DNA of 64,000 nucleotides from assembly GCF_022846255.1 (NCBI RefSeq), contig NZ_AP025682.1; one strand, written 5' to 3'. This stretch comes from Escherichia coli (GTDB lineage: Bacteria > Pseudomonadota > Gammaproteobacteria > Enterobacterales > Enterobacteriaceae). The notes below the pieces were generated by a model, which was not told the origin of the DNA, did no database searches, and saw only the letters and a program-made list of their open reading frames with translations. This document shows, one piece after another, positions 1 to 64,000 of this stretch. How positions within the stretch are numbered: position 1 is the stretch's first letter; each line of letters starts with the position of its first letter. A program made the translations under genes and the position numbers.

Positions 1-236
1 GCCGTGATGCTGTTCGCCATAGTGTCTGCCTCCAGTGGTCAGTAATCTGGAGTGTAGGTAACCGCATTCACTCCGGCGGGAAGAATTTACAAACTGTGAT
101 CTCGCCGCGAAAACATCAATATTATCCATTTTGCTGTAACATAATTGCTTTAATTGTTAATAATATTTTGCAATCAAGTTATCATAATCAAACAACTTCA
201 CTTGTCAGCGACACCGCTTCGTTTTTAACATCGCTT

Positions 237-1160
237 ATGGAAAAAAATAGTCTGTTTAGTCAGCGCATCCGTTTGCGCCACCTTCATACATTCGTAGCTG
301 TCGCACAACAAGGAACTTTGGGGCGCGCGGCTGAAACCCTTAATTTGAGTCAACCTGCGCTCTCTAAGACATTGAATGAACTGGAGCAGCTGACGGGCGC
401 TCGCTTGTTTGAGCGTGGTCGTCAGGGGGCGCAACTTACCTTACCCGGCGAACAATTTTTAACGCATGCAGTCAGAGTACTTGACGCCATCAACACTGCC
501 GGACAGTCGCTTCATCGTAAAGAAGGTCCTAATAATGATATCGTCAGGGTTGGTGCACTACCTACTGCGGCACTAGGGATATTACCTTCGGTTATAGGTC
601 AGTTTCATCAGCAACAAAAAGAGACGACCTTGCAAGTTGCGACAATGAGTAACCCTATGATTCTGGCGGGTTTAAAAACCGGGGAAATCGATATCGGCAT
701 TGGTCGGATGTCAGATCCTGAACTGATGAACGGGCTTAATTACGAACTGCTGTTTCTTGAATCGCTGAAGCTGGTTGTCCGCCCTAATCACCCGCTACTT
801 CAGGAGAACGTAACGCTAAGCCGGGTGCTGGAATGGCCGGTCGTTGTATCACCAGAAGGCACTGCGCCACGCCAGCATTCAGATGCATTAGTGCAGAGCC
901 AGGGATGTAAAATTCCTTCGGGTTGTATCGAAACGCTGTCTGCTTCGCTATCTCGTCAACTTACGGTTGAATACGACTACGTGTGGTTTGTCCCTTCTGG
1001 CGCTGTAAAAGACGACCTGCGTCATGCCACGCTGGTGGCCCTGCCTGTTCCGGGACATGGTGCAGGCGAACCGATTGGAATACTGACCCGCGTAGATGCG
1101 ACGTTCTCTTCTGGTTGCCAGTTGATGATTAACGCTATTCGAAAATCAATGCCGTTCTGA
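237..1160 (+). CDS. ydcI: LysR-family transcriptional regulator (307 aa)
   Basis: ORF 96..1160 has an N-terminal HTH (LHTFVAVAQQGTLGRAAETLNLSQPALSK) and LysR substrate domain; internal ATG at 237 gives the 307 aa length recalled for YdcI; sits beside trg as in K-12. Confidence 0.85.
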   Translation: MEKNSLFSQRIRLRHLHTFVAVAQQGTLGRAAETLNLSQPALSKTLNELEQLTGARLFERGRQGAQLTLPGEQFLTHAVRVLDAINTAGQSLHRKEGPNNDIVRVGALPTAALGILPSVIGQFHQQQKETTLQVATMSNPMILAGLKTGEIDIGIGRMSDPELMNGLNYELLFLESLKLVVRPNHPLLQENVTLSRVLEWPVVVSPEGTAPRQHSDALVQSQGCKIPSGCIETLSASLSRQLTVEYDYVWFVPSGAVKDDLRHATLVALPVPGHGAGEPIGILTRVDATFSSGCQLMINAIRKSMPF

Positions 1161-1165
1161 AAGGT

Positions 1166-1190
1166 GAAGGGATCTGTCGATCCCTCCTTT
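1166..1190. terminator. Hairpin between convergent ydcI and trg (putative bidirectional terminator)
   Basis: agggatc-tgtc-gatccct inverted repeat followed by a short T-run; lies between two convergent stop codons. Confidence 0.4.
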
Positions 1191-1197
1191 AACATTT

Positions 1198-2838
1198 TCA
1201 CACCGTAGCGAAACTAACTGGTTCACCCGCTCCGCGAGGTACTGCCGACACGGAATGTTTGTTCAGACGGAATACGTCCACCGCCTCAGTTAATCGTGCA
1301 GCCTGTTCTTCAAGGGACACCGCCGCTGCTGAGGCTTCTTCTACCAGAGAAGCATTCTGTTGCGTCACCTTATCCATTTCAGAAATCGCCTGGCTAACCT
1401 GCGTTATGCCTCTACTTTGTTCATCCGAGGCGGCGGCGATTTCCTGCATGATATGTGTGACACTCGCGACGGCATCAACAATAGTGCTCATGGTTTTCCC
1501 TGCCGTTGCCACCTCATCCGACCCCAGGTCAATTAACCTGACTGATTCACTGATCAAGCCTTCAATCTCTTTCGCCGCCTGAGCGCTGCGGCTTGCGAGT
1601 GTCCGTACTTCGCTGGCGACAACGGCAAATCCACGCCCTTGCTCACCCGCTCGCGCGGCTTCAACGGCAGCATTCAGTGCCAGAATATTCGTCTGGAAAG
1701 CAATACTGTTGATGACGGCGGTGATCTCAGAAATTTTCTTCGAACTCGTGGAGATAGCGCCCATCGTTTTTACTACACCGGAAACCGTCTGCCCGCCATT
1801 GCAGGCTTTAATAGAAGCCTCTTGCGCCAGTTTGCTGGCATGATGCGCGTTATCCGCATTCTGTTTCACCGTCGCAGTGAGTTGCTCCATGCTGGCGGCA
1901 GTTTGTTCAATTGCCGCCGCTTGTTCTTCAGTGCGAGATGAAAGGTCCGCATTGCCAGCGGAAATTTCGCTGGTGCCACGATAAATCTCTTCCGCGCCCT
2001 GTCGAACGGTCCCTACAGTCATCCCCAGTGAATGCTGCATTTGCTGTAAATGACGACTTAAGCGACCGATTTCATTACGACCCGCCGGTTCATCATTCAT
2101 CGTCAGATCGCCACTGGCGATTTTTTCAATCCGTTGTGCGGCATGTTGCAGTGGACGAATGACGATCCGACGTAGCACTATAAATGTTATCAGCGTCATG
2201 ACCAGGGCAAGCACAAACGCGCCAATCATGAACATCCCACCCAGGCGGGTGCGCTGATGGGCCAGTTCCGCCAGTTGGTTGGCTCTGGTGCTACGTATCT
2301 TAACGGCTTTGTTCAAAATATCGGTATAAGCATTATCCAGCGGTCGGATCTGCTCACTTTCATGATTGATAATCGCTTCAAACATGCCATTTTTGGCATA
2401 TTTCAACATCGGTTGCATACCCGTGATATAAGCCTGGAAGCGTTGATTTAATTCAGTGTCGAGGGCTTCATCAGCAGGTGTTTTCACCGACCGATTCTGA
2501 TAAGCACGATAACCTTGCTGCGACTGTTTAATCTCCGATTCGGCTTGCGCAATATTTCGCTTCATTGCTTCCATTTCCGCAATACGACTCGCTGCCCCGG
2601 CCTGAATCATATTGATCCGGGCTGAACGCAAAAAATCTGAACTGTTCGCTAACCCGGTCCGAATCTCAATCTCCGCAGTAACATCACGCTGATCGCGATC
2701 GGCCTGCCAGAGGAAATAGCCAGCCAGAGCAGAACTTAATGCGAATAGAACTAAGATACCGCCAAGAATGCAGGCAAATAACGGAACCAGCCTGATGTGA
2801 TGCAAAAAACCTAATCGCTGTGAGGGAGTTGTATTCAT
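1198..2838 (-). CDS. trg: Methyl-accepting chemotaxis protein III (ribose/galactose chemoreceptor), 546 aa
   Basis: 546 aa with two TM segments, HAMP domain and the MCP signalling domain ([34 protein letters not shown]); length and context match Trg. Confidence 0.9.
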
Positions 2839-3129
2839 TACCGTTGTCTCTCGTCCAGGTTTACTCCTGATAGAAAGTCATCGGCACTTGACGGTAATTA
2901 CTTATGACCAAAAACCTCTTTGCGTCACATTTTTACAACAATTATGGCAGAGAAGAATAATGCCATTGGAATGAAGAGAGTAACGAATGATTAAACTGGC
3001 AAACCCGAATGACGAAAAATTCTGGAAAACAGCACGCAATTTCGTCAGGTGATTATTTTCGTCCCTAAGGAAACCACATAGGATGCTCACGGGTGCCTGA
3101 GACTTTCTGTTTTCAGGCTAACCGGGAAT

Positions 3130-3200
3130 CAGAAAGACGAAGGCCCCGACCGATATTTCTATCAACCGAGGCCAACGAATGAACACAGCAATTCAGATCT
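3130..3200 (-). ncRNA. sokB: Putative Sok-type antisense RNA of the hokB locus (coordinates approximate)
   Basis: By analogy with hok/sok loci an antisense RNA is expected just upstream of hokB on the opposite strand; the minus strand here can form a stem (cgguugaua/uaucggucg with G-U pairs). Not verified by alignment. Confidence 0.25.
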
Positions 3201-3236
3201 TAGCCTCTTACCCGCCATCCGGCAAGGAGAAAGGCT

Positions 3237-3386
<150 letters not shown>

Positions 3387-3457
3387 GGGCAAGCGCGGGG
3401 ATTTTCCCCGCGCATCTGACTAGCAGATTCATTTTCTCATGGCACCCCTTTTACACT

Positions 3458-3631
3458 TCAGTTAGTGCATGTTTTTTTCGATGCACTAATAGAACCATCA
3501 TTACAGACAAATTTGCCGCCTGCCGTACAGTGTGAGATCCCCCCTTTCGAACCAGAACAGGGTTTGCGCCCGGCATCGGCATAAAAGGAAACAAGCGTTC
3601 CCATAACCAGGATAAGCGCCAGTTTTTTCAT
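3458..3631 (-). CDS. ydcA: Small secreted/lipoprotein-like protein, 57 aa
   Basis: Hand translation MKKLALILVMGTLVSFYADAGRKPCSGSKGGISHCTAGGKFVCNDGSISASKKTCTN with signal peptide; GGAGG RBS; position between hokB and cybB as in K-12. Confidence 0.75.
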   Translation of the reverse strand: MKKLALILVMGTLVSFYADAGRKPCSGSKGGISHCTAGGKFVCNDGSISASKKTCTN

Positions 3632-3801
3632 ATAACCTCCATGATTTATCGAATCTTATGTTCGATTTGAACGTTATACGCTGGTTTATTTTGATACCGT
3701 TGATGAGATCAAAGATCGGGTGAATTGATTAAAGATAAGCCAGATGGACGTATAGACAAGGATTATGGTTTTATTTGTCATACAAATAAATATAATAGGC
3801 G

Positions 3802-3866
3802 CTTCCGATGTAGGCCCGTATTCTTCGCCTGTACCACGGGTCGGTTTTAGTACAGGCGTTTTCTTT
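3802..3866 (+). ncRNA. rydC: RydC small regulatory RNA
   Basis: cttccgatgtaggcccgtattcttcgcctgtaccacgggtcggttttagtacaggcgttttcttt matches the RydC sequence as recalled (one possible substitution); TATAAT -10 at 3791..3796; ends in hairpin plus U-run; lies between ydcA and cybB. Confidence 0.7.
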
Positions 3867-3875
3867 AAATATCCT

Positions 3876-4406
3876 TCAGGAACGTTTACGCGGCATCATG
3901 CGTAGAAGTGTGTTGTCCTTCCAGAAATAGTGGTGTGCCAGTGCAGCCGCAGCGTGCAACCCGATGACAAAATATCCCAGATTCGCCAGCGTTTCATGCC
4001 ACGACTTTAAGCTATCAACCCGTTCGAAATTGGCCTCTGAAGCGTAAGGCATCGTCAAACCAAACGCAAACCACGGGTTGCCCCGGTTATACATCATCAC
4101 CAAACCAATCACTGGCAGCGCAATAAACAGGAGATAAATCACCAAATGGCCCAAATGCGCCAGTCCCGTCATCATCGGTTTTGGCTTAGGTATAATCGGC
4201 GGGGTTGGGCATTTCAGCCTTAACAAAAGACGAACCACCATCAGTACGAGAATTGAGATGCCACAGGAAACATGAATCATGTTGATGAGGGGCCGATCGC
4301 TACGTGGGAAGAAACCACGAAACTCCATTGCGCAATACGCTACGATAACCAGCAAAAAGACCAGCCAGTGAATGCTGATTTGTAACCTTGAGTATTTATT
4401 TCCCAT
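3876..4406 (-). CDS. cybB: Cytochrome b561, 176 aa
   Basis: Start taken at internal ATG (MGNKYSRLQISIHWLVFLLVIVAYCAMEF...) with aggaa RBS, giving the 176 aa length recalled for CybB; multi-TM haem-binding protein. Confidence 0.9.
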   Translation of the reverse strand: MGNKYSRLQISIHWLVFLLVIVAYCAMEFRGFFPRSDRPLINMIHVSCGISILVLMVVRLLLRLKCPTPPIIPKPKPMMTGLAHLGHLVIYLLFIALPVIGLVMMYNRGNPWFAFGLTMPYASEANFERVDSLKSWHETLANLGYFVIGLHAAAALAHHYFWKDNTLLRMMPRKRS

Positions 4407-4594
4407 AACATTTCCTGCTTTAACATAATTTGCCGTTAACATAACGGGCTTTTCTTAAAATTTCATTAAATATTGTTCACCTGTTTTCAGTACGTTACGT
4501 TTCGCTGCAAGAATGTAGATTGCCCATCCCGCCATCCTGGTCTAAGCCTGGAAAGGATCAATTTTCATCCGAACGTTCCTGACAGGAGAAGACC

Positions 4595-5596
4595 ATGAGT
4601 AAAGTTGGTATTAATGGTTTTGGTCGTATCGGTCGACTGGTGTTGCGTCGATTACTTGAAGTCAAAAGCAACATAGACGTTGTCGCTATTAATGATCTCA
4701 CTTCCCCAAAAATTCTCGCCTACCTGCTGAAACATGATTCAAACTACGGACCGTTCCCCTGGAGCGTTGATTATACGGAAGATTCACTTATCGTTGATGG
4801 GAAAAGTATCGCGGTTTACGCCGAAAAAGAGGCTAAAAATATTCCGTGGAAAGCGAAAGGCGCAGAAATCATTGTCGAATGTACAGGCTTTTATACCTCC
4901 GCCGAGAAATCGCAGGCGCATCTTGATGCTGGCGCGAAGAAGGTGTTGATTTCCGCCCCTGCCGGTGAAATGAAAACCATCGTTTATAACGTCAATGACG
5001 ACACTCTGGATGGCAACGACACCATTGTTTCCGTGGCGTCATGCACCACTAACTGCCTTGCGCCGATGGCCAAAGCCTTGCATGACAGTTTCGGGATAGA
5101 AGTCGGCACGATGACAACCATTCATGCCTATACCGGCACCCAGTCACTGGTGGATGGCCCACGTGGTAAAGATTTACGTGCTTCACGCGCAGCGGCAGAA
5201 AATATCATTCCCCACACTACGGGGGCGGCAAAAGCCATTGGTCTGGTGATCCCGGAACTGAGCGGCAAACTGAAAGGTCATGCGCAACGCGTGCCGGTGA
5301 AAACAGGTTCGGTCACTGAACTGGTGTCGATTCTCGGAAAAAAAGTGACTGCCGAAGAGGTGAACAACGCGCTTAAAAAGGCGACAAACAATAACGAGTC
5401 ATTTGGTTATACTGATGAAGAAATAGTCTCTTCCGATATCATTGGCAGCCATTTCGGTTCGGTGTTTGATGCCACGCAAACGGAAATTACCGCCGTGGGC
5501 GATTTACAACTGGTGAAAACGGTCGCCTGGTACGATAACGAATATGGCTTCGTCACACAGCTTATTCGCACCCTCGAAAAATTCGCTAAACTCTGA
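4595..5596 (+). CDS. gapC: Glyceraldehyde-3-phosphate dehydrogenase C, full-length 333 aa
   Basis: NAD-binding [10 protein letters not shown] motif and catalytic [10 protein letters not shown]; uninterrupted here, whereas gapC is a pseudogene in K-12. Confidence 0.9.
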
Positions 5597-5604
5597 CGCG
5601 CACA

Positions 5605-5632
5605 GGCGGAGGAAAAAACCTCCGCCTCTTTC
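5605..5632. terminator. Bidirectional intrinsic terminator between gapC and aldA
   Basis: ggcggagg-aaaaaa-cctccgcc perfect hairpin flanked by T/A runs, between convergent genes. Confidence 0.6.
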
Positions 5633-5637
5633 ACTCA

Positions 5638-7077
5638 TTACGACTGTAAATAAACCACCTGGGTCTGCAGATATTCATGCAAGCCATGTTTACCATCTGC
5701 GCCGCCAATACCGGATTTACGCCATCCAGCGTGGAAGCCTTGCATAGCTTCGAAGTTTTCACGGTTGATGTAAGTTTCACCAAACTTCAGCCCTTTAATG
5801 GCTTTCATCGCGACGTTCAGATTTTGGGTATAGATTGATGAGGTCAGGCCGTAATCACTGTCATTAGCCATTGAGATAGCCTCTTCCAGCGTGTCAAATG
5901 CGACCACCGGCAGAACCGGGCCAAAGGTTTCCTCATGCATAATCGACATTTCCTGGCGAACATCCAGCAGCAATGTCGGCGGATAATAATATCCTTTCCC
6001 CTCTACCGCTTTGCCACCCAACGCCACTCTCGCCCCTTCTTCTACTGCGCGCGCCACTTTTTGCTCAACCCTTTCCAGCGCCGCGGCGTTAATCAACGGT
6101 CCCATCGCAATGTCGTTGCGTTCAGCAGGGTTACCAAATTGAACCGCCTGCATCGCTTCACCCAGCCGATTGACGAACTGATCATAAATGCTTTTCTGTA
6201 CATAAACACGTTCTGCACAGTTACACACTTGCCCACTATTAATGACGCGTGAATCAACGATGGCTTTGACTGCCAGTTCAAGATCGGCATCGTCCATTAC
6301 GATAGCCGGTGCTTTACCCCCCAATTCCAGGCACACTTTGGTGATGTTTTTCGCCGCAGTCGCCATAATCTTTTCACCTGCAGAGACGCTGCCTGTCATA
6401 CTGACCATTGCGACCTTTGGGTTACCCGCCAGTTCTTGCCCAACGGTTTCACCACGCCCGAGTACAAGGTTAAACACGCCGCGCGGAAGGCCTATTTCAT
6501 CAACGATTTTGGCGAATGCAATCGCATTGTTTGGCGTAAATTCACTGGGTTTAATGACGATGGTATTACCGGTCAAAAGAGCGGGAGCCATTTTGCGGGC
6601 AATGAGGAAGAACGGAAAGTTCCACGGCAGAATGCCGGTAGTCACGCCAAGCGCACGTTTAAACAGAAGAATATTTTCTCCTGGACGATCGCTTTGAATA
6701 ATCTCGCCCTCGTAACGCCGTGCCCACTCCGCCATATAATCGATATAGTCCGCAGTAAAAGCCACTTCGACTTCAGCCAACTGCTGGATCTTGCCCCCTT
6801 CTTCGACAATCAGCGCACTGATTTCACTGGCACGTTCCCGGATCCCGGCGGAGATTTTGCGCAACCAACTGGCGCGTTCAATAGCAGGCAACGCTTCCCA
6901 TTCTGGTTGTGCACGTTCTGCTGCATCGATTGCCTTACGGGCATCCTCGGCCTGACCATCGGGAATGCGGGAAATGACAGCCTCTGTAGCAGGGTTTTCC
7001 ACATCAATCCATGCGTCTCCACGCCAGGTAACAAACTGTCCATCGATATACATAGGATGTTGAACGGGTACTGACAT
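5638..7077 (-). CDS. aldA: Lactaldehyde/glycolaldehyde dehydrogenase A, 479 aa
   Basis: 479 aa aldehyde dehydrogenase fold (catalytic Cys in GQVCNCAERVYV, ELGGKAP motif); length and neighbours match AldA. Confidence 0.9.
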   Translation of the reverse strand: MSVPVQHPMYIDGQFVTWRGDAWIDVENPATEAVISRIPDGQAEDARKAIDAAERAQPEWEALPAIERASWLRKISAGIRERASEISALIVEEGGKIQQLAEVEVAFTADYIDYMAEWARRYEGEIIQSDRPGENILLFKRALGVTTGILPWNFPFFLIARKMAPALLTGNTIVIKPSEFTPNNAIAFAKIVDEIGLPRGVFNLVLGRGETVGQELAGNPKVAMVSMTGSVSAGEKIMATAAKNITKVCLELGGKAPAIVMDDADLELAVKAIVDSRVINSGQVCNCAERVYVQKSIYDQFVNRLGEAMQAVQFGNPAERNDIAMGPLINAAALERVEQKVARAVEEGARVALGGKAVEGKGYYYPPTLLLDVRQEMSIMHEETFGPVLPVVAFDTLEEAISMANDSDYGLTSSIYTQNLNVAMKAIKGLKFGETYINRENFEAMQGFHAGWRKSGIGGADGKHGLHEYLQTQVVYLQS

Positions 7078-7273
7078 GGGCGACTCCTGTGATTTACATG
7101 TTTGTTTTTGGTAAATTTATTGTTAATTAACATCAATTATCAGAGAGACGGCATCGTGAAAGGACAATTCTGTGAAGGGCTTCATAAAAACAAGTGTAAA
7201 AGGAATTAAAGGCAGAAATAAAAGTCAGAAGTCATGCCCGTTTGCAAACAATTGGTTCACGAACGGGCAATTT

Positions 7274-8074
7274 TTAACGTAACGAGCGACTTTCCATCGC
7301 CTCGATGAGCACCGCATCGTGTTTCAGCGTTTGCCATGCCTGGATGACTTCTGCCGGAAAATCAACGTGAACGATAAAATCTCGCCCGCGGGGGCCGTAG
7401 CCATCGCTATCATCGCGTAAACGCGGCAGCTCGCCAGTGAGTAGCGATAGATAACGCTCAACCGGCCATAATCCTTGCAACGGATTAACAAAGATTACAC
7501 TGTCTGCGTTATTTCCTAACTGAGGAACGAATCCGGGATAACTTAACCAGCGTGGTGCATCGGGATTATCCCCGGTTATACGGCGGAACGTCGCCATCGT
7601 GCGCCGCTGCATGGTGGGGTCCTGAACAACGATAGCCGTATGAACTCGTTCTACGGCCTGATTCAATAGCGCGATGCTAAAGCGTGCGTTTTCACCGCAG
7701 TTTGTTGACTGGTCTTCAATCCAGATTTTTTCATGCGGAATATGCCAGAACTGATGAGCGATATCCGCCAGGATGGTAGCTTCAGCTCTGCCAGTGGTGC
7801 GGATAGTGTTGTAGTGTGGATGCTGTGCGATGGCGCTATACAAAAAAGTTGTCGAGTGACCGATACCACCACTAATCAGTAAAGGAATTTGCTGATCGCG
7901 GGCAATCTTACATGCCGCATCGATAGTCGGCATAACCGCATTGCCTGCAAGGATCACGCAATCGGCCTGATACGGCACCTCACCGGAGAAATCATCCTGC
8001 GCCAGCCACTGTCCGATAACATTTATGGCATCTATGGTTGCCGGCGAAAGCGTCGGAAACGGGGTAATATTCAT
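7274..8074 (-). CDS. ydcF: DUF218 family protein, 266 aa
   Basis: 266 aa ORF between aldA and hrpA, same length and position as K-12 ydcF. Confidence 0.8.
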
Positions 8075-8285
8075 GGTTCCTCCTTATCGTTCCCTTAAGA
8101 ATACTGCGTGAGATAATAGTGAGAAGCGGAGCACTCTGAAAGGAGGAAGTCGTATTTCCTTAACTGCCACTCCGCAAGCCTGACATATTTTTTAAGGAAA
8201 TGCTGTAGATAAACATTATTCATCTTGCAGCAGAGAATTGTATTTTTCTGAACTCCTGAATTTTTTCCCTTATCGTTTTTAGAAT

Positions 8286-8322
8286 TAATAAAAAACCCGG
8301 CGCTAAATGCTTACCGGGTTTT
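8286..8322 (-). terminator. Intrinsic terminator downstream of hrpA
   Basis: aacccgg...ccgggtt hairpin followed on the minus strand by a T-run. Confidence 0.5.
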
Positions 8323-8346
8323 AGATTTATCAGGCAAATAGCAGTG

Positions 8347-11300
8347 TTAACCGCTAATCTGCTCCATCGCCTGCAAAATACGCTTATCCGAAATCGGATA
8401 AGGCGTGCCAAGTTGTTGAGCGAAGTAACTAACGCGCAGCTCTTCTATCATCCAGCGGACCTCTTTCACGTCTTCATCCTCACGACGTGCAGGCGGTAGT
8501 TTGTTGATCCATTGCTGCCACGCCTGCTGGACGTTTTCGACTTTCAGCATCTGAGCACGGTCGCGATGTGGATCAATCGCCAGTTTTTCCAGTCGTTTTT
8601 CAATCGCCTGCAAATAACGCAGCGTGTCGCCCAGCCGTTTGAAGCCGTTACCAGTGACAAAACCGCGATACACCAGCCCGCCCATCTGCGCTTTAATGTC
8701 AGAAAGCCCCAGCGCCATGGTCATATCCACCCGCCCTTTCAGACGTTTGTTGATATTGAACACCGCAGTGAGGATTTGCTCGACCTGCTTCGCAATATCC
8801 ACCACTGTGTCGTTCAGTTCAGCGCGGACTTTTTCATGCAGCGCAGCAAAGCCTTCTTCCGTCCAGACCGGGCCACCATTGGCGTCGATCAGTTGATCCA
8901 CACCGCAGGAGATACAGTCGTCGATCAGCTCCAGCACTTTGCCATACGGGTTAAAGTACAGCCCCAGCTTGGCTTTGTTTGGCAACTTCTCATGCAAATA
9001 TTTGATTGGCGAGGGAATATTCAGCAGCAGTAAACGGCGAAGACCGTTCCACATTGCCTGCTTCTGTTCCAGCGGGTTATCAAACAGTTTGATCGCTACG
9101 CTGTCACGCTCATCCACCAGCGCCGGCCACGCCTTCACTTTGTAGTTGCCGCGCTTCTGCTCGTAGCTTTCCGGCAGTTGACCAAAACTCCAGATATGTA
9201 AACCGCTCTGCTCGATACCGTCATCCGCCACGGCAGACAGCGTTTCCTGCACTTTGCCTTTCAGGGCGTCTTTCAGATCCTGTAATGAGCGCCCTTCTTT
9301 TAGCTTCTTGTTTTTGTCATCCACCACGCGGAAAGTGATTTTCAGGTGATCGGGCACCTGATCCCAGTGCCAGTCTTCGCGGTCAACGGTGACGCCAGTC
9401 ATCCGCCGTAACTCTCGTTCAAGGCTGTCGAGCAACGGCAATTCCAGCGGTGTGACGCGGCCTAAAAACGCTTCGGCGTAGTTTGGCGCGGGCACAAAAT
9501 TACGGCGTACCGGCTTCGGCAGCGATTTAATCAGGGCGATGATCAGCTCACGACGCAGACCGGGGATCTGCCACTCAAACCCACTCTCCTCAACCTGGTT
9601 AAGTAACGGCAGCGGGATATGCACGGTCACACCGTCAGCATCCGCACCGGGCTCAAACTGATAGCTCAAACGCAGTTTGAGATTGCCCTGATGCCAGAAG
9701 TTCGGGTAATCCAGTTTGCTGATTTTTTCCGCCCCTTCTTTGATCAACATGCTCTTTTCAAAGTTGAGCAAATCAGGCGTTTCGCGGCTGACTTTTTTCC
9801 ACCAGCTGTCGAAGTGACGTGCGGAAATCACATCGTGGCTGATGCGCTGGTCGTAGAACTCAAACAGCGTTTCGTCATCCACCAGAATATCGCGGCGACG
9901 TGATTTGTGTTCCAGCTCTTCTACTTCCGCCCGTAGTTTCAGGTTTTCACGGAAGAATGCGTGACGCGTCTGCCAGTCACCTTCCACCAGCGCGTGGCGA
10001 ATAAAGAGTTCACGACATAACGCCGGATCGATCTGGCTGTAGTTGACCTTACGCGCAGCAACAATCGGCAACCCGTAAACAGTGACTTTTTCCGTTGCCA
10101 TCACCGCGCCCTGCGCCCGTTCCCAGTGCGGTTCGCTGTAGGTGCGTTTGATTAAATGCTGAGCGACAGGTTCCACCCATTCTGGATCGATGCGTGCCGC
10201 AATGCGCCCCCACAGGCGGCTGGTTTCTACCAGTTCCGCCACCATTACCCATTTCGGCGGCTTTTTGAATAAACCAGAACCGGGGAAGATGGAGAAACGC
10301 GCGTTACGTGCGCCGGTATATTCTTGTTTATCGGCATCTTTCATGCCGATATGCGAAAGCAAACCGGTCAGCAACGCAATGTGAATTTCGCGATAATCCG
10401 CCGGTTCGCTGTTAACCGGAATGCCAAGTTCTTTCACCACCTGGCGCAACTGGGTGTAGATATCCTGCCATTCGCGCACGCGCAGATAGTTGAGATAATC
10501 AGTACGACACAGGCGACGGAAGGCGTTTGAAGAAAGCGCCTTTTGCTGCTCGCCAAGATAATTCCACAGATTCACAAATGCCAGGAAGTCAGACTCTTTG
10601 TCGTGGAAGCGACGATGTTTTTCGTCAGATGCCTGCTGTTTATCCATCGGACGCTCACGCGGATCCTGAATGGAGAGCGCGGACGTGATAATCATCGCCT
10701 CACGCACGCAGCCATGTTTTTGCGCTTCCAGCACCATTCGCGCCAGACGAGGATCGACTGGCAGTTGCGAGAGCTGGCGACCGAGCGGCGTCAGTTTATA
10801 GGCGCTGGCCTGTTCATCAGTGGTGATCGCGCCCAGCTCTTCGAGCAGACGCACGCCATCCTGGATATTGCGTTTATCCGGTGCTTCGACAAACGGGAAT
10901 GCGGCGATATCGCCCAAGCCCAGTGCGGTCATCTGCAAAATAACCGAGGCCAGGTTAGTACGCAGAATTTCTGGGTCGGTAAACTCCGGGCGCGAGAGGA
11001 AATCGTCTTCGGAATAGAGACGAATACAGATCCCTTCTGACACACGACCGCAGCGGCCTTTACGCTGATTAGCTGAAGCCTGCGAAATTGGCTCAATCGG
11101 CAAACGCTGCACTTTGGTGCGATAGCTGTAGCGGCTGATACGCGCCGTACCTGGGTCGATAACGTATTTAATCCCCGGTACGGTCAGCGAGGTTTCCGCG
11201 ACGTTAGTCGCCAGCACAATGCGCCGTCCGCTGTGCGACTGGAAGACGCGGTTCTGCTCGCTGTTGGAAAGCCGTGCATAAAGCGGAAGAATTTCCGTAT

Positions 11301-12249
11301 GGCGTAAGTTCAGCTTGTTCAGCGCATCGGCGGTATCGCGAATTTCTCGCTCGCCGCTCATAAAAATCAGAATGTCGCCAGGGCTTTCCTGGCTCAGTTC
11401 ATCTACGGCATCGAAAATCGCCTGCAACTGGTCGCGCTCGGTGTCATCAGCTTCTTCAACAATCGGGCGATAGCGCACTTCCACCGGATAGGTCCGACCG
11501 GAGACTTCGATAATCGGCGCATTATTAAAGTGGCGCGAAAAGCGTTCCGGGTCGATAGTCGCGGAGGTGATAATAATTTTTAGGTCAGGACGCCGCGGCA
11601 GCAACTCTTTCAAATAGCCGAGGAGAAAATCGATATTCAGGCTGCGTTCGTGCGCTTCGTCAATAATGATGGTGTCGTACTGCATCAGCAGGCGGTCTTG
11701 CTGGATCTCTGCCAGCAGGATGCCGTCGGTCATCAGCTTGACCATCGTGTTATCACTGACGTGATCGCTGAAACGCACTTTGTAACCGATGCAACCGCCC
11801 GGCTCCGTTTTCAGCTCTTCCGCAATACGGTTCGCCACCGTTCTTGCCGCCAGGCGACGCGGCTGGGTATGGCCGATCAGCCCTTTAATCCCGCGCCCCA
11901 GCTCCATACAGATTTTCGGTAGCTGAGTCGTTTTACCGGAACCCGTTTCCCCGGCGACGATCACCACCTGGTGGTCACGAATCGCTTCGAGAATGTCCTG
12001 CTTTTTCTGACTAACCGGCAAATTGTCCGGGTAAGTAATCTCCGGTCGTGCCGCTTCACGCAGCAGGACTTTCCCTGCCGCATGGTCAATCTCTTTCGCC
12101 ATCTCCTGGAAAATGGCTTGTTGTGCATCAGGATTTTTAACCTTCTTCACACCGTGCAGACGGCGTAAAAAACGCTGTCTGTCGCGCAGCATCAGCGAAT
12201 CCAGCCGCTGCTGCAAGTCAGCAAAGGTCAATTTTTGTTGTTCTGTCAT
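8347..12249 (-). CDS. hrpA: ATP-dependent RNA helicase HrpA (DEAH-box), 1300 aa
   Basis: 1300 aa; Walker A GETGSGKTTQLP, DEAH motif (IIIDEAHERS), helicase C-terminal and HA2 regions. Confidence 0.95.
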   Translation of the reverse strand: MTEQQKLTFADLQQRLDSLMLRDRQRFLRRLHGVKKVKNPDAQQAIFQEMAKEIDHAAGKVLLREAARPEITYPDNLPVSQKKQDILEAIRDHQVVIVAGETGSGKTTQLPKICMELGRGIKGLIGHTQPRRLAARTVANRIAEELKTEPGGCIGYKVRFSDHVSDNTMVKLMTDGILLAEIQQDRLLMQYDTIIIDEAHERSLNIDFLLGYLKELLPRRPDLKIIITSATIDPERFSRHFNNAPIIEVSGRTYPVEVRYRPIVEEADDTERDQLQAIFDAVDELSQESPGDILIFMSGEREIRDTADALNKLNLRHTEILPLYARLSNSEQNRVFQSHSGRRIVLATNVAETSLTVPGIKYVIDPGTARISRYSYRTKVQRLPIEPISQASANQRKGRCGRVSEGICIRLYSEDDFLSRPEFTDPEILRTNLASVILQMTALGLGDIAAFPFVEAPDKRNIQDGVRLLEELGAITTDEQASAYKLTPLGRQLSQLPVDPRLARMVLEAQKHGCVREAMIITSALSIQDPRERPMDKQQASDEKHRRFHDKESDFLAFVNLWNYLGEQQKALSSNAFRRLCRTDYLNYLRVREWQDIYTQLRQVVKELGIPVNSEPADYREIHIALLTGLLSHIGMKDADKQEYTGARNARFSIFPGSGLFKKPPKWVMVAELVETSRLWGRIAARIDPEWVEPVAQHLIKRTYSEPHWERAQGAVMATEKVTVYGLPIVAARKVNYSQIDPALCRELFIRHALVEGDWQTRHAFFRENLKLRAEVEELEHKSRRRDILVDDETLFEFYDQRISHDVISARHFDSWWKKVSRETPDLLNFEKSMLIKEGAEKISKLDYPNFWHQGNLKLRLSYQFEPGADADGVTVHIPLPLLNQVEESGFEWQIPGLRRELIIALIKSLPKPVRRNFVPAPNYAEAFLGRVTPLELPLLDSLERELRRMTGVTVDREDWHWDQVPDHLKITFRVVDDKNKKLKEGRSLQDLKDALKGKVQETLSAVADDGIEQSGLHIWSFGQLPESYEQKRGNYKVKAWPALVDERDSVAIKLFDNPLEQKQAMWNGLRRLLLLNIPSPIKYLHEKLPNKAKLGLYFNPYGKVLELIDDCISCGVDQLIDANGGPVWTEEGFAALHEKVRAELNDTVVDIAKQVEQILTAVFNINKRLKGRVDMTMALGLSDIKAQMGGLVYRGFVTGNGFKRLGDTLRYLQAIEKRLEKLAIDPHRDRAQMLKVENVQQAWQQWINKLPPARREDEDVKEVRWMIEELRVSYFAQQLGTPYPISDKRILQAMEQISG

Positions 12250-12440
12250 AACGTTAGTGGGCAGTAGGCTGCCTGATTAATTTTCTTTTAAATGATAGAT
12301 ATAGAGTACCACATCGCGGCTTTCTATGCGTTGTTCAATAAATTCGAACATAGGCTTCGATTTATTGCGCTATCTCTGTGGCAGGATTGTGAATAAAGTG
12401 TCAACAAGCAACGGGGCATTGCCCATTCAAATATCTATAA

Positions 12441-13055
<615 letters not shown>

Positions 13056-13066
13056 GATTTATGATG

Positions 13067-13093
13067 CCTCCCACGAAAGTGGGAGGTTTTTTT
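13067..13093. terminator. Bidirectional intrinsic terminator between azoR and ydbC
   Basis: cctcccac-gaaa-gtgggagg hairpin followed by T7. Confidence 0.65.
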
Positions 13094-13095
13094 AT

Positions 13096-13962
13096 TTAAC
13101 CCGCCTTTTGCGCAATACTGTCCAGCGTTGCCAGCACGTCATCCGTTAGCACTAATTCATCGGACGCCATATTCTCCCGCAGATGCCCCACCGAAGAGGT
13201 GCCAGGAATCAACAAAATATTCGGTGAACGTTGTAACAGCCACGCCAGCGCCACCTGCATTGGTGTTGCACCCAGGCTCGTAGCAACATCGGAAAGCGTG
13301 GAGGATTGCAGCGGCGTAAAGCCCCCGAGCGGGAAGAACGGCACGTAGGCAATGCCATCACGAGCCAAAGCATCAATCATTGCGTCATCAGCACGGTGGG
13401 CAATGTTGTATTCGTTCTGCACGCAGACGATTTCGGCAATCTTTCGCGCCTCTGCAACCTGCGTCGGTGTGACGTTACTCAGGCCAATATGTTTTACCAG
13501 GCCTTGTTGTTGCATCTCCGCCAGCACTGTCAGGCTGGCCTCAATCGATCCTTCCGCTGGGCCATGACCATCCCCCATCATAACGCGCAGGTTAACCACA
13601 TCCAGTACGTCCAGGCCGAGATTACGTAGATTATCGTGTACCGCTTTTTGCAGCTCTGCCGGAGAAAATGCGGGTAACCAGGAAGCGTCCTCTCCACGCC
13701 GCGCACCAATTTTAGTGACAATTGTCAGGTCGTCAGAGTAAGGATAAAGCGCTTCGCGGATAATCTGATTGGTGACGTGCGGACCATAAAAGTCGCTGGT
13801 ATCAATATGATTGACGCCCAATGCCAGCGCCTCGCGCAGCACGGTTATAGCGACGTGGCGATCTCTTGGGGGGCCAAAAACCCCAGAACCAGCCAGTTGC
13901 ATCGCGCCATAACCAAGACGGTTAACGGATTTTGTACCGAGAGTAAATGTGTTGCTGCTCAT
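13096..13962 (-). CDS. ydbC: Aldo-keto reductase family oxidoreductase
   Basis: AKR fold (NHIDTSDFYG, catalytic Tyr/Lys context); position next to azoR matches ydbC. Confidence 0.8.
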   Translation of the reverse strand: MSSNTFTLGTKSVNRLGYGAMQLAGSGVFGPPRDRHVAITVLREALALGVNHIDTSDFYGPHVTNQIIREALYPYSDDLTIVTKIGARRGEDASWLPAFSPAELQKAVHDNLRNLGLDVLDVVNLRVMMGDGHGPAEGSIEASLTVLAEMQQQGLVKHIGLSNVTPTQVAEARKIAEIVCVQNEYNIAHRADDAMIDALARDGIAYVPFFPLGGFTPLQSSTLSDVATSLGATPMQVALAWLLQRSPNILLIPGTSSVGHLRENMASDELVLTDDVLATLDSIAQKAG

Positions 13963-14109
13963 CGCACCCTGCCCTGTAATAAAACGGATTAAGAAAAATC
14001 AGTATAGGAATGAATAGAGATAAATAATGCGAGGGTGTAAACAAGATTACTGGATGAGTAGCTCTAATATCCTGAAAGACACCAAAACAAGACGCGTCAA
14101 GTACCGCAT

Positions 14110-14149
14110 CCGGCAATAAAAAACCGCAACCTGTATCAGCGTTGCGGTT
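14110..14149 (-). terminator. Intrinsic terminator downstream of the paaY-like gene
   Basis: aaccgcaac...gttgcggtt hairpin followed on the minus strand by a T-run. Confidence 0.5.
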
Positions 14150-14162
14150 AAGGTATCACATG

Positions 14163-14783
14163 CTAAAAATTAGAACGTTCAGCATCTGGACGTGACTGTT
14201 TCGGTCGCAGATTCTCATCAAATACCAGACGCTGCCTGCCAGGTTCAACTTCCCGCAATGGCTCGACTTGATGCAACGTCTGCTTACAACGTGTCACCAG
14301 CACCTGATACTCATGCGTGCCCTGCTTTTTCCATGCCAGCTCCTGCTCACTAAGTTCACGAATCGCTTTTGCCGGGCTGCTGACAATCAGATAATTAGCA
14401 GGCATTTCTGCTTTGGCTTTCACAAATGCGGATGCGCCAACAATACTGTTCTCACCAATCACCGCACCGTCCATCACTACCGCGTTCATTCCCACTAACG
14501 CATTGCGGCGGATAATGCAGCCGTGAAGGATAGCGCTATGACCAATATGCCCATCTTCTTCAACGACAGTATCCTGCCCGGGAAAGCCGGGCATAACGCA
14601 ATTATCCTGAATGTTCGCGCCATCTTTCACCACGATACGACTAAAATCACCTCGCAGGCTGGCATTTGGTCCAACGTAAACGCCCTTGCCGAGAATAACA
14701 TCGCCGATCAATACCGCTGTCGGATGAACAAAACTCTCTTCTGTTACAATCGGAGTCAGACCGTCTATCTGATAAATTGGCAT
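14163..14783 (-). CDS. paaY: Hexapeptide-repeat (gamma-carbonic-anhydrase-like) protein, PaaY/CaiE/YrdA family
   Basis: Left-handed beta-helix hexapeptide repeats; N-terminus [11 protein letters not shown] resembles PaaY as recalled; genomic position corresponds to the end of the paa cluster, which is otherwise absent. Confidence 0.55.
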
Positions 14784-14889
14784 AACACCTCCTGTTCAAT
14801 ATTCAAACCGCCAAAACGTTGAAAATACAGGCTACCCGGCGAAGGCTGCTCACCGACCGAGGTTTCACCTTTTTCACTAACGAACGCTA

Positions 14890-15124
14890 CAGCAGCAGGC
14901 GCTACGCGCTGATAAAATTTGCCGATAAAGGTTTGGTGGTCGCGCAATATATTCGTAACCGTCGTCTCGATTTTTGTGCAGATGCGATTCGCCATGCCGC
15001 AGATGATGAAAAACTGGCAGGCATTGGCTTTCATTGGGGATTTTCCGACCAGAGTCATTTTTCAACGGTATTTAAACAACGCTTTGGGATGACGCCAGGC
15101 GAGAATCGGCGTAAATTCCGCTAA
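14890..15124 (+). pseudogene. C-terminal remnant of an AraC-family regulator (probably feaR 3' end)
   Basis: Only the last ~75 codons look like an AraC HTH (GFSDQSHFSTVFKQRFGMTPGENRR); no N-terminal domain; position between ydbL and paaY is where feaR lies in K-12. Confidence 0.45.
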
Positions 15125-15162
15125 CTAATTCGCGTTGCATGTACAGCAACGCGAATTAGTTA
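15122..15162. repeat. 17-bp perfect inverted repeat with 7-nt loop overlapping the stop codon of the AraC remnant
   Basis: taactaattcgcgttgc-atgtaca-gcaacgcgaattagtta read directly; no flanking U-run, so it may be a protein-binding palindrome or a factor-dependent terminator. Confidence 0.5.
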
Positions 15163-15295
15163 AAACAGATATTTGACTATGCATTTTTCAGGGCAAAAGA
15201 CAATTTGGCAGGAATTTTTGAATAATCATCTTATTTCCGGAAAATAGATTAATCGCCTTCTCCTGTAGCGTTATCCCGATATTGCGGTTTTGCTA

Positions 15296-15625
15296 TTAAA
15301 ATTTTCGCACCCATTTACCGTTTATCCCTTGTACATATTCCCCGGGTTTGGCCCGTTCTACGAGCTTTTGCCCGGCGAGTTTCGCGATATCATCCACCGA
15401 CACATTATTTTGCTTTGCCAGTTGTTGATAGCTCGCTTTACGTTCGGCATTGATGTCGGTTACTAATTTCTCAGTTTCAGCATCTGTTTTCAGCGCAACC
15501 AGATAACCATAAAATGTTTCGCCTACCCGCCCCTGAGTTCTGGCTTCATCCAGAGTCAATGCCATTACATTGCTGCTTACCAAGCCAACAAGAAATGCAC
15601 AAAGAAGTAATGTTCTTTTCATCAT
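15296..15625 (-). CDS. ydbL: DUF1318 periplasmic protein
   Basis: Start at MMKRTLLLCAFLVGLVSSNVMA (signal peptide) after a gagg RBS; gives ~108 aa, matching ydbL. Confidence 0.8.
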   Translation of the reverse strand: MMKRTLLLCAFLVGLVSSNVMALTLDEARTQGRVGETFYGYLVALKTDAETEKLVTDINAERKASYQQLAKQNNVSVDDIAKLAGQKLVERAKPGEYVQGINGKWVRKF

Positions 15626-15629
15626 CACC

Positions 15630-15815
15630 TCAAAAAAGATCGCTACGGGTCTCAAGCAGCTCTTCGACATCTTTGTCTGCCTTGATGATGATCTCATGCT
15701 CAATTTTAACGTTCATATTGATAGTGATCGGTTCCTTAGGTGCAGCGACTTCAATGCGAGGCGTACAGCCAACCAGCATAAAAGATGACGTCAACGCAGC
15801 CAGTAAAATTTTCAT
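15630..15815 (-). CDS. ynbE: Small lipoprotein, 61 aa
   Basis: MKILLAALTSSFMLVGC lipobox; 61 aa; translationally coupled between ydbH and ydbL. Confidence 0.8.
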   Translation of the reverse strand: MKILLAALTSSFMLVGCTPRIEVAAPKEPITINMNVKIEHEIIIKADKDVEELLETRSDLF

Positions 15816-18451
15816 TGTTTATCCTCACACTCTTTTCCTTGCGGACAGTCATTTCCCGGTAGACGCGCGTTCTGCTCCAGCCATGCCTGGAGATTATCGC
15901 CAAAGCGTAAACTGCGCCACAGCGTAAAAATATTCTCTTCATGATGGTAATTAATATTTACCGTACCGCTTTTACCATCAACGCGACTGGTACCTGTAAT
16001 ATTGGCCTGCATGGTTAATAAACCGAGATTATCTAAATTAATTTTTGTCGATGAACGGCTAATTTCCATATAGCGCAACCAGTTAATTGCTGAACCCGCG
16101 GTCATATTGTCTTTCACCACCGCATCTGCGGTGTCTTTATCCAGCCGCAAGGTCATCGGCCCGCTATTTGCCAGCCAGCCGTCTTTCACAATCCATTTTT
16201 CGTTGTTTAGCCATAACGGCAATGCACCACTAAATGCCCCGGACATGGCGAATTGTTTCGGATTGACGGCGCTAACCAGTTCGCTGGAGGAAAGATTATT
16301 CAGCCGCAACAGCGCCGGGTCATGTTGCGGCATACGTAATTGTTTCATCAGCACGTTACCGCCTAACACATCGACGCTAACATCAGTCAACAGCAATGGT
16401 TCTTCTTCAGTCCACGGATAACGCCCTTGCAAATCAGCCGTAATATTTTTCGCTGTAACCAGATTAATCACTTCGGCAATTCGCAACGTAACGGGACCGC
16501 GAGTCCCCAGATGCCAGGCTCCATCGGCAAAACGGAAAGGCAGGACAAAATCGACACCGTTAACCTGATTATCTGGCATCCAGGCACTACCGCCTTTCAA
16601 CACGCCGTGCCCTCCCGCGCGGAATCCTTGTTCGGGCGCTGCTGAAAATGCAACCTGAGCATACAGTTCACCATCGCGTAAGTTCATCTTCCAGTCGGGT
16701 GGCACCAACGGCTGGAATACAGTCAGTGATTGTTTAGGCCACCAGGCGTTACCGCGCAGACGAATACCGTCCCAGCGACCATTTACCCGAACCGGGCCAA
16801 TCTCACCAGCATGTAAATCGCCTTTAAAGAGGAAATACGTCGGATCGCGCCCATCGACGCTAAATTTTAAGGTTGATGGCGGTAACACACTGCCGCCAGT
16901 GAACAGCGTTTGCCCGGCGTCCAGTGACAGCGCGCCGCTGAAGGAGGGATGCTGTGCGTCACGTCCCCAGACGACGGGCTTGTCGAGAATTAATCGCGGC
17001 TTTTCTACCGTCATCGTACCGTATTGTAACTGGTCGAAACCGGTGGAGAGATCGGTCAGCGTAATCGTGCTGTCATGCCACTCACCTTTTCCTGCGACAT
17101 CCCAGGTGGCATTCATCGGTGTAAAACTCCCTTTTCCCCAGTAGCGCCACTGCCAGCGGCCAGCGTCAGGGAGAAAATCATTCGCCAGCCCATCCATATG
17201 CAGCACGAAATCGCCCAGTTCATTTTCATGCGCCTGCAAAATGGCCTGCAAACGTCCGTCAACACCACGTTGGGTGACTTTTACACCCGCTAAAGGCCAG
17301 CGGATTTCATCGATGTCCAGCGAATCAATGACTCTTCCCTTTGAACGAAGTAACGCGCCAGGCTCAAAGGTCAGCGTTGGGTCAGACAGACTTCCACTTA
17401 GCTGCGCAGGTAAACGGGCATATAAAATGAGGTCCGCCTGTTTCGCTTCACCGGTCAGCTGCAGAGGCAGCTGGCTGTTATCCATGCTTAATTTTCCTGG
17501 GCCAAAATTTAACACCGCGTTGCCTTTACCCGCTTGCCCCTGGGTCAGCACACTCAGTCGCCCGCTGACCAGAGCGTTCTCGAGCCCTGCCTGCCAGTTG
17601 TCGACTTTAACACCCAGTCGGCCACTCAAAGGAAAACCTGCATACGGCCAGCTCCAGCGACCATCGCTTACGGTCAATTGTTGACGAGTAATTTGCCACG
17701 GCAAATCGAGCAACGGATCGCCGTTATCCCGTGCCAGCACAATCAATTGCCCGCTATTTTCCTGCCAGTCCAGCTCGGCATCCACCAGTGACGGTTCCTG
17801 CGGCAAGTTTAACGTCGCAGTAGCATGACCACTTACCGGAAGTCCATCCGGCACGAGCGGCATAGTAAATTCCCCCACCAGTTTTACCGGCGGCTGATTT
17901 TCAAACGCGGCGACATCCAGTTCGCTGACTGTAAGTTGTTGCCCTTTCAGCTGGCCTTGAAATTTAACTTTTTCGCCCTGATAACGCAGTTGCTGGATAT
18001 CGGAGGTTAATGCGAGAGAGAGTTTTCCCTGCCATTCCTGCCAGGGAGAAAAAATCAGTTTATCGATATTGATCCAGGTGTTAGGCAGCATGGACTGCCA
18101 CTGCGCGAGGGTTTTTGGAGCGGCTGGCGATTGTTCCGCCTGCGGCAATTTCGCCAGACAAGCAGAATCAAGTTCTACCGTGCCGACGTTCAATAACCAG
18201 CGGCTGGGATGTGAAAGGCTGGCGTTGGTGATATGCGCAAGCTGACAATCTCCCACCAGATAACGGAGATCGGGGATGATTAAACCTTTACGCGTAATGC
18301 GTGGGCTTTCATCTAATGCAATACGTGTCCCGAGCGGTAGCCAGATGCCCGCCAGCGTGGGAACCCACAGCCCGAGCGTCATCAGCAGCGTCAACGGCAC
18401 AAGAATAATCAGTAATAACAGCGCGAGAACGGCTTTATATTTACCCAGCAT
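15812..18451 (-). CDS. ydbH: Large AsmA-like membrane-anchored protein, 879 aa
   Basis: 879 aa with N-terminal TM anchor; same length and operon arrangement (ydbH-ynbE-ydbL) as K-12. Confidence 0.9.
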   Translation of the reverse strand: MLGKYKAVLALLLLIILVPLTLLMTLGLWVPTLAGIWLPLGTRIALDESPRITRKGLIIPDLRYLVGDCQLAHITNASLSHPSRWLLNVGTVELDSACLAKLPQAEQSPAAPKTLAQWQSMLPNTWINIDKLIFSPWQEWQGKLSLALTSDIQQLRYQGEKVKFQGQLKGQQLTVSELDVAAFENQPPVKLVGEFTMPLVPDGLPVSGHATATLNLPQEPSLVDAELDWQENSGQLIVLARDNGDPLLDLPWQITRQQLTVSDGRWSWPYAGFPLSGRLGVKVDNWQAGLENALVSGRLSVLTQGQAGKGNAVLNFGPGKLSMDNSQLPLQLTGEAKQADLILYARLPAQLSGSLSDPTLTFEPGALLRSKGRVIDSLDIDEIRWPLAGVKVTQRGVDGRLQAILQAHENELGDFVLHMDGLANDFLPDAGRWQWRYWGKGSFTPMNATWDVAGKGEWHDSTITLTDLSTGFDQLQYGTMTVEKPRLILDKPVVWGRDAQHPSFSGALSLDAGQTLFTGGSVLPPSTLKFSVDGRDPTYFLFKGDLHAGEIGPVRVNGRWDGIRLRGNAWWPKQSLTVFQPLVPPDWKMNLRDGELYAQVAFSAAPEQGFRAGGHGVLKGGSAWMPDNQVNGVDFVLPFRFADGAWHLGTRGPVTLRIAEVINLVTAKNITADLQGRYPWTEEEPLLLTDVSVDVLGGNVLMKQLRMPQHDPALLRLNNLSSSELVSAVNPKQFAMSGAFSGALPLWLNNEKWIVKDGWLANSGPMTLRLDKDTADAVVKDNMTAGSAINWLRYMEISRSSTKINLDNLGLLTMQANITGTSRVDGKSGTVNINYHHEENIFTLWRSLRFGDNLQAWLEQNARLPGNDCPQGKECEDKQ

Positions 18452-18658
18452 GGGTAGTTAATATCCTGATTTAGCGAAAAATTAAGCATTCAATACGGGT
18501 ATTGTGGCATGTTTAACCGTTCAGTTGAAGGTTGCGCCTACACTAAGCATAGTTGTTGATGAATTTTTCAATATCGCCATATCTTTCAATTATATTTGAA
18601 ATTTTGTAAAATATTTTTAGTAGCTTAAATGTGATTCAACATCACTGGAGAAAGTCTT

Positions 18659-19648
18659 ATGAAACTCGCCGTTTATAGCACAAAACAGTACGACAAGAAG
18701 TACCTGCAACAGGTGAACGAGTCCTTTGGCTTTGAGCTGGAATTTTTTGACTTTCTGCTGACGGAAAAAACCGCTAAAACTGCCAATGGCTGCGAAGCGG
18801 TATGTATTTTCGTAAACGATGACGGCAGCCGCCCGGTGCTGGAAGAGCTGAAAAAGCACGGCGTTAAATATATCGCCCTGCGCTGTGCCGGTTTCAATAA
18901 CGTCGACCTTGACGCGGCAAAAGAACTGGGGCTCAAAGTAGTCCGTGTTCCAGCCTATGATCCAGAGGCCGTTGCTGAACACGCCATCGGTATGATGATG
19001 ACGCTGAACCGCCGTATTCACCGCGCGTATCAGCGTACCCGTGACGCTAACTTCTCTCTGGAAGGTCTGACCGGCTTTACTATGTATGGCAAAACGGCAG
19101 GCGTTATCGGTACCGGTAAAATCGGTGTGGCGATGCTGCGCATTCTGAAAGGTTTTGGTATGCGTCTGCTGGCGTTCGATCCATATCCAAGTGCGGCGGC
19201 GCTGGAACTCGGTGTGGAGTATGTCGATCTGCCAACCCTGTTCTCTGAATCAGACGTTATCTCTCTGCACTGCCCGCTGACACCGGAAAACTACCATCTG
19301 TTGAACGAAGCCGCCTTCGATCAGATGAAAAATGGCGTGATGATCGTCAATACCAGTCGCGGTGCATTGATTGATTCTCAGGCGGCAATTGAAGCGCTGA
19401 AAAATCAGAAAATTGGTTCGTTGGGTATGGACGTGTATGAGAACGAACGCGATCTGTTCTTTGAAGATAAATCCAACGACGTGATCCAGGATGACGTATT
19501 CCGTCGCTTGTCTGCCTGCCACAATGTGCTGTTTACCGGGCACCAGGCATTCCTGACAGCAGAAGCTCTGACCAGTATTTCTCAGACTACGCTGCAAAAC
19601 TTAAGCAATCTGGAAAAAGGCGAAACCTGCCCGAACGAACTGGTTTAA
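18659..19648 (+). CDS. ldhA: Fermentative D-lactate dehydrogenase (NAD-dependent), 329 aa
   Basis: D-isomer-specific 2-hydroxyacid dehydrogenase fold (GVIGTGKIGVAM NAD-binding motif); 329 aa. Confidence 0.95.
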   Translation: MKLAVYSTKQYDKKYLQQVNESFGFELEFFDFLLTEKTAKTANGCEAVCIFVNDDGSRPVLEELKKHGVKYIALRCAGFNNVDLDAAKELGLKVVRVPAYDPEAVAEHAIGMMMTLNRRIHRAYQRTRDANFSLEGLTGFTMYGKTAGVIGTGKIGVAMLRILKGFGMRLLAFDPYPSAAALELGVEYVDLPTLFSESDVISLHCPLTPENYHLLNEAAFDQMKNGVMIVNTSRGALIDSQAAIEALKNQKIGSLGMDVYENERDLFFEDKSNDVIQDDVFRRLSACHNVLFTGHQAFLTAEALTSISQTTLQNLSNLEKGETCPNELV

Positions 19649-19665
19649 TCTTCCCGCTCCCCTGC

Positions 19666-19694
19666 ATTCCAGGGGAGCTTATTCAGATAATCCC
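19666..19694 (+). terminator. ldhA intrinsic terminator
   Basis: gctcccctg-cattcc-aggggagc hairpin followed by a T-rich tract. Confidence 0.6.
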
Positions 19695-19758
19695 CAAAGA
19701 CCTTTCATCCTCTATTCTTAAAATAGTCCTGAATCAGAAACAGTAATTGAGAACCACA

Positions 19759-20181
19759 ATGAAGAAAGTAGCCGCGCTTGTTGCGCTAAGCCTGCTGATG
19801 GCGGGATGTGTAAGTAGTGACAAAATTGCTGTAACGCCAGAACAGCTACAGCATCATCGCTTTGTGCTGGAAAGCGTAAACGGTAAGCCCGTGACCAGCG
19901 ATAAAAATCCGCCAGAAATCAGCTTTGGTGAAAAGATGATGATTTCCGGCAGCATGTGTAACCGCTTTAGCGGTGAAGGCAAACTGTCTAATGGTGAACT
20001 GACCGCCAAAGGGCTGGCAATGACCCGTATGATGTGCGCTAACCCGCAGCTTAATGAACTCGATAACACCATTAGCGAAATGCTGAAAGAAGGTGCACAA
20101 GTGGATCTGACCGCGAACCAGTTAACGCTGGCGACCGCGAAACAGACATTAACTTATAAGCTGGCGGATTTAATGAATTAA
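19759..20181 (+). CDS. hslJ: Heat-shock lipoprotein HslJ (META domain), 140 aa
   Basis: Start at MKKVAALVALSLLMAGC (lipobox); 140 aa; downstream of ldhA. Confidence 0.85.
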   Translation: MKKVAALVALSLLMAGCVSSDKIAVTPEQLQHHRFVLESVNGKPVTSDKNPPEISFGEKMMISGSMCNRFSGEGKLSNGELTAKGLAMTRMMCANPQLNELDNTISEMLKEGAQVDLTANQLTLATAKQTLTYKLADLMN

Positions 20182-20444
20182 TAGCTGCCACAGCTCCCGG
20201 CGGCAAGTGACTGTTCGCTACAGCGTTTGCCGTTGGGTAATGCACACATCCCAATCGCCGTACCATCCAGTTGGCGGGCAACAGAAAGCGAACCGCCGAT
20301 CATTGCACAATTTGCTTCTCCACTACTGGACATCGACGCTTTTAAACCTGGCGCTACGTGCGCCGCAGTCGCCTGCTGAACAGGTTCACTACTACACGCC
20401 GACAACAATAAAGCGGCACACCCTACCCAAAACGCTGCTCGCAT
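20178..20444 (-). CDS. ydbJ: DUF333 lipoprotein-like protein, 88 aa
   Basis: 88 aa with signal peptide and LLLSACSS lipobox; between hslJ and ydbK. Confidence 0.75.
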   Translation of the reverse strand: MRAAFWVGCAALLLSACSSEPVQQATAAHVAPGLKASMSSSGEANCAMIGGSLSVARQLDGTAIGMCALPNGKRCSEQSLAAGSCGSY

Positions 20445-20717
20445 CTTTTCTTCCTCTGATCTTCAAGCCAAACGACACCGCCATAAATAATAGGCAGCAC
20501 AGAGGGCGGCGTCGAGAGCTGTCCTGCGCGTTGCCCCGCATTTTTACTTTTTTATGGCTATTTTTTTGCCCTCTGTTTGATCAAAACATTCATTACGCTG
20601 ATGTGGGGGACACAAAAGCGAAAATGCAGAAGAAAGCCATTTGCTAAAATTGAACGATTACTACTGGGCGCGCAGCAATTTCGTGCGCCCCTCATTTGCG
20701 CAATGTAAGGGTGTCAT

Positions 20718-23700
20718 ATGATTACTATTGACGGTAATGGCGCGGTTGCTTCGGTGGCGTTTCGCACCAGTGAAGTTATCGCCATCTACCCTATTACCCC
20801 CAGTTCCACGATGGCAGAACAGGCTGATGCATGGGCCGGAAACGGCTTGAAAAACGTTTGGGGAGACACACCACGCGTGGTTGAAATGCAGTCGGAAGCG
20901 GGTGCTATCGCTACCGTGCATGGTGCTTTGCAAACTGGTGCCCTCTCAACATCGTTTACGTCATCGCAGGGTTTGCTGCTGATGATCCCGACGCTGTACA
21001 AACTGGCAGGCGAACTCACACCGTTTGTCCTGCATGTTGCGGCACGTACCGTTGCCACACATGCACTCTCTATTTTTGGCGATCATTCCGACGTTATGGC
21101 GGTGCGCCAGACGGGTTGCGCGATGTTGTGTGCAGCAAACGTCCAGGAAGCGCAAGACTTTGCTCTCATTTCGCACATCGCGACGCTGAAAAGCCGCGTG
21201 CCATTTATTCATTTCTTTGATGGTTTCCGCACATCCCACGAAATCAATAAAATTGTCCCGCTGGCCGATGACACGATTCTTGAACTGATGCCGCAGGCAG
21301 AAATTGATGCTCATCGCGCCCGGGCACTCAACCCGGAACATCCGGTGATCCGCGGTACGTCCGCCAATCCTGACACTTATTTCCAGTCTCGCGAAGCCAC
21401 CAACCCATGGTACAACGCGGTCTATGACCATGTTGAACAGGCGATGAATGATTTCGCTGCCGCGACAGGTCGTCAGTATCAGCCGTTTGAGTATTACGGG
21501 CATCCGCAAGCGGAACGGGTGATTATCCTGATGGGCTCAGCCATTGGCACATGTGAAGAAGTGGTTGATGAATTGCTGACCCGTGGCGAAAAAGTCGGCG
21601 TGCTGAAAGTTCGCCTGTACCGCCCCTTCTCCGCCAAACACTTGCTGCAAGCTCTGCCGGGATCCGTGCGCAACGTGGCGGTACTGGACAGAACCAAAGA
21701 GCCTGGTGCCCAGGCAGAACCGCTCTATCTGGATGTGATGACCGCACTGGCAGAAGCCTTTAATAATGGCGAGCGTGAAACCCTGCCCCGTGTCATTGGT
21801 GGGCGCTATGGTCTTTCATCCAAAGAATTTGGCCCGGACTGTGTACTGGCGGTATTTGCCGAGCTCAACGCGGCTAAACCGAAAGCGCGCTTTACGGTTG
21901 GTATTTACGATGATGTAACCAATCTGTCACTGCCGTTGCCGGAAAACACCCTACCAAACTCGGCGAAACTGGAAGCCTTGTTTTATGGCCTTGGTAGTGA
22001 TGGCAGCGTTTCCGCGACCAAAAACAATATCAAGATTATCGGAAATTCCACGCCGTGGTACGCACAGGGCTATTTTGTTTACGACTCCAAAAAGGCGGGC
22101 GGCCTGACGGTTTCTCACCTTCGCGTGAGCGAACAGCCGATTCGTTCCGCTTATCTCATTTCCCAGGCTGATTTTGTTGGCTGCCACCAGTTGCAGTTTA
22201 TCGATAAATATCAGATGGCTGAGCGTTTAAAACCTGGCGGCATTTTCCTGCTCAACACGCCGTACAGCGCAGCTGAAGTGTGGTCGCGCTTGCCGCAGGA
22301 AGTTCAGGCCGTGCTAAACCAGAAAAAAGCGCGCTTCTATGTGATTAACGCGGCGAAAATCGCCCGCGAATGTGGCCTGGCGGCTCGTATTAATACCGTC
22401 ATGCAGATGGTTTTTTTCCATCTGACGCAGATTCTGCCTGGCGATAGCGCCCTGGCAGAATTGCAGGGTGCGATTGCCAAAAGTTACAGTAGCAAAGGCC
22501 AGGATCTGGTGGAACGCAACTGGCAGGCTCTGGCGCTAGCACGTGAATCCGTAGAAGAAGTTCCACTGCAGCCAGTTAATCCGCATAGCGCCAATCGACC
22601 GCCAGTGGTTTCCGATGCCGCTCCTGATTTCGTGAAAACCGTAACCGCTGCGATGCTCGCGGGGCTTGGCGACGCCCTCCCCGTTTCGGCACTGCCGCCA
22701 GACGGCACCTGGCCGATGGGCACCACGCGCTGGGAAAAACGCAATATCGCCGAAGAGATCCCCATCTGGAAAGAGGAACTCTGTACGCAATGTAACCACT
22801 GTGTCGCCGCTTGCCCACACTCAGCTATTCGCGCAAAAGTGGTACCGCCTGAAGCGATGGAAAACGCCCCTGCCAGCCTGCATTCGCTGGATGTGAAATC
22901 GCGTGATATGCGCGGGCAGAAATATGTCTTGCAGGTGGCTCCGGAAGATTGCACCGGTTGTAACTTGTGCGTCGAAGTTTGCCCGGCGAAAGACCGTCAG
23001 AATCCAGAGATTAAAGCCATCAATATGATGTCGCGCCTGGAACATGTCGAAGAAGAGAAAATCAATTACGATTTCTTCCTCAACCTGCCAGAAATCGACC
23101 GTAGCAAACTGGAACGTATTGATATTCGTACATCGCAGCTGATTACACCGCTGTTTGAATATTCAGGTGCTTGCTCCGGTTGTGGCGAGACGCCGTATAT
23201 TAAATTGCTGACTCAGCTCTATGGCGACCGGATGTTGATCGCTAATGCCACTGGCTGTTCTTCAATATACGGCGGTAACCTGCCTTCAACACCATATACC
23301 ACCGATGCCAATGGTCGTGGACCGGCATGGGCGAACTCGCTGTTTGAAGATAACGCCGAATTTGGCCTTGGTTTCCGCCTGACGGTCGATCAACATCGTG
23401 TCCGCGTGCTGCGTCTGCTCGATCAATTTGCCGATAAAATCCCGGCAGAATTACTGACTGCGTTGAAATCAGACGCCACGCCAGAGGTTCGTCGTGAACA
23501 GGTTGCAGCTTTACGCCAGCAACTCAACGATGTTGCTGAAGCACATGAACTGCTGCGTGACGCAGATGCCCTGGTGGAAAAATCAATCTGGCTGATTGGT
23601 GGCGATGGCTGGGCTTACGATATCGGCTTTGGCGGTCTGGATCATGTATTGAGTTTGACGGAAAACGTCAACATTCTGGTGCTGGATACGCAATGCTATT

Positions 23701-24242
23701 CCAACACCGGTGGTCAGGCGTCGAAAGCGACACCGCTGGGTGCAGTAACTAAGTTTGGCGAGCACGGCAAACGTAAAGCGCGTAAAGATCTTGGCGTCAG
23801 TATGATGATGTACGGTCATGTTTATGTGGCGCAGATTTCTCTCGGCGCGCAGCTGAACCAGACGGTGAAAGCGATTCAGGAAGCGGAAGCGTATCCGGGG
23901 CCATCGCTGATCATCGCTTATAGCCCATGTGAAGAGCATGGTTACGATCTGGCACTCAGCCACGATCAGATGCGCCAACTCACTGCTACCGGCTTCTGGC
24001 CGTTATATCGCTTCGATCCTCGTCGTGCCGATGAAGGCAAACTGCCGCTGGCGCTGGATTCACGCCCGCCGTCAGAAGCACTGGAAGAAACGTTACTTCA
24101 CGAGCAGCGTTTCCGTCGTCTGAATTCGCAGCAGCCAGAAGTGGCAGAACAGTTATGGAAAGATGCTGCAGCTGATTTGCAAAAGCGCTATGACTTCCTG
24201 GCACAAATGGCCGGAAAAGCGGAAAAAAGCAACACCGATTAA
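20718..24242 (+). CDS. ydbK: Pyruvate:flavodoxin/ferredoxin oxidoreductase, 1174 aa
   Basis: 1174 aa PFOR with two 4Fe-4S ferredoxin motifs (CTQCNHCVAACP, CTGCNLCVEVCP) and a TPP-binding region. Confidence 0.95.
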   Translation: MITIDGNGAVASVAFRTSEVIAIYPITPSSTMAEQADAWAGNGLKNVWGDTPRVVEMQSEAGAIATVHGALQTGALSTSFTSSQGLLLMIPTLYKLAGELTPFVLHVAARTVATHALSIFGDHSDVMAVRQTGCAMLCAANVQEAQDFALISHIATLKSRVPFIHFFDGFRTSHEINKIVPLADDTILELMPQAEIDAHRARALNPEHPVIRGTSANPDTYFQSREATNPWYNAVYDHVEQAMNDFAAATGRQYQPFEYYGHPQAERVIILMGSAIGTCEEVVDELLTRGEKVGVLKVRLYRPFSAKHLLQALPGSVRNVAVLDRTKEPGAQAEPLYLDVMTALAEAFNNGERETLPRVIGGRYGLSSKEFGPDCVLAVFAELNAAKPKARFTVGIYDDVTNLSLPLPENTLPNSAKLEALFYGLGSDGSVSATKNNIKIIGNSTPWYAQGYFVYDSKKAGGLTVSHLRVSEQPIRSAYLISQADFVGCHQLQFIDKYQMAERLKPGGIFLLNTPYSAAEVWSRLPQEVQAVLNQKKARFYVINAAKIARECGLAARINTVMQMVFFHLTQILPGDSALAELQGAIAKSYSSKGQDLVERNWQALALARESVEEVPLQPVNPHSANRPPVVSDAAPDFVKTVTAAMLAGLGDALPVSALPPDGTWPMGTTRWEKRNIAEEIPIWKEELCTQCNHCVAACPHSAIRAKVVPPEAMENAPASLHSLDVKSRDMRGQKYVLQVAPEDCTGCNLCVEVCPAKDRQNPEIKAINMMSRLEHVEEEKINYDFFLNLPEIDRSKLERIDIRTSQLITPLFEYSGACSGCGETPYIKLLTQLYGDRMLIANATGCSSIYGGNLPSTPYTTDANGRGPAWANSLFEDNAEFGLGFRLTVDQHRVRVLRLLDQFADKIPAELLTALKSDATPEVRREQVAALRQQLNDVAEAHELLRDADALVEKSIWLIGGDGWAYDIGFGGLDHVLSLTENVNILVLDTQCYSNTGGQASKATPLGAVTKFGEHGKRKARKDLGVSMMMYGHVYVAQISLGAQLNQTVKAIQEAEAYPGPSLIIAYSPCEEHGYDLALSHDQMRQLTATGFWPLYRFDPRRADEGKLPLALDSRPPSEALEETLLHEQRFRRLNSQQPEVAEQLWKDAAADLQKRYDFLAQMAGKAEKSNTD

Positions 24243-24270
24243 ATGCTCTGGATAAGGATCATCCAATTCT

Positions 24271-24380
24271 AAAAAAAAGCCCGGACGACTGTTCGGGCTT
24301 GTCTTCTTATATGTTGGAAAATCAGTAGCAATGCAATGGCCCAACAGAAAATAAAATCTGTGACAATAAAGGCATATAAC
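24271..24380 (-). ncRNA. micC: MicC small RNA (OmpC regulator)
   Basis: Minus strand reads gttatatgcctttattgtcacagattttattttctgttgggccattgcattgctactgattttccaacatataagaagacaagcccgaacagtcgtccgggctttttttt, matching MicC as recalled at all but about three positions; sits between ydbK and ompN and shares the gcccgg hairpin with the ydbK terminator. Confidence 0.7.
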
Positions 24381-24607
24381 CCGCGCAGAATAACGTATAG
24401 AAAATTAAAAGTATAATTTTTATTTTGTATGTGTTATCTCCAATACATTCACCAGACTTATTATCATTTCTGAAGAATTATTTAATTAAGGTTTTACTTA
24501 AGGCGTAACAAATGATATTTATCGGCTAACTGAACTTCTCCTTTAGGATGTTTTCACTCCCCAAAATGGGGATGAAAGGCAAATAAAATAACTAAAGGAT
24601 TTATTCA

Positions 24608-25741
24608 ATGAAAAGCAAAGTACTGGCACTCTTAATTCCTGCCCTGCTCGCTGCAGGTGCTGCACATGCAGCCGAAGTTTATAATAAAGACGGCAACAAA
24701 TTAGATCTGTATGGCAAAGTTGATGGCCTGCATTATTTTTCTGATAATTCAGCGAAAGATGGCGACCAGAGCTATGCTCGTCTGGGTTTTAAAGGCGAAA
24801 CCCAAATTAACGATCAACTCACTGGCTACGGTCAATGGGAATACAATATTCAGGCAAACAACACCGAATCTTCAACAAACCAGTCATGGACCCGTCTGGC
24901 ATTTGCCGGACTGAAATTTGCAGATTACGGTTCTTTCGATTACGGACGTAATTATGGCGTAATGTACGACATCGAAGGCTGGACTGATATGCTACCTGAA
25001 TTTGGCGGTGACTCTTATACCAATGCAGACAACTTTATGACTGGTCGTGCCAATGGCGTCGCGACTTATCGTAATGCTGATTTCTTCGGTCTGGTAAATG
25101 GTCTGAACTTCGCGGTGCAGTATCAAGGTAACAACGAAGGTGCCAGTAATGGTCAGGAAGGCACCAACAACGGACGTGATGTTCGCCATGAAAACGGTGA
25201 CGGCTGGGGTCTTTCCACAACATATGATTTAGGCATGGGCTTTAACGCTGGTGCGGCATACACCTCTTCTGACCGCACCAATGACCAGGTTAACCATACT
25301 GCGGCGGGTGGTGATAAAGCAGACGCGTGGACTGCTGGGCTAAAATACGATGCTAACAATATTTACCTGGCAACCATGTATTCAGAAACGCGTAATATGA
25401 CCCCGTTTGGCGACAGCGATTATGCTGTTGCAAACAAAACCCAGAACTTTGAAGTCACTGCACAGTACCAGTTTGATTTTGGTCTGCGTCCGGCAGTCTC
25501 TTTCCTGATGTCTAAAGGCCGTGACCTGCACGCTGCCGGTGGTGCAGACAACCCAGCAGGTGTTGATGATAAAGATCTGGTTAAATACGCCGATGTTGGC
25601 GCGACTTACTATTTCAATAAAAACATGTCCACCTATGTTGACTATAAAATCAACCTGTTGGATGAAGATGACAGTTTCTACGCTGCCAACGGCATCTCTA
25701 CCGATGATATCGTCGCTTTAGGTCTGGTTTATCAGTTCTAA
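24608..25741 (+). CDS. ompN: Outer membrane porin N (OmpC/OmpF family), 377 aa
   Basis: Signal peptide, general-porin motifs and C-terminal aromatic residue (…LGLVYQF); 377 aa. Confidence 0.9.
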
Positions 25742-25800
25742 ATCCCCCTGCCCGCTGTTTTGGCGGGCTTTTTCTGCCTATTCATCCTCCTTTGATCTAA

Positions 25801-26316
<516 letters not shown>

Positions 26317-26323
26317 CACTAAC

Positions 26324-26348
26324 GCCCGCACATTGCTGCGGGCTTTTT
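26324..26348 (+). terminator. uspF intrinsic terminator
   Basis: gcccgca-cattgc-tgcgggc hairpin followed by T5. Confidence 0.6.
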
Positions 26349-26502
26349 GATTCATTTCGCAAATGTGCTGACATTTTCCCCTCTAATCATTACAATTTAA
26401 ATTTATGAATTATGCATTGATAATCGCTATTATAATATCGTTCCCTGTGCATTATTATCAGTTTTTCTGGTATTAAAAGACTGGGCGCTAATAGGAGATG
26501 CA

Positions 26503-27003
26503 ATGAACCACGCAATGTTTCCTGGCATAGTTCTAGCCTGGATTATAGGTATGCCGCTGGGAATTGGTGCATTTATTGTAGGACTGTCTTGTGCAATTGC
26601 AACTGGCTATCTGAAAGATAATAGCATCATAAAGAAAGATACCATTATAGGTATCGTTTTTTCAGGAATTTTTGTCTTGACTATCAACAGGCACAAGTCA
26701 GCGGATTACAGATATCATTATTACATTACAGTTTACTCTGCATGGTATCGCCTACCATTTTTGCCACATTAAAAGCAGTCGGAATTATTCTGTCTATATA
26801 CTATTAACAGCTCCAGGGTCTATTGCTGTCCTCACCACGCGTCGCTTTCATAAGGCATTACTTATCGCCGTAACGATATCAATAACAATATCAGGCGTAT
26901 GGTTATTATATTTTCTCGACAGAGCCCCAGCGCCGACAATCGTCCTCTTATTTGCTGTAGCATTTCTTTTCGCGCTGATAATAATCAATTTTCGGAAACA
27001 ATA
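26503..27003 (+). pseudogene. Frameshifted, 5'-truncated ABC-3 family metal-transporter permease (ZnuB/SitD/MntB-like)
   Basis: Frame 1 (MNHAMFPGIVLAWIIGMPLGIGAF...IIGIVFSGIF) resembles the central part of ZnuB-like permeases; after a stop, two other frames carry the C-terminal part (...LLYFLDRAPAPTIVLLFAVAFLFALII); no N-terminus and no adjacent ATPase or binding-protein genes. Confidence 0.5.
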
Positions 27004-27283
27004 ATCTCAACAGTAGAATAAAGAGGCAAATCAATCATTACATATATAAGATGGTGCTAATATTGTACCGCCTTTAAATTGAATTTTATCCTTTCACCCT
27101 TACACAATTTAAGGAATGCAGATGACTATTTTATCAGCTCCCAGCCTTTTTCCTGGTAATCGAAAACTTGAAAATCATTAACTCTAAGAAATTCTGCCAA
27201 ATCGTTGAAATTACTTTAAATTAGACTCGAACAAATCAACCCCTGATGGGGCTTTTACTTATCAATTTAATCGTGTAGATATC

Positions 27284-27331
27284 GACCTCCATCTGCCCGC
27301 CTCAGATTCGTACCTGGTGGAGGTCTTTTTT
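27284..27331 (+). terminator. Putative intrinsic terminator inside the AT-rich remnant
   Basis: gacctcc ... ggaggtc stem with an inner atctg/cagat stem, followed by T6; no annotated gene upstream. Confidence 0.4.
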
Positions 27332-27392
27332 CGTTGCCTCTTTCCCCCTTTAGTTCAGTATAAAATCATCAAACTAATGCTGTTCACACTAT

Positions 27393-27572
27393 TTACCTCC
27401 AGCATTCTATATAAATAATAGAAATAAAAACCCCAATACATAGTGCATTGGCATGACCAAACATCAATGCCATTATACTCGCCTCTGTTAAATACTCGCT
27501 AGTTAATATGATAGGCACGCATGATATAACAATCCATATGCTAATACATAAATACACCAGTATTTTTCTCAT
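27393..27572 (-). CDS. Hypothetical 59 aa hydrophobic small protein (unverified)
   Basis: ATG-initiated ORF in ~30% GC DNA translating to MRKILVYLCISIWIVISCVPIILTSEYLTEASIMALMFGHANALCIGVFISIIYIECWR with two predicted hydrophobic segments; weak RBS; one codon under the ORF-track cutoff. Confidence 0.2.
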   Translation of the reverse strand: MRKILVYLCISIWIVISCVPIILTSEYLTEASIMALMFGHANALCIGVFISIIYIECWR

Positions 27573-28279
27573 AGTCAGTCCCTGTGATTAACAACAAGGC
27601 ATAGTTAAACATATTTCACATTCAAACGTAAACATTATTAATAAAATTCTGTCAATCAAACTGACATCACGATTCAAGCCCTCTTCAAACTGAAGGTTAG
27701 AGCAGCGTAGAACATTTCAAAACAATACACTAAAAAAATACCCGAACAAAAAACTTAATTCTTTTTTATTGTGAACTTTAGTAATTTTGCCATGCAACTC
27801 TTTATTACATTTAGGCCTATCTTATTTCATGGCAACGCAGATACAGGACCATTTCTTGTGCTATGGATAAGTAATAAGCTAGTTACATCTTTTTAAGAGA
27901 ACCATTTTCACATATCAAGATATCATCACCACCCACAATGAATTAAGTATTTTTCTTATTCTTTAGATTAGATGCGTAATGAATCCCTAACTCCATTCGG
28001 GCGTTATGGCTCTTTCATTTGAAATACATTCATATCCAATGTAATATTTCCATGCGCAAATATAACTACCGACCATACTCATCATTTATTACAGAGAATT
28101 ATTTTATTCACCGAAAAGTTTCACAAAATATCCCCTGATAGAAAACTAAAAAACACTGCATAATATCGCTATTCTGGCACTTGCGAAAAATTATATTCTG
28201 CACCTGTTGTAGCGTTCTATTTCTCCGCCTGGCAACGAATGCACAATGTCCGCCACAGTTTCTGTTCTAATTTCTTCCT

Positions 28280-28588
28280 GTGTTACCGCATCCTGTACGG
28301 GTAGCGCAACACCAGCATGCTAAGCAAGGCTTTCCCATCAGATTTCACTACGACTATTTGGGAGCGAGATGGAATGCAGCAGTAAAACGTGCTGGTATTC
28401 GCCGCCGTAATCCGTACCATACGCGACATACTTTTGCCTGCTGGCTGTTGACGGCAGGAGCGAACCCGGCATTTATAGCCAGCCAGATGGGGCATGAAAC
28501 TGCGCAGATGGTGTATGAAATTTACGGTATGTGGATTGATGACATGAACGACGAACAGGTAGCCATGTTAAATGCGCGGTTATCGTAG
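28280..28588 (+). pseudogene. 3' fragment of a phage-type tyrosine integrase (intR-like remnant)
   Basis: Only the catalytic C-terminus is present (RRRNPYHTRHTFACWLLTAGANPAFIASQMGHETAQMVYEIYGMW with the conserved His/Arg/Tyr residues); the upstream part of the frame is not integrase-like; immediately 5' of ttcA, where intR lies in K-12. Confidence 0.6.
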
Positions 28589-28639
28589 TTGCAAAGTTTG
28601 CCCTCAATATGCCCCACTTAGTACCAGAGAACTGAAATA

Positions 28640-29575
28640 ATGCAAGAAAATCAACAAATTACAAAGAAAGAACAATACAACCTGAACAAATTACAAAAAC
28701 GTCTGCGTCGTAACGTGGGCGAAGCCATTGCTGACTTCAATATGATTGAAGAAGGCGATCGCATCATGGTTTGCCTCTCCGGGGGTAAAGACAGCTATAC
28801 CATGCTGGAGATTCTGCGCAATTTGCAGCAAAGCGCGCCAATCAATTTTTCGCTGGTGGCTGTTAACCTCGATCAAAAGCAACCGGGCTTCCCGGAACAC
28901 GTTCTGCCCGAGTATCTTGAAAAGCTGGGCGTTGAGTACAAGATTGTTGAAGAGAACACTTACGGTATCGTGAAAGAGAAGATTCCGGAGGGCAAAACCA
29001 CTTGCTCACTGTGTTCTCGCCTGCGTCGCGGTATCCTTTATCGTACCGCAACGGAACTAGGGGCGACGAAGATCGCACTGGGTCACCATCGTGACGATAT
29101 CCTGCAAACGCTGTTCTTAAATATGTTCTACGGTGGCAAGATGAAAGGTATGCCTCCGAAACTGATGAGCGATGATGGCAAACATATCGTGATCCGTCCG
29201 CTGGCCTACTGCCGCGAGAAAGATATTCAGCGCTTTGCCGATGCAAAAGCGTTCCCGATTATTCCGTGCAACCTGTGCGGTTCACAGCCTAACCTGCAAC
29301 GTCAGGTGATTGCTGACATGTTGCGTGACTGGGATAAACGTTATCCGGGGCGTATCGAGACGATGTTCAGCGCAATGCAGAATGTGGTGCCGTCGCATCT
29401 GTGCGATACCAACCTGTTCGATTTCAAAGGCATTACCCACGGTTCTGAAGTGGTTAACGGGGGTGATCTGGCGTTTGATCGCGAAGAGATCCCACTACAA
29501 CCAGCGGGCTGGCAGCCTGAAGAAGATGAAAATCAGTTGGATGAGTTACGGCTGAATGTGGTTGAAGTGAAATAA
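28640..29575 (+). CDS. ttcA: tRNA 2-thiocytidine(32) synthetase, 311 aa
   Basis: PP-loop motif [11 protein letters not shown] and the two CxxC clusters; 311 aa. Confidence 0.9.
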
Positions 29576-29580
29576 CCCGG

Positions 29581-29662
29581 ATAGCGCCCGATGCGCAAGC
29601 GTATCGGGCTACTCTTATGGAGGCCGGATAAGACGCGGCCAGCGTCACATCCGGCAATGCCG
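29581..29662. repeat. REP/BIME-type extragenic palindromes between ttcA and dbpA
   Basis: gccggataagacgcggccagcgtcacatccggc and an adjacent imperfect palindrome resemble REP units; located between convergent genes. Confidence 0.55.
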
Positions 29663-29703
29663 AAGAAGATGTTTACTCTTGCACCCTGCAATTCAACATT
29701 TCA

Positions 29704-31077
29704 TTATTTTAATAACCGCACCCGGCACGTTTTTCCTTTAATCTTCCCACCCTGTAGCTGTTTCCATGCTTTATGAGCAACAGCCTGACGCACCGCGACA
29801 TAGACATGCGCCGGATGCACGGCAATTTTGCCAATATCTGCGCCATCAAGCCCGATGTCTCCTGTCAGCGCACCTAATACATCACCCGGGCGCATTTTGG
29901 CTTTTTTCCCGCCATCGATACACAACGTTGCCATTTCTGCTTTCAGCGGCACAATGGAACTATTTGCTGGCGGCGTTTGCCAGTTAAGTTTTATCTGCAA
30001 CATGTCAGAAATGATATTGGCCCGCTGTGCTTCTTCCGGGGCACAGAAACTGATCGCCAGACCGCTATTTCCTGCACGAGCTGTACGACCGATGCGATGT
30101 ACATGAACTTCAGGGTCCCACGCCAGCTCAAAGTTCACCACCAGCTCAAGCGATTTTATATCCAGACCACGCGCAGCAACATCAGTCGCGACCAGTACAC
30201 GGGCGCTACCGTTAGCAAAACGTACCAGGGTCTGATCGCGATCGCGTTGCTCCAGATCGCCGTGTAACGACAATGCACTTTGCCCTACTTCATTCAGCGC
30301 GTCACAGACAGCCTGGCAATCTTTTTTGGTATTGCAAAACACCACGCAAGAGGATGGCTGATGCAAGCTTAATAACCGTTGCAACAGAGGAATTTTGCCT
30401 TTGCTGGATGTCTCATAAAATTGTTGTTCAATAGGTGGCAGAGCATCTGTTGAGTCAATTTCAATCGCTAAAGGATCGCGTTGCACTCTTCCGCTGATTG
30501 CGGCAATGGCTTCCGGCCAGGTTGCCGAAAACAGAAGTGTCTGCCGAGATGCTGGCGCAAAACGGATGACATCATCAATGGCGTCACTAAATCCCATATC
30601 CAGCATGCGGTCGGCCTCATCCATCACCAGCGTATTCAACGCATCCAGTGATACAGTGCCTTTTTGCAGGTGATCCAGCAAACGGCCCGGCGTTGCCACG
30701 ATAATATGCGGCGCATGTTGCAACGAATCACGCTGCATACCGAACGGTTGACCACCGCACAACGTCAAAATTTTGGTATTTAGCAGAAAACGCGCCAGCC
30801 GACGCAATTCACCTGCCACCTGATCCGCCAGTTCACGCGTAGGACACAGCACTAAACCCTGGGTTTGAAATAGCGACACATCAATTTGCTGTAACAAGCC
30901 GAGGCCAAAAGCCGCCGTTTTGCCGCTGCCGGTTTTCGCCCGCACGCGAACATCTTTTCCGGCAAGGATCGCCGGAAGCGCGGCGGCCTGCACCGGCGTC
31001 ATGGTTAAATAACCCAACTCATTAAGGTTTGTGAGTTGGGCGGGAGGCAAAACATTCAGGGTAGAAAAAGCGGTCAC
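29704..31077 (-). CDS. dbpA: ATP-dependent 23S-rRNA-specific DEAD-box RNA helicase, 457 aa
   Basis: Q-motif, Walker A AKTGSGKT, DEAD box (VMDEADRMLDMGF), SAT, HRIGRTARAG motifs and C-terminal RNA-binding domain; GTG start at 31077. Confidence 0.95.
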   Translation of the reverse strand: MTAFSTLNVLPPAQLTNLNELGYLTMTPVQAAALPAILAGKDVRVRAKTGSGKTAAFGLGLLQQIDVSLFQTQGLVLCPTRELADQVAGELRRLARFLLNTKILTLCGGQPFGMQRDSLQHAPHIIVATPGRLLDHLQKGTVSLDALNTLVMDEADRMLDMGFSDAIDDVIRFAPASRQTLLFSATWPEAIAAISGRVQRDPLAIEIDSTDALPPIEQQFYETSSKGKIPLLQRLLSLHQPSSCVVFCNTKKDCQAVCDALNEVGQSALSLHGDLEQRDRDQTLVRFANGSARVLVATDVAARGLDIKSLELVVNFELAWDPEVHVHRIGRTARAGNSGLAISFCAPEEAQRANIISDMLQIKLNWQTPPANSSIVPLKAEMATLCIDGGKKAKMRPGDVLGALTGDIGLDGADIGKIAVHPAHVYVAVRQAVAHKAWKQLQGGKIKGKTCRVRLLK

Positions 31078-31106
31078 AATCTATTCTCGTGGTCATCGAC
31101 GCAAAG

Positions 31107-31280
31107 TCAGCAGGCGCGTATCCTCGCAGATCTACGCTCACGATGCGACAATTTAATCGGTTCTTCATCGGGTGGTGGGTCAGGCATGGGTTGCGGGCGA
31201 GGGATCGGATCAGGTACTGGAACAGGATCGCCAGGAATCGGTTCAGGGACAGGAATTTGCAAATAAATAAGTGTCGTCAT
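31107..31280 (-). CDS. Hypothetical 57 aa Xaa-Pro-repeat small protein upstream of dbpA (unverified)
   Basis: ATG preceded by GGAGGG at 4-nt spacing; hand translation MTTLIYLQIPVPEPIPGDPVPVPDPIPRPQPMPDPPPDEEPIKLSHRERRSARIRAC; in-frame stop just upstream; ends 30 bp before the dbpA start codon. Confidence 0.3.
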   Translation of the reverse strand: MTTLIYLQIPVPEPIPGDPVPVPDPIPRPQPMPDPPPDEEPIKLSHRERRSARIRAC

Positions 31281-31337
31281 ATTTCCCTCCGGTCATTGGG
31301 TGGACTCTTAAAGGGTAGACGCTGATAAATAACAGGC

Positions 31338-31459
31338 AAAAAAAAGCCGACTCATCAAAGTCGGCGTCGTACGAATCAATTGTGCTATGCAGTAATTCAA
31401 AAAAGGAAGTAAGACAATATGGAGCGCAACGCCCATCGCTTGACGTTGCATTCACCTGC
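31338..31459 (-). ncRNA. fnrS: FnrS small RNA (FNR-activated)
   Basis: Minus strand reads gcaggtgaatgcaacgtcaagcgatgggcgttgcgctccatattgtcttacttcctttttt...gccgactttgatgagtcggctttttttt, matching FnrS as recalled; ~122 nt; between zntB and dbpA. Confidence 0.75.
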
Positions 31460-31494
31460 AAGAGAGATATTGCCCTGAATGGGTAGAGAGTTTA

Positions 31495-31508
31495 TTGACT
31501 TCGCTCAA
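31495..31508 (-). promoter_or_regulatory. FNR-binding site of the fnrS promoter
   Basis: TTGAC-ttcg-CTCAA centred about 42 bp upstream of the inferred fnrS 5' end, the spacing of a class II FNR site. Confidence 0.6.
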
Positions 31509-31554
31509 ACTTTACGGCGTTTTTGTATACAGATAGCCGGAAAAATTGCTTTTG

Positions 31555-32559
<1,005 letters not shown>

Positions 32560-32792
32560 TTATTTTGTAGTCTAGCCTTCTGGCCCTGTTACGCAACATC
32601 TCATCACCCCATTACCCTGAAATGATTAATAAAATTCTGTCTAAATTGAATACAAAAAGCAAAATGCTTTTCCGTATACAAACCGTGTGAAGTGTTAAAT
32701 AGCGTCTATCATTATCAGAATTATCTGATCATATGACGTGGCTTTTTTGCGATCGGATAGCAACAAAAATTGATAAAAATAATGGGATCTCA

Positions 32793-34025
32793 ATGATTAC
32801 ACACAACTTCAATACTCTGGACTTACTCACCAGTCCTGTCTGGATCGTTTCGCCCTTTGAGGAACAGTTAATTTATGCCAACAGCGAGGCGCGACTGTTG
32901 ATGCAAGACCTCACGTTTAGTCAGCTACGAACCGGTCCCTATTCCGTCTCCTCACAAAAAGAACTGCCGAAATACCTCTCCGATCTGCAAAATCAACACG
33001 ATATTATCGAAATCCTCACCGTTCAGCGCAATGAAGAGGAAACAGCATTGAGCTGTCGACTTGTTTTGCGAAAGCTGACAGAAGCAGAACCGGTGATTAT
33101 TTTCGAAGGTATCGAAGCGCCGGCAACACTGGGTTTAAAAGCCAGTCGCTCGGCAAATTATCAGCGCAAAAAACAAGGTTTTTATGCGCGCTTTTTTCTG
33201 ACTAACTCTGCACCAATGTTGTTGATTGACCCCTCACGAGATGGCCAAATCGTCGATGCTAACCTCGCTGCGCTCAATTTCTATGGTTATAACCATGAAA
33301 CGATGTGCCAGAAACATACCTGGGAAATTAATATGCTCGGGCGTCGCGTCATGCCTATCATGCATGAAATCTCGCATTTACCCGGTGGTCATAAACCTTT
33401 GAATTTTATTCATAAACTGGCGGATGGTTCGACTCGTCATGTGCAGACCTATGCCGGGCCGATTGAAATTTATGGCGACAAGCTCATGTTATGTATTGTG
33501 CATGATATTACTGAGCAAAAACGGCTGGAGGAGCAGCTGGAACATGCTGCCCACCATGATGCGATGACCGGATTACTGAATCGGCGACAGTTTTATCACA
33601 TTACCGAGCCAGGCCAAATGCAGCACCTCGCCATCGCTCAGGATTACAGCTTGTTGCTCATCGACACCGATCGTTTTAAACACATTAACGATCTCTATGG
33701 GCATTCTAAAGGTGATGAGGTGTTATGCGCCCTTGCCCGCACTCTCGAAAGTTGCGCTCGCAAAGGCGATTTGGTGTTTCGTTGGGGAGGCGAAGAGTTT
33801 GTCTTATTGCTACCAAGAACCCCACTGGATACCGCGCTTTCGCTGGCTGAAACTATCCGCGTAAGCGTGGCAAAAGTGAGTATTTCGGGCTTACCACGCT
33901 TTACTGTCAGCATTGGTGTGGCGCACCACGAAGGAAATGAAAGCATCGATGAACTGTTTAAACGCGTTGATGATGCTTTGTATCGAGCGAAAAATGATGG
34001 ACGCAACCGCGTGCTGGCGGCATAA
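32793..34025 (+). CDS. dgcM: Diguanylate cyclase with PAS domains, 410 aa
   Basis: Start at ATG 32793; PAS regions followed by a GGDEF domain (RWGGEEFVLLL); 410 aa. Confidence 0.85.
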   Translation: MITHNFNTLDLLTSPVWIVSPFEEQLIYANSEARLLMQDLTFSQLRTGPYSVSSQKELPKYLSDLQNQHDIIEILTVQRNEEETALSCRLVLRKLTEAEPVIIFEGIEAPATLGLKASRSANYQRKKQGFYARFFLTNSAPMLLIDPSRDGQIVDANLAALNFYGYNHETMCQKHTWEINMLGRRVMPIMHEISHLPGGHKPLNFIHKLADGSTRHVQTYAGPIEIYGDKLMLCIVHDITEQKRLEEQLEHAAHHDAMTGLLNRRQFYHITEPGQMQHLAIAQDYSLLLIDTDRFKHINDLYGHSKGDEVLCALARTLESCARKGDLVFRWGGEEFVLLLPRTPLDTALSLAETIRVSVAKVSISGLPRFTVSIGVAHHEGNESIDELFKRVDDALYRAKNDGRNRVLAA

Positions 34026-34045
34026 GCCACGGATGCGTCTCGTGA

Positions 34046-34609
34046 TCAACGACTGCGCTTAGCGTGGCGCTCCCAGTTTTCTTGCTTCGCCTGCGCTGTT
34101 TTACGTAGTGCGACGTAACACGCCCCGCTGCCGCCATGATGCGGTAGCGCAGTGCAATATGCCTGAACATCATCAAATTCGGTCAGCCAGCGCGCCACAT
34201 AGCTGCGGACAATATTGGCATGCGATTTATCATCCCGTCCTTTGCCATGAATAATCAGCACGTTACGCAAACCATCCGCCAGGGCTTGTTGAATGAAACT
34301 GAACATCATTTTGCGGCACTCTTCCACCGGCTGGCGCAAAAGATTCAGGCTCGCCTGTTGCGGATATTTACCACTGCGCAGCTTATCCAGCACCCCATGT
34401 TGCAACCCTTCCCGCCGAAACTCCAGCGGCTGACTTAGCGGGATGATGTCGAGAAATCCAGTGGTGAGGAAATTATCAAGTTGCAGCGTGTCGATACGCT
34501 GCGGCGCACGTTGGTTACGCGTTGGATGCCAGTGGACATCTGTAGCACGTTTCAGCGGCTGGACATCTTCCATGGCGTCAAGAAACAGCGATTTGTCGTC
34601 AAGGTTCAT
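34046..34609 (-). CDS. smrA: Smr-domain protein (putative DNA endonuclease), 187 aa
   Basis: C-terminal Smr domain (LIIHGKGRDD...); 187 aa; downstream of dgcM as ydaL is in K-12. Confidence 0.85.
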   Translation of the reverse strand: MNLDDKSLFLDAMEDVQPLKRATDVHWHPTRNQRAPQRIDTLQLDNFLTTGFLDIIPLSQPLEFRREGLQHGVLDKLRSGKYPQQASLNLLRQPVEECRKMMFSFIQQALADGLRNVLIIHGKGRDDKSHANIVRSYVARWLTEFDDVQAYCTALPHHGGSGACYVALRKTAQAKQENWERHAKRSR

Positions 34610-34803
34610 GTAACCTCCTATGCACCTTCACACGTCGTGATTCAGACGGGTTAATTGTTCATACTTACTGCATCGTTCCCTTCACAGATTGAAACAATAC
34701 TCTACTTCATACCTGTGAGTATCTGCGCAGGCGGGGCATTTTATACTAGCCTGTTAGCAGTATCGAACAGTTTAGCCCGAGTTTAATTCAGCACAGGCTC
34801 CGA

Positions 34804-36318
34804 TCAGGATGATTTATTCATAGCAGGAACCAACAAAAATGCGATAAATAACAGACCACTGATTAGCAGAAAGGTATCCGAAAATGCCATAGTTTGCGCC
34901 TCCCTCAGCATCAATTGACTCAATAATTTGGTTGAAGCCAGTATTTCCGATGTCTGGTCACTTCCACTGCGATTAAAAAACAAAGCACTTCTGGAAATGA
35001 AGTCATTCACCGTATGGGGAACAGAAACCATTTTTTCACCCATTCTCGAAAAATGAAAATTAGTTCGATTATTGAGAATAGAGCCACACAGGGCAATACC
35101 AATTGCGCCCCCAAGATTACGTGTTAAATTAAATACACCAGAGGCTAACTTCAGCCGTTCTTTTGGAATTCCCCCCAGCGTTAATGTTACGATGGGGGCC
35201 ATCGCAAACTGCTGCGAAATCCCTCTAATTGCCTGTGGAAACAGTAACTCCTGCCATCCCCATTCGTGGGTTATAGGGGTAAAAAGATACATTGAAAACA
35301 CAAATCCGCCCAGCCCCGCCATCAACAGCCATTGCAGATTTATTTTTTTACTTAACCAGAAGTAAAAGGGAACAGAAAATAACTGGAAAATACCTGTTGT
35401 GCAAACGGCAAAACCTATCTCTTCGGCATTTAATCCGCGAACCTGCCCCAAAAACACAGGTATTAAATATACAGTAGAGAATATTCCAACCCCTCCAGAA
35501 AAAGAAAAGAAACATCCCAGTGTGAAATATTTATCCTTAAAAGCATGAAGATCCATTATCGGATTGGATATTTTAAGTGTACGCGCAGCAAATAAAATAA
35601 AACTTACCAATGCCAGAACTGATGTCAGCAAAATAGTATTATCATCCAGCCATCCCCAGCGCGCTCCTTCTTCAAGGGTATATTCCAGACATCCCAGTGT
35701 CATGGCCAACAGGATAATACTCGGATAATCAGCAACTTTCAGTAAAGAGAGATCAGGTTTATCAAAATTAACCAGAAAAGGAATACTCAAAACTAAATAT
35801 ATGCCCGGTAATATATTGATATAAAATAGCCATCGCCAGTCGAGGTTATCAGTGATCCAGCCCCCCAGAGTTGGCCCTAGCGTCGGTGACAGTGAGGCCA
35901 GCGCACTGACTACCGCAGCAGCCAACCCCAACTCTTTACCCTGGTAATAAATAAACGCCGTCGTGAAAACTAAAGGGATCATGGATGCGCCAGCAACTCC
36001 CTGTAAAGCACGAAAAAAAATCATGATCTGAATATTCCATGCAAGTCCACAAGCGATACTCATTAAAGTAAATATTCCCGCGGATAGAGTAAAAAGCCAA
36101 CGAGTGGAAAATACCCGTGACAGCCACCCAGAGAGCGGAATAACAATAATCTCGGCAATTAAATAGCTGGTCTGAAGCCAGGCCATTTCGTCTTTACCTG
36201 CGGACAGACCACCACCTATTTCATTTAGGGATGACGATACAATTTGAATATCAAGCTGAGCAATAAATAATCCAATACACATACTGGCGAAAGCAATATG
36301 TTTACGCATAGACATCAT
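34804..36318 (-). CDS. MFS multidrug efflux transporter, EmrB/QacA (DHA2) family, 504 aa
   Basis: ~14 predicted TM segments with DHA2 motifs; overlaps the upstream membrane-fusion gene by 4 bp. Confidence 0.8.
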   Translation of the reverse strand: MMSMRKHIAFASMCIGLFIAQLDIQIVSSSLNEIGGGLSAGKDEMAWLQTSYLIAEIIVIPLSGWLSRVFSTRWLFTLSAGIFTLMSIACGLAWNIQIMIFFRALQGVAGASMIPLVFTTAFIYYQGKELGLAAAVVSALASLSPTLGPTLGGWITDNLDWRWLFYINILPGIYLVLSIPFLVNFDKPDLSLLKVADYPSIILLAMTLGCLEYTLEEGARWGWLDDNTILLTSVLALVSFILFAARTLKISNPIMDLHAFKDKYFTLGCFFSFSGGVGIFSTVYLIPVFLGQVRGLNAEEIGFAVCTTGIFQLFSVPFYFWLSKKINLQWLLMAGLGGFVFSMYLFTPITHEWGWQELLFPQAIRGISQQFAMAPIVTLTLGGIPKERLKLASGVFNLTRNLGGAIGIALCGSILNNRTNFHFSRMGEKMVSVPHTVNDFISRSALFFNRSGSDQTSEILASTKLLSQLMLREAQTMAFSDTFLLISGLLFIAFLLVPAMNKSS

Positions 36319-37346
36319 CTCTCATCAACACTGACGGTGACGGACAGTCCCGGGCGAAGAAGTTGCTTTAATTCCTTTGCGTCGTCAAATGCAATCCGTA
36401 CCGGGACACGCTGAACAATTTTGGTGAAATTGCCAGTGGCATTTTCTATCGGAATCAAGCTGAAACTGGCTCCTGTCGCTGGGGAAAGGCTTTCAATGTG
36501 ACCGTGAAACACTTCCCCTTTGAGAATATCAGCACGGATCTCAGCCTTCATTCCTGGCTTCATTCCCGCTATTTGGTTTTCTTTATAATTTGCATCAACC
36601 CACAACTCACTGACTGGTACTAGTGAAACTAACGATGTGCCGCCTTCCACCCAACTGCCTGTATGGGCGCTGCGGTTTGCGACAATGCCATCAATCGGCG
36701 CACGAACAAGGGTATATTCCAGATCCAGTAGTGCCTGAGTCAAAGCGGCCTGAACTTCTTCGATACTTGCACGTACGTTTTCTTCCTGAGCAGATAAAAC
36801 TGCCAGCCGTTGCTTCTCCACCAGGAAATCGTTCGCGGCTTTGCGCTCCTTTGCTGCGACCTGCTGGTAGTCAAACCTGGCGTTATCAATAATTTGTTGC
36901 GATATTGCCGCTGATTGTGCGAGTTTTTCATAACGTTCAGTATCTCGCAGGCGCTTTTGCTCCTCATGTTTTACTGCCTGCCATGTTTCACTGGCACTTT
37001 GAATTATCGACTGCTGCATCGCAATAGTGGCTTGAATGCTTTCGAGATTGGCTTTGCTACTTTTTATTTTTGCCTCAAGCCTGCCGACATTTGCACGATA
37101 ATCCCGATCATCGAGACGCAGGATAATATCGCCTTTTTTTACACTCTGATTATCGCGCACCTCTATAGCAGAAATATAACCAGAAACTTTACTTGCCACC
37201 GTGGTGATATTACCACCAATGTAAGCATCATCCGTCGTCTGTATAAATCTTCCTTTGCTTACCCACCAGATAAAAAAGACAACGCCAGCCAAAAGAATAC
37301 CGATCGCTACCACCCCAATAAGCTGTTTTTTAGAAATTATCATCAT
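36315..37346 (-). CDS. Membrane fusion protein, HlyD/EmrA family, 343 aa
   Basis: N-terminal TM anchor, coiled-coil region and HlyD-type beta-barrel; translationally coupled to the MFS gene. Confidence 0.8.
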   Translation of the reverse strand: MMIISKKQLIGVVAIGILLAGVVFFIWWVSKGRFIQTTDDAYIGGNITTVASKVSGYISAIEVRDNQSVKKGDIILRLDDRDYRANVGRLEAKIKSSKANLESIQATIAMQQSIIQSASETWQAVKHEEQKRLRDTERYEKLAQSAAISQQIIDNARFDYQQVAAKERKAANDFLVEKQRLAVLSAQEENVRASIEEVQAALTQALLDLEYTLVRAPIDGIVANRSAHTGSWVEGGTSLVSLVPVSELWVDANYKENQIAGMKPGMKAEIRADILKGEVFHGHIESLSPATGASFSLIPIENATGNFTKIVQRVPVRIAFDDAKELKQLLRPGLSVTVSVDER

Positions 37347-37439
37347 TCTTTACACCGTATATATCCGGAAACTTGCATACGTCATATTTAAAATTTAACA
37401 TGGCTTATTTGATGATTTCTGACAAAATACCTACTGTAA

Positions 37440-38255
37440 ATGACAATCACACTGCAACCCAAAGCATCACCAGGGCATCACATTATCGGACTGGATTCGG
37501 AACATCTGAATGGAGGCACAGTTCCCTGGCATAAACATCTCTATGCCCAGTTGCTTTACCCGGCTGAAGGAGTCGTTCGTATATGGGCTGGAGAAAGCGT
37601 CTGGCTAGTGCATGCCAGCAGCGCGCTTTGGCTGCCCCCACAAATGCCGCATAAGTTTGTTGCGACAGGCAACGTACTTTTAAAAACCGTACTGGTTTCA
37701 GAAGCGGAAAGTGAAACGCTGGGAAAAGTTTGCTTCATGACGGGTATTTCACCCCTGTTAAGGGAATTACTAATTGCAATTAACCAACTTCCACCGTCGC
37801 AAAGTACCACAGATAAACAACAGTTACGTTTTTCAGCCCTCGAGACACTGATACTTCAGGAAATAAAAATGGGGGTGAAAATGTCACTTGAACTCCCTTG
37901 GCCAAATGATGAGCTGCTACAGCAGCTTTGTGAGAATTTGCTAAACAACCAAGGGTATCTGCCAACACTGGATAATCTAGCGGATAAAATTAACGTCAGT
38001 AGCCGTACACTCATGCGCTTATTTGTTAAAGAGACGGGATTAACATTTCGCCACTGGGTTCAGCAAATGCACGTTATTTCTGCAGTGACGCTTCTTGATG
38101 ATGGATATTCGTTGACCAAAATTGCCCATCGTCTGGGCTATGCCTCAGCTGAATCGTTCGGCAATATGTTTAAGCGTCGAACGGGCTACTCACCCGGTAA
38201 ATTTACTCGTCGATTAACGATGCATGATTATGCAATCACAAGACAAATGATTTAA
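37440..38255 (+). CDS. AraC-family transcriptional regulator with cupin-like N-terminal domain, 271 aa
   Basis: C-terminal AraC HTH (KIAHRLGYASAESFGNMFKRRTGYSPGKF); divergent from the MFP-MFS operon. Confidence 0.75.
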   Translation: MTITLQPKASPGHHIIGLDSEHLNGGTVPWHKHLYAQLLYPAEGVVRIWAGESVWLVHASSALWLPPQMPHKFVATGNVLLKTVLVSEAESETLGKVCFMTGISPLLRELLIAINQLPPSQSTTDKQQLRFSALETLILQEIKMGVKMSLELPWPNDELLQQLCENLLNNQGYLPTLDNLADKINVSSRTLMRLFVKETGLTFRHWVQQMHVISAVTLLDDGYSLTKIAHRLGYASAESFGNMFKRRTGYSPGKFTRRLTMHDYAITRQMI

Positions 38256-38324
38256 CTTATATTTTCGTGAAATCTGTCACTGAAGAAAATTGGCAACGGA
38301 TGGGTAAAACCGTTATAACACTGT

Positions 38325-38420
38325 CACCGGTCACCAGGACCCCAGGCCGGATTTAAGACGAGGATGCACTGCTGTGTGTACTGTAGAGTCTGGCGGATGT
38401 CGACAGGCTCTATTTTTTTA
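38325..38420 (+). ncRNA. mcaS: McaS (IsrA) small RNA
   Basis: ...ggccggatttaagacgaggatgcactgctgtgtgtactgtagagtctggcggatgtcgacaggctctattttttt matches McaS as recalled, including GGA motifs and terminal hairpin plus U-run. Confidence 0.65.
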
Positions 38421-38626
38421 TTCATTTTTTAGCTCTGTAAATAACCACATTCTCGCCGGGATTGGGGAATGAGTGACGAGATCAGTGGTGTCTGGCGGCT
38501 ATCACGCCACAGAATCAAATAACGGATAGCCTACGGTAAAATTTCGCTGACTGGAATTATCCCACCCTCGATCCATGTGATGGCTTGCCCTCATTTCTTC
38601 AGGCAGAAAAATCAAAAAATCGCTTT

Positions 38627-38776
38627 ATGCTTAAATACTGCGACAAACCAGACGCGAAACCTGGTACTTACTTTTTGTTAGTATTAATCTTTTTGGTGGT
38701 ATGGCTGCTGATGTTGCTGGCGTGGTATCTTGTTGGCTTGCCGATAGGTCCGGGTATTTACCCACGTTTGTCTTAA
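38627..38776 (+). CDS. Hypothetical 49 aa single-TM peptide immediately upstream of ogt (possibly a 3' remnant of abgT)
   Basis: [55 protein letters not shown]; no clear RBS; occupies the position of the abgT 3' end in K-12. Confidence 0.25.
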
Positions 38777-38786
38777 GAGAGAACGG

Positions 38787-39302
38787 ATGCTGAGATTACT
38801 TGAAGAAAAAATTGCCACGCCACTGGGTCCACTGTGGGTGATTTGCGATGAGCAATTTCGCCTGCGGGCGGTTGAATGGGAAGAGTACAGCGAACGCATG
38901 GTGCAGCTGCTGGACATCCATTACCGCAAAGAAGGCTATGAACGTATTTCTGCCACCAACCCAGGTGGTTTAAGTGACAAGCTTCGTGAATATTTTGCCG
39001 GTAATCTTAGCATTATTGATACGCTTCCCACTGCCACGGGGGGGACGCCATTTCAGCGCGAAGTCTGGAAAACACTGCGCACTATCCCCTGCGGGCAGGT
39101 AATGCATTATGGCCAACTGGCTGAACAATTAGGCCGCCCTGGCGCGGCGCGTGCCGTTGGTGCGGCAAACGGATCGAATCCCATCAGCATCGTCGTACCT
39201 TGCCATCGGGTTATTGGCCGAAACGGCACCATGACCGGATATGCAGGCGGAGTTCAGCGAAAAGAGTGGTTATTGCGCCACGAAGGTTATCTTTTGCTGT
39301 AA
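38787..39302 (+). CDS. ogt: O6-alkylguanine-DNA alkyltransferase, 171 aa
   Basis: Active-site PCHRVI motif; 171 aa; upstream of fnr. Confidence 0.9.
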
Positions 39303-39463
39303 ACATTAAACAATTTGTGCCAGCTTGTTCACACTTTTATGTAAAGTCACCCTTAACAACTTAAGGGTTTTCAAATAGATAGACATATATTTACATCTAA
39401 TATCGGAATTCTCTGCTGTTAAGGTTTGCTTAGACTTACTTGCTCCCTAAAAAGATGTTAAAA

Positions 39464-39477
39464 TTGACAAATATCAA
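39464..39477 (+). promoter_or_regulatory. FNR box in the fnr promoter (autoregulation)
   Basis: TTGAC-aaat-ATCAA palindrome ~20 bp upstream of the fnr start codon. Confidence 0.55.
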
Positions 39478-39496
39478 TTACGGCTTGAGCAGACCT

Positions 39497-40249
39497 ATGA
39501 TCCCGGAAAAGCGAATTATACGGCGCATTCAGTCTGGCGGTTGTGCTATCCATTGCCAGGATTGCAGCATCAGCCAGCTTTGCATCCCGTTCACACTCAA
39601 CGAACATGAGCTTGATCAGCTTGATAATATCATTGAGCGGAAGAAGCCTATTCAGAAAGGCCAGACGCTGTTTAAGGCTGGAGATGAACTAAAATCGCTT
39701 TATGCCATCCGCTCCGGTACGATTAAAAGTTATACCATCACTGAGCAAGGCGACGAGCAAATCACTGGTTTCCATTTAGCAGGCGATCTGGTGGGATTTG
39801 ATGCCATCGGCAGCGGTCATCACCCGAGTTTCGCGCAGGCGCTGGAAACCTCGATGGTATGTGAAATCCCGTTCGAAACGCTGGACGATTTGTCTGGTAA
39901 AATGCCGAATCTGCGTCAGCAGATGATGCGTCTGATGAGCGGTGAAATCAAAGGCGATCAGGACATGATCCTGCTGTTGTCGAAGAAAAATGCCGAGGAA
40001 CGTCTGGCTGCATTCATCTACAACCTGTCCCGTCGTTTTGCCCAACGCGGCTTCTCCCCTCGTGAATTCCGCCTGACGATGACTCGTGGTGATATCGGTA
40101 ACTATCTGGGCCTGACGGTTGAAACCATCAGCCGTCTGCTGGGTCGCTTCCAGAAAAGCGGTATGCTGGCAGTCAAAGGTAAATACATCACTATCGAAAA
40201 TAACGATGCGCTGGCCCAGCTTGCTGGTCATACGCGTAACGTTGCCTGA
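39497..40249 (+). CDS. fnr: Fumarate/nitrate reduction transcriptional regulator, 250 aa
   Basis: Start [15 protein letters not shown]; N-terminal Cys cluster ([14 protein letters not shown]), CRP-family fold and C-terminal HTH; 250 aa. Confidence 0.95.
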
Positions 40250-40400
40250 TTCTTCCGCATAACTCACTATCCTTCTGTCATATCATTAAATTTTTCTGAT
40301 TTATTGATCTGACAGAAGGTTCATCACTGTTTCATTCACCAGATATGGGTTAATCTTTTAATTACAAACTGCGTTGACAGTTGTTGTAAGGAGACCCTGT

Positions 40401-41351
40401 ATGGCTATGTATCAGAACATGCTCGTTGTTATCGATCCTAACCAGGACGACCAACCAGCATTGCGGCGAGCTGTTTATTTACATCAACGGATTGGTGGCA
40501 AAATTAAAGCCTTTTTGCCGATCTATGACTTCTCATACGAAATGACCACCCTGCTCTCTCCGGACGAACGTACCGCTATGCGTCAGGGCGTCATCAGCCA
40601 GCGTACAGCCTGGATCCACGAGCAGGCAAAATATTATCTCAATGCTGGCGTTCCCATTGAAATTAAAGTGGTCTGGCATAACCGTCCTTTCGAAGCCATC
40701 ATTCAGGAAGTGATCAGCGGCGGGCACGATTTGGTGCTAAAAATGGCGCACCAACATGACCGTCTGGAAGCGGTGATTTTTACGCCAACGGACTGGCATC
40801 TGTTACGCAAATGCCCAAGCCCGGTGTGGATGGTGAAAGACCAGCCGTGGCCGGAAGGGGGTAAGGCGCTGGTGGCGGTGAATCTCGCCAGTGAAGAGCC
40901 GTACCATAATGCGCTCAATGAAAAACTGGTCAAAGAGACGATCGAACTGGCAGAACAAGTCAACCATACCGAAGTTCATCTGGTTGGCGCTTATCCGGTA
41001 ACGCCAATTAATATCGCGATTGAACTGCCGGAATTTGACCCGAGCGTTTATAACGATGCCATTCGTGGGCAACATTTGCTGGCAATGAAAGCTCTGCGGC
41101 AGAAATTCGGCATTAATGAAAACATGACGCACGTAGAAAAAGGTCTGCCAGAAGAGGTGATTCCTGATTTGGCGGAGCATTTACAGGCGGGGATTGTGGT
41201 TCTGGGCACGGTCGGACGCACCGGTATTTCAGCAGCATTCCTCGGCAACACGGCGGAACAGGTGATTGATCATCTTCGCTGCGACCTGCTGGTCATTAAA
41301 CCTGACCAGTATCAGACACCCGTTGAACTGGATGACGAAGAAGACGATTAA
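40401..41351 (+). CDS. uspE: Universal stress protein E (tandem Usp domains), 316 aa
   Basis: Start at [10 protein letters not shown] after aaggag RBS; two UspA domains; 316 aa. Confidence 0.9.
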
Positions 41352-41372
41352 CGACTCTTCAATAACTGACAA

Positions 41373-41398
41373 GGCCCGAGTTATCGGGCCTATTTTTT
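41373..41398. terminator. Bidirectional intrinsic terminator between uspE and ynaJ
   Basis: ggcccgag-ttat-cgggcc hairpin followed by T6. Confidence 0.6.
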
Positions 41399-41400
41399 AC

Positions 41401-41658
41401 TTACTGCTCTTCGCCGCCAAGGAAATAAATTCCCAACGGGATTGCCAGCAACACAGTAAAGACCAGGCTATAAACAAAAATCATCGATGACTGAATCACA
41501 TACATTGATGTCGTCCACTCAGACAGCGGAATATTGTACTGTTCTATAACGCCGCCGATGGTCGCGCGAGTCACAACCGACGCCGCAATAATGAAAACCG
41601 CCAACAAACCAAAGAGAAATTTCTTCCCTTTCGCTGACTTCAGTTTCGCCATAATCAT
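41401..41658 (-). CDS. ynaJ: DUF2534 small inner-membrane protein, 85 aa
   Basis: 85 aa, two TM segments; convergent with uspE and divergent from ynaI as in K-12. Confidence 0.8.
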   Translation of the reverse strand: MIMAKLKSAKGKKFLFGLLAVFIIAASVVTRATIGGVIEQYNIPLSEWTTSMYVIQSSMIFVYSLVFTVLLAIPLGIYFLGGEEQ

Positions 41659-41901
41659 GATGTAATCCTTGTGCAGACAAATTTCTTGTTACCTAAACGT
41701 AACAATACCATGACATTTTACCGTTGTCTGCTCTGAAAATCTCACCTCTTAGCTGGATTTACAATCAACGCATTGATTAGTTAGCTAATGTTGCAACTTC
41801 CTTCCCTGACTATTGATGATCTGAATGAATTGTCGCGGTAAAATAGTCCCGCCAGGGGTTTCCGGCATGACGACAATTATCTGGAGGAGCCTGATAAAAC
41901 A

Positions 41902-42933
41902 ATGATCGCTGAACTGTTTACAAATAATGTGCTTAATCTGGTCATTATTTTCGGTAGCTGCGCAGCATTGATTCTGATGAGCTTTTGGTTTCGCCGTGGA
42001 AATCGTAAAAGAAAAGGATTTTTATTCCATGCGGTGCAATTTTTAATCTACACCATAATTATTAGTGCTGTTGGTAGCATCATTAACTATGTTATAGAAA
42101 ACTATAAACTCAAATTTATCACCCCAGGCGTTATCGATTTTATCTGTACGTCCCTGATTGCGGTTATTCTGACGATTAAGCTATTTCTGCTGATTAATCA
42201 GTTTGAAAAACAGCAGATTAAAAAAGGTCGCGATATCACCAGTGCGCGGATCATGTCGCGCATTATCAAAATCACCATTATTGTGGTGCTTGTTCTGCTT
42301 TATGGCGAACATTTCGGCATGAGCCTTTCTGGCTTGTTGACCTTTGGTGGTATTGGTGGTCTGGCTGTCGGTATGGCCGGTAAAGATATTCTGAGTAACT
42401 TCTTTTCCGGGATTATGCTCTATTTCGACCGTCCTTTCAGTATTGGCGACTGGATCCGTTCACCGGACAGAAATATCGAAGGTACAGTAACGGAAATTGG
42501 CTGGCGAATTACCAAAATTAAGACCTTTGATAATCGTCCATTGTACGTACCGAACTCGCTGTTTTCGTCGATCAGCGTAGAAAATCCTGGACGAATGACC
42601 AACCGGCGCATTACCACGACCATTGGTTTACGTTATGAGGATGCGGCAAAAGTGGGCGTTATTGTCGAAGCCGTACGTGAGATGCTGAAAAATCACCCGG
42701 CCATCGACCAGCGACAAACCTTACTGGTTTATTTCAACCAGTTTGCTGATTCGTCATTAAATATTATGGTTTATTGCTTTACCAAAACCACGGTATGGGC
42801 TGAGTGGCTTGCTGCACAGCAAGACGTTTATTTGAAGATTATCGATATTGTACAGTCACACGGCGCGGACTTTGCCTTCCCCAGCCAGACGCTGTATATG
42901 GATAACATTACACCGCCGGACCAGGGTCGCTAA
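41902..42933 (+). CDS. ynaI: Small-conductance mechanosensitive channel (MscS family), 343 aa
   Basis: Multi-TM N-terminus followed by an MscS-type beta domain; 343 aa. Confidence 0.9.
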
Positions 42934-42983
42934 ATCAGACATCACTGGCGTTATCCACAAGGGTAACGCCAGTTCCCATCACA

Positions 42984-44597
42984 TTAATGCTTCACAATAT
43001 ACATAGTCCGACTGTACGCCACATCTTCAGGGTTATTAATGGGATAACCTTTCAGCCACGGCTTGATTAATCGTCCATTGGTATATTGATAAATTGGTGC
43101 AATCGGTGCTTGCTCCATGAGGATTTTTTCTGCCGCGTTGTAATCGGCATTACGCGCTTTAACGGTATTTTCCGTCGATGCCTGGGCCAGAACTTTGTCA
43201 TATGCCGGATTGTTAAAGCGTGAAATATTCCCGGAATGCGTTGACGTTAATAATGTCAGGAAAGTGGAGGGTTCATTATAATCCCCTACCCACGAGGCGC
43301 GGATAACATCAAAATTGCCGGTATTACGGCTATCGATATAGGTTTTCCATTCCTGGTTTTGCAATTTAACATCTACGCCCAGGTTCTTTTTCCACATCGA
43401 TGCTACAGCAATCGCAATTTTTTGATGGTTTTCTGAAGTGTTATACAAAAGCGTCAGCTTCAGCGGTTTTTGCGGACCATAACCAGCTGCGCTCAACAAA
43501 GTTTTTGCCTGCGCATTCAGTTCTTCCTGACTCATTTGTTCAAACGGCGAAGGTTCCGGCGTAAATCCCGCGGTAACATCTGGTGTAAAATGCCACGCTG
43601 GCTTTTCGCCCGTCCCCAACACTTTTTCGGTCATCAGGCGGCGATCTATCGTCATACTTAATGCCAGGCGAACGCGCTGATCTGCCGTCGGCCCTTTTTG
43701 CGTGTTAAACGCATAATAATAGGTCCCGAGCTGTGGCGGCGTATAAACCTGCCCCGGAATATCCTTCAACAACTTCTGATACATATTTTTCGGGAAGGAT
43801 TCGGTGATATCAATATCCCCCGCGAGATAACGCTTAGTGGCTGCGGATTCCTGATTAATTGGCAGGAAGGTCACTTTTTGCAGTACCGTTTTGGCGTTAT
43901 CCCAATAATGGGTATTCGGCACTACGACCAGTTTTTCATTGACTACGCGCTCTTTAAGAACATAAGCGCCATTGCCGATCAGATTTCCGGGTTTCGTCCA
44001 CTCTTTACTGCTTTCTACGTTGGCTTTTTGCACCGGGAAGAAGGCAAAGTTAGCGGTTAAATTCACAAACCACGGCAATGGTTTATCAAGCTGGATTTTC
44101 AAAGTATGGGCATCAACTGCGGTGACGCCAAGCTGGTCAGGCGCGGCTTTACCATCAATAATCGCCTGTGCGTTGTTGATTCCCGCCAGCGCGGCAAACC
44201 ATGCAAATGGCGATAGCGTTTTCGGGTCCACCAGACGTTGCCAGCTGTAGACAAAATCTTGCGCCGTTACCGGTGTGCCATCCGCCCATTTTGCGTTATC
44301 GCGCAGGGTAAAAGTCCAGATACGGTTGTCATTACTTTTCCACTGAGTCGCAACGCCGGGGACAATCTCCCCTTTCTCGTTCTGATTCACCAGTCCTTCA
44401 AACAGATCGCGAATGACCTGAATCTCCGGCAGGCCCACGGCTTTAGCGGGATCCAGCGACGCTGGCTCATCTTTAATGTGGCGCACCAGCTCCTGCTTCT
44501 CTGCCAGTACTGTGCCGCTCGGAACTTCAGCAGCATACGAAAGAGAAATGCTGCTGACCAACAGCGCACAACACGTGACTGAAACAGAGTGCTTCAT
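42984..44597 (-). CDS. mppA: Periplasmic murein tripeptide-binding protein (OppA paralogue), 537 aa
   Basis: Start at MKHSVSVTCCALLVSSISLSYA (signal peptide); family 5 solute-binding protein; 537 aa. Confidence 0.9.
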   Translation of the reverse strand: MKHSVSVTCCALLVSSISLSYAAEVPSGTVLAEKQELVRHIKDEPASLDPAKAVGLPEIQVIRDLFEGLVNQNEKGEIVPGVATQWKSNDNRIWTFTLRDNAKWADGTPVTAQDFVYSWQRLVDPKTLSPFAWFAALAGINNAQAIIDGKAAPDQLGVTAVDAHTLKIQLDKPLPWFVNLTANFAFFPVQKANVESSKEWTKPGNLIGNGAYVLKERVVNEKLVVVPNTHYWDNAKTVLQKVTFLPINQESAATKRYLAGDIDITESFPKNMYQKLLKDIPGQVYTPPQLGTYYYAFNTQKGPTADQRVRLALSMTIDRRLMTEKVLGTGEKPAWHFTPDVTAGFTPEPSPFEQMSQEELNAQAKTLLSAAGYGPQKPLKLTLLYNTSENHQKIAIAVASMWKKNLGVDVKLQNQEWKTYIDSRNTGNFDVIRASWVGDYNEPSTFLTLLTSTHSGNISRFNNPAYDKVLAQASTENTVKARNADYNAAEKILMEQAPIAPIYQYTNGRLIKPWLKGYPINNPEDVAYSRTMYIVKH

Positions 44598-44659
44598 AAG
44601 TTTCCCTCTAACCGACATTAAAATTGATGCGTAATTATTTGTTTCGCTTTAAAGAAATG

Positions 44660-44686
44660 CAAACAACTTCCATCAAAAAAGTGACA
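44660..44686 (+). repeat. Copy A of a ~27 bp imperfect direct repeat (caaacaacttccNNcaaaaaagtgaNa)
   Basis: caaacaacttccatcaaaaaagtgaca; 63-89 bp upstream of the mppA start codon; matches copy B at 47771..47797 in 24 of 27 positions. Confidence 0.6.
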
Positions 44687-44933
44687 AAGGAAGCATCAAA
44701 TGTTTTAAGTATCAATATATCAAATCAGATTTAGTGTAAATAATAGTCTCCAAAATGCGGTAAAGCACATAGAACTCCGAACACTACGTTCGGGCTTCGC
44801 ACATTCAAACCCGTTTTCGGTATCATAATCAGCATCTGTCGCCATTGTGCGAAGAATAAAAAATAACCAAAACGTTGAAAGGAACTGAGAATACGTTAAG
44901 AGAAGAATTAAATTAATGTATCAGCAAGTAGTG

Positions 44934-45833
44934 CTAAACAGCACCTTTATACTTCAGCCTATCTATAAATAATGAGAATGCCGAGCCAGCATGTCGACGG
45001 TGTGGATAGTACAGGTGATAACCGGGTAAATCTGGTGTGAATTTATCCAAAACACGTATCAGTTTTTTTTCTTTAATAGCCCGCTCAACCTGATCATAAG
45101 GTAGATACGCCAATCCATGCCCATCAATTGCAGCATCAATGATCAGGTCTATCGTATTCAGTAAAAGCTGACCTTCCATGCGAACACGAACTTCACGTCC
45201 ACCGCGTATTAATCTCCAGCGATTTGCTGTACCCGATGTGGGAAGATACAAATTAATTGCCTGATGATCTATTAATTGTGACACTGACGTTGGAGCACTT
45301 CGACGAGAAAAATAATCCGGTGAGCCAACAATAGCCATTGGTATGTCTGGCCCGATTCGAATGGCGATCATATCTTTATCCATCTCCCCACCCAGACGGA
45401 CGCCTGCATCAAAACGTTCAGAAACGACATCGGTCAAACCATAATCAATGGTAAGCTGAATATCAATTTCAGGATGCGATTTCAGGAATGTGCGCATAGC
45501 TGGTAACAATATCGTTTTTGCTGCATGTTCTACAGTAGTAATACGTATTGTCCCGGATGGGCGGTTCTGCAGATCGCTCAGGGAAGTCAGGGCAGAATCT
45601 ATGTCATGCAACATAGGGCCAAGAACAGACAAAAGATGCTCGCCCGCTTCAGTGGGTACAACGCTGCGCGTGGTTCGCGTCAGAAGCCGCAATCCCAATC
45701 GTTCTTCTATACGGCGCACTATCTGGCTTAAAGCTGACTGCGCCATGCTCAGGCGGGCTGCTGCGCGAGTGAAGCTACGCTCCTCTGCAACAACGACAAA
45801 CGCCATCAGATCAGCGATTTCTTCACGCTTCAT
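44934..45833 (-). CDS. ycjZ: LysR-family transcriptional regulator, 299 aa
   Basis: N-terminal HTH (FTRAAARLSMAQSALSQIVRRIE) and LysR substrate-binding domain; 299 aa. Confidence 0.85.
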   Translation of the reverse strand: MKREEIADLMAFVVVAEERSFTRAAARLSMAQSALSQIVRRIEERLGLRLLTRTTRSVVPTEAGEHLLSVLGPMLHDIDSALTSLSDLQNRPSGTIRITTVEHAAKTILLPAMRTFLKSHPEIDIQLTIDYGLTDVVSERFDAGVRLGGEMDKDMIAIRIGPDIPMAIVGSPDYFSRRSAPTSVSQLIDHQAINLYLPTSGTANRWRLIRGGREVRVRMEGQLLLNTIDLIIDAAIDGHGLAYLPYDQVERAIKEKKLIRVLDKFTPDLPGYHLYYPHRRHAGSAFSLFIDRLKYKGAV

Positions 45834-45853
45834 TCAGTATCTCCATACAATCT

Positions 45854-45899
45854 ATTAATCATTTAAATGATAGGTCTAATCATGATTTTGGGTCTAATC
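45854..45899. promoter_or_regulatory. Cluster of palindromic TAATCA-containing boxes in the ycjZ-ycjY divergent promoter region (candidate LysR-type binding sites)
   Basis: Perfect palindromes ATCATTTAAATGAT (45857..45870) and AATCATGATT (45877..45886), with a third taatca copy at 45893; read directly. Confidence 0.45.
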
Positions 45900-45970
45900 A
45901 ACTTAATGATCAATATCTATAGTGATATCACCAACCGTTAAAACGAACCGACAACTCCATGAGGAACGGA

Positions 45971-46891
45971 ATGATGAATAATAAAGTCAGCTTCACTAAC
46001 AGCAATAATCCAACCATCTCTTTGTCTGCAGTGATCTATTTCCCTCCAAAATTTGATGAAACCCGTCAGTATCCGGCAATTGTGGTATCTCACCCAGGTG
46101 GGGGCGTTAAAGAGCAAACGGCCGGAACCTATGCCGAAAAACTGGCGGAAAAGGGATTTGTCACTATTGCTTATGACGCATCTTATCAAGGTGAAAGCGG
46201 CGGCGAGCCGCGTCAGTTAGAAAACCCATACATTCGTACTGAAGACGTCAGTGCCGTGATTGATTACCTGACAACGCTTTCTTATGTCGACAATACCCGA
46301 ATTGGTGCGATGGGAATTTGTGCCGGTGCAGGATATACAGCCAATGCTGCAATTCAGGATCGCCGCATCAAGGCCATCGGTACTGTTAGTGCGGTCAATA
46401 TTGGTTCGATGTTCCGTAATGGTTGGGAAAACAATGTGAAATCTATTGATGCCCTACCATACGTTGACGCGGGTTCAAACGCCCGAACCAGCGATATTAG
46501 CAGCGGAGAATACGCCACTATGCCACTGGCACCAATGAAGGAGTCCGATGCGCCGAACGAAGAACTGCGTCAGGCCTGGGAATATTACCACACCCCTCGC
46601 GCGCAGTATCCAACAGCACCGGGTTACGCTACTTTGCGCAGCCTTAACCAGATTATTACCTATGATGCTTACCATATGGCGGAAGTGTACCTGACTCAGC
46701 CGATACAGATTGTGGCGGGCAGCCAGGCTGGGAGCAAATGGATGAGTGACGACCTGTACGATCGAGCATCAAGCCAGGATAAACGCTATCACATTGTTGA
46801 AGGCGCAAACCATATGGATCTTTATGATGGCAAAGTCTATATGGCTGAAGCAATTTCAGTATTAGCTCCGTTCTTTGAGGAAACTCTGTAA
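45971..46891 (+). CDS. ycjY: Alpha/beta-hydrolase (dienelactone-hydrolase-like), 306 aa
   Basis: Start at MMNNKVSF after a gagg RBS; hydrolase fold with nucleophile elbow (GICAGAG); 306 aa. Confidence 0.85.
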   Translation: MMNNKVSFTNSNNPTISLSAVIYFPPKFDETRQYPAIVVSHPGGGVKEQTAGTYAEKLAEKGFVTIAYDASYQGESGGEPRQLENPYIRTEDVSAVIDYLTTLSYVDNTRIGAMGICAGAGYTANAAIQDRRIKAIGTVSAVNIGSMFRNGWENNVKSIDALPYVDAGSNARTSDISSGEYATMPLAPMKESDAPNEELRQAWEYYHTPRAQYPTAPGYATLRSLNQIITYDAYHMAEVYLTQPIQIVAGSQAGSKWMSDDLYDRASSQDKRYHIVEGANHMDLYDGKVYMAEAISVLAPFFEETL

Positions 46892-46961
46892 TGAAACATA
46901 TTCAAATCCGTAATAGTGATATGGCCTGGCATATTGCTGCCAATAATCTGGGAAAAGTTTC

Positions 46962-47600
46962 ATGAAAAATGTACTGATTCTTGGTGCTGGCGGTCAGATA
47001 GCCCGCCATGTGATTAATCAACTGGCAGATAAACAAACCATTAAACAAACTTTATTTGCCCGTCAGCCAGCAAAAATCCACAAACCCTATCCAACTAATA
47101 GCAAGATTATTATGGGGGATGTACTGAATCATGCAGCATTGAAGCAGGCCATGCAGGGACAGGATGTTGTGTATGCCAACCTTACGGGGGAAGATTTAGA
47201 TATTCAGGCAAATTCAGTGATCGCTGCGATGAAAGCCTGTGATGTTAAACGTCTGATCTTTGTTCTTTCCCTCGGTATTTATGATGAAGTTCCAGGAAAA
47301 TTTGGCGAATGGAATAATGCAGTTATTGGTGAACCCCTAAAACCATTCCGCAGGGCTGCGGATGCAATTGAGGCTTCTGGACTGGAATATACAATTCTTC
47401 GCCCTGCCTGGCTGACTGATGAAGATATTATTGATTATGAGCTTACCTCACGCAATGAACCATTCAAAGGTACGATCGTATCACGTAAGAGTGTCGCAGC
47501 ATTAATCACAGATATCATCGATAAACCTGAGAAACACATTGGTGAGAATATAGGCATCAATCAACCCGGGACTGATGGTGATAAGCCCTTCTTCATGTAA
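46962..47600 (+). CDS. ymjC: NAD(P)-binding Rossmann-fold protein (NmrA/SDR-like), full-length 212 aa
   Basis: N-terminal GAGGQIARH dinucleotide-binding motif; uninterrupted here, whereas ymjC is recalled as a pseudogene in K-12. Confidence 0.7.
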   Translation: MKNVLILGAGGQIARHVINQLADKQTIKQTLFARQPAKIHKPYPTNSKIIMGDVLNHAALKQAMQGQDVVYANLTGEDLDIQANSVIAAMKACDVKRLIFVLSLGIYDEVPGKFGEWNNAVIGEPLKPFRRAADAIEASGLEYTILRPAWLTDEDIIDYELTSRNEPFKGTIVSRKSVAALITDIIDKPEKHIGENIGINQPGTDGDKPFFM

Positions 47601-47770
47601 ATCAATTATATAGCTACCATCGTACTGTACTATGTGCAGTACGATTTATTAAACTTATTAAGGTGAACTGATCAATCAGATGCGATTAACATGTGTAGAA
47701 CCAGTAAGAATAAAATACGCCATGTATATAACATTACGACAATTCTAATATCTGCACATCAATGAAAATA

Positions 47771-47797
47771 CAAACAACTTCCGGCAAAAAAGTGATA
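47771..47797 (+). repeat. Copy B of the ~27 bp imperfect direct repeat
   Basis: caaacaacttccggcaaaaaagtgata; 94-120 bp upstream of the mpaA start codon. Confidence 0.6.
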
Positions 47798-47890
47798 CAA
47801 GATCGATGACATAGCGTTGAAGAAAAGGATTTGATAATCCGCAAAATTTGCACAACACTGCCTGTAATACTTCCTGAACCAGAGACGATC

Positions 47891-48619
47891 ATGACCGTAA
47901 CTCGCCCACGCGCCGAACGCGGCGCATTTCCGCCCGGAACAGAACATTACGGACGTTCATTATTGGGCGCGCCGTTAATCTGGTTTCCGGCCCCTGCAGC
48001 CAGTCACGAAAGTGGTTTGATTCTGGCTGGCACTCACGGTGATGAAAACTCTTCGATCGTCACGCTCTCCTGTGCTCTGCGGACTTTGACACCTTCTTTG
48101 CGCCGCCATCATGTGGTGCTGTGTGTGAATCCTGACGGCTGCCAGTTAGGGTTACGGGCCAATGCTAATGGTGTGGATTTAAACCGAAACTTTCCGGCAG
48201 CGAACTGGAAGGAAGGTGAAACAGTTTATCGCTGGAACAGCGCCGCTGAAGAACGTGATGTTGTATTACTGACAGGTGACAAACCTGGCTCCGAACCTGA
48301 AACCCAGGCGCTGTGCCAGCTTATACACCGCATTCAACCTGCCTGGGTGGTCTCATTCCACGATCCGCTGGCCTGTATTGAAGATCCCAGACACAGCGAA
48401 TTAGGTGAATGGCTGGCCCAGGCGTTTGAATTGCCTCTGGTAACCAGCGTCGGTTATGAAACGCCTGGCTCTTTCGGCAGTTGGTGTGCAGATCTCAACT
48501 TGCATTGCATCACCGCAGAGTTTCCACCCATCTCCTCCGACGAAGCCAGCGAAAAATATCTCTTTGCGATGGCAAACTTGCTGCGCTGGCATCCTAAAGA
48601 TGCAATTCGCCCGTCGTGA
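47891..48619 (+). CDS. mpaA: Murein peptide amidase A (zinc carboxypeptidase family), 242 aa
   Basis: Start at MTVTRPRAERG; zinc-binding HGDE motif; 242 aa. Confidence 0.85.
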   Translation: MTVTRPRAERGAFPPGTEHYGRSLLGAPLIWFPAPAASHESGLILAGTHGDENSSIVTLSCALRTLTPSLRRHHVVLCVNPDGCQLGLRANANGVDLNRNFPAANWKEGETVYRWNSAAEERDVVLLTGDKPGSEPETQALCQLIHRIQPAWVVSFHDPLACIEDPRHSELGEWLAQAFELPLVTSVGYETPGSFGSWCADLNLHCITAEFPPISSDEASEKYLFAMANLLRWHPKDAIRPS

Positions 48620-49559
48620 ACTGAAGCGCCGGTTCCACATCTACCGCCAGCCAGGTCGGTCCGTCAAGATCGGCGAAACTGACCTGCGGCACCAGCGGTA
48701 AAGCGGCGCTAATGGCACGAGAGGTACACAACATGCAGCCCAGCATCAGACGAAAACCTTGTGCACGCGCTTCAGTCGCCAGCGCCAGCGCTTCCGTCAG
48801 ACCACCGGTTTTATCAAGCTTAATGTTAACCATCTCATAGCGCCCTTTCAGCGCCTTCAGATTGCTACGAGTATGACAACTTTCATCAGCACAAATCGGT
48901 AACGGATGAATAAAATTCTCCAGCGCCGCATCGTCCTGCGCAGGAAGCGGTTGTTCAAGCATCGCAACGCCTAAATCCGCCAATAGCTGGCAACGCGCCG
49001 CCAACCCTTCTGCACGCCAGGATTCATTTGCATCAACGATCAGCGTCGCATCGGGCACAGCTGTGCGAATTGCCACCATCCGCTCACTGATAAGATGGTT
49101 ATCCAGCTTCACTTTCAGTAATTTCGCGCCTGCCTGCCAGAGTGTTGATGCACTATTGGCCATCTGATCAGGCGTACCGATGACTATCGTCTGTGCCGTG
49201 GTGACTGTCTCGGGAAGCGTTATGCCGATCAAATCAGCCAGCGATTGCTGCTGTTTTCGCGCCGCCAGATCCCACAATGCACAATCCAGCGCATTACGTG
49301 CTGCGCCGGCAGGGAGGATTTTTTGCAACTCCTCCCGTGTCAGCCCTTTCTCTAATTGCGGCACGACGCTCATAATTTGCGCCATTACCGAGGCATCACT
49401 TTCCCCATAACGCGGATACGGCGTGCATTCGCCGGTGCCTTTAATACCCTCTTCTTCCAGTTCAACCACCACCACGCGCGCTTCACTGCGACTTCCCCGA
49501 GCAATCACAAACGGGGTATGTAAGGGCCAGGCCTCCTCAAATACCTTAACGGTTCTCAT
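48594..49559 (-). CDS. ycjG: L-Ala-D/L-Glu epimerase (enolase superfamily), 321 aa
   Basis: Start at MRTVKVFEEAW; enolase-superfamily fold with KxK motif (KVKLDNH); 3' end overlaps the 3' end of mpaA by 26 bp. Confidence 0.85.
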   Translation of the reverse strand: MRTVKVFEEAWPLHTPFVIARGSRSEARVVVVELEEEGIKGTGECTPYPRYGESDASVMAQIMSVVPQLEKGLTREELQKILPAGAARNALDCALWDLAARKQQQSLADLIGITLPETVTTAQTIVIGTPDQMANSASTLWQAGAKLLKVKLDNHLISERMVAIRTAVPDATLIVDANESWRAEGLAARCQLLADLGVAMLEQPLPAQDDAALENFIHPLPICADESCHTRSNLKALKGRYEMVNIKLDKTGGLTEALALATEARAQGFRLMLGCMLCTSRAISAALPLVPQVSFADLDGPTWLAVDVEPALQFTTGELHL

Positions 49560-49677
49560 CTTTACTCCTTGTTGTCGCGGTGGTCTGCGGATTAAGCGCA
49601 AATAGCGTTTGCTGTGTTATTGACAGTTAGCATAAACTAGGTGTGACGTTAACTATATGTAAACAGGAAAGATAATC

Positions 49678-50184
49678 ATGTCACAAACCGTTCATTTCCA
49701 GGGCAACCCGGTTACAGTCGCCAATTCCATCCCGCAGGCGGGTAGCAAAGCGCAGACTTTTACTCTCGTGGCAAAAGATCTGTCTGACGTCACCCTCGGT
49801 CAGTTTGCGGGTAAACGCAAAGTGCTGAACATTTTCCCGAGTATTGATACCGGTGTTTGCGCCGCATCAGTACGTAAGTTTAACCAACTGGCAACCGAGA
49901 TCGACAACACCGTTGTGCTGTGTATCTCTGCCGATCTGCCGTTCGCCCAGTCTCGTTTCTGCGGCGCAGAAGGTCTGAACAACGTTATCACCCTCTCCAC
50001 TTTCCGTAACGCTGAATTCCTGCAAGCCTACGGTGTGGCAATTGCTGATGGCCCACTGAAAGGTCTGGCAGCGCGTGCCGTTGTGGTTATTGATGAAAAT
50101 GACAATGTGATTTTCAGCCAGCTGGTGGATGAAATCACCACCGAGCCGGATTACGAAGCAGCTCTGGCTGTACTGAAAGCATAA
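49678..50184 (+). CDS. tpx: Thiol peroxidase (atypical 2-Cys peroxiredoxin), 168 aa
   Basis: Peroxidatic Cys in SIDTGVCA; 168 aa. Confidence 0.95.
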
Positions 50185-50189
50185 GTTAA

Positions 50190-50222
50190 TATGCCTGATG
50201 GTGTTGCACCATCAGGCATATT
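50190..50222. terminator. Bidirectional hairpin between tpx and tyrR
   Basis: atatgcctgatggtg-ttgc-accatcaggcatat, a 15-bp perfect stem between convergent genes. Confidence 0.6.
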
Positions 50223-50227
50223 CACGC

Positions 50228-51769
50228 TTACTCTTCGTTCTTCTTCTGACTCAGACCATATTCCCGCAACTTATTGGCAATCGCGGTATGTGAAACGCCG
50301 AGACGTTTTGCCAGTTTGCGCGTGCTGGGATAATTGCGATAAAGCTGAGTTAATACCGAGCGTTCAAAACGGCTGGTGATTTCGTCCAGCGAACCTTCCA
50401 TCGCATCTTCGCCCACGGCTACCGTTGCGGCGTCATAATCCGGCAACAAAATATCCTGTGGACGCAGCTCATAACCGTCCAGTTGTGTCAGTGCGCGATA
50501 GATAGCGTTCTTTAACTGCCGCACATTTCCCGGCCACGCATAACGCGTAAGTACAGTATTCAGATCAGCGGCCAGTTTCGGACGCGGCACGCCCTGCTCG
50601 TCGGCAAAGCGGGCGACGAACAGCTCGGTTAACGGCATGATGTCCTGCGGACAGTCACGTAGCGGCGGCAGATTGAGCGTCAACACGTTCAGACGATAAT
50701 AGAGATCTTCACGGAACACGCCTTTTTGCACCAGTTCGACCAGATTCTTCTGCGTAGCACAAATCACCCGCACATCGACATGCACCTCATGGTCTTCGCC
50801 AACCCGACGGAAGGTGCCATCATTAAGGAAACGCAGTAATTTCGCCTGCATCCGTGGTGACATCTCACCTATTTCATCCAACAGCACCGAACCACCGTTC
50901 GCCTGCTCAAAGAACCCTTTCTTCCCTTCCGGAGCATGACCAAACAGTTCACTCTCGACCGCATCTTCCGGTATAGACGCACAGTTCAGTGCCAGGTAAG
51001 GTTTGCTCGCTCTGGGGCTTGCCTGATGACAGGCATACGCAAAGAGATCTTTTCCGGTGCCGGTATCACCCGTAATCAGCAGTGGCGCGCTTAGCATCGC
51101 CAGTTTCTGCGCCTGTTCGACAACATGCTTCATTCTCGGGCTGACAGCGACAATTTGACTGAAGGCGCTGACATCCTGGGCGGCGACATTTTGCAACTGA
51201 CGGCCCATACGAATCGTTGATCGCAGCATCACCACCGCACCGGTCAGGACGTGTTGATCATTTTCATCCTGAAGATAAACAGGCGTAATCTCCATCAGGA
51301 AATTCTGCCCATTAATAACGACATGCTCGTTATGCGAATCTTGCGGTTCGCTTTCCAGCCAGCGTAAAAAATTAAAGCCGTTAATCAATTGCGCGGCGGT
51401 ATGGTTGCGCAGGCGATCCAATTTTTGCCCAAAAAGCTGACAGCTCGCCGGGTTCGCCATATCCACTTTGCTTTTCATATCGACAGAGAGCACAGGTTCA
51501 GGCAACGCCTCCAGTAACGCGCTCAACGCCAGATGCTCACGTTCGGAAGGCATCCACGGGACAGTACGCACATCGGTAACACCTGCAATACGGCGTATTT
51601 CGGCCATCAGACTGCTGAAACTCTCAAACTCCAGTTCAGCAAAATTGAGGTAGATTCGCCCAATGGGGTCAATCTCAATACCGCGTAAATCAATGCCTCT
51701 TAGCACGAGTAGATCGAGTAATTCGCGGGTCAGACCGAGTCGGTCTTCACAAAAGACTTCCAGACGCAT
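50228..51769 (-). CDS. tyrR: Transcriptional regulator TyrR (sigma-54-type AAA+ domain), 513 aa
   Basis: Start at MRLEVFCEDRLGLTRELLDLL; ACT/PAS N-terminus, AAA+ domain (GDTGTGKD, GAFTGA-like region) and C-terminal HTH; 513 aa. Confidence 0.95.
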   Translation of the reverse strand: MRLEVFCEDRLGLTRELLDLLVLRGIDLRGIEIDPIGRIYLNFAELEFESFSSLMAEIRRIAGVTDVRTVPWMPSEREHLALSALLEALPEPVLSVDMKSKVDMANPASCQLFGQKLDRLRNHTAAQLINGFNFLRWLESEPQDSHNEHVVINGQNFLMEITPVYLQDENDQHVLTGAVVMLRSTIRMGRQLQNVAAQDVSAFSQIVAVSPRMKHVVEQAQKLAMLSAPLLITGDTGTGKDLFAYACHQASPRASKPYLALNCASIPEDAVESELFGHAPEGKKGFFEQANGGSVLLDEIGEMSPRMQAKLLRFLNDGTFRRVGEDHEVHVDVRVICATQKNLVELVQKGVFREDLYYRLNVLTLNLPPLRDCPQDIMPLTELFVARFADEQGVPRPKLAADLNTVLTRYAWPGNVRQLKNAIYRALTQLDGYELRPQDILLPDYDAATVAVGEDAMEGSLDEITSRFERSVLTQLYRNYPSTRKLAKRLGVSHTAIANKLREYGLSQKKNEE

Positions 51770-51839
51770 GGGAACCTTCACCTGAAAAAAGAACAATTAA
51801 TATGATGATATGACACTATTTGGATAGCAGGAAGGTTTC

Positions 51840-51857
51840 TGTCAACAATCATTGACA
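51840..51857. promoter_or_regulatory. TyrR-box-like palindrome upstream of tyrR
   Basis: TGTCAA-caatca-TTGACA fits the TGTAAA-N6-TTTACA pattern; ~70 bp upstream of the tyrR start codon. Confidence 0.5.
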
Positions 51858-51916
51858 CAAAGACGGAAAAACGGGCACTTCGGCGTAAAGATATCCGGTC
51901 AGCACCCGATATTGCA

Positions 51917-52978
51917 TTATTTTTCGCTGGGCGTTTTGCCTTTTTGCAGCGTCTCTTTCACCTGACCGATAAGCTGACGACGGAAATCCCCGAGGCGAGG
52001 TTTGTCATCGTCAATCCACGGCAGCGGGCGGCAAAGCTCCATAGCTTTAATCCCCAGTCGTGCCGTCAGAAGTCCAGCACCAATCCCCTGAGCTGCCCGG
52101 GTAGACAAACGCGCAGCGAGATCTTGCGACATCCAGTCCATCCCCACTTCGCGCACCAGTTCGCTGGCTCCGGCGAAAGCGATATTCAGCAATACCAGCT
52201 TAAACAGGCGCAAACGGCTGTAATACCCCAGTTCAATGCCATACAGCGTGGCGATGCGATTAATCAAACGCAGATTGCGCCAGGCGATAAATGCCATATC
52301 CACCAGCGCCAGCGGGCTGACCGCAATCATCAATGTTGATTCCGCTGCCGAACGGCTGATTTCACGCCGCGCCTGGGCATCTAAAACTGGCTGGACCAAA
52401 TGCGCATACAAACTGACCACTTCACGGTCGTTTTGCGTTTCATGGATTGAGGCATACCAGCGTTGCAGAGCCGGATGTGACTGATCGATGCCCGCCTGCT
52501 GCGCCAGTTTTTCGCAGAATGCACGGCCTTTACCCGTGCCGTGACTGTGCAACAAATCGCGCGCTTCGTCGCGTTCATGGGCGCGCTGTCGCAAGCGCCA
52601 TAAGCGCCGCCACTCTGTTACCACAGAACCTACGCCAGCGCCGATAATCAATGCCCCAGCGGCACATCCACCCAGCGCCACCCAGTCCTGGGTTTGCCAG
52701 GCGTTCATTGTCCACTGCACGCCCTGCCCGACAACGCTTGCGCCAAACAGAGCCAGCCCGCCCATCACCATTTTGCGCCACAGGCTGCGTTTCGGACGTA
52801 ACGCTGCATCCATTACCGCTTCAACTTGCCCCTCTTCTTCCTGCGCTTCGTCGAGCGTGGCCGGGGCAAAATTTTGCGCCTGATTTTCGTCAAAGGTTTG
52901 CTGAGCCCTGAATTTTGGATTCTGATCGACATCCAGCGGACCGTCGAAATCAATACGTGGTTTTAACGGTTCGGTCAT
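51917..52978 (-). CDS. ycjF: DUF697 inner-membrane protein, 353 aa
   Basis: 353 aa; overlaps upstream ycjX by 4 bp, as in the K-12 ycjXF operon. Confidence 0.85.
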
Positions 52979-54372
52979 CGCAATTTATCTCCTATTAAAA
53001 ATTCCAGCGCAGCATCAAGACGAATATGCGGTAGCGGTTTGTCGACATCCATCACCTGCGGACGAAACGCCTCAAACTGGAAGCCTTGCTTATCCCAGAA
53101 CGCCTGACCTGGCAAACGTGCGGGAACTTCGCCAGGATAAACAGTGAGCGGTGCGCCATCGCTGAGTCGATTACCGCGCAGCGCCGGGATTTTCTCACCG
53201 TTAACATCAATAATGCCGCTGGTGGTCGCCTGAACTGACGCCAGCCCCAGGCAATCCATGCTGATCCCTTCGAACGCCGCATTTTGCCAGGCATCCTGAA
53301 TTAGTTGTTGCAGTAATGAAACCATATTGGCGTGCTGATCGATGGTCACATGGTCTGCTTTAGTGGCAGCAAACAATAGCTTATCGATAACCGGCGAAAA
53401 CAAACGCCGGAACAGGGTTCGCTGCCCGTAGTGGAAACTTTGCATCAGCTGCGTCAGCGCCAGACGCATATCATTAAATGCCTGTGGCCCACTGTTGAGA
53501 GGCTGCAGGCAATCCACCAGCACAATCTGGCGGTCAAAGCGCAGAAAATGATTCTTATAGAACCCCTTCACCACTTTCTCGCAGTAATAATTAAACCGCT
53601 CGCGCAGCATTCCGGCATTGGTATGCTTATCGGCCTGCGCCAGTTTGGACTCGCCCCAGGCATCGACATCCGGCCACGGGAAGAATTGCAGCGCGGGTGC
53701 TCCTGCCATATCGCCAGGCAAAACAAAGCGTCCTGGCTGAATAAAGTGCAGCCCCTGCTGTTTGCAGTGATGGAGATAATCGGTCCACGCGGCGGCAATG
53801 TCTGCCAGCCGGTTTTCGTCGGCAGGCGCTAGCGGGTCCAGCCCTTCGCACATCATTCGCCATTTCGCCGACCATTCGCCGCGCTGACCATTAAGTAAGC
53901 CCGTCATCTGGCGCGACCAGCTTAAATAGTCCTGCGCCAACATCGGCAGATCGAGCAGCCATTCGCCGGGATAATCCACAATCTCCAGATACAGCGTGGA
54001 GGTGTCCTTGAAGTGGCGTAGCAGCGAATCGTTCGATTTAAAACGTAGCGCCAGGCGGATTTCACTGACGCCGCGCGTTGGCGTCGGCCAGGCAGGAGGA
54101 TCGCCATATAACTGCGCCAGCCCTTCATCATAGGTGAAGCGCGGAATGCCAAAGTCACGCTGGGGAATGCGTTTTACGCCCAGCAGACGCTCTTCACGCA
54201 CCGCAGTTAATAGCGGCAAACGTGCTCCGGCGTGAATATTGAGCAACTGATTGACCATCGCAGTGATAAACGCCGTTTTGCCGCTGCGGCTAAGTCCGGT
54301 TACGGCGAGGCGCAGATGTCTGTCGACACCCCGATTCACCAGCGCATTAAGTTCATTTTTAAGTCGCTTCAT
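52975..54372 (-). CDS. ycjX: P-loop NTPase of unknown function (YcjX family), 465 aa
   Basis: Start at [11 protein letters not shown]; Walker A GLSRSGKT; 465 aa. Confidence 0.85.
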
Positions 54373-54526
54373 TGCTGTCCTGTGCTGCTCTGAAGACCAG
54401 AAAAAAATCATTCGTAAGGATATGAATGTGGGGGCCAGGCCATTGATTATCAACTGCCCGTGTTGTCATCGACGGGCGAACTCCATAAGATGTGCAACAT
54501 TCACGTTCGGACGGAGTTCCTGACCT

Positions 54527-55525
54527 ATGTCCCCTACTATTTATGATATTGCCAGGGTTGCAGGCGTATCAAAATCCACCGTATCACGCGTGCTGAATAA
54601 GCAAACCAATATCTCCCCGGAAGCGCGCGAAAAAGTGTTACGGGCCATTGAAGAATTACAGTATCAACCAAACAAGCTGGCACGCGCGCTGACCTCTTCG
54701 GGTTTTGATGCCATTATGGTGATTTCTACCCGTTCGACCAAAACTACGGCGGGTAATCCGTTTTTCTCGGAAGTTTTACATGCCATCACCGCCAAAGCTG
54801 AAGAAGAAGGTTTCGACGTGATATTGCAGACGTCGCACAACCTGGCAGAAGACTTACAAAAATGCGAAAGCAAAATTAAGCAGAAAATGATTAAAGGCAT
54901 TATTATGCTAAGTTCGCCAGCGGATGAGTCATTTTTTGCCCAACTCGATAAATATGATATTCCGGTGGTGGTAATTGGCAAAGTTGAAGGTCAATATGCC
55001 CATGTTTATTCTGTCGATACCGATAATTTTGGCGACAGCATTGCGTTGACCGATGCGTTAATTGAAAGTGGGCATCAAAATATTGCCTGCCTGCATGCTC
55101 CGCTTGATGTCCATGTTTCGGTTGACCGCGTTAATGGCTATAAGCAAAGTCTGGCTGCGCATAATATTGCAGTGCGTGATGAATGGATTGTTGACGGCGG
55201 TTATACCCATGAAACAGCCTTGCAAGCCGCACGGCAATTATTAAGCCAGTCACCGTTGCCTGAGGCAGTGTTTGCTACTGACAGCCTGAAATTAATGAGC
55301 ATTTATCGTGCGGCAGCAGAGAAAAATATTGCTATTCCGCAGCAGTTAGCGGTGGTGGGTTATAGCAATGAAACGCTGTCATTTATTTTAACGCCTGCAC
55401 CGGGCGGCATCGATGTTCCGACGCAGGAGTTAGGGCAACAAAGCTGCGAGTTATTATTCCGCTTAATTGCCGGAAAACCGTCACCACAAAATATTACCGT
55501 TGCCACGCATATGTCGTTGAAATAA
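54527..55525 (+). CDS. ycjW: LacI-family transcriptional repressor, 332 aa
   Basis: N-terminal HTH ([21 protein letters not shown]) and periplasmic-binding-protein-like domain. Confidence 0.85.
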
Positions 55526-55585
55526 ATGTATGCCGGATTTGGGGTTCAGTTCAGCTCGCGCCGCATCCGGCAATTTAACCCATTA

Positions 55586-56491
55586 TCAGAACGAGTAATT
55601 TACGCCGACACCTGCATAATGGAATTTATCGCTGTCGCCTTCGTCGTGATCCTGCCACTCAAACGCGTATTCCAGCGAAACGGAAAGACCATTCTGGAAA
55701 TCATAACCGTAAAATAACCCCACACGGTTAAAATCATGGCCTTCACGTTCAATATCATCCTGCCAGTCCCAGTTACTCCAGCGATCCAGCCCAATGCGCA
55801 TATACGGCGTCACCGAGTGGTTGCCGAGCGTCAGCGGCAAATAGGCACGAATTTCTTGCGTGGAAAACTCACCGTTATTGCGGCTGTCGTCCATATTGAA
55901 GCCGCGCTCGAGATAATAGTTCACTCGCAAAGCAACCGTTTCGTTGAAGGTATATTGCAGACCTGTTTCCGTTTCGACTCGGGTATCAGCGTAACCGGTC
56001 GTGTTCAGATCGTTGGCAAATTTATACATCGATAACCAACCGTTGAAACGTAAATCGTCAGTCAGTTTCACATCCCAGTCTGGCGCGATTTTCCAGCGCT
56101 GCATATTCGCCGTGTCTTTACCCGGTTCATCAACGTAGTGATAACCATAATTACGAAAACCGCCGGTCAGGCCGAAACTGAAATCATCGCTTTCGAGGAA
56201 CTGATAATGCACCTCCAGCTCCGGGCGATCAAACCACGTTCCACGTTTACCCGCGCTATAATCTACCGGCCCTTCCTGATAATAGGCCAGAGAAATTCTC
56301 CACGGCCCGTTGGCGGCATTAAAATAGACAGAAGGCTCCGCGAGCCCATCCATATCTTCGCCATAACCCTCGACGTTTTCTATTTCGTACATCGCGCCGA
56401 TATTAAAGTGCCAGTCGTTCTTTTCCTCGGCCTGTGCGCAGGCCATTCCCGCACACATCACCAGTGCGGTACAGGGTAATAACTTTTTCAT
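55586..56491 (-). CDS. ompG: Outer membrane porin G, 301 aa
   Basis: Signal peptide and beta-barrel ending in an aromatic residue (…GVNYSF); 301 aa. Confidence 0.9.
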   Translation of the reverse strand: MKKLLPCTALVMCAGMACAQAEEKNDWHFNIGAMYEIENVEGYGEDMDGLAEPSVYFNAANGPWRISLAYYQEGPVDYSAGKRGTWFDRPELEVHYQFLESDDFSFGLTGGFRNYGYHYVDEPGKDTANMQRWKIAPDWDVKLTDDLRFNGWLSMYKFANDLNTTGYADTRVETETGLQYTFNETVALRVNYYLERGFNMDDSRNNGEFSTQEIRAYLPLTLGNHSVTPYMRIGLDRWSNWDWQDDIEREGHDFNRVGLFYGYDFQNGLSVSLEYAFEWQDHDEGDSDKFHYAGVGVNYSF

Positions 56492-56535
56492 AATTGTTCC
56501 TTGTATTATCCTGGGGGAATGCCTTCCCCCTGTAT

Positions 56536-57618
56536 TTAGCGAATTGCTATTTCCGTTTCTGCATCAAAGAAATGACATTTAGTCATATCAAAATGAATAG
56601 TGATATTTTCTCCTGCATGATAATCATTTAACGCACCAGCACGGACCACCAGTTCGTGCCCCCCAACCGTGGTGTAGAGCATAAATTCAGCACCGGTTAA
56701 TTCTGCCACGCTAATTTTGGCGGAAATGTTATTTTCCTCTTGCGCGTCCGGATGAATATCTTCCGGGCGTATTCCCATCACGATGGGCTTATGCAAACTT
56801 TCCTGTGTTTTCAGAACCGCTAATTTCTCTTCGGGAATGGTTAATTTAAGCGTTTCAGTAACGAATTTATCGCCATCGATCGTGCCGCGAATAAAATTCA
56901 TCGCCGGTGATCCAATAAATCCGGCAACAAACATATTCGCGGGTTGGTTATAAACCGTTTTCGGCGCACCTACTTGCTGAACAATCCCATCCTTCATAAT
57001 CACAATCCGCGTCGCCATGGTCATCGCTTCGGTCTGATCGTGGGTCACGTAGATCATGGTGGTGTTCAGTTTCTGATGCAGCTTGCTGATCTCTGCGCGC
57101 ATTTGTACGCGCAGCTTGGCATCAAGGTTAGAGAGCGGTTCATCCATTAAAAACACGCCCGCTTCGCGCACAATCGCCCGCCCGAGCGCCACACGCTGGC
57201 GTTGCCCGCCAGAAAGCGCCCCCGGCTTGCGTTTCAGGTACTCACGCAGGCCGAGAATTTGCGCCGCCCAGTTCACCCGCTCATCAATCACCTCTTTGGC
57301 GATTTTTTGCATCTTCAGGCCAAACGCCATGTTGTCGTAGACCGTCATATGCGGATACAGCGCGTAGTTCTGGAACACCATCGCAATATTGCGCGCTTTG
57401 GCTGGAACGTCATTCATTCGTTTGCCGTCGATCAACAGATCGCCGCCGCTGATCTCCTCAAGCCCGGCAATCATGCGCAGGGTGGTCGATTTACCGCAGC
57501 CTGACGGACCGACAAAGACAATGAACTCTTTATCGGCAATTTCCAGGTTGAAGTCCTTCACCACATGCACCTGGTTATCGTAGATTTTTTGAATATGTTG
57601 TAACGAAAGCTGAGCCAT
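56536..57618 (-). CDS. ycjV: ABC transporter ATP-binding protein (MalK/UgpC-like), full-length 360 aa
   Basis: Walker A GPSGCGKST, ABC signature LSGGQRQR and Walker B; full-length here, whereas ycjV is recalled as truncated in K-12. Confidence 0.85.
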   Translation of the reverse strand: MAQLSLQHIQKIYDNQVHVVKDFNLEIADKEFIVFVGPSGCGKSTTLRMIAGLEEISGGDLLIDGKRMNDVPAKARNIAMVFQNYALYPHMTVYDNMAFGLKMQKIAKEVIDERVNWAAQILGLREYLKRKPGALSGGQRQRVALGRAIVREAGVFLMDEPLSNLDAKLRVQMRAEISKLHQKLNTTMIYVTHDQTEAMTMATRIVIMKDGIVQQVGAPKTVYNQPANMFVAGFIGSPAMNFIRGTIDGDKFVTETLKLTIPEEKLAVLKTQESLHKPIVMGIRPEDIHPDAQEENNISAKISVAELTGAEFMLYTTVGGHELVVRAGALNDYHAGENITIHFDMTKCHFFDAETEIAIR

Positions 57619-57631
57619 GTTGATTCCTTTG

Positions 57632-58291
57632 CTATACGTTTTGCCAGAAGGCCGATAACCGCGGCCAGGTCAGGGAGTCCGTTGAGGGCAACAATAATTG
57701 CGCCCCGGTTAAGCCCGCGCCGATCCCCACCGAGCGCATACCGCTGGCGTTAATGGCGTCAATGCCCGCCTGCGCATCTTCAATACCGATACATGCCTGC
57801 GGCGGCACGCCCAGTCCGGCACAGGCGGCGAGAAAGATTTCCGGGTCCGGTTTCGAGTTTTTAAGTTGGGAAGCGTCCGCGCAGAAGGTGAAAAACTCGC
57901 GCAGCTCCAGCGCTGCTAAAATCGTCGGCGCATTCAGGGAGACAGAAGCCAGCCCTATAGGGATCTGCTGTGCGCAGAGATCTGTCAGCAAAGAGCGAAT
58001 GCCGGGCAGCACAGCATTAACCGTCAGTTCGCGCAGTGAGTGGACGTAGAGCAGATTTTTGCGATACGCCAGTTGCGCCCTTTCCTGCGGGTTAAAGTCG
58101 CCCTCTTTGCCCCCGTGTTGCAGAATGCGTCGCAGAGACTCATCGCGGCTGATCCCTTTTAGGGATTCGTTAAACTGCGCATCAATGCTGATGCCAATTT
58201 CAGCGGCAATCTGCTGCCACGCCTTGAAATGCAGATGCGCGGTATCGGTGATTACACCATCCAGATCGAAAATTACCCCTTGCAGTTTCAT
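57632..58291 (-). CDS. ycjU: Beta-phosphoglucomutase (HAD superfamily), 219 aa
   Basis: HAD motif I ([12 protein letters not shown]); 219 aa. Confidence 0.85.
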
Positions 58292-60555
58292 TCATCCTCC
58301 TGATGCGTGGTAGCGGTCCCATTGAAGGGCAAAATAAAATCACCCAAACAGAAAACAGATTCTTCAGCCACAGATATAAGCTGCCCGTTCAAACGCAGTG
58401 AAACGGGCGCAGAAGTTCGAATCGCAATACGCTGCGCGTCGAGAGTGACCTGTAATTCGCAGCCCTGCCAGAACAGAGGGAAAGACAACTGTTGCCACTG
58501 CACAGGTAACGCCGGATTCAAATTTAATTCACCGTCACGCACGCTCACCCCGGCAAAACCCTGAATCGCCCCCAGCCAGATAGCGCCAGTTGCGGCAGCA
58601 TGGATACCGTCGTCGCAGCTATGCGGGTCAGCACCGAGATCGATTTCAGTCCCCTCCCGCCAGAACTGATAACTTTGCGCCAACAGGCCACAGCGTGCGG
58701 CAACAATGCCGTGGATCGCTTTACTTAATGACGAGTCGTGAATAGTGCGCGGTTCATAAAATTGCAGATTGGCAAGACACGATGCCGCTGAGAACTGCTC
58801 CGGCAGCATGTAATTGAGCATCACCACATCAGCTTGTTTGAGGATCTGCATCTCGTTCACTTCTGCGCGTGAATAATCCAGCAGAATGGTTTGCTTCCCC
58901 GCCGCCGCTTTGTATTTCGCCAGATTAATCACCGGCTTAGCCATAAACGAATCATCCTGCGGCAAAACGCCGTCGGGCTGAATTTCTGGCAGCCGCAGTT
59001 CTTTGAGGTACATTTCTGCACGATGAATAAACGCGTCGTCGCTACAGCCAAACTGACGAGCGATATTCAGCGCCTGCTGGACGTTGTAATACGCCATATA
59101 GCTGGTGAAGGCGTTATTATTGACATGTTCGGTATATTCGTCTGGCCCAATAACATCATGAATTTCCAGACGGTCGTTAACCCTCACCGCGCGGCTAATC
59201 CAGAACTTTGCTGTCTCCAGAAGTAGCGCCATGCCTTCATGAGCAATGAAACTTTCATCCCCCGTGGTCCGCCAGTATTGAATAACCGCCCAGGCGATAT
59301 CGGCCACCAGATGATGTTCCGCCTGCGCAGAGGCCACTTTTTGCCGCAACCCGGTGCGAATGTTAATGGCGGCAAATTCCGGCGTCTCTTCTTCGCCGCT
59401 GCGCGCGCTTTCCCACGGAAATAGCGCGCCCTGCCAGCCGTTGCGTCGCGCTTTCTCCTGCGCGCCTGTCAAGTTGTGCCAGCGATAACGCAGTAAACTT
59501 CTGGCAATCGTCGGTTCGCTAAACAGATGGAACGGCAGTAAAAATACTTCCGTATCCCAGAAAACGTGGCCTTTGTAGCCTTCCCCGGTCAAACCTTTTG
59601 CCGCAATACTGCTGCGCTCGTCGTGAGCAGGCGTCATGATGCGTAGGTGATAAAGCGCATAATCTAACGCTTGCTGATCGTGCGCATCGCCGCCGTTTAC
59701 CGTGATACGACGTTTCTGCCACCACTGACGCCAGTTTTCTGTGGATGCTGCAAGAAGTTGGTCGTAACTCTGCTGCGCACACATTTCAAGCTGACGAAGC
59801 GATGCACTACCCCACTCGTCTAAAGCGGCTTGTCTGTCGTCCCGCCAGTCGATCCACACCAGTTTTTGCAGCGTCAACGTCTCACCTGCGTGAAGCTGCG
59901 CGCAGGTATGTTGCAGTAAACGGCGCTCTTTGGCGGTATAGCATTGCTGCACATCACCGCTCACCTTACAGCAACAGCTGATGGCCACATCACTGCGCCC
60001 ATCCTGGGTGGTGTAGATCCCCTGCATCAGATGCTGACCAAACACCCGCACCTGGGTTTCGTCGAGATGCTGGCGACCGTGATTGGTTTGCGTGGCGTCA
60101 ATGCCTGTTGAAATCAGCACTGACGCGTTGGCGTCCAGCGGGGTAATACTGATTTCCAGCGCGATCAGCGGCAGTTGGTCTGCCGAAACAAAGCGACGGC
60201 TGGCGATGGTGTAACCAGTGCCGTTGCTGGTACGCCAGACAACGTTGCGACGTAATTCGCCACTGGCAAAGTTAAGCTCACGCTGCCATGCTTCGCGGGA
60301 TAACGAGATAATCTCACCATTTATGGCAATCTCCATCCCCACGACATCAGGCAGGTTCACCAGTTCGTTGATTTCACCTTTACCCGCCCGATGATAAAGC
60401 CCTGCCAGATACATGCCGCGCGTCTGGCGCGTGTAATCTTCTTCATGGCTGGCGCGAAGCCCAAGATAGCCGTTCCCCTGCGCCATCAGCGAAGCATACT
60501 TGTTCAGGGTATGCTGGCTGAAATGGGGTTCCGTTAACGTTACTGGCCTGATCAT
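58288..60555 (-). CDS. ycjT: Glycoside hydrolase family 65 phosphorylase (kojibiose phosphorylase), 755 aa
   Basis: 755 aa GH65-type ORF; overlaps ycjU by 4 bp. Confidence 0.85.
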
Positions 60556-61607
60556 AATTCCACACGCGTCCCTGTTTCTGCGGATTGATACAACGCCGCC
60601 ACCAGTTGCTGGATGATGTATCCCTGCTCGGCGTCGGCTATCATCACGGGCTTACCTTGTACGTGGTTGATAAAGGCTTCCATACTGCGCAGATGACGGT
60701 TGTCGTCTGCCATTTCCCGTTGCATCAGCGTCATTAACTCACCGTTGTTATCGGTGTAGATATGTGCTGGAAACAGCGTCGCCCCGGCTTTATCACCACA
60801 AAAGCTGACGTTCATAATCGACTGTTCGCGGATGTTGAGTGCAAATGAGGTCTCAAGCCACAGAATGCCGCCGTTATGAAATTCAATGGTGCCAAACAGC
60901 GAATCTTCGACGCTGTAGGTTGCCGGGTCCCACTCGCCAAATTGACCGCAGCTCTTTTGCGTGCCGATCTTTTGAAAGCTATGCGCAGTCACGCTTTTCA
61001 CCGCTGGAAAACCCAGCACATACATCGCCGCATCCAGCATATGAATGCCGATGTCGATCAGCGGGCCTCCGCCCTGCAATTCTTTATTAGTAAAGACACC
61101 CCAGCCGGGAACACCGCAACGACGCAGGGCGCGGGCGGTGGTAACGTAAATCTCTCCCAAAACGCCGTTGGTCACCTGTTCACGCAGCTGTTGCGTATCG
61201 AGTGCAAAACGATGGTGAAAGTCGTAGGCCAGCACCTTGCCCTGTTTGCGCGCGGTATCGCACATTTCCCGCGCCTGTTCTGGCGTCATGGCGGGCGGTT
61301 TTTCGCACATCACATGGCAGCCCGCTTCCAGCGCCATCAGGGTATGTTCGTAATGAAAACGGTTAGGTGAGCAGACGCTAACCACATCAGGTTTCACCGC
61401 CAGCAGCATGGCCTGCGGATCGTCCCACACGGATGCATTCCCGTATTTTTCTGCCAGCGCCTGCGCCTGGGAAAGGCGGCTGTCACAGACAGCCACCAGT
61501 TCCAGATCGTTGCGGGTGCAGTAGTACGAAGCATGAACTTTATCCGCCACCTGGCCCGCGCCTATGATCGCGACTCGCAGCGGAGAGCTTGTCATTGCAC
61601 TTTTCAC
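60552..61607 (-). CDS. ycjS: Gfo/Idh/MocA-family NAD(P)-dependent oxidoreductase, 351 aa
   Basis: N-terminal Rossmann motif (VAIIGAGQVADKVH); 351 aa. Confidence 0.85.
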   Translation of the reverse strand: MKSAMTSSPLRVAIIGAGQVADKVHASYYCTRNDLELVAVCDSRLSQAQALAEKYGNASVWDDPQAMLLAVKPDVVSVCSPNRFHYEHTLMALEAGCHVMCEKPPAMTPEQAREMCDTARKQGKVLAYDFHHRFALDTQQLREQVTNGVLGEIYVTTARALRRCGVPGWGVFTNKELQGGGPLIDIGIHMLDAAMYVLGFPAVKSVTAHSFQKIGTQKSCGQFGEWDPATYSVEDSLFGTIEFHNGGILWLETSFALNIREQSIMNVSFCGDKAGATLFPAHIYTDNNGELMTLMQREMADDNRHLRSMEAFINHVQGKPVMIADAEQGYIIQQLVAALYQSAETGTRVEL

Positions 61608-61616
61608 AAAGACCTC

Positions 61617-62414
61617 TTAGCAGGTACGCACCCAGGCCAACGAATCACGGTACGCCTGGGCAGGATCTTCTGCCCGGATACGCCCTTCATACACCACATA
61701 ACCCTGATAGTTATCGGCGCGCAGCTGTTCAAACAGCGCGTGGAAATCGAGGGTGCCGCTGCCCGGCTGGTAACGATGGTTATCGGCAATATGCACATGA
61801 CCGAGCAAGTCGCGGTTGTCGTGCAACGCCTGCGCCAGGTTATCTTCTTCGATATTCATGTGATAGAAATCGCCGATAATCTGCACATGTTTAAGATTGT
61901 TTTCGACGATGTAACGACGAGCATCGGCGAGGGTGTTGATCATGTGATCCTGATAGCGGTTTAACGGTTCGAGGTACACCACGGTTCCGGTACGTGCGGC
62001 CGCCTGTTCCAGTACGCGCAGGGAATCACTCACCATTTTGCGGTCGCCGTCCAGGCTACGCGGCGAGGTCATCGGCGGTAAGCGGAAGGTAAACATGCCC
62101 CATGCAGCCGGAACGACGATACCTTTACCGCCCACTTCTGCCAGCGCTTCAAGAATGCGTTCGATCTGCTTTAAGCCATTAAGTCGACGCTCTTCGATAA
62201 AGTCGCCAATCCAACCGTCATAGCCACCGCAGGCGGTGGTCACCGGTAAACCGGTTTCTTTGATTGCTGCTTTGACTTCTTCGAGATTGTTGACCAGCAG
62301 TTTGCCGTCAATCTCAAAACCATCGAAACCCATCTCTTTGATATAACGAAATTTCTCCAGAATGTTTTCCGGAAAGAACGCCTGATTCTGTGTGCCGATT
62401 TTCATTCTTTTCAT
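61617..62414 (-). CDS. ycjR: Sugar phosphate isomerase/epimerase (xylose-isomerase-like TIM barrel)
   Basis: TIM-barrel AP-endonuclease-2-like protein; position between ycjS and ycjQ. Confidence 0.85.
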   Translation of the reverse strand: MKRMKIGTQNQAFFPENILEKFRYIKEMGFDGFEIDGKLLVNNLEEVKAAIKETGLPVTTACGGYDGWIGDFIEERRLNGLKQIERILEALAEVGGKGIVVPAAWGMFTFRLPPMTSPRSLDGDRKMVSDSLRVLEQAAARTGTVVYLEPLNRYQDHMINTLADARRYIVENNLKHVQIIGDFYHMNIEEDNLAQALHDNRDLLGHVHIADNHRYQPGSGTLDFHALFEQLRADNYQGYVVYEGRIRAEDPAQAYRDSLAWVRTC

Positions 62415-62423
62415 TCCTTTGAA

Positions 62424-63476
62424 TTAAAACGTGACGCCCATTTTGATGCTCTTTTCCGGATGCTGGTCGACATACTGCATGTAGCTTTCCGGGCTGTTGG
62501 CAAAGGTCACCACCGGGTCGATTAAATCTTCACAATTGAGATAACCGTTCATCAGCAGTTCCCAACAGGTTTCTTCGATACGTTTGCGGCTCCAGCGCGG
62601 ATAATCCGGGTTCGGCTCGCTGCACGCACGGGAGAAAACAATTTTGGCGTTATTGAAATGGGCTTCGCGTCCGAGGTTAAAACCTTCGGCAAACGGTTTG
62701 GCAAACGCGACATACGAGATGGTGCCGCCATATGCTAGGCCGCGAAGCGCCGATTGCAGCGCGTCGGCGTAACCGCTGGTTTCGATAATCACATCGGCAC
62801 CCTGCTTGCCGGTCAGCGTTTTGATCTCTTTGCCTACGTCAGTGCCAATAGGGTTAAGGCAGAAATCCGCACCGTGTCGACGAGCAATATCACAACGATG
62901 GGCAATAGGATCGACGCCAATTACCACCGATGCGCCAGCGCGTTTCGCCAGTTGGATGGCAATTTGACCGATCGCGCCAAGCCCTACCACCACGACAAAA
63001 TCCCCTACGCGTACGTTGGCATCGCGCACGCCGCTCATGGCAAACTGCGCCGGGTCGTAGCAGACGGCGTTTTTCCAGGAGCTGCCTTGCGGCATTTTGC
63101 GCAGCTTGTAGTTATTCACTGCGTTAATGATGACCGTCTCGGAGAGCGGGCCGTAGCCGCATACGCTGTCGCCCACCGCGTAGTCGTTAACGTCGCTGCC
63201 GCACTCGATAATGTCGCCAACCACCATGTTGCCAAGCTGGAACTTGCCAAACTCAATGCCGCGCGGCGCATCTGCCGGACGCGGGGTGAACATCTGCCAT
63301 TCGCCATTAAAGTCGTCATTAATAAACGGGCTGGCGGCGCGGAAATCAACCACTTCCGTCCCGTGTTTCGGCGCGCCGAATCGCACGCGGATCTTCACTT
63401 CATTGGCTGAAATCGCCCGATCTTCATACTCAACCAGCGCAGCAACGCGCGGTGCTGTGGCTACTAACTTTTTCAT
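62424..63476 (-). CDS. ycjQ: Zinc-type alcohol dehydrogenase-like sugar dehydrogenase, 350 aa
   Basis: MDR fold with NAD-binding GLGAIGQIAIQLAK region; 350 aa. Confidence 0.85.
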   Translation of the reverse strand: MKKLVATAPRVAALVEYEDRAISANEVKIRVRFGAPKHGTEVVDFRAASPFINDDFNGEWQMFTPRPADAPRGIEFGKFQLGNMVVGDIIECGSDVNDYAVGDSVCGYGPLSETVIINAVNNYKLRKMPQGSSWKNAVCYDPAQFAMSGVRDANVRVGDFVVVVGLGAIGQIAIQLAKRAGASVVIGVDPIAHRCDIARRHGADFCLNPIGTDVGKEIKTLTGKQGADVIIETSGYADALQSALRGLAYGGTISYVAFAKPFAEGFNLGREAHFNNAKIVFSRACSEPNPDYPRWSRKRIEETCWELLMNGYLNCEDLIDPVVTFANSPESYMQYVDQHPEKSIKMGVTF

Positions 63477-63506
63477 GTAAAACTCCTTGTCAAGAAACTG
63501 GCCGCT

Positions 63507-64000
63507 TTAGCCCTTCACGCCACCGGCGGTCAAACCACTCTTAATAAAATGTTCCGAAAGCGCATACATAATCACCACTGGCAATGCGGTCACCAGCGAG
63601 GCCGCCATCATCCGTCCCCAGATGTAATCAGGCGTACTGAACAGCGCGTTCAGGCCCACTGGTAAGGTGAAATTGCTGGCGCTGGAGAGGAAAATCGACG
63701 CAAACAGATAGTCGTTCCACGCCACCATAAAGCAGTAGACAAACACCGATATCAGCCCGGACATCGCCAGGGGCACGGTGATACGGAAGATAATTTGCAG
63801 ACGATTGAGGCCATCCATCATCGCCGCTTCTTCGATCTCATCAGGGATGGTGTCGAAGTAGCTTTTCAGCATAAACACGGCGGTGGGCAGGGTTTGCGTC
63901 ACCATGGTAATGATCAGCGCCATCTCGGTGTCGTAAATGCCAAGTGCGGTGATGATTTTGAACAGCGGCACCACCAGCAAAATGCCGGAGAACATGTACA
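63507..64000 (-). CDS. ycjP: ABC transporter permease, 3' portion only (gene continues past the window end)
   Basis: Binding-protein-dependent permease with EAA-like loop (TIPDEIEEAAMMDGL); the 5' end lies beyond position 64000. Confidence 0.8.
   Translation of the reverse strand, partial: YMFSGILLVVPLFKIITALGIYDTEMALIITMVTQTLPTAVFMLKSYFDTIPDEIEEAAMMDGLNRLQIIFRITVPLAMSGLISVFVYCFMVAWNDYLFASIFLSSASNFTLPVGLNALFSTPDYIWGRMMAASLVTALPVVIMYALSEHFIKSGLTAGGVKG

Follow-up and report, generated by a model that had tools for sequence, protein, structure and literature searches.

The 57-codon open reading frame on the minus strand at positions 31107-31280 of the window (the whole stretch of Escherichia coli DNA analyzed, 64,000 nucleotides in length) is ynaL, a named and translated small-protein gene whose product belongs to the Pfam YnaL family. 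Comparative analysis of 41 ynaL loci, with 30 genomes forming a first set, showed that purifying selection acts strongly, at the protein level, on the acidic Xaa-Pro core of the product in both Enterobacteriaceae and Erwiniaceae. With regard to ynaL function, the comparative results argue against the view that the gene is just a leader of dbpA, tie it to fnrS across two bacterial families and expose a frozen nucleotide element. The reading that we favor, and hold with considerable though incomplete confidence, is that of a known, fnrS-linked gene maintained for its peptide and carrying, in Enterobacteriaceae, a dbpA-linked nucleotide element as well.

Identity, signals and composition of ynaL

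The first-pass annotation had described the ORF as unannotated, which is incorrect. RefSeq annotates ynaL at the matching position in 5392 of 5426 complete E. coli genomes, and the K-12 counterpart (ynaL, b4743, 1409308-1409481), located between fnrS and dbpA, encodes a product named 'proline-rich small protein YnaL' (YP_009518775.1). Window positions convert to K-12 ones as 1409308 + (31280 - window position). The ORF product matched PF23677 ('Protein YnaL-like') over model positions 1-57 of 57 (E = 2.2e-40, 136.8 bits). PF23677 was carried by all database homologues of YnaL, and the family is narrow, with 36 matches among 1.84 billion cluster representatives. The window protein is identical to K-12 YnaL and to the published sequence; at the nucleotide level the window strain has a TGA stop where K-12 has TAA, two synonymous changes, and the Shine-Dalgarno (SD) sequence GGAGGG in place of the AGAGGG of K-12.

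The earlier proposal that the ORF is translated agrees with published data. YnaL was detected by immunoblot of a chromosomal SPA-tag fusion, an assay that reports the synthesis and stability of the tagged protein and says nothing on function, and a tetracycline ribosome-profiling signal was reported for ynaL in the same study, which also proposed a ynaL-dbpA operon (VanOrsdel 2018, PMC6001520). No function, partner or phenotype of YnaL was reported in the literature searched, and the tables of Adams 2021 contain no entry for ynaL, dbpA or fnrS. As a discovery ynaL is of little weight, since the gene is named, a Pfam family exists and synthesis of the protein was shown in 2018.

The coding region and its signals are the following:

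31107-31280, minus strand: ynaL coding sequence, 57 aa plus TGA stop (ORF call, RefSeq annotation and full-length PF23677 match)
31285-31290, minus strand: ynaL SD sequence GGAGGG, separated from the ATG by 4 nt (by 5 nt when only GGAGG is counted)
31158-31256, minus strand: Xaa-Pro repeat codons (residues 9-41) with the acidic core DPVPVPDPIPRPQPMPDPPPDEEP; the RNA is C-rich and G-poor
31170-31178, minus strand: PPP codons (residues 35-37) in the context DPPPD, a predicted EF-P-dependent motif

Translation from the ATG at 31280 to the TGA at 31109-31107 gives the 57-aa product MTTLIYLQIPVPEPIPGDPVPVPDPIPRPQPMPDPPPDEEPIKLSHRERRSARIRAC. The ribosome binding site had been noted at first pass as strong; its spacing is good, at the short end of the range. 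A GGAGG-like SD and the ATG were kept across genera, and in the first set every one of the 30 genomes had the YnaL frame open, with SD and ATG conserved. These features, together with the dedicated Pfam match, indicate that the frame is more than a chance ORF.

Proline accounts for 16 of the 57 residues. A series of about 14 consecutive Xaa-Pro dipeptides had been described; the total of 14 is right, but the dipeptides form two runs, of 4 and 10, with one Gly between them. The Pro-codon stretch contains 40-47% C and 17% G. In the AlphaFold2 model of YnaL, residues 21-40 have pLDDT above 90 and show neither helix nor strand.

A small TonB-linker-like peptide had also been suggested; in this reading YnaL would be a membrane-tethered Pro-rich spacer. 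The Pro-rich spacer of TonB and YnaL both alternate Xaa and Pro and are both expected to form an extended rigid segment, weak compositional matches to the Pro-rich region of TonB were obtained (NCBIfam NF008084, E = 2.9e-4; Pfam TonB_N PF16031, E = 0.75), and the N-terminus of E. coli YnaL is mildly hydrophobic. However, the NF008084 match reached 20.8 bits where the curated cut-off is 315, and the N-terminus is the least conserved part of YnaL, being polar in many genera. The best 19-residue Kyte-Doolittle window reached only 0.63, far under the value of a membrane helix, indicating that YnaL has none. Unlike TonB, YnaL has no membrane anchor and no C-terminal TonB domain, the protein ending at residue 57. 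The likeness is compositional only, and a TonB-type role for YnaL is hardly credible.

Coding selection and linkage to fnrS

The YnaL frame gave a dN/dS of 0.18. Across the two families, the variable sites of the 18-codon core numbered 3, 2 and 17 at codon positions 1, 2 and 3, respectively. Wobble sites of the Xaa-Pro region are free to vary while the residues are fixed, also in the loci without adjacent dbpA, and the non-proline residues of the core are as strongly conserved as the prolines.

The first-pass annotation had named the substitution pattern as a check on which frame is maintained. It was conceivable that the true gene is the Gly-rich ORF of the opposite strand (31036-31266, plus strand), or that neither frame is selected and the conservation belongs to the dbpA upstream region alone. 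The antisense Gly frame gave a dN/dS of 0.19, as low as that of the YnaL frame, an artefact that is expected because the two frames share wobble positions, so that dN/dS cannot separate them; nucleotide-level constraint does exist in the 3' third of ynaL. On the other hand, the Gly frame is interrupted by stop codons in 28 of 30 genomes, and these fall inside the core in most non-Escherichia genera (e.g. Salmonella, Citrobacter and Enterobacter), whereas SD, ATG and stop of the YnaL frame are all in place throughout the 30 genomes. The free synonymous change with fixed residues in the Pro core, even where dbpA is not adjacent, also stands against this alternative, as does the fact that a C-terminal tag in the YnaL frame yielded protein (VanOrsdel 2018, PMC6001520). 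The stop codons and the distribution of variable sites over codon positions show that the Pro frame is the one maintained; the Gly-rich ORF was rejected on the stop codons and the published tag, and the chance that it, or the absence of any selected frame, accounts for the data is negligible. Another ORF, in the +1 frame (31022-31168, minus strand) and running across the ynaL stop into dbpA, was rejected as well, the lengths of the spacers differing by non-multiples of 3 and the dN/dS being 2.1.

Upstream of ynaL the following features were located:

31342-31459, minus strand: gene of the sRNA FnrS, upstream neighbour of ynaL without exception (Rfam RF01796, 134.8 bits)
31346-31365, minus strand: FnrS terminator stem (terminator scan)
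31312-31339, minus strand: candidate sigma-70-like ynaL promoter, with -35 TTGCCT (31334-31339), a 16-nt spacer and -10 TACCCT (31312-31317), predicted transcription start at about 31305, from a phylogenetic footprint only

FnrS was found by Rfam directly upstream of ynaL in 9 of the 9 divergent loci scanned, and the same gene order was visible in the alignment of 16 genera. The distance from the FnrS terminator to ynaL was always 35-70 nt (36 nt in the Phytobacter ORF call). ynaL is tied to this sRNA gene across species. The -35 hexamer of the candidate promoter overlaps the end of the FnrS terminator T-run. Both hexamers are conserved, at exactly 16 nt from each other and with a variable sequence between them, in the window and in four other loci (L037, L039, L040 with TATTTT, and L042), and the equivalent site of Erwinia was called by the promoter scan (TTGCCA-17-TATGCT). 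In the window the candidate fell below the scan threshold, and the promoter would be weak in E. coli, with TACCCT as its -10.

Loci of dual-function sRNAs, which encode a small protein as well, are known, SgrS/SgrT being an example. The fnrS-ynaL pair resembles this type in that the regulatory sRNA gene and the small-protein ORF stay together as a tight unit, linked in all genomes examined, but differs from it in that the ynaL ORF lies outside the sRNA, past the intrinsic terminator of FnrS and behind a putative promoter of its own.

We infer that the selected product is likely to be the YnaL peptide itself, acting in trans on a partner. YnaL would then be an extended, acidic rod of the polyproline-II type with a short basic tail, not anchored in the membrane, and it would be expressed from its own weak candidate promoter, with read-through of the fnrS terminator as a possible second source. 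A Pro-rich peptide such as this could also be conserved for an effect inside the ribosome during its own synthesis and not as a free protein, two situations that sequence conservation by itself cannot separate.

The ynaL-dbpA junction

Downstream of ynaL lie:

31078-31106, minus strand: ynaL-dbpA spacer, 29 nt, with a weak SD-like CGAGA at 31085-31089 and no terminator
29704-31077, minus strand: dbpA, encoding the ATP-dependent RNA helicase DbpA (457 aa), with a GTG start at 31077; likely second cistron

The ORF had been placed just downstream of the FnrS terminator and 30 bp upstream of the dbpA GTG start. This location stands, except that the gap from stop to GTG counts 29 nt. No terminator was found between ynaL and dbpA in the scan of the window. 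The GTG start of dbpA was conserved in 30 of 30 loci of the first set, with GTG and CGAGA both kept, and the gap was 23-29 nt in these loci; Klebsiella, Raoultella, Kosakonia and Leclercia gave 14-30 nt. The spacer measured 14-30 nt in 34 of the 35 loci in which dbpA is adjacent; in the remaining one (L040), where ynaL ends early, it was 62 nt. The 29-nt gap, the GTG start, the weak SD and the lack of a terminator make a bicistronic, coupled arrangement plausible in E. coli, and we put the chance that ynaL is, in Escherichia and most Enterobacteriaceae, additionally the first cistron of a ynaL-dbpA transcript at slightly better than even. Since dbpA starts with GTG behind a weak SD, at 14-30 nt from the end of ynaL, part of its translation would probably depend on ribosomes fresh from ynaL.

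In 6 of the 41 loci (two of Erwinia, one each of Mixta and Phytobacter, and two others) dbpA does not directly follow ynaL, which is still located beside fnrS. Four of these (L037, L039, L041 and L042) have the gene order zntB-fnrS-ynaL-ttcA(-), and the other two (L038 and L043) have ynaL-ttcA-dbpA. A hairpin lies past the ynaL stop in five of the six (L037, L039, L041, L042 and L043); that of L043, an Erwinia, ends in a T-run and is the one canonical stem with T-run among the five. The persistence of ynaL by fnrS without adjacent dbpA, with a hairpin after some copies, indicates that the gene is not merely a dbpA leader. The earlier suggestion of a translated leader retains a plausible coupled arrangement in E. 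coli, but it cannot describe the conserved role.

In its full form the leader proposal holds that ynaL is mainly cis-acting: ribosomes would slow at the consecutive-proline and Xaa-Pro codons when EF-P or prolyl-tRNA is short, and their position or flux on ynaL would set how much dbpA is expressed, by way of re-initiation, an RNA switch or access of Rho to the C-rich RNA; if true, DbpA, a helicase of 50S assembly, would be tied to translation capacity. Consecutive-proline motifs of the XPPX type stall ribosomes, and the stalling is relieved by EF-P. DPPPD brings together motifs that stall strongly according to the EF-P literature. The proposal is consistent with the 29-nt gap to a GTG-initiated, weak-SD dbpA without intervening terminator, with the C-rich, G-poor Pro-codon stretch, which is like that of rut sites, and with the presence of something dbpA-related in the 3' end of ynaL (the blocks B1 and B2 described below). 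Further support comes from the K. cowanii-type locus, in which the ynaL frame still extends past B1 before its stop, and, circumstantially, from the higher abundance of both DbpA and EF-P in exponential phase. Against it, the Pro-rich gene is kept in loci where dbpA does not directly follow, several of them with a hairpin after the stop, tagged YnaL accumulates (PMC6001520), and the non-Pro residues of the core are conserved like the prolines, which a pure codon sensor would not need. Alternative RNA structures found no support (0 covarying pairs; z-score of +0.42). The stall motif invoked at first pass is present in the window as DPPPD but is not universal, PPP being lost in 5 of 30 genomes; E. 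albertii and three Citrobacter genomes (including C. youngae) have DPSPD at this place, and C. amalonaticus has DPPQED. Taken together, the evidence makes a mainly cis-acting role of ynaL unlikely.

The closest precedent for a leader mechanism of dbpA is offered by mgtL and mgtP. In these leaders of mgtA and mgtCBR, respectively, in Salmonella, the speed of translation serves to sense proline, EF-P and Mg2+. Like ynaL, they are short Pro-rich ORFs with acidic Xaa-Pro repeats and a basic stretch after them, and they lie just before a larger co-directional gene; ynaL is placed directly before dbpA in 35 loci (the window showing no terminator between the two genes) and is not so placed in 6. Unlike mgtL and mgtP, ynaL encodes a product of 57 aa whose non-Pro residues are conserved and which accumulates when tagged, the gene is kept in several genera where dbpA is not its direct downstream neighbour, with a hairpin after some copies, and no alternative leader hairpins found statistical or covariation support.

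Invariant blocks in the 3' third of ynaL

A side finding, beside the known gene, is an invariant element linked to dbpA and made up of two blocks:

31144-31160, minus strand: B1, CCGATTAAATTGTCGCA, 17 nt, codons P-I-K-L-S-H, synonymous sites frozen
31113-31130, minus strand: B2, TCTGCGAGGATACGCGCC, 18 nt, codons S-A-R-I-R-A, two of them rare (AGG and AUA) and a further rare one, AGA, directly before the block; synonymous sites frozen here too

Of the 35 loci with dbpA directly after ynaL, 35 contain B1 (scored as present at up to 2 mismatches) and B2, and of the 6 other loci none does. The distance between their starts is exactly 30 nt in all 35 loci, with a spacer of 13 nt between the blocks, and the end of B2 lies 33-36 nt from the dbpA GTG, even where the ynaL stop moves. 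A single codon is used at 10 of 11 codons of the ynaL tail in 28 genomes, against 2.7% in dbpA (P = 2e-15), and in the Pro core single-codon usage is at background (1/16). B2 is retained although untranslated in L040, and it is read in other frames in the variant proteins P0123 and P0132. These results show that B1 and B2 overprint the 3' third of ynaL in exactly those genomes in which dbpA is adjacent, and that they are placed relative to the dbpA start and not to the ynaL stop.

The conserved tail could also be read as that of an arrest peptide of the SecM/TnaC class, in which C-terminal residues of the nascent chain stall the ribosome near the stop codon and control downstream events. The tail (EEPIKLSH..RSARIRAC) is strongly conserved and adjoins the dbpA start, it contains rare codons (AGA, AGG and AUA) that do not vary, and a second YnaL subfamily, which ends in DPPPH[RM]-stop, again has prolines near the stop. 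An arrest peptide is, however, selected for its amino acids and not for its nucleotides, and the YnaL tail is conserved at the nucleotide level, persisting where it is untranslated (L040) or read in other frames. In addition, the tails of the two subfamilies are unrelated, full-length tagged YnaL accumulates (PMC6001520), and four loci of the second subfamily have no co-directional gene directly downstream, ttcA being convergent there. An arrest function of the YnaL nascent chain is thus very unlikely.

Several candidate explanations of the blocks were tried and rejected. The consensus RNA fold contained 0 covarying pairs, and the single-sequence z-score was +0.42. Pairing of B1 with the dbpA start as a translational sequestrator was discarded, the duplex of -11.4 kcal/mol being matched by 17% of shuffles, start accessibility being unchanged and covariation absent. 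Mimicry of the DbpA target in 23S rRNA (hairpin 92 region) was dismissed on alignments to domain V and to the whole 23S that were no better than those of shuffles. For a B2 hairpin with a GGA loop as a CsrA site, the Potts 2017 tables, read without their column labels, gave no support; the row after the FnrS CLIP peak is azoR, no entry for ynaL was found and the csrA expression table lists dbpA as 'NS' only. A sigma-70 promoter for dbpA inside ynaL was also rejected (the scan was negative and, by eye, B2 is without TAnnnT and the TAAAWT of B1 is without a usable -35), as were sigma-54, sigma-E, sigma-28 and sigma-32 promoters, the consensuses of which fail on spacing or conservation.

The position and distribution of the blocks suggest that B1/B2 may control dbpA expression at the RNA or DNA level. 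A wider scheme, in which the B1/B2 overprint and translation of the Pro-rich ynaL would together set DbpA synthesis, gated by elongation capacity (EF-P, prolyl-tRNA or the rare Arg and Ile tRNAs), with the ancestral peptide as a trans-acting partner of the anaerobic fnrS locus, seems to us improbable. The regulation of dbpA has, to our knowledge, barely been studied; B1 and B2, which travel only with the ynaL-dbpA junction, provide a precise 35-nt target (17 + 18) for it.

Identity of the Xaa-Pro ORF as ynaL

The sequence features recorded in the first-pass annotation (ORF, ribosome-binding site, FnrS, dbpA start and Xaa-Pro repeats) were all present. The product, MTTLIYLQIPVPEPIPGDPVPVPDPIPRPQPMPDPPPDEEPIKLSHRERRSARIRAC, contains 16 prolines and its Xaa-Pro dipeptides fall into two runs, of 4 and 10.

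Features of the fnrS-ynaL-dbpA region
31342-31459, minus: fnrS sRNA gene (Rfam RF01796, 134.8 bits)
31346-31365, minus: FnrS terminator stem
31334-31339 (-35) and 31312-31317 (-10), minus: putative ynaL sigma-70 promoter, from phylogenetic inference
31285-31290, minus: Shine-Dalgarno GGAGGG of ynaL, 4 nt 5' of the ATG
31280 (ATG) to 31107, minus: ynaL ORF, 57 residues, TGA stop
31144-31160, minus: nucleotide block B1, CCGATTAAA(T/A)TGTCGCA, invariant or nearly so
31113-31130, minus: nucleotide block B2, TCTG(C/A)GAGGATACGCGCC, invariant or nearly so
29704-31077, minus: dbpA, 457-aa DEAD-box helicase, GTG start 29 nt beyond the ynaL TGA

The ORF had been described as unannotated, which proved incorrect: it is ynaL in RefSeq, matches a Pfam family (YnaL, PF23677) over its full length (E=2.2e-40) and is a published gene. 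Megablast matched the region in 5392 of 5426 complete E. coli genomes, with an annotated CDS named 'protein YnaL' or 'proline-rich small protein YnaL' beneath the match. The K-12 MG1655 gene (b4743, YP_009518775.1, 1409308-1409481) has exactly the extent of the window ORF and encodes an identical protein, and the ynaL coordinates of one further annotated record equal those of the ORF. VanOrsdel et al. 2018 (PMC6001520) reported ynaL with this exact sequence between fnrS and dbpA and remarked on a possible ynaL-dbpA operon. The tagged fusion and the initiation-complex profiling proposed as checks had therefore already been published, both with positive outcome: YnaL was detected in LB cultures by a chromosomal SPA tag, and a tetracycline ribosome-profiling screen had scored the ORF positive without identifying it (PMC6001520). 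Our literature search found no other paper treating ynaL biologically, and no function is reported in that one. The ORF is thus an already known gene; the observation was confirmed and its interpretation partly supported.

In every respect that could be tested the ORF belonged to the YnaL family. The suggestion of a TonB-linker-like peptide failed, as anchor and C-terminal domain are absent and the TonB score was 20.8 bits against a 315-bit cut-off.

Selection on the Xaa-Pro frame

Orthologous loci were collected from 29 genomes, one per species, and 11 more were added by exact-protein look-up. The YnaL frame was open in 30/30 genomes of the first set, with the ATG, a GGAGG-like Shine-Dalgarno sequence and the stop conserved, and third codon positions had about threefold the entropy of first and second ones. 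The first-pass annotation had held that selection on the opposite-strand Gly-rich frame, or on neither frame, would count against the ORF. Over the ungapped core, dN/dS (Nei-Gojobori) was 0.18 for the YnaL frame and 0.19 for the Gly-rich frame, and above 1 in the remaining four; since the Gly-rich frame shares its wobble positions with the YnaL frame, its value is low as well, and dN/dS alone cannot settle the question. ORF integrity ruled out the Gly-rich frame as the selected one: stop codons interrupt it in 28/30 genomes and, in Salmonella, Citrobacter and Enterobacter, several fall within the core. The published C-terminal tag is also in the Pro frame (PMC6001520). ynaL is translated, and its Pro-rich core is selected at the protein level.

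Word-indexed and exhaustive profile searches showed the family to be small, with 162 clusters at 90% identity and matches to 36 of 1.84 billion cluster representatives. Its members split into two subfamilies. The first (Escherichia, Salmonella, Citrobacter, Enterobacter, Klebsiella, Raoultella, Kosakonia, Leclercia, Lelliottia and others) ends in EEPIKLSHxxRSARIRAC; the second (Erwinia, Mixta, Phytobacter, Scandinavium and others) keeps the core SDPvPTDPVPiPDPIPxPQPxPDP and ends in DPxPxPIxDPPPH[RM]. The 18-codon core common to both had 3 variable sites at first, 2 at second and 17 at third codon positions, a pattern indicating that selection acts on the amino-acid sequence of the core, non-proline residues included. 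Repeat length changes in frame: E. coli E69 (locus L009, 2501-2641) has lost 11 codons and the Salmonella enterica variant P0053 has duplicated 10 residues (PDPRPHPQPM), as expected from slippage between direct CCN-rich repeats.

Neighbours of ynaL and the B1/B2 element

All loci examined had zntB and fnrS immediately upstream of ynaL. Directly downstream, dbpA followed in 35 loci (gap 14-62 nt) but not in six: convergent ttcA follows ynaL in four (L037, L039, Mixta L041 and Phytobacter L042), and ttcA lies between ynaL and dbpA in the two Erwinia loci, L038 and L043. Five of these six have a hairpin 3' of the ynaL stop, that of L043 being a canonical stem with T-run; ynaL thus persists where dbpA is not its immediate downstream neighbour. 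This shows that ynaL is linked to fnrS and is not confined to genomes with adjacent dbpA. Relative to the literature searched, the linkage across two families and the loci where dbpA does not directly follow appear to be new, as does the B1/B2 element.

Synonymous sites vary freely in the Pro-rich core but not in the ynaL tail. With conserved-residue codons of dbpA from the same 28 genomes as background, a single codon was used throughout at 10/11 tail positions compared with 2.7% in dbpA (binomial P=2e-15), whereas the Pro core was at background (1/16). The frozen codons form B1 and B2, separated by a hypervariable stretch. Both blocks occurred in 35/35 loci with dbpA directly following and in 0/6 of the others, always 30 nt apart (start to start, 35/35), and B2 ended 33-36 nt before the dbpA GTG, a distance unchanged in Klebsiella and Raoultella although ynaL extends five codons further there. 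In L040, from a genome labelled Salmonella enterica with a YnaL of Kosakonia cowanii type, ynaL ends right after B1, and B2 is conserved though it lies in untranslated spacer; in variant proteins P0123 and P0132, B2 is read in other frames. Upstream of the relocated Erwinia dbpA the sequence is unrelated. The dbpA-linked presence, fixed spacing and untranslated or other-frame B2 therefore show B1/B2 to be a nucleotide-level element linked to the ynaL-dbpA junction, and not a peptide requirement.

Several identities considered for the element found no support. Pairing of B1 with the start of dbpA had zero covariation and was no better than shuffles, and likeness to the 23S rRNA region that DbpA targets was at chance level. 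CsrA CLIP and expression tables gave no support for a CsrA site in B2, and no promoter consensus fitted convincingly within the blocks by scan or inspection. A +1-frame 48-codon ORF (31022-31168, minus), starting at the ATG inside GATGAAGAA and crossing the ynaL stop and dbpA start, reads B2 as DLRGYAPA; spacer differences that are not multiples of 3 and a dN/dS of about 2 show this ORF not to be conserved.

FnrS itself (K-12 1409142-1409250) has a CsrA CLIP-seq peak in the supplementary tables of Potts 2017, where CsrA alone lacked high-affinity binding to FnrS by EMSA. A 47-codon ORF at 31308-31451 (minus; MQRQAMGVALHIVLLPFLNYCIAQLIRTTPT...) is merely a translation of FnrS, and gene callers joined the FnrS frame to the downstream YnaL homologue in P0146 (106 aa) of at least one public genome, an annotation artefact. 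At 32552-32599 (minus), 13 nt 5' of zntB, lies a 15-codon ORF whose product is that of the annotated K-12 mini-protein YnaN (b4773), a further very short upstream ORF in this region.

Transcription and possible roles of ynaL

The interval from the FnrS terminator to the Shine-Dalgarno sequence is mostly variable; the exceptions are TTGCC, where the T-run ends, and, exactly 16 nt on, CTACCCT. This spacing was kept in the window, L037, L039, L040 (TATTTT) and L042. At the equivalent Erwinia site the promoter scan called TTGCCA-17-TATGCT; in the scan of the window the E. coli site was below threshold. We read the pair as a weak candidate sigma-70 promoter for ynaL, and read-through of the fnrS terminator may be an additional route of transcription.

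An AlphaFold2 model from the family alignment was extended, its core lacking helix or strand, with pLDDT >90 at residues 21-40 and a pTM of 0.22, in keeping with a rod-like and not a globular shape. The N-terminus is not conserved and its hydrophobicity is too low for a membrane helix. The peptide is probably a short acidic segment of polyproline-II type with a basic tail, acting in trans on a partner. In Enterobacteriaceae we lean slightly towards ynaL also being the upstream cistron of dbpA, whose GTG start and weak CGAGA Shine-Dalgarno sequence suggest a partial reliance on ribosomes coming off ynaL. The Pro codons are C-rich and G-poor (C 40-47%, G 17%), a composition that would lend itself to Rho loading in an untranslated ynaL and would fit polarity on dbpA.

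The proline-codon ORFs mgtL and mgtP are the closest functional precedent for a leader. In composition and position YnaL is similar to them, but its length is different, its non-proline residues are conserved, it accumulates as a protein, and it is retained in loci where dbpA does not come next. Reading YnaL as an arrest peptide fails because the tail conservation sits in nucleotides, not in the peptide. The earlier proposal that EF-P-dependent stalling at consecutive prolines couples dbpA to translation status could apply in E. coli, since strong stalling is predicted at DPPPD; as the main function of ynaL it is improbable, given that PPP is lost in E. albertii, three Citrobacter genomes including C. 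youngae, and C. amalonaticus, and that in some loci dbpA does not follow ynaL. With these comparative results, both what ynaL does and how dbpA is regulated can be tested directly.

DbpA of the window differs from that of K-12 at seven residues (Q46R, A67V, A74G, P99L, A376V, T377P and E379K), Q46R lying two residues before the Walker A motif AKTGSGKT. Elsewhere in the window sok of the hok/sok locus (3091-3242, plus), RydC (3802-3865, plus), MicC (24263-24383, minus) and McaS (38326-38421, plus) pass Rfam gathering scores.

Follow-up and report, generated by a model that had tools for sequence, protein, structure and literature searches.

A putative AraC-regulated MFP/MFS efflux module, probably acquired between smrA and mcaS of Escherichia coli, beside a separate loss of the abg operon

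In Escherichia coli K-12 the genes from ogt to smrA follow the order ogt-abgT-abgB-abgA-abgR-mcaS-smrA, as the initial annotation of the present locus had correctly stated. In the window, a 64,000-nt stretch of E. coli DNA (NZ_AP025682.1), the same interval holds an AraC-type regulator and an efflux-like gene pair and has lost abg, which raises the question of how these genes came to lie there, whether they are intact and what they may do. All the features of the initial annotation were found in place, and its gene identities and the translational coupling were upheld by profile matches and by the overlap of the two pump genes. The features of the locus are as follows.

34046..34609, minus strand: smrA, flanking gene (Pfam Smr; RefSeq annotation; blastn breakpoints)
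34620..34803, no strand: spacer of 184 nt from the MFS stop to smrA, haplotype-specific, replacing the ancestral smrA upstream region
34804..36318, minus strand: predicted DHA2-family MFS efflux permease, 504 aa, 14 hydrophobic segments (Pfam MFS_1; TIGR00711)
36315..37346, minus strand: predicted HlyD-family periplasmic adaptor (MFP), 343 aa, or 342 from the second ATG (Pfam HlyD_D23, HlyD_3, Biotin_lipoyl_2)
37347..37439, no strand: divergent regulatory region of 93 nt from the MFP gene to the AraC gene (sequence conservation)
37440..38255, plus strand: predicted AraC/XylS-family regulator, 271 aa (Pfam: N-terminal cupin ligand-binding domain, C-terminal HTH_18)
38266..38281, plus strand: CRP-like palindrome CGTGAAATCTGTCACT, upstream of mcaS in retained DNA (pattern match)
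38326..38421, plus strand: McaS sRNA, variant allele (RF00115)
about 38430..38630, minus strand: abgR 3' remnant, a pseudogene fragment of about 200 nt (RefSeq "LysR family... missing N-terminus" in the closest strain)
38640..38776, plus strand: abgT 3' remnant (Pfam ABG_transport positions 459-500 of 502; blastn to abgT)
38787..39302, plus strand: ogt, flanking gene (Pfam; RefSeq annotation)

Read from smrA, the order is thus smrA, the DHA2 MFS pump (minus), the HlyD/EmrA-like adaptor (minus), the divergent AraC regulator (plus) and McaS, followed by the 3' remnants of abgR and abgT and by ogt. The blastn alignment placed 3600 nt (34620-38219) against 111 nt in K-12, with the three genes as the sole gene content; on the smrA side the K-12 homology stopped at 34619, 10 nt upstream of the smrA ATG, and it picked up again exactly at codon 261 of the AraC gene. 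K-12 lacks the cassette at this site, and mcaS is flanked by variable DNA on both sides, as had been proposed. The presence of the cassette and the absence of abg stand as described, but the arrangement is not an unusual one: roughly one in four complete E. coli genomes has it, it is already annotated in RefSeq, and the cassette is a mechanistically ordinary regulator-plus-pump module.

The permease matched the efflux_EmrB subfamily profile TIGR00711 with 400.9 bits (cutoff 230.2) in a single stretch from position 3 to 480 of 485, and its hydropathy plot showed 14 peaks, with a long loop preceding the last segment. Antiporters of the DHA2 family are marked by motif C (GPxxGG) in TM5 and by an acidic TM1 residue; the permease has both, as LGPTLGG (residues 147-153) and D23, and neither varies across the orthologue alignment. 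Based on the profile, the 14 segments and the motifs, the protein is assigned to the DHA2 drug:H+ antiporter MFS family with a putative efflux function. Residues 12-489 aligned colinearly with the EmrB chain 8zal_J (E = 7e-55). An AlphaFold2 model of the permease, built on a 9-sequence alignment, was too poor (mean pLDDT 45.7) and was set aside.

The stop codon of the adaptor gene overlaps the permease start by 4 nt (ATGA). The adaptor exceeded the Pfam cutoffs for PF16576 (68.7 bits), PF13437 (60.3) and PF13533 (41.3) and has a hydrophobic segment at residues 9-27 as an N-terminal membrane anchor, and these domains and the anchor identify it as a predicted membrane fusion protein of the HlyD family. 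Its residues 6-341 matched the EmrA chain 8zar_A, and its match to the EmrA/EmrK subfamily profile TIGR00998 was full-length (positions 3-334 of 334) at 265.3 bits, below the cutoff of 390.8. The label "EmrAB-like" given to the pair in the initial annotation consequently holds for architecture and not for orthology. The regulator passed the Pfam thresholds for HTH_18 (77.7 vs 33.6), AraC_binding (33.1 vs 21.1) and Cupin_2 (28.7 vs 27.2), which classifies it by profile as an AraC/XylS-type protein with a cupin sensor domain; it stayed below every cutoff among the NCBIfam equivalogs.

Strains S6 and E69 match the divergent region between regulator and adaptor at 100% identity, and DETEC-P649 departs from it at 1 nt; the region also contains a conserved block, TTAACATGnCTTnTTTGATnATT, that recurs in Kluyvera and Salmonella. 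Promoter-like hexamers occur on both of its strands at the frequency expected by chance, as do terminator counts, and no binding site of the regulator could be defined in it above chance. A direct repeat with 21-nt spacing was considered as such a site, but only 10 of 15 positions match and shuffled sequence gave equally good repeats, so it is not claimed.

Whether the pump gene is intact has to be asked since each of the five RefSeq records inspected bears the PGAP flag "frameshifted" on the MFS gene, which would make the gene a decaying pseudogene and the cassette a non-functional remnant. In the window the gene is intact: its ORF of 504 aa aligned end to end and without gaps with the 505-aa orthologues at 82% identity, the last transmembrane segment included, and the TIGR00711 match is unbroken. 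The 3' end chosen by PGAP, 34863, coincides with the alternative-frame stop of truncated 484- and 488-aa proteins of Shigella flexneri (...MAFSVPFC), and the flag most likely derives from that truncated reference. Other signs of decay can be named: about 10% of carriers, and some relatives too, have a damaged pump, through an internal MFP/MFS deletion, IS1 events, a frameshift in E69 and the truncated S. flexneri form, and the AT-rich DNA of the cassette would be compatible with silencing. The dN/dS of the cassette within Escherichia (0.14-0.30) also exceeds that of the flanks (0.02-0.06), indicating looser constraint, yet it lies well under 1 and falls to 0.04 against Kluyvera, showing that the cassette genes are under purifying selection. 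With a divergent regulatory region that is moreover 99-100% conserved, decay of the module is an unlikely account.

Only about 30% identity connects the pump with the two known systems of its kind: the permease shares 29.9% of its residues with EmrB and 29.1% with EmrY, the adaptor 31.1% with EmrA and 30.5% with EmrK. The scores also fell far short of the equivalog cutoffs for EmrB (NF000391, 213.1 vs 925) and EmrA (NF011715, 206.2 vs 563). The pump is hence classed by its divergence as a third paralogue beside EmrAB and EmrKY rather than an allele of either, and no characterised, named system matched it; searching the literature for its gene names, its neighbours at the locus and the RefSeq accessions yielded no paper that names or describes it. 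EmrAB-TolC of K-12 (8zal, 8zar) is likewise an operon of an MFP and a 14-TMS DHA2 permease without an outer-membrane factor (OMF) gene, but its regulator is the upstream MarR-type EmrR instead of a divergent AraC/cupin protein, and the cassette adaptor, otherwise aligned over nearly its full length, is about 45 residues short at the EmrA termini. EmrKY-TolC of E. coli and Shigella has the same two-gene architecture with overlapping genes; it is under the EvgAS two-component system (PMC8277102), in contrast to the dedicated AraC-type regulator of the cassette.

A closer permease, about 50% identical, is found in Paraburkholderia within MarR-MFP-MFS-OMF operons, where a HlyD-family adaptor adjoins it; unlike the E. 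coli cassette, these operons carry their own OMF gene and a MarR regulator. The cassette itself contains no gene for an outer-membrane factor, and enterobacterial MFS pumps usually borrow this component from another operon (review, PMC8277102). Together, the OMF-bearing Paraburkholderia operons and the borrowing described in the review lend support to a tripartite pump. The locus is quite probably an acquired, AraC-regulated MFP/MFS efflux module between smrA and mcaS, accompanied by a separate abg deletion and serving ligand-induced export. In the proposed mechanism, a small-molecule ligand would bind the cupin domain of the regulator, which would then activate the neighbouring pump promoter; the adaptor and permease would join up with an outer-membrane channel from another locus, TolC being the likeliest, and the pump would use the proton gradient to export the inducer itself or an amphipathic compound related to it.

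Orthologous modules occur in Kluyvera, Citrobacter, Hafnia, Pluralibacter, Yokenella and Salmonella enterica, with 82% identity in the permease and 76-79% in the regulator. In Kluyvera and Salmonella they have the conserved block of the divergent region in common with the E. coli module; they differ from it in their chromosomal sites, in a divergent region of 114 nt vs 93 nt, and in regulators that are mostly 259-262 aa long and lack the 11-residue tail of the E. coli protein. A scan of contigs for homologues by exact peptide words returned seven loci. K. cryocrescens and S. enterica both have the layout of an AraC gene divergent from MFP-MFS, and in K. intermedia the MFP-MFS pair lies beside ychF-pth at a contig end. 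The module was thus met in four genomic contexts, that of E. coli included, with at least three others in Kluyvera and Salmonella, and considering the shared layout it behaves as a unit.

Among complete E. coli genomes, 1316 of 5426 carry the cassette, ST131, Nissle 1917 and APEC strains among them. Judging by the strain names in this survey, the layout is common among strains of the phylogroup-B2 type. Export of endogenous compounds by DHA2/MFP systems is known from some bacteria, and strains of this presumed B2 background are rich in secondary-metabolite islands, so that the module might instead be a dedicated exporter of an endogenous product or signal of B2 strains (a metabolite, siderophore or peptide) rather than a means of xenobiotic detoxification. 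Biosynthetic genes linked to the module were found in none of the four contexts, however, where the neighbours are unrelated from species to species, and a ligand-sensing AraC regulator beside a pump would be typical of inducible detoxification. A role in endogenous export accordingly appears improbable, and ligand-induced efflux is the reading retained here.

Several comparisons bear on whether the module was gained here or lost from K-12. The spacer upstream of smrA in K-12 has its homologue in C. koseri and C. rodentium, in both of which the cassette is absent and ogt adjoins smrA. The GC content of the cassette is 43.9% vs 49.2% for the window, and in the comparison of the window with strain E69 the dS is 0.08-0.18 in the cassette vs 0.33-0.91 in the flanks. 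Homology across species reaches no further than the MFS stop codon on one side and the AraC ORF end on the other. Most orthologous regulators stop exactly where K-12 homology starts, which indicates that codons 261-271 of the AraC gene (38220-38255) belong not to the cassette but to native E. coli DNA, which the ORF has captured. These comparisons support a derived, horizontally acquired insertion over an ancestral element lost from K-12. The module would have been inserted in the ancestral spacer between the divergent smrA and mcaS genes, displacing about 111 nt beside smrA; the regulator would have lost its own stop codon in the event, its ORF now extending 11 codons into native DNA.

The 184-nt left spacer matched neither K-12 nor the DNA that follows the Kluyvera and Salmonella MFS genes. 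At the cassette borders, none of the hallmarks of a mobile element (integrase, transposase, terminal repeats, target-site duplication) was found, nor were repeats, direct or inverted, pairing the two borders. In the plasmid collection the cassette gave only E. coli records that were chromosome-like, chromosome fragments or mislabelled, together with distant homologues, and it is not plasmid-borne.

The first reading of the 36 nt of homology between K-12 and the end of the AraC ORF was that of a deletion scar; it was dropped in view of the orthologue ends and the Citrobacter-shared spacer. An ancestral cassette deleted from K-12-type strains, to which this homology and the same cassette and abg-deletion layout in E69, a divergent Escherichia genome about 91% identical, might point, is by now largely refuted and highly improbable, given that the supposed scar begins precisely where most orthologous AraC proteins end, that the 111 nt in place of the cassette in K-12 are homologous to the smrA upstream region of Citrobacter strains without the cassette, that the dS of the cassette is 2-10x below that of the flanks, and that its GC content is low.

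The loss of abg is a second event beside the insertion. DNA from 38640 on aligned within K-12 abgT (from position 14194 of L003) and on into ogt, with about 85% identity and a 12-nt gap in the remnant block. The 49-codon ORF at 38627-38776, which sits inside a listed 63-aa ORF, matched the last 40 or so positions of ABG_transport with E = 2.5e-6 and 26.4 bits, 0.6 under the cutoff; this C-terminal match and blastn confirm the earlier suggestion that it is the 3' scar of abgT. The abgR remnant, absent from the initial annotation, is only about 75% identical to abgR of K-12 and DETEC-P649. A strain that carries the cassette together with abg has 5050 bp here that the window lacks. A separate 5-kb deletion from inside abgR to inside abgT would thus have taken out the p-aminobenzoyl-glutamate operon in most carriers. 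Its junction is present in 1170 complete E. coli genomes, and since in 314 genomes the cassette is found with abgR intact, insertion and abg loss form two independent polymorphisms.

McaS matched the McaS/IsrA family RF00115 over positions 1-96 of 96 with 112.8 bits (gathering threshold 42); compared with K-12 its loop is altered and the three-hairpin fold unchanged, and at the columns of the upstream CRP-like palindrome the window and K-12 do not differ. No terminator-like site was found in the stretch from the AraC stop codon (38255) to the first nucleotide of mcaS (38326), or on the minus strand from the MFS stop to smrA (34620..34803), where the 184-nt spacer holds one promoter-like site (minus strand, 34766->34738). 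In the absence of such sites the regulator mRNA could end in McaS and the pump operon could run into smrA. It is conceivable, though doubtful, that the insertion has in this way rewired mcaS and smrA by read-through and coupled both to the pump inducer. If so, a biofilm/motility sRNA and a DNA endonuclease would be tied to the inducer of a B2-specific efflux system, and, together with the altered McaS loop allele, an ExPEC-type McaS regulatory circuit unlike that of K-12 would result.

For the permease itself, the pseudogene label has a practical consequence: being marked as such in the RefSeq records inspected, it has no protein accession in them, and pan-genome or resistome surveys based on proteomes may overlook it. 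If functional, the module would be the third MFP-dependent MFS efflux system of E. coli, present in about a quarter of complete genomes and missing from K-12, in which nearly all efflux work has been done. The cassette is a candidate for lineage-specific tolerance to a host, dietary or antimicrobial compound.

Every element that the initial annotation described between ogt and smrA is present in the ORF list and in Pfam, NCBIfam and Rfam searches, and the K-12 gene order given there (ogt-abgTBA-abgR-mcaS-smrA) is right. The interval is laid out as follows:

34046-34609, minus strand: smrA (ORF list, Pfam)
34804-36318, minus strand: MFS permease, 504 aa (ORF list, Pfam, NCBIfam)
36315-37346, minus strand: HlyD-family adaptor (MFP), 343 aa (ORF list, Pfam)
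37440-38255: AraC-family gene, 271 aa, divergent from the adaptor (ORF list, Pfam)
38326-38421: McaS (RF00115, 112.8 bits)
38430-38630, minus strand: abgR 3' remnant, ~200 nt (annotated by RefSeq in the closest strain)
38627-38776: 49-codon ORF (final ~40 positions of the Pfam AbgT model)
from 38787: ogt

The permease start and the adaptor stop overlap in the sequence ATGA at their junction, and 93 nt separate the adaptor from the AraC gene. The suggestion that the 49-codon ORF is the 3' scar of abgT is borne out by its match to the end of the AbgT model and by DNA homology with K-12 abgT, which resumes at 38640 within the gene and continues into ogt; on this ogt-mcaS side, however, the abgR remnant had been overlooked. 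The finding is real and its interpretation correct. Elsewhere in the window, the FnrS sRNA (RF01796, 134.8 bits) lies at 31342-31459, its usual site beside zntB, and is ordinary.

Homology to K-12 (~98%) stops 10 nt upstream of the smrA start codon, at 34619, and starts again at 38220, 3600 nt of the window standing in place of 111 nt of K-12. The last 36 nt of the AraC gene, homologous to K-12, were considered as a deletion scar, a reading rejected on orthologue lengths, the Citrobacter spacer, and GC content and divergence. In Kluyvera, Salmonella and other genera, most orthologous regulators span 259-262 aa and have their C-terminal end exactly at the onset of K-12 homology; the E. coli tail MHDYAITRQMI is therefore encoded by native DNA into which the imported gene reads through. 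The 111 nt beside smrA in K-12 have their homologue upstream of smrA in Citrobacter koseri and C. rodentium, where ogt adjoins smrA and neither the cassette nor abg genes occur. The GC content of the cassette is 43.9% versus 49.2% for the window, and its synonymous divergence from E69, a divergent cassette-bearing genome, is 0.08-0.18 versus 0.33-0.91 for smrA, ogt and dgcM. The AraC-MFP-MFS unit was also found in K. cryocrescens and S. enterica in unrelated neighbourhoods, and the MFP-MFS pair lies beside ychF-pth at a contig end in K. intermedia. Since the unit occupies unrelated neighbourhoods and interspecies homology ends at the MFS stop codon and the regulator C-terminus, the sequence comparisons identify the cassette as an acquired module. 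Inspection of ORFs and a border-repeat search found no integrase, transposase or border repeats at the cassette to account for movement, and a search of the plasmid collection did not find it plasmid-borne.

The ancestral smrA upstream region was replaced whole, save 10 nt, by 184 nt (34620-34803), which contain a single promoter-like site (34766 to 34738) and no detectable minus-strand terminator-like site between the pump operon and smrA. On the other side, 106 nt of native DNA upstream of McaS are kept, together with a CRP-like site (38266-38281). No terminator-like site was found between the AraC stop codon (38255) and the McaS start (38326), and regulator transcripts may therefore run through McaS. 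Stem-loop 1 of McaS differs from that of K-12 at 8 positions of the 12-nt loop, with AGGA kept, and by a G-U to C-G double change in the stem; the four GGA motifs are all still present, and the allele is predicted to fold into the same three hairpins. This allele is identical in S6, another cassette carrier, is also found in DETEC-P649, which has both cassette and abg, and is 95.8% identical in E69.

Compared with DETEC-P649 and its intact abg operon, the window lacks 5050 bp, the deletion ending inside abgR and 149 nt before the abgT end, and this junction is common to the window, S6 and E69. Between smrA and ogt, C. koseri has a homologue of McaS (59.4 bits) and, beside ogt, an abgT 3' remnant of ~100 nt (locus L023, 8466-8762), which indicate an independent, older loss of abg; neither was found in C. 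rodentium (L022, 8714-9010). No abgR remnant was found at the C. koseri locus, so the abg deletion there has another endpoint; abg therefore appears to be old at this locus and to have been lost more than once. The abgR remnant of the window has only ~75% identity to the functional abgR of K-12 and DETEC-P649, against 92% to the E69 remnant, and its neighbours are 96-98% identical to K-12. Its divergence exceeds that predicted from neutral decay on the E. coli timescale and may reflect an old divergent haplotype and recombination with a breakpoint inside mcaS. The abgT remnant has at least two alleles, set apart by a 12-nt indel and ~11% substitutions (window 38640-38776 versus locus L004, 5145-5288).

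In a set of 5426 complete E. coli genomes that leans towards clinical isolates, 80% or more of the cassette was detected in 1316 and any part of it in 1457. The abg-deletion junction was found in 1170, and 314 combined the cassette with an intact abgR; all of these counts hinge on megablast coverage thresholds. The window's own junction is matched at ≥99% identity by only 189 genomes, with 1018 in the 90-95% band. Among the carriers known by name are strains of ST131 as well as Nissle 1917 and APEC IMT5155, all of phylogroup B2. Damaged cassettes (<80%) account for about 140 of the 1457 carriers, for example O2:H1 HM670, where an internal deletion joins MFP and MFS fragments and leaves the regulator intact (L020, 1744-2373), and strain 98224, where IS1-associated loss left only part of the regulator gene (L021, 3248-4648). 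E69 (CP089930.1), deposited as E. coli and a GTDB species representative, is ~91% identical to the window across 14.6 kb (L010, 368-14864) and fully collinear, cassette and abg deletion included, with identities of 94.5-97.3% for the cassette genes and 84-93% for the flanks; in its MFS gene a 1-nt gap breaks the reading frame into ORFs 6980-7843 and 7792-8502.

RefSeq/PGAP annotates a "frameshifted" permease pseudogene in each of the five E. coli records inspected, among them a record whose gene is identical to that of the window, over a span equivalent to 34863-36318 (L001, 3864-5319). The window ORF is intact, aligning end to end and gap-free with 505-aa orthologues, and the PGAP 3' coordinate, 34863, is an alternative-frame stop (...IPFC*) that matches the one used by truncated S. 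flexneri proteins of 484 and 488 aa, which end ...MAFSVPFC (P0258, P0260; WP_162471458.1); the flag is thus most likely an artefact of a truncated S. flexneri reference. The dN/dS values of the three cassette genes (0.14-0.30 within Escherichia, 0.04 against Kluyvera) compared with 0.02-0.06 for the flanks point to purifying selection, more relaxed than on the flanks.

The permease scores above the DHA2 subfamily model cutoff (400.9 versus 230.2 bits) and has 14 hydrophobic segments, a GPxxGG motif and the conserved TM1 aspartate. It is only 29.9% and 29.1% identical to EmrB and EmrY, which share 64% with each other, and the adaptor is 31% identical to EmrA across nearly its full length, with a score below the EmrA/EmrK subfamily cutoff. 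EmrAB-TolC and EmrKY-TolC are the EmrAB-type MFS systems listed for E. coli in a review, which adds that enterobacterial MFS pumps usually borrow their outer-membrane factor (PMC8277102). Homologues from Paraburkholderia (~50% identity) lie in MarR-MFP-MFS-OMF operons, which supports a tripartite pump. The regulator combines cupin/AraC_binding and HTH_18 domains, falls short of every NCBIfam equivalog cutoff, and no solved structure among those searched is close to it; the literature search returned no paper naming this pump system. Escherichia sequences of the 93-nt control region are 99-100% conserved, with one block common to other genera. A ligand bound by the cupin domain would lead the regulator to activate the divergent adaptor-permease operon, and the pump, together with TolC, would carry out proton-driven export. 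The module is common, already annotated and of a well-known kind, and its novelty is therefore confined to one further, uncharacterised member.

Follow-up and report, generated by a model that had tools for sequence, protein, structure and literature searches.

The FNR box is TTGAT-N4-ATCAA, with half-sites that face inward. The IHF core consensus is WATCAANNNNTTR, with phage lambda H' as the canonical site; true IHF sites are asymmetric, and IHF is most abundant in stationary phase. Four canonical elements of an IHF site are described, namely a WATCAA motif, a TTR motif, flexible AA/TT steps set 9 bp apart where the prolines intercalate, and, in some sites, an A-tract (PMC1874591). A further described system operates at the locus under study, for which the Park et al. 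2013 supplements record an ArcA ChIP-chip/ChIP-seq peak at ynaJ, a ynaJ ArcA box (ttgttacctaaacgtaac(aat), -12 to +9 of the start site), and a 3.4-fold repression of ynaJ by ArcA.

The palindrome compared with these systems, AATCAACGCATTGATT, lies in a non-K-12 Escherichia coli chromosome, of which a stretch of 64,000 nucleotides (the window) was analyzed. It is organized as perfect 6-bp arms, AATCAA and TTGATT, around a 4-bp CGCA spacer, and its symmetry stops at the arms, with C at 41762 and A at 41779. The element lies in a 243-bp gap (41659-41901), 99.6% identical to that of Nissle 1917, between the divergent genes ynaJ and ynaI. Along the window the genes run fnr (39.5-40.2 kb), uspE (40.4-41.35 kb), ynaJ, ynaI, and mppA (42984-44618, - strand), with fnr 1.5 kb from the palindrome. 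The sequence-only reading had described a perfect palindrome of the form 6-N4-6 in the divergent ynaJ-ynaI intergenic region with fnr close by, and both sequence and annotation agree, fnr being annotated just upstream with uspE. The palindrome is nonetheless probably a chance, functionally neutral feature of a weakly constrained spacer with no dedicated factor, and the gap's conserved, ChIP-supported element is the ynaJ ArcA operator known from the literature. Feature coordinates are collected in the table. Also at this locus, the 49-bp convergent gap between uspE and ynaJ contains a G+C-rich hairpin, GGCCCGA-gtta-TCGGGCC, followed by TATTTTTT (41372-41397), which by its sequence looks like a bidirectional terminator common to uspE and ynaJ. 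A bioRxiv paper on RNA polymerase collisions (10.1101/2022.10.23.513370) refers to ynaJ many times.

Table. Features of the ynaJ-ynaI region, in window coordinates
Feature	Position	Strand	Description and basis
ynaJ	41401..41658	-	DUF2534 membrane protein; ORF and RefSeq annotation of matching E. coli genomes
ArcA operator over ynaJ promoter	41686..41716	-	Park et al. 2013, matrix score, and conservation
ynaJ sigma-70 promoter	41702..41730	-	-35 cAGACA (41730-41725), 17-bp spacer, extended -10 TGgTATTGT (41710-41702)
Palindrome AATCAAcgcaTTGATT	41763..41778	none	AATCAA-cgca-TTGATT; sequence read directly
IHF core match	41763..41775	+	Exact, AATCAACGCATTG
IHF core match	41766..41778	-	Exact, AATCAATGCGTTG
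IS5 target TTAG	41781..41784	none	K-12 lineage; separated from the right arm of the palindrome by 2 bp
Putative ynaI -10 TAAAAT	41839..41844	+	Conserved block and sigma-70 peak
ynaI	41902..42933	+	Low-conductance MscS-family mechanosensitive channel; ORF and RefSeq annotation of matching genomes

Left of the K-12 IS5 site, window positions convert to K-12 coordinates as U00096.2 = 1437047 - window. The -12 to +9 span given for the ArcA box in Park et al. 2013 places the ynaJ start site at 41694, and a sigma-70 ChIP-seq peak at U00096.2 1395358 (Myers 2013) converts to 41689, with aerobic occupancy 9-fold higher. Across 30 orthologous regions the ynaJ promoter hexamers vary little or not at all. 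On the other side, the ynaI start site is likely near 41851, and the sigma-70 peak designated 'ynaI/insH-4' (about 1393980; Myers 2013) corresponds to about 41868. The palindrome centre, 41770.5, is located at -76.5 from the mapped ynaJ start and at approximately -80 from the probable ynaI start.

The ynaJ ArcA operator consists of TGTTA-type direct repeats with 11-bp phasing and is 65 to 90 bp to the left of the palindrome; the two are different elements of the same gap. A matrix built from 114 published boxes and applied leave-one-out scores the operator at 15.7, 12.9, and 10.8 bits, the box at 41686 being the one at 15.7, a pattern suggestive of three - strand direct repeats (ATGTCA, TTGTTA, and AGGTAA) rather than the two of Park et al. 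An ArcA site extending to the palindrome was considered and rejected: over 41745-41800 the matrix finds nothing of 3 bits or more, and although the ArcA peak centres are offset from the box centre by 22 to 43 bp toward the palindrome, this is within the scatter of other ArcA sites in the same table. The strong ArcA peak of the gap is explained by the 16-bit ArcA box. The operator accounts for the aerobic-specific expression of ynaJ and for the sole strong ChIP peak in the gap, and redox control of the gap is carried by this operator, which covers the ynaJ -10 and start site.

The exact 16-mer of the palindrome is present once in the window, where 0.01 are expected, but this is a post hoc test, and the proper comparison is with perfect 6+6 inverted repeats of any sequence. 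With a 4-bp spacer there are 28 of these in the window versus 17.6 +/- 4.9 in block dinucleotide shuffles, and with spacers of 0 to 10 there are 250 in the 64-kb window versus 206 +/- 19. When the 243-bp gap is itself dinucleotide-shuffled, at least one perfect 6+6 repeat (spacers 0-10) appears in 42% of shuffles, and of the 12 short inverted-repeat pairs in the 361 bases around the palindrome, several exceed it in length. The palindrome is correctly observed, yet it is statistically not unusual. A larger dyad around it, TTAGCT...AGCTAA, was rejected, as its centre differs and its fold z-score is only -2.0.

An RNA element or terminator was also rejected, given a weak hairpin (-3.3 kcal/mol, with six mostly A-T pairs), an empty Rfam search (no match at the palindrome with E up to 1), and a position upstream of both start sites. 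The palindrome has no T run, the terminator scan makes no call there, and no sigma-70-like promoter using TTGATT is called on either strand. Lying between the divergent promoters and probably upstream of both starts, the palindrome would not be expected to be transcribed from either, and with its short, AT-rich arms it is unlikely to work as a hairpin.

Among 80 ynaI loci retrieved, 30 ynaJ-ynaI gaps were aligned, and the divergent arrangement with a gap of 234 to 249 bp is common to Escherichia, Citrobacter, and Salmonella. Conservation across genera is seen in the blocks TTGTTAC-N6-GTAACAATACCATGACA and TGTCTGC, which belong to the ynaJ promoter with its ArcA operator, and in GTAAAATA (41838-41845), which contains the putative ynaI -10. 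The segment 41686-41716 is the most conserved block across the three genera, and GTAAAATA is the best conserved on the ynaI side. The palindrome lies in the most variable, central stretch of the gap; its 16-bp window ranks 159 of 228 in conservation within Escherichia. The core, ATCAA-N4-TTGAT, is kept in three of five diverged Escherichia lineages (E69, E1V33, and E. whittamii), and one arm is mutated in E. albertii and likewise in L074. Beyond Escherichia the palindrome is not kept: identity to the window in Citrobacter and Salmonella is 0.34 (rank 190 of 228), and nothing similar is present in the 22 orthologous gaps of these genera.

Citrobacter braakii and relatives have a longer and different palindrome, AGCGCTATTT-N6-AAATAGCGCT, where the E. 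coli palindrome falls in the alignment (L009 at 2359-2384 and also L010, with variants in L008 and L078 at 2358-2383). In both genera only the right-hand, ynaI-ward part of the palindrome is conserved and the left arm varies by species; the shared part could be fortuitous, or it could point to a half-site on the ynaI side. Within E. coli, the 40-mer at 41711-41750, between the ynaJ -35 and the palindrome, is matched in 888 of 5,426 genomes by megablast, compared with more than 5,200 for neighbouring 40-mers. The low count is due to two lineage-defining substitutions, as the window strain carries a minority allele (for example, T versus the K-12 C at 41727 and 41741).

The sequence-only reading had implied that the palindrome is the operator of an unknown factor. 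In a specific form of this idea, ATCAA-N4-TTGAT is bound by an Escherichia-specific dimeric factor that controls ynaJ and/or ynaI from approximately -76/-80. Across six diverged Escherichia sequences, identity is 97% at the ten arm positions (ATCAA/TTGAT) and 53% at the spacer and outer positions, and in three lineages the left arm persists beside a fully scrambled left flank. Better conservation of arms than spacer is the pattern expected of a dimer site, although it comes from only about three to four independent lineages. The central place between two divergent promoters also fits, and a 40-mer centred on the palindrome is exact in 5,229 of 5,426 complete E. coli genomes (96%), but the species varies too little, and its variation is too phylogenetically structured, for this figure to carry much weight, and near-invariance within E. 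coli does not show constraint. Moreover, conservation of ynaJ, ynaI, and their promoters is not accompanied by conservation of the element, there is no adjoining regulator gene, literature text searches on ynaI and ynaJ (top matches) reveal no factor mapped to the palindrome, and centres at -76.5 and about -80 are off the usual class I activator positions. Such an operator is improbable.

The fnr gene is close by, and the palindrome shares with the FNR box its pentamers and 4-bp spacing, but the half-sites of ATCAA-N4-TTGAT are in the opposite order and each faces outward. The sequence-only reading had noted the reversal and concluded that this is not an obvious FNR site, a conclusion borne out both by a scan allowing up to 3 mismatches, in which no FNR-like match overlaps the palindrome, and by Myers 2013. 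The latter has neither an FNR ChIP peak nor a predicted FNR site at the locus, and its Tables S5 and S6 (K-12) contain no FNR entry for ynaJ, ynaI, uspE, or the interval 1394-1396 kb. FNR is rejected on the reversed order, the absence of flanking partner half-sites, and the absence of a ChIP peak. ynaJ is derepressed in an fnr mutant by RNA-seq, and the FNR peak list has no corresponding peak (Myers 2013); derepression seen in RNA-seq only, with no FNR peak listed, points to an indirect effect of FNR on ynaJ. ynaI is approximately 2.5-fold up anaerobically, with sigma-70 occupancy also increased and no FNR ChIP peak listed (Myers 2013).

The sole FNR-like match in the gap at this stringency is ATGATCTGAATGAA (41816-41829), which has 2 mismatches and lies over the presumed ynaI -35 region. 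Only its left half (ATGATCTGA) is kept in Citrobacter and Salmonella, and matches of the 2-mismatch level occur about once per kb.

CRP was likewise considered and rejected. Genomic SELEX names ynaJ as a predicted new CRP target (Shimada 2011, PMC3105977), yet the IS5-free gap lacks a CRP consensus match, with no TGTGA-N6-TCACA at up to 3 mismatches in 41640-41910; the SELEX signal may have another origin, for instance the coding sequence or DNA next to IS5. Consensus scans of the gap for Fur, LexA, and NsrR give no match, and the PPTP-seq supplements mention neither ynaJ nor ynaI.

IHF is the only known-factor candidate for the palindrome. The sequence AATCAAcgcaTTG is an exact IHF core, and it matches on both strands because the element is palindromic; the palindromy is incidental to IHF recognition. 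The window contains seven core matches versus 3.3 expected, and two of these are the palindrome. Three of the four canonical elements described in PMC1874591 are present, WATCAA (as AATCAA on both strands), TTR (as TTG on both strands, 4 bp 3' of WATCAA), and a TT step. In the + reading the AA at 41767-41768 and the TT at 41758-41759, 9 bp 5' of the core AA, are correctly spaced; in the - reading there is a TA 9 bp upstream, and AA is off by one base. An A-tract of 4 to 6 A is absent from the 5' halves in both readings (ACCTCTTAGCTGGA for + and GAAGTTGCAACATTAG for -). The palindrome therefore resembles IHF sites in its 13-bp core, in the TT step 9 bp 5', and in its intergenic place between promoters, and differs from them in lacking an A-tract and a peak in the one IHF ChIP-chip list consulted, in its G+C-rich spacer, and in its restriction to Escherichia.

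The - strand core is exact in five of seven Escherichia lineages (E. coli, Escherichia sp. MOD1, E69, E1V33, and E. whittamii) and has one mismatch in E. albertii and L074. None of the 22 Citrobacter and Salmonella orthologous gaps has an IHF core anywhere, on which ground a conserved need for IHF with turnover of its site was rejected.

Occupancy was taken from Table S4 of Myers 2013, a ChIP-chip data set for MG1655 in anaerobic glucose minimal medium, which covers one condition and one K-12 strain in which IS5 abuts the palindrome. The palindrome corresponds to U00096.2 1395269-1395284, and no IHF peak is listed between 1393174 and 1402582, although the list averages about one peak per 4.6 kb. 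The nearest peaks are at 1392853-1393174 and 1402582-1402777. The former converts to window 42674-42995, at the ynaI 3' end and the ynaI-mppA convergent junction, a segment with no exact IHF core match. For the palindrome, no overlap is present in any of the FNR, IHF, and ArcA peak lists consulted, all from K-12.

The predictive value of the core was calibrated on positions 1-250000 of MG1655, over which U00096.2 and U00096.3 share their numbering, using peaks +/- 100 bp. Exact cores fall in peaks in 10 of 14 cases (71%), compared with 21% expected by coverage (p = 7e-5). Of the four unbound cores, one is inside IS1 and three have G+C-rich spacers (CGCT, AACG, and CAGC); one of these three, AATCAACGCTTTG, is nearly identical to the + reading of the palindrome. 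Spacer composition is suggested to help decide IHF occupancy, and the exact core is a good but insufficient predictor, its exceptions being G+C-rich in the spacer. An ArcA ChIP-chip peak is called only 46 bp from the IS5 boundary in Park et al. 2013, and, assuming the ArcA and IHF arrays to be comparable, we take it that proximity to IS5 does not blind the array. A typical IHF site at this place should be visible, given the 10 of 14 in the calibration and the ArcA peak near IS5. The palindrome behaves, at least in K-12 and that condition, like the minority of consensus matches with no detectable binding, and its likeness to the IHF core is real, but with no IHF binding detectable in K-12 by the sole occupancy data.

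These observations bear on whether the palindrome is a weak or condition-specific IHF site limited to Escherichia, with IHF binding WATCAA-N4-TTR in either direction, bending the DNA midway between the promoters, and modulating ynaJ and/or ynaI, for example in stationary phase. The exact core on both strands, its persistence in most Escherichia lineages, the 71% occupancy in the calibration, and a position between divergent promoters (approximately -76/-80) that is typical of an architectural protein are all consistent with such a site. However, there is no ChIP-chip peak in MG1655 in spite of the peak density and informative probes on the IS5 side, there is no A-tract either way, the spacer is as G+C-rich as that of the unbound AATCAACGCTTTG, and the 22 coreless Citrobacter and Salmonella gaps show that the locus has no conserved need for IHF. 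An IHF site of this kind is the foremost alternative to chance, though an unlikely one. Taking the protein-site ideas together, it is doubtful that an Escherichia-specific site, either for IHF under other conditions or for a dimeric regulator, couples ynaJ and ynaI and that IS5 severed ynaI from it in K-12. If it did, studies of native ynaI in K-12, which report very low expression and no regulator, would describe a crippled promoter region, and binding of IHF or another factor would add a minor, lineage-specific layer to the control of a poorly understood mechanosensitive channel.

A neutral palindrome remains the preferred interpretation. The operator implied by the sequence-only reading is not supported, in that the palindrome is not conserved beyond Escherichia and coincides with no peak in the ChIP lists consulted; the description given there holds, and the core match to IHF on both strands had been missed. 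As it stands, the palindrome is simply another short one in a spacer distal to the promoters, and the regulation known for this gap, ArcA repression of ynaJ, is in the literature.

K-12 carries IS5 between ynaI and ynaJ (PMC11677980), as seen in split BLAST matches in K-12 strains, duplication of TTAG at the junctions, and an annotated IS5 transposase between the two genes (K-12 locus L001, 3127-4325). The identical junction is present in 351 of 5,426 complete genomes and the gap is intact in about 5,055; a hot spot for IS5 was rejected, since a single shared junction in 351 genomes is one event. One might propose that a palindrome that is bendable or bound by IHF made the adjoining TTAG a target, the insertion being only 2 bp away, and the IS5 literature does tie insertion to local DNA structure and IHF (PMC11677980). 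But there was only one insertion event, YTAR target tetramers are common, and the same paper ascribes the IHF effect to an internal site of IS5 itself, making this proposal highly improbable.

The insertion leaves K-12 ynaI with only 117 bp of native upstream sequence before the start codon, followed by IS5, and the K-12 ynaI promoter works without the palindrome, from which IS5 separates it. At the K-12 ynaI promoter, Reg-Seq found no site for a regulator, and because IS5 lies between the palindrome and ynaI in that strain, this result is silent on the palindrome. Conclusions on native YnaI expression from K-12 (Reg-Seq and possibly a qPCR study) may not transfer to wild E. coli.

The ArcA matrix identifies further box matches elsewhere in the window, at 7109-7126 (+, 18.4 bits), 2924-2941 (-, 17.2 bits), 49646-49663 (+, 16.6 bits), and 154-171 (+, 15.1 bits). 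Those at 7109 and 2924 are not among the published boxes listed in the available part of the supplements. The match at 49646 is the published ycjG/tpx box, and that at 154 has the same sequence as the published ydcJ box.

Follow-up and report, generated by a model that had tools for sequence, protein, structure and literature searches.

The 64-kb stretch of Escherichia coli DNA analyzed here (the window) carries the divergently oriented genes mppA and mpaA, each preceded by one copy of an imperfect direct repeat. The two copies enclose a block of DNA that carries pgrR (ycjZ), ycjY, and a ymjC-like gene. With gene names taken from the RefSeq annotation of near-identical genomes, the relevant features are as follows.

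42984..44597, minus strand: mppA, murein tripeptide binding protein
44634..44663, minus strand: putative sigma-70 promoter of mppA (from a consensus scan and conservation)
44655..44684, plus strand: 30-bp core of copy 1, mppA-proximal, AAATGCAAACAACTTCCATCAAAAAAGTGA
44660-44686, plus strand: 27-mer of repeat copy 1, CAAACAACTTCCATCAAAAAAGTGACA
44685..47765, no strand assigned: probable inserted block between the cores (repeat period, 3111 bp)
44934..45833, minus strand: pgrR (ycjZ), LysR-type regulator, within the insert
45959..46891, plus strand: ycjY, alpha/beta hydrolase, within the insert
46962..47600, plus strand: ymjC-like SDR oxidoreductase, full-length, within the insert
47766..47795, plus strand: 30-bp core of copy 2, mpaA-proximal, AAATACAAACAACTTCCGGCAAAAAAGTGA
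47771-47797, plus strand: 27-mer of repeat copy 2, CAAACAACTTCCGGCAAAAAAGTGATA
47831..47860, plus strand: conserved mpaA-proximal blocks downstream of copy 2 (from the 43-species alignment)
47891..48619, plus strand: mpaA, murein tripeptide amidase

The two 27-mers are identical at 24 of 27 positions on the same strand. Copy 1 lies 63 to 89 bp upstream of the mppA start codon (ATG at 44597, minus strand) and copy 2 lies 94 to 120 bp upstream of that of mpaA (ATG at 47891). The sequences, positions, and distances given in the original prediction were all reproduced, as was the placement of the copies on either side of pgrR/ycjZ, ycjY, and the ymjC-like SDR gene. An ungapped alignment widens the match to 37 nt with 31 identities (44655-44691 versus 47766-47802), the similarity of copy 1 being weak from the core out to 44691. 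Anchored extension adds just five bases, AAATG, to the left of the core and nothing significant to its right. The earlier assertion that the match exceeds chance also held, as none of 100 dinucleotide shuffles yielded two matches and agreement at 24/27 is reached by just two 27-mer pairs in the entire 64 kb. Coincidental similarity between AT-rich intergenic sequences, in favor of which nothing speaks beyond the moderate match length, is already refuted by these counts and would not be expected to correspond exactly to the single copy found at the empty site (see below); its probability is practically nil. Nor does the pair belong to a dispersed intergenic repeat family of the REP or ERIC type, there being two copies in the window and a median of two places per genome among 5,418 E. 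coli genomes (E. coli has two copies, or one). Occurrence at many unrelated loci, which had been named beforehand as evidence against a locus-specific motif, was accordingly not observed.

Within E. coli, the two copies hardly vary, and their few differences can be compared with the ancestral core of ∼30 bp that was probably duplicated by an insertion, AAATGCAAACAACTTCCGGCAAAAAAGTGA. Copy 1 has AT where the ancestral sequence has GG, which copy 2 retains; the AT variant is present in every E. coli genome that carries the block (an occupied genome), because no full-length match to the GG version exists. Copy 1 also shows a T-to-C change, and both substitutions fall in its mppA-distal part. One of the differences is strain-specific: just left of the copy 2 27-mer, the window has a polymorphic A (47770) where G is found in most E. 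coli genomes (aaaatG). This common G-to-A change in copy 2 falls in the ATGCAA box.

The history of the locus is best seen in genomes that lack the block. In 173 of the 5,418 E. coli genomes, mppA and mpaA are 182 bp apart, with a single core between them. The same layout was found across the Enterobacteriaceae (80 loci fetched, representing about 75 species, with 43 intergenic regions aligned): in nearly all 80 loci, mppA and mpaA are divergent neighbors separated by about 180 to 200 bp, and each of the 43 aligned intergenic regions contains a single core. Taxa with such an empty site include Escherichia albertii, Escherichia whittamii, Citrobacter, Enterobacter, Kluyvera, and Raoultella; the single-copy, adjacent arrangement is shared by three further Escherichia clades and about 70 species from other genera. 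Among the loci examined, E. coli and Escherichia sp. E1V33 are alone in having the module. Empty and occupied sites are collinear on the left up to GTGA and on the right from AAATG, and the junctions are identical in all occupied genomes examined. Since the block is absent from the relatives and these have a single copy, it was inserted into a divergent control region that already existed, and the event was not a deletion. It took place once. Of the two origins that the original prediction had offered for the repeats, insertion of the module is thereby strongly supported: the search for the motif in module-less genomes, suggested at the time, returned exactly one copy between adjoining mppA and mpaA genes in 173 E. 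coli genomes and about 75 species.

The opposite polarity, in which the module is ancestral, the single-copy genomes are products of a deletion between the repeats, and the repeats themselves have some other origin, draws on two empty-site E. coli genomes, ST648-like L001 and MRY15 (L096), whose flanks are 98.5 to 99% identical to those of occupied E. coli and which could be secondary precise deletions. Against it stand the single-copy adjacent arrangement in every outgroup examined and the divergent, outgroup-like left-flank haplotype of three further empty-site E. coli genomes (L002, L097, and L098), which never accompanies the module. This explanation is therefore refuted at the genus and family levels, particular E. 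coli lineages excepted, and as a general account it is extremely improbable. The empty E. coli genomes with typical E. coli flanks (ST648-like) could represent either retained ancestral alleles or secondary precise deletions. An A/G single-nucleotide polymorphism 10 bp to the right of copy 2 was considered as a marker to distinguish these two states and was rejected, because occupied genomes carry A as well.

The block itself appears, from its composition and relationships, to be foreign and laterally acquired. It consists, in order, of a noncoding left end with a QueH pseudogene remnant, pgrR, ycjY, the ymjC-like SDR gene, and a noncoding right end; the longest form of the block in E. coli has a period of 3990 bp and contains an additional, second alpha/beta hydrolase gene. 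Its GC content is 0.447, versus 0.484 for mppA and 0.543 for mpaA-ycjG. Homologs of the cassette of the LysR-type regulator and two hydrolases, with 82 to 89% amino acid identity, are found in Pluralibacter, Rhizobium, Sphingobium, and Burkholderia, where they sit in unrelated contexts and where no flanking direct repeats were found. The best DNA match to a potential donor (79%, a metagenome contig) covers only pgrR and the two hydrolase genes, without the ends of the insert. Plasmid matches were rejected as evidence of origin, since they proved to be chromosomes under a wrong label or large records of chromosomal type (253 to 386 kb for the two smallest), all typed as nonmobilizable. Neither the open reading frames nor the annotation of the block revealed a gene or remnant of an integrase, excisionase, or transposase, and the block ends carry no terminal inverted repeats.

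Flanking copies in the same orientation, an empty site with one copy, ancestral emptiness, and a foreign signature of the intervening DNA are all features of an insertion footprint. The two 27-mers are thus very probably the products of a ∼30-bp target duplication that arose when a foreign block was inserted between mppA and mpaA. In this scenario, a foreign fragment of ∼4 kb, carrying pgrR, ycjY, the second hydrolase gene, and ymjC, would have been inserted once, in the lineage leading to E. coli, into the middle of the divergent control region of ∼182 bp that mppA and mpaA ancestrally shared, duplicating ∼30 bp of it. The most likely molecular mechanism is an illegitimate, replication fork-associated event, in which the two ends of the linear fragment would have been joined 30 bp apart on sister duplexes. 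A model in which the incoming DNA brought its own diverged copy of the intergenic region and entered by a single crossover was rejected, as extension of the repeat yields only AAATG at the left; at the right, the homeologous signal is inconsistent (score of 5, equaled in 10 of 300 shuffles and seen in one strain only).

Direct repeats of 15 to 60 bp around an island are typical of integrase-mediated insertion, and the repeats could accordingly be viewed as the attL and attR sites of a site-specific integrative element, with the core as attB and a recombinase that acted in trans or has been lost. Such an origin would accommodate the length of the repeats, the transfer of the whole block into Escherichia sp. 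E1V33 with identity steps near the repeats, and the K-12-type deletion in ymjC that ends exactly at a repeat boundary (both described below). However, besides pgrR, the hydrolase and SDR genes, and the QueH fragment, the block encodes no integrase, excisionase, or transposase, so that no recombinase gene is present at either end. The core lies outside tRNA, tmRNA, and sRNA genes and has no match in Rfam; a structured RNA serving as an attachment site was also rejected because the core folds no better than shuffled sequences. No other insertion among the 80 loci reuses the core, the same cassette has no flanking direct repeats in other genera, and the transferred tract in E1V33 extends past copy 2 in a manner that fits ordinary homologous recombination. 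The Salmonella cdt island, which occupies the same intergenic region, has other boundaries and no flanking duplication. Taken together, these observations make an att-type origin very unlikely.

The later history of the repeats bears on the same question. In some genomes, the AT variant typical of copy 1 is found in copy 2 too, so sequence has been exchanged between the copies; today they serve as short homology for such exchange, and precise loss of the block across them is possible. In K-12-type genomes, the ymjC-like gene is truncated by a deletion of ∼665 bp (approximately 47100-47764 in window coordinates), the right end of which lies no more than 1 nt from the left edge of copy 2, an endpoint that a purely passive scar does not predict. 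One way to account for it is that the core is a preferred recombination target and not a passive scar, and that a novel integration process, making joins exactly 30 bp apart and bringing along no recombinase, both inserted the block and set this deletion endpoint, with a geometry comparable to that of CRISPR repeat duplication; such a process is very unlikely. In E1V33, the block is 95 to 99% identical to that of E. coli, versus 85 to 92% for the flanks; the block moved there as a unit. The identity steps are located at the repeats or within a few tens of base pairs from them, and the donor-type tract runs about 25 to 45 bp past copy 2, which is what ordinary homologous recombination would be expected to leave.

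The ancestral site also shows what the duplicated sequence is likely to do. In 37 non-Escherichia species, conservation of the core is 76%, versus 54% in the remaining intergenic sequence. A putative mppA promoter was identified from its match to the consensus and its conservation, with the −35 hexamer TTGCAT (44662-44657) inside copy 1, a 17-bp spacer, and the −10 hexamer AATAAT (44639-44634). It was the only sigma-70-like match of the scan, in occupied and empty sites alike (reported by the scan as TTTGCA-18-AATAAT, which is equivalent to TTGCAT-17-AATAAT). The pattern TTGCA(T/A)-N17-AATAAT is held in 42 of 43 species, with fixed spacing and a variable spacer sequence. The core has invariant ATGCAA and TGA patches, and its conservation extends beyond the −35 hexamer to CTT, an A-run, and the TGA columns; read on the mppA strand, the core contains the −35 hexamer, a T-tract upstream of it, and a TCA(A/C) box that is also conserved. 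On the mpaA side, TTGATA (47831-47836) and AACACT (47854-47859), 17 bp apart within the near-invariant TTTGCACAACACTG, scored under the threshold of the consensus scan; the pair is a candidate promoter or operator of mpaA. The searchable literature yielded no transcription start data for either mppA or mpaA. This pattern of conservation indicates that the ancestral single copy was probably regulatory DNA. Following its duplication, copy 1 would be part of a working mppA promoter, and copy 2 a leftover about 35 to 65 bp upstream of the presumed mpaA −35 element. Because the segment was duplicated rather than split, each gene retains its complete native upstream DNA (about 90 bp for mppA and about 125 bp for mpaA), which may have been the benefit of the duplication.

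The other reading offered in the original prediction, an orientation-independent operator shared by the two genes, is not supported in that form, as the copies derive, as paralogous halves, from a single ancestral region and lack a known regulator motif. Its remark that it knew of no described regulator site for these genes was incomplete: PgrR (YcjZ) is a reported controller of ycjY-ymjDC-mpaA (PMC5934670), within a regulon for the recycling of peptidoglycan peptides (Shimada et al. 2013, summarized in PMC5934670). The PgrR target found by SELEX is, according to the same summary, the pgrR/ycjY spacer, which shares just a 6-mer with the core, and a PgrR operator in the core was therefore rejected. 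An operator for CRP was rejected as well, there being no site with three or fewer mismatches in either copy; a CRP chromatin immunoprecipitation site labelled ycjZ/mppA (PMC4287617) actually maps to the abgA/abgR spacer of strain H10407, and the label is wrong. A weaker version, in which both copies are working sites of one transcription factor that coordinates mppA and mpaA and have been kept by selection since the insertion, does not conflict with an origin by insertion, to which it only adds a function. In line with it, conservation of the ancestral single copy across genera holds at a fixed position and beyond the −35 hexamer, the copies are nearly invariant in E. coli, and mppA and mpaA belong to one pathway. 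On the other hand, no known motif (PgrR or CRP) fits, copy 1 has undergone the GG-to-AT and T-to-C changes and copy 2 commonly the G-to-A change in the ATGCAA box, and E. coli is so little diverse that invariance does not point to constraint. Such a shared factor is a rather unlikely addition to the insertion scenario, in which the copies would probably not act jointly as a regulatory pair.

The repeat pair is thus an ordinary insertion footprint and not a new regulatory site or a new kind of element. As the pgrR block was recently inserted beside mpaA, PgrR control of mpaA must be an Escherichia-specific rewiring and not an ancestral trait; this control, exerted by read-through from ycjY, would be confined to E. 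coli and, by transfer, E1V33. A regulator named for peptidoglycan recycling, along with the hydrolase genes, is a late lateral insert that split an ancient mppA/mpaA divergent promoter, still intact in essentially all other Enterobacteriaceae. Since homologs at 82 to 89% identity occupy other contexts in members of the Rhizobiales, sphingomonads, and Burkholderia, the cassette may natively have a role that has nothing to do with murein. The insertion explains a peculiarity of this well-studied E. coli locus, mppA gains a testable promoter model, and natural empty-site strains, such as ST648, make it possible to compare the expression of mppA and mpaA in the presence and absence of the insert.

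Among known systems, the locus resembles genomic islets with direct repeats (attL/attR cores or Campbell-type single crossovers) in having a foreign block, same-orientation repeats, a one-copy empty site, exchange between the repeats, and possible loss of the block. It differs from them in the lack of an integrase, a transposase, and inverted repeats, in its promoter target instead of a tRNA gene, and in incoming DNA without homology past 30 bp. Insertion sequences and transposons likewise leave a short target stretch on both sides of the insert, but known bacterial target-site duplications are about 2 to 14 bp, and a duplication of ∼30 bp greatly exceeds the lengths produced by known bacterial transposable elements, none of whose features are present here. 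CRISPR spacer acquisition duplicates a repeat of 28 to 37 bp, and casposons give duplications of 14 to 15 bp. The likeness to these is limited to the ∼30-bp length class, implying opposite-strand joins about 30 bp apart; here there is no array, leader, cas1, or casposon structure, and the inserted DNA is 3 to 4 kb of ordinary chromosomal genes. Finally, the locus has pgrR, ycjY-ymjDC-mpaA, and ycjG in common with the PgrR regulon, whose described PgrR site lies outside the repeat, in the spacer between pgrR and ycjY.

The pgrR (ycjZ)-ycjY-ymjC block that separates mppA from mpaA is an islet with a target duplication at its borders. As originally noted, two 27-mers (44660-44686 and 47771-47797) on the same strand, identical at 24 of 27 positions, lie 63-89 bp upstream of mppA and 94-120 bp upstream of mpaA; the ungapped match reaches 37 nt with 31 identities (44655-44691 versus 47766-47802). 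Two matches never appeared in 100 shuffles of the window that preserved its dinucleotides, and an all-against-all count in the 64 kb found just two 27-mer pairs with at least 24 identities. The other pair, 36853-36879 (GCTGCGACCTGCTGGTAGTCAAACCTG) and 41278-41304 (GCTGCGACCTGCTGGTCATTAAACCTG), lies within ORFs at 36315-37346 (minus strand) and 40374-41351 (plus strand). The window runs in reverse relative to K-12, with the following features (copy 1, mppA-proximal; copy 2, mpaA-proximal).

44597, minus strand: ATG of mppA
44662-44657: putative mppA -35 hexamer, within the duplicated core
~44762-44836, minus strand: partial epoxyqueuosine reductase (QueH) pseudogene between copy 1 and pgrR, annotated by RefSeq in O157 and PBS4-type genomes (comparison loci L084, 717-791, and L087, 699-773)
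44793-44777: terminator-like hairpin
44934-45833, minus strand: pgrR (ycjZ)
45959-46891, plus strand: ycjY
46962-47600, plus strand: full-length ymjC-like SDR gene
Right of copy 2: mpaA-proximal conserved blocks, TTGATA, 17 bp and AACACT, within the near-invariant TTTGCACAACACTG
47891, plus strand: start of mpaA

The polarity of the event follows from genomes without the block. Among 5,426 complete E. coli genomes searched, the locus was present in 5,418; 173 of these have mppA directly next to mpaA in divergent orientation, with a 182-bp gap that contains a single copy of the sequence. Of the 80 loci recovered by scanning the MpaA protein against one genome per species, essentially all have the two genes as divergent neighbors with a gap of about 180-200 bp; each of 43 aligned intergenic regions has a single copy. 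The surveyed loci include E. albertii, E. whittamii, and three further Escherichia clades, as well as Citrobacter, Enterobacter, Leclercia, Lelliottia, Kluyvera, Kosakonia, Pluralibacter, and Raoultella; in this survey the pgrR-ycjY block is limited to E. coli and Escherichia sp. E1V33. It follows that the ancestral state had a single copy and that the block was inserted. Occurrence of the motif at many unrelated loci, the outcome named beforehand as counting against the prediction, was not seen in E. coli: a 43-nt probe matched a median of two places per genome (one in empty-site strains), so the repeat is not a dispersed family.

Empty-site E. coli strains have at least two left-flank haplotypes. 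Those with an outgroup-like left flank (L002, L097, and L098) were most simply never occupied; those with the E. coli-typical flank (ST648-like L001 and L096) could have retained the ancestral allele or undergone precise deletion. A candidate diagnostic SNP for their status proved uninformative. In L002 (E. coli MFDS1019527, NZ_CP169309; 3621-5066), a tyrosine integrase and phage genes (NinB, replicative helicase) adjoin a 66-bp 5' mppA stub, and a prophage appears to have integrated within the mppA coding sequence.

Alignment of the empty site with both junctions set the extent of the duplication. Collinearity ends on the mppA side at ...AAAAAAGTGA and begins on the mpaA side at AAATGCAAAC..., leaving a duplicated segment of about 30 bp, AAATGCAAACAACTTCCGGCAAAAAAGTGA. 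A longer homeologous repeat is ruled out, since anchored extension found no significant similarity past AAATG left of the core and just a weak, strain-dependent xACAxGA right of it. Positions 18-19 of the ancestral core are GG, and TA comes after the core; copy 2 retains both, and the A directly left of its 27-mer in the window is a polymorphism (G in most E. coli). Copy 1 has AT in all occupied E. coli genomes, the GG version having no full-length match, and is followed by CA. At least 8 genomes carry AT in both copies, so sequence has been exchanged between the repeats.

Copy 1 of E1V33 has GG, and its locus (L005, 3436-5910) is a mosaic, the block being 95-99% identical to that of E. coli and the flanking mppA and mpaA 85-92%. 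Identity rises at copy 1, within which the left crossover lies, and drops back about 25-45 bp right of copy 2, indicating that the block moved between Escherichia lineages as a unit via recombination in conserved promoter DNA. This distant Escherichia lineage therefore acquired the block by lateral transfer.

In the alignment of 43 intergenic regions, TTGCA(T/A), exactly 17 variable bp, and AATAAT occur on the mppA strand in 42 species, 36-62 nt upstream of the ATG. This putative mppA promoter is the sole sigma-70-like site of a consensus scan in occupied and empty sites alike; upstream of its -35 hexamer are a T-tract at about -48 to -53 and a conserved TCA(A/C) box. Across 37 non-Escherichia species, identity to the E. 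coli base is 76% in the core versus 54% in the remaining intergenic region. The mpaA-proximal blocks were left intact by the insertion; their TTGATA-17-AACACT scores under the scan threshold, which leaves the mpaA promoter presumptive. Positions 47847-47860 (TTTGCACAACACTG) and 47830-47838 are almost invariant in 43 Enterobacteriaceae species, beyond the need of a -10 element alone, and may constitute a candidate operator for an mpaA regulator. With the central 30 bp duplicated, native upstream DNA is complete for both genes, which is presumably why the insertion was tolerated.

A different insert of ~3.1-3.4 kb lies between mppA and mpaA in Salmonella enterica subsp. arizonae and diarizonae (L024, 3449-5677, and L025), with a cytolethal-distending-toxin subunit B family gene (NF011787, 379 bits) between two ORFs with lipoprotein-like N-termini. 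It retains the mpaA-proximal blocks, the mppA-proximal ones are replaced, and no flanking duplication was found at either locus.

Two readings of the repeat had been offered, an insertion footprint and an operator shared by mppA and mpaA; the single copy between adjacent genes in block-free genomes establishes the former. A regulator is described: according to PMC5934670, PgrR (YcjZ) has its SELEX site in the ycjY/ycjZ spacer and is reported to count ycjY-ymjDC-mpaA and ycjG among its targets. That spacer, on comparison, contains nothing resembling the core. A CRP ChIP-seq table for ETEC H10407 (PMC4287617, peak 1541732) labels a CRP site ycjZ/mppA; the site, CGTGAACCGGGTCACA (L099, 1218-1233), sits in the abgA/abgR intergenic region of H10407, away from mppA, and neither repeat copy has a CRP-like site. 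A shared operator thus gains no support from known regulator sites. Neither the repeats nor the insertion polarity was described in the literature searched. These data show that PgrR came to control mpaA through a rewiring, specific to Escherichia, of an ancient divergent promoter (in E. coli and, by transfer, in E1V33).

The block has a GC content of 0.447 (mppA, 0.484; mpaA-ycjG, 0.543) and contains no integrase, transposase, other recombinase, or terminal inverted repeats. The QueH pseudogene, probably a remnant of donor chromosomal context, suggests that the block was a fragment of donor chromosome, not a discrete mobile element. YcjY, whose best NCBIfam match is weak (UilS-type lactonase, 87 bits versus a cutoff of 400), has homologs with 82-89% amino acid identity in Pluralibacter, Rhizobium, Agrobacterium, Sphingobium, and Burkholderia. 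It is part of a cassette with lateral spread (L087, 1908-3760; L089-L095), in which a LysR gene diverges from two tandem alpha/beta-hydrolase genes; elsewhere this unit is conserved in unrelated contexts, with no flanking repeats found around it there; a metagenome contig (L090) shows 79% DNA identity exactly over this unit. The E. coli block has three structural forms: a long form with both hydrolases (O157:H7 and PBS4; repeat period, 3990 bp), the window's one-hydrolase form, which lost about 880-920 bp (period, 3111 bp), and the K-12 form, further lacking about 665 bp of ymjC. This last deletion (window 47100-47764), common to K-12-type genomes and E1V33 (junctions at ~4590-4606 in L086 and ~5870-5882 in L005), has its right end no more than 1 nt from where copy 2 begins on the left, with just 1 nt of microhomology, an unexplained coincidence.

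No RNA gene or unusual DNA structure was found at the repeat. We favor fork-associated illegitimate joining or template switching as the probable origin of the duplication: at a replication fork, a linear fragment would have been joined by its two ends at points 30 bp apart on the sister duplexes or, equivalently, a template switch would have left the target and then returned. The interest of the locus is modest and lies in two points, the PgrR-mpaA rewiring and the unusual length of the duplication, whose 30 bp exceed, to our knowledge, the known target duplications of transposons.

Follow-up and report, generated by a model that had tools for sequence, protein, structure and literature searches.

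In the classic LysR-type operator (reviewed in PMC11495319), one dimer is anchored at a highly symmetric regulatory site near -65, and less symmetric activation sites lie over the -35 of the target promoter. The anchor also lies over the regulator's own promoter, which leads to negative autoregulation, and the behaviour of such operators is described by a 'sliding dimer' model. A poor -35 is typical of activator-dependent LysR targets (PMC11495319).

The regulator studied here had been called uncharacterised in a sequence-only reading of the region. That description is outdated: genomic SELEX led to YcjZ being given the name PgrR (Shimada, Yamazaki and Ishihama 2013, Genes Cells 18:123), and RefSeq uses this name. 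PMC5934670 places a gSELEX peak for PgrR at ycjY/ycjZ. The curated PgrR regulon comprises ycjY-ymjDC-mpaA, ycjG and ycjXF-tyrR (PMC5934670), and PgrR is described in the literature as repressing ycjY-ymjDC-mpaA and ycjG. The other K-12 gSELEX targets (leuO, pheP, ydjE and others) are AT-rich loci, known to the level of the gene only.

In the DAP-seq data of Baumgart 2021, as reproduced in PMC10505187 (Supplementary Data 6), the PgrR signal at the pgrR promoter is 5632-fold, which exceeds that of LacI at lacZYA (4413) and dwarfs another DAP-seq value for PgrR. By PPTP-seq, knock-down of pgrR raised the activity of the pgrR promoter, which was confirmed with a tunable-TF strain, and the authors placed a PgrR site on that promoter (PMC10505187). 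The ycjY promoter showed a weak, non-significant rise on pgrR knock-down in three media (0.60, 0.28 and 0.34; PMC10505187). That PgrR interacts with the pgrR-ycjY spacer is therefore already known. A base-level operator was not found in the accessible literature, which did not extend to the texts of Shimada 2013 and Baumgart 2021, and a full-text search for the dyad sequence described below returned a single match, in an unrelated context (human gastric cancer). Relative to the accessible literature, what is new here is the dissection into arms and spacer, the three-site geometry and the conservation across bacterial classes.

The pgrR-ycjY locus

The window, meaning the whole 64-kb stretch of DNA that was analysed, is part of an E. 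coli chromosome, and 2.1 kb of it is 100% identical to strain STEC299. The features that define the locus are:

44934-45833, minus strand: pgrR (ycjZ), encoding a LysR-type regulator of 299 aa; RefSeq name pgrR
45834-45970: the pgrR-ycjY spacer, 137 bp, 34% G+C, which holds all of the boxes
45971-46891, plus strand: ycjY, encoding an alpha/beta hydrolase, the divergent target gene; RefSeq name ycjY

The boxes, at 45855-45912, lie within the spacer and hence, as the sequence-only reading had placed them, between a LysR gene and a divergent hydrolase gene. The regulator gene and divergent ycjY were paired in all lineages examined. As the K-12 spacer differs from that in the window by a single base, located outside the boxes, the K-12 literature is directly applicable to the window. 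When 44500-48000 was compared with Rfam, no family match was returned, and the only sub-threshold match was inside the pgrR coding sequence (24 bits vs a gathering score of 41).

Boxes and palindromes in the spacer

Both of the perfect palindromes claimed previously were found. The first, ATCATTTAAATGAT at 45858-45871, is 14 bp and is one of only three palindromes of at least 14 bp in the 64-kb window, and the second, AATCATGATT at 45878-45887, is 10 bp. Copies of TAATCA start at 45856, 45877 and 45895. The third copy, also claimed previously, ends at 45900, 1 base beyond the interval first reported, and it supplies the left arm for another ATCA-N6-TGAT dyad (45897-45910, within TAATCAACTTAATGAT at 45895-45910), offset from the first by 39 bp. 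This second dyad had not been noted, nor had GGTCTAATCA, an exact 10-nt direct repeat at 45873 and 45891 (18 bp apart), or a third perfect palindrome, GTGATATCAC, at 45922-45931.

The spacer was subjected to 20,000 dinucleotide-preserving shuffles (5,000 for the repeated 10-mer), with the following results:

Three palindromes of at least 10 bp: P = 0.0014
Three copies of TAATCA: P = 0.0027
Nine ATCA/TGAT words: P = 0.0013
Two ATCA-N6-TGAT dyads: P = 0.00005
One repeated 10-mer: P = 0.016 (5,000 shuffles)

The repeated TAATCA boxes are confirmed as real and not a product of chance.

When the window was scanned for TAATCA-N6-TGATTA-like sites with matches at 10 or more of the 12 positions, none was found upstream of mppA, mpaA, ycjG or ycjX. 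The search upstream of mppA and mpaA that the sequence-only reading had proposed thus yielded no such box, and, as ycjG and ycjX lack the dyad, the effects of PgrR reported for these two genes are not explained by it. The 11/12 match at 41762-41779, between ynaJ and ynaI, may have arisen by chance, as five exact ATCA-N6-TGAT sequences are found outside the pgrR-ycjY spacer in the 64 kb.

Candidate sites and predicted promoters

From the arrangement of the boxes we infer three individual sites and, from the predicted promoters, the positions of the two transcription start sites:

45855-45873: site 1, putative anchor (regulatory) site, TTAATCATTTAAATGATAG; built around the perfect dyad ATCA-N6-TGAT (45858-45871)
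45876-45892: site 2, candidate inner activation site, CTAATCATGATTTTGGG; includes the AATCATGATT palindrome at 45878-45887
45893-45912: site 3, candidate promoter-proximal activation site, TCTAATCAACTTAATGATCA; includes the second dyad at 45897-45910
45867-45896, minus strand: predicted pgrR promoter; -35 TAGACC (45896-45891), 18-nt spacer, -10 TATCAT (45872-45867)
45918-45923, plus strand: predicted ycjY -10, TATAGT; predicted start at ~45930
45922-45931: third palindrome, GTGATATCAC, with the arms reversed (TGAT followed by ATCA), over the predicted ycjY start

Site 2 might alternatively be read, from its sequence, as ATCA-N6-TGGG (45879-45892). Relative to the predicted ycjY start, site 1 is centred at -65.5, site 3 at -26.5 and site 2 at -47.5, or at -44.5 if the alternative reading is adopted.

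The predicted pgrR promoter, TAGACC-18-TATCAT, was obtained from a consensus scan and is a consensus match only. Shimada 2014 had predicted the same promoter from an RpoD-holoenzyme SELEX peak in the spacer. Site 1 overlaps its -10, which is inside the right arm of the site. Site 3 overlaps the predicted ycjY -35 and, in its left part, the predicted pgrR -35 (TAGACC, minus strand). The predicted ycjY -35 is TAATCA, which agrees with the consensus at 3/6 positions and is poor in every lineage aligned. For ycjY, Shimada 2014 predicted a different promoter, ATGATA-19-TCTAAT; if that promoter is used, site 1 would lie near -40.

Conservation of the block

The sequence-only reading had made the boxes depend on conservation in orthologous spacers, and this was found: the block at 45853-45923 is kept in alignments of related spacers. 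A scan of the genomes of 100,044 species identified relatives with 85-99% protein identity in Citrobacter, Kluyvera, Pseudocitrobacter, Serratia, Shimwellia, an Escherichia species and a MAG. In six representative lineages, the mean pairwise nucleotide identities were:

Block 45853-45923: 88%
pgrR leader: 26%
ycjY leader: 58%
Third codon positions of the flanking genes: 59-66%

Of 5220 E. coli genomes, 4476 have the 71-bp block unchanged, and in one block variant that was sampled the sole change is C45894 to T.

As several of the 88% relatives represent one mobile lineage, the search was extended to more distant ones. A tblastn search of plasmids identified regulators that are 61-74% identical in Rhizobium tropici, Agrobacterium fabrum, Kozakia baliensis and A. 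pusense, and in every case a gene for a YcjY orthologue (80-85% identity) lies divergently beside the regulator gene. Eight lineages with regulators of 69-100% identity, ranging from enterobacteria to plasmids of Alphaproteobacteria, could be aligned without gaps over ~70 bp when anchored on the first dyad. The bases invariant in all eight are TTnATCA-N6-TGATAnG, ATT, TCTAATC-N5-AAT and CTA of a TAnnnT hexamer, and TCTAATC lies at a constant offset of 39 bp from site 1 in every one. The central 6 nt of site 1 vary (TTTAAA, TCTCAA, CCTCAG or CTCCAG), while its arms and the spacing of 6 are constant. Constant arms with a drifting spacer are the hallmark of a protein that binds DNA as a dimer and recognises a pair of half-sites. 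On the same grounds, the perfect palindromy of site 1 is incidental, and it is the arms that count.

The other sites are less uniform. The left arm of site 2, CyAATCA, and the TTTTGGG stretch are kept in the enterobacterial versions. The right half of site 2, TGATT, varies (TTATT, TAATC or CAATT), and only the ATT at 45885-45887 is invariant across all lineages. In most related spacers AATCATGATT is replaced by a sequence that is not palindromic (AATCATTATT, AATCATAATC, AATCACAATT or TATCGTGATT). The second palindrome, which had been put forward as a box in its own right, therefore loses that status, since a palindromy that is not kept indicates that the palindrome itself is not the recognised unit. 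The right arm of site 3 is degenerate in the alphaproteobacterial versions. CTATAGT is invariant in 11/11 enterobacterial sequences, and the alphaproteobacterial versions have TAnnnT at the same position of the gapless alignment. The third palindrome, GTGATATCAC, persists intact in E. coli and Serratia PL17 and almost intact in two other lineages, and has been lost from the Klebsiella/Citrobacter type.

Where the dyad has been kept, the winged-helix region of the regulator (residues 20-60) hardly varies between lineages. In a 58% relative, the recognition helix is changed, the dyad is degenerate and a new palindrome is present.

A candidate PgrR operator

We consider it very probable that the boxes are the PgrR operator, with the classic three-site LysR layout set inside back-to-back divergent promoters. 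The case joins the conservation and geometry described above to the autorepression and region-level binding reported in the literature. The sequence-only reading had seen here the classic arrangement for autoregulation and target activation by a LysR-type protein. The predicted layout matches the classic operator, and negative autoregulation has been published, but target activation does not agree with the literature, in which PgrR represses ycjY and is not an activator.

In the model that we propose, site 1 would be the high-affinity anchor, with the core ATCA-N6-TGAT within TTnATCA..TGATAnG. One PgrR dimer would touch both arms, leaving the six central bases unread. As site 1 lies over the predicted -10 and start of pgrR, its occupancy would block RNA polymerase there and so produce negative autoregulation, and we infer that site 1 mediates the autoregulation that has been published. 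The second dimer of the tetramer would occupy sites 3 and 2, which lie downstream and are weaker and less symmetric. In the uninduced state it would sit on site 3, over the poor ycjY -35, and keep ycjY expression low, in agreement with the published repression. A ligand would move this dimer from site 3 to site 2, freeing the -35 and allowing PgrR to activate ycjY. This last step, the ligand-driven shift to activation, is modelled on BenM, CbnR and DntR and would apply to PgrR by analogy.

Several observations count against the operator model. The other reported PgrR targets in the window, ycjG and ycjX, are without the dyad, and the knock-down data give neither strong repression nor activation of ycjY. 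The dyad is T-N10-A where T-N11-A is canonical, and the ycjY promoter predicted in Shimada 2014 would move site 1 to near -40. In addition, the predicted -10 and -35 of pgrR take in several of the invariant bases (TGATA and GTCTA), and part of the conservation may thus reflect promoter function.

Alternative explanations

PgrR could instead be a plain repressor, for which site 1 is the off-switch for pgrR and site 3 that for ycjY, with derepression achieved by release from the DNA. This is possible, though we regard it as doubtful. It is in keeping with the RefSeq product name in K-12, 'DNA-binding transcriptional repressor PgrR', with the repression of ycjY-ymjDC-mpaA and ycjG listed in the literature and with the increased activity of the pgrR promoter on knock-down. 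However, the predicted ycjY -35 (TAATCA, 3/6) is poor in every lineage, and removal of PgrR barely lifts the ycjY promoter, when a competent promoter held down by PgrR alone should rise. A promoter that depends on an activator accounts for the poor -35 and the slight derepression better than a plain repressor does, although repression is all that has been reported.

That the conserved boxes are mainly the core elements of two overlapping divergent promoters, perhaps recognised by sigma-E, with the dyad symmetry as a by-product, is improbable. RNA polymerase holoenzyme alone does bind the spacer in SELEX (sigma-70; sigma-H, 4.4; sigma-E, 17.2), TGATA in site 1 and GTCTA in site 3 are the predicted pgrR -10 and -35, and the invariant TAnnnT is a -10. 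However, the left arm of site 1, TTnATCA, is invariant even though its position is beyond the predicted pgrR -10, on the downstream side, and symmetric arms held at a constant 6-bp spacing around a drifting spacer are not what promoter hexamers would lead one to expect. The ATCA-N6-TGAT dyad is also repeated 39 bp away (P = 0.00005), and promoter elements leave the 5632-fold DAP-seq signal of PgrR at the pgrR promoter to be accounted for. Despite the strong RpoE-holoenzyme SELEX peak, no match to the sigma-E consensus (GGAACTT, 15-17 nt, TCnnA) was found on either strand of 45801-46000.

It is most unlikely that the boxes bind another regulator such as Fur. The AT-rich TAATCAT/ATGAT words resemble the Fur box, GATAATGATAATCATTATC, and the best match in the spacer is 13/19 (45869-45887), but 24 other places in the window, mostly intragenic, also score 13/19 and none reaches 16/19 or more. 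The spacer match is therefore not distinctive against the window background, and the Fur box was rejected. Moreover, on plasmids and chromosomes of Alpha- and Gammaproteobacteria alike the motif accompanies the regulator gene, which fits a cassette-encoded regulator and not a global regulator of the host.

Finally, that the palindromes are chance products of an AT-rich spacer is scarcely conceivable: the spacer is only 34% G+C and ATCA/TGAT words are commoner across the whole window than in shuffles, but the local shuffle P values range from 0.0014 to 0.00005, and the boxes have been kept across classes of Proteobacteria and while the flanking leaders became saturated with changes.

A mobile cassette around pgrR-ycjY

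A block shared by the regions upstream of mppA and mpaA contains 23 identical specified bases (44660-44684 and 47771-47795). There are exactly two copies per E. coli genome, and both are in the same orientation although mppA and mpaA are divergent. A direct repeat of ~31 nt brackets pgrR-ycjY-SDR between mppA and mpaA. When a synthetic join of the left flank to the right flank was used to search for the empty site, 173 E. coli genomes, those of IAI39 and CE10 among them, matched it as one unbroken piece with 98-98.5% identity. In these 173 genomes mppA adjoins mpaA, with a 182-bp spacer between them. The pgrR-ycjY region is present in 5242 genomes.

The gene content of the cassette differs between strains. 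In O157:H7 the full four-gene cassette is found, made up of the regulator, a hydrolase, a second hydrolase (frameshifted) and the gene of an SDR oxidoreductase. The strain that the window comes from is without the second hydrolase, and K-12 is also without most of the SDR gene, the remnant of which is annotated as ymjD and ymjC. A hairpin with a 12-bp stem follows the SDR gene (47619-47645; -16.2 kcal/mol, z-score -3.7). Its U-tract is weak, and it was not flagged by a scan for consensus terminators. A 660-bp deletion of the type found in K-12 takes out the hairpin, and the deletion junction is present in 2293/5426 genomes.

On Klebsiella, Rhizobium, Agrobacterium and Kozakia plasmids, the regulator-hydrolase-hydrolase core adjoins IS or integrase genes. 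The SDR gene is present in Klebsiella and R. tropici, where the sequence extends far enough. Homology to the E. coli copy has the stop codons of pgrR and of the SDR gene as its exact limits. Among the lineages examined, murein-tripeptide genes are found beside the cassette in Escherichia only.

Judged by these sequence comparisons, the operator belongs to a mobile cassette that the majority of E. coli carry and some lack. The 'ycjY-ymjDC-mpaA operon' of K-12 may be due to a putative insertion together with the 660-bp deletion. It may even be, though we lean slightly away from this, that PgrR is the resident regulator of a mobile four-gene cassette that carries its own operator, and not primarily a regulator of peptidoglycan recycling. 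In that case the published link between PgrR and mpaA would merely follow from where the cassette sits, and in K-12-type strains the 660-bp deletion would have added to it by removing the hairpin, and the ligand or substrate would be ester- or lactone-like instead of a murein fragment.

As originally posed, the operator finding matters little, since the name of the regulator, its binding region and its autoregulation have been published for years. The base-level model, in which ATCA-N6-TGAT arms enclose a free spacer and the three sites keep fixed offsets, would make it possible to design arm mutants, to build a biosensor and to search for the ligand. The cassette is a by-product of the analysis that is more novel than the operator itself, and it cautions against treating the K-12 PgrR regulon as an evolved peptidoglycan-recycling circuit.

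Comparison with known LysR-type systems

The pgrR-ycjY spacer shares its general plan with the operators of BenM/CatM (ATAC-N7-GTAT), CbnR and DntR. The genes are divergent in both cases, and there is one highly symmetric dyad near -65, here relative to the predicted ycjY start. Less symmetric sites are found downstream, over what is here the predicted target -35, with site 3 at 39 bp from site 1 and site 2 between the two. As in those systems, the anchor would lie over the promoter of the regulator, here a predicted one, and for PgrR negative autoregulation has been published.

The dyad itself departs from the classic form. It is of even length, ATCA-N6-TGAT or T-N10-A, whereas the classic LysR dyad is a 13- or 15-bp T-N11-A. 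The symmetric pair in site 1 is T45859/A45870, and T-N11-A pairs are found only off the dyad axis. The spacings between the PgrR sites, 18/21 or 21/18 bp according to the reading chosen for site 2, also differ from those of the classic LysR system. Unlike the classic ligand-activated systems, PgrR has been reported only to repress.

The nearest characterised relatives of PgrR are the YafC, GcvA and AaeR models and the AphB and CrgA structures, with which it shares the ordinary LysR fold, an N-terminal winged helix and a C-terminal effector domain. All of the matches are far under the family cut-offs (for YafC, 140 bits vs 470), and no operator can be transferred from YafC, GcvA, AaeR, AphB or CrgA. 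The closest described system is K-12 PgrR at the ycjY/pgrR spacer, which is the same locus, and for which region-level binding and negative autoregulation have been published.

A direct repeat brackets the cassette

In the window, the pgrR-ycjY-SDR cassette, which comprises the LysR-type regulator gene pgrR (ycjZ), the divergent hydrolase gene ycjY and an SDR oxidoreductase gene, is bracketed by two copies of a direct repeat with the sequence AAATrCAAACAACTTCCnnCAAAAAAGTGA.

44654-44684 and 47765-47795: direct repeat, about 31 nt (core 44660-44684 and 47771-47795), one copy upstream of each of mppA and mpaA

The repeat is present in exactly two copies in each E. coli genome, with the exception of the genomes that are free of the cassette. 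In 173 E. coli genomes, including IAI39 and CE10, there is a single copy of the repeat, the cassette is absent and mppA adjoins mpaA. As the repeats bracket the cassette and only one copy is found in cassette-free genomes, we conclude that the cassette is an insertion, or that it has been lost precisely via recombination between the repeats.

Cassette variants in E. coli

The SDR gene is intact in the window strain, which lacks the second hydrolase gene; O157:H7 retains this gene in a frameshifted form. K-12 has undergone a 660 bp deletion (window approximately 47100-47760; 6600-6933 in L017, the K-12 locus), which has reduced the SDR gene to the remnants ymjD and ymjC and brought ycjY close to mpaA. 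The K-12-type junction is shared by 2293 E. coli genomes out of 5426, and the deletion also removes a hairpin that lies beyond the SDR gene.

47619-47645: hairpin with a 12 bp stem, beginning 19 nt past the SDR stop codon and followed by UUAUU

Folding gave -16.2 kcal/mol and a z-score of -3.7 for the hairpin, which was not flagged in a scan for consensus terminators. It may be a terminator that insulates mpaA from the cassette operon.

The unit in other organisms

A conserved mobile unit that includes the regulator, and consists of the LysR regulator gene divergent from a hydrolase gene and a further hydrolase gene, was seen in the loci compared (L019, L021-L024 and L025; window 44934-47600). 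Wherever the available sequence extends to it, namely in Klebsiella, R. tropici and O157, the SDR oxidoreductase gene is also part of the unit. Plasmids of Klebsiella, Rhizobium, Agrobacterium and Kozakia carry the unit, adjoining IS or integrase genes, and its homology with E. coli (approximately 79% nucleotide identity) extends exactly from the pgrR stop codon to the SDR stop codon. Among the loci compared, MppA and MpaA are its neighbours only in Escherichia.

The regulator leader

In the spacers of the alphaproteobacterial versions (L019, L021, L022 and L023), the anchor dyad, ATCA-N6-TGAT, directly adjoins the regulator gene, with 2-3 nt between it and the annotated start codon, which implies that the regulator mRNA would be leaderless or near-leaderless there. 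Enterobacterial versions have an additional, unconserved leader of approximately 10-25 nt; that of E. coli is 24 nt and contains GGAG.

Further dyads and variation in the spacer

Two further symmetrical sequences were found.

41762-41779: CAATCAACGCATTGATTA, ynaJ/ynaI spacer
45922-45931: GTGATATCAC, third perfect palindrome, with reversed arm order, covering the predicted ycjY start

The first matches ATCA-N6-TGAT perfectly and, through its extended arms, TAATCA-N6-TGATTA at 11/12 positions; it may be an additional site for PgrR or may have arisen by chance. The second is conserved in some lineages only. In the conserved 71 bp block of the pgrR-ycjY spacer, 743 genomes have one to three differences from the window. 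A C to T change at window position 45894 in E. coli EC21Z-083 generates GGGTTTAATCA, making the left flank of site 3 (45893-45912) like that (TTAATCA) of site 1, the anchor dyad.

Other annotations in the window

An 8.3 kb open reading frame (6729-15044) is named 'EntS/YbdA MFS transporter' in RefSeq, which is implausible for so large a protein (2771 aa). In the window strain, ldhA is an annotated pseudogene missing its N-terminus, and the neighbours of ttcA are mere fragments of an integrase gene and a DUF1627 gene (sites noted for these two observations, 18818-19645 and 28229-28588). In K-12, the position adjoining ttcA that these fragments occupy is that of the Rac prophage.
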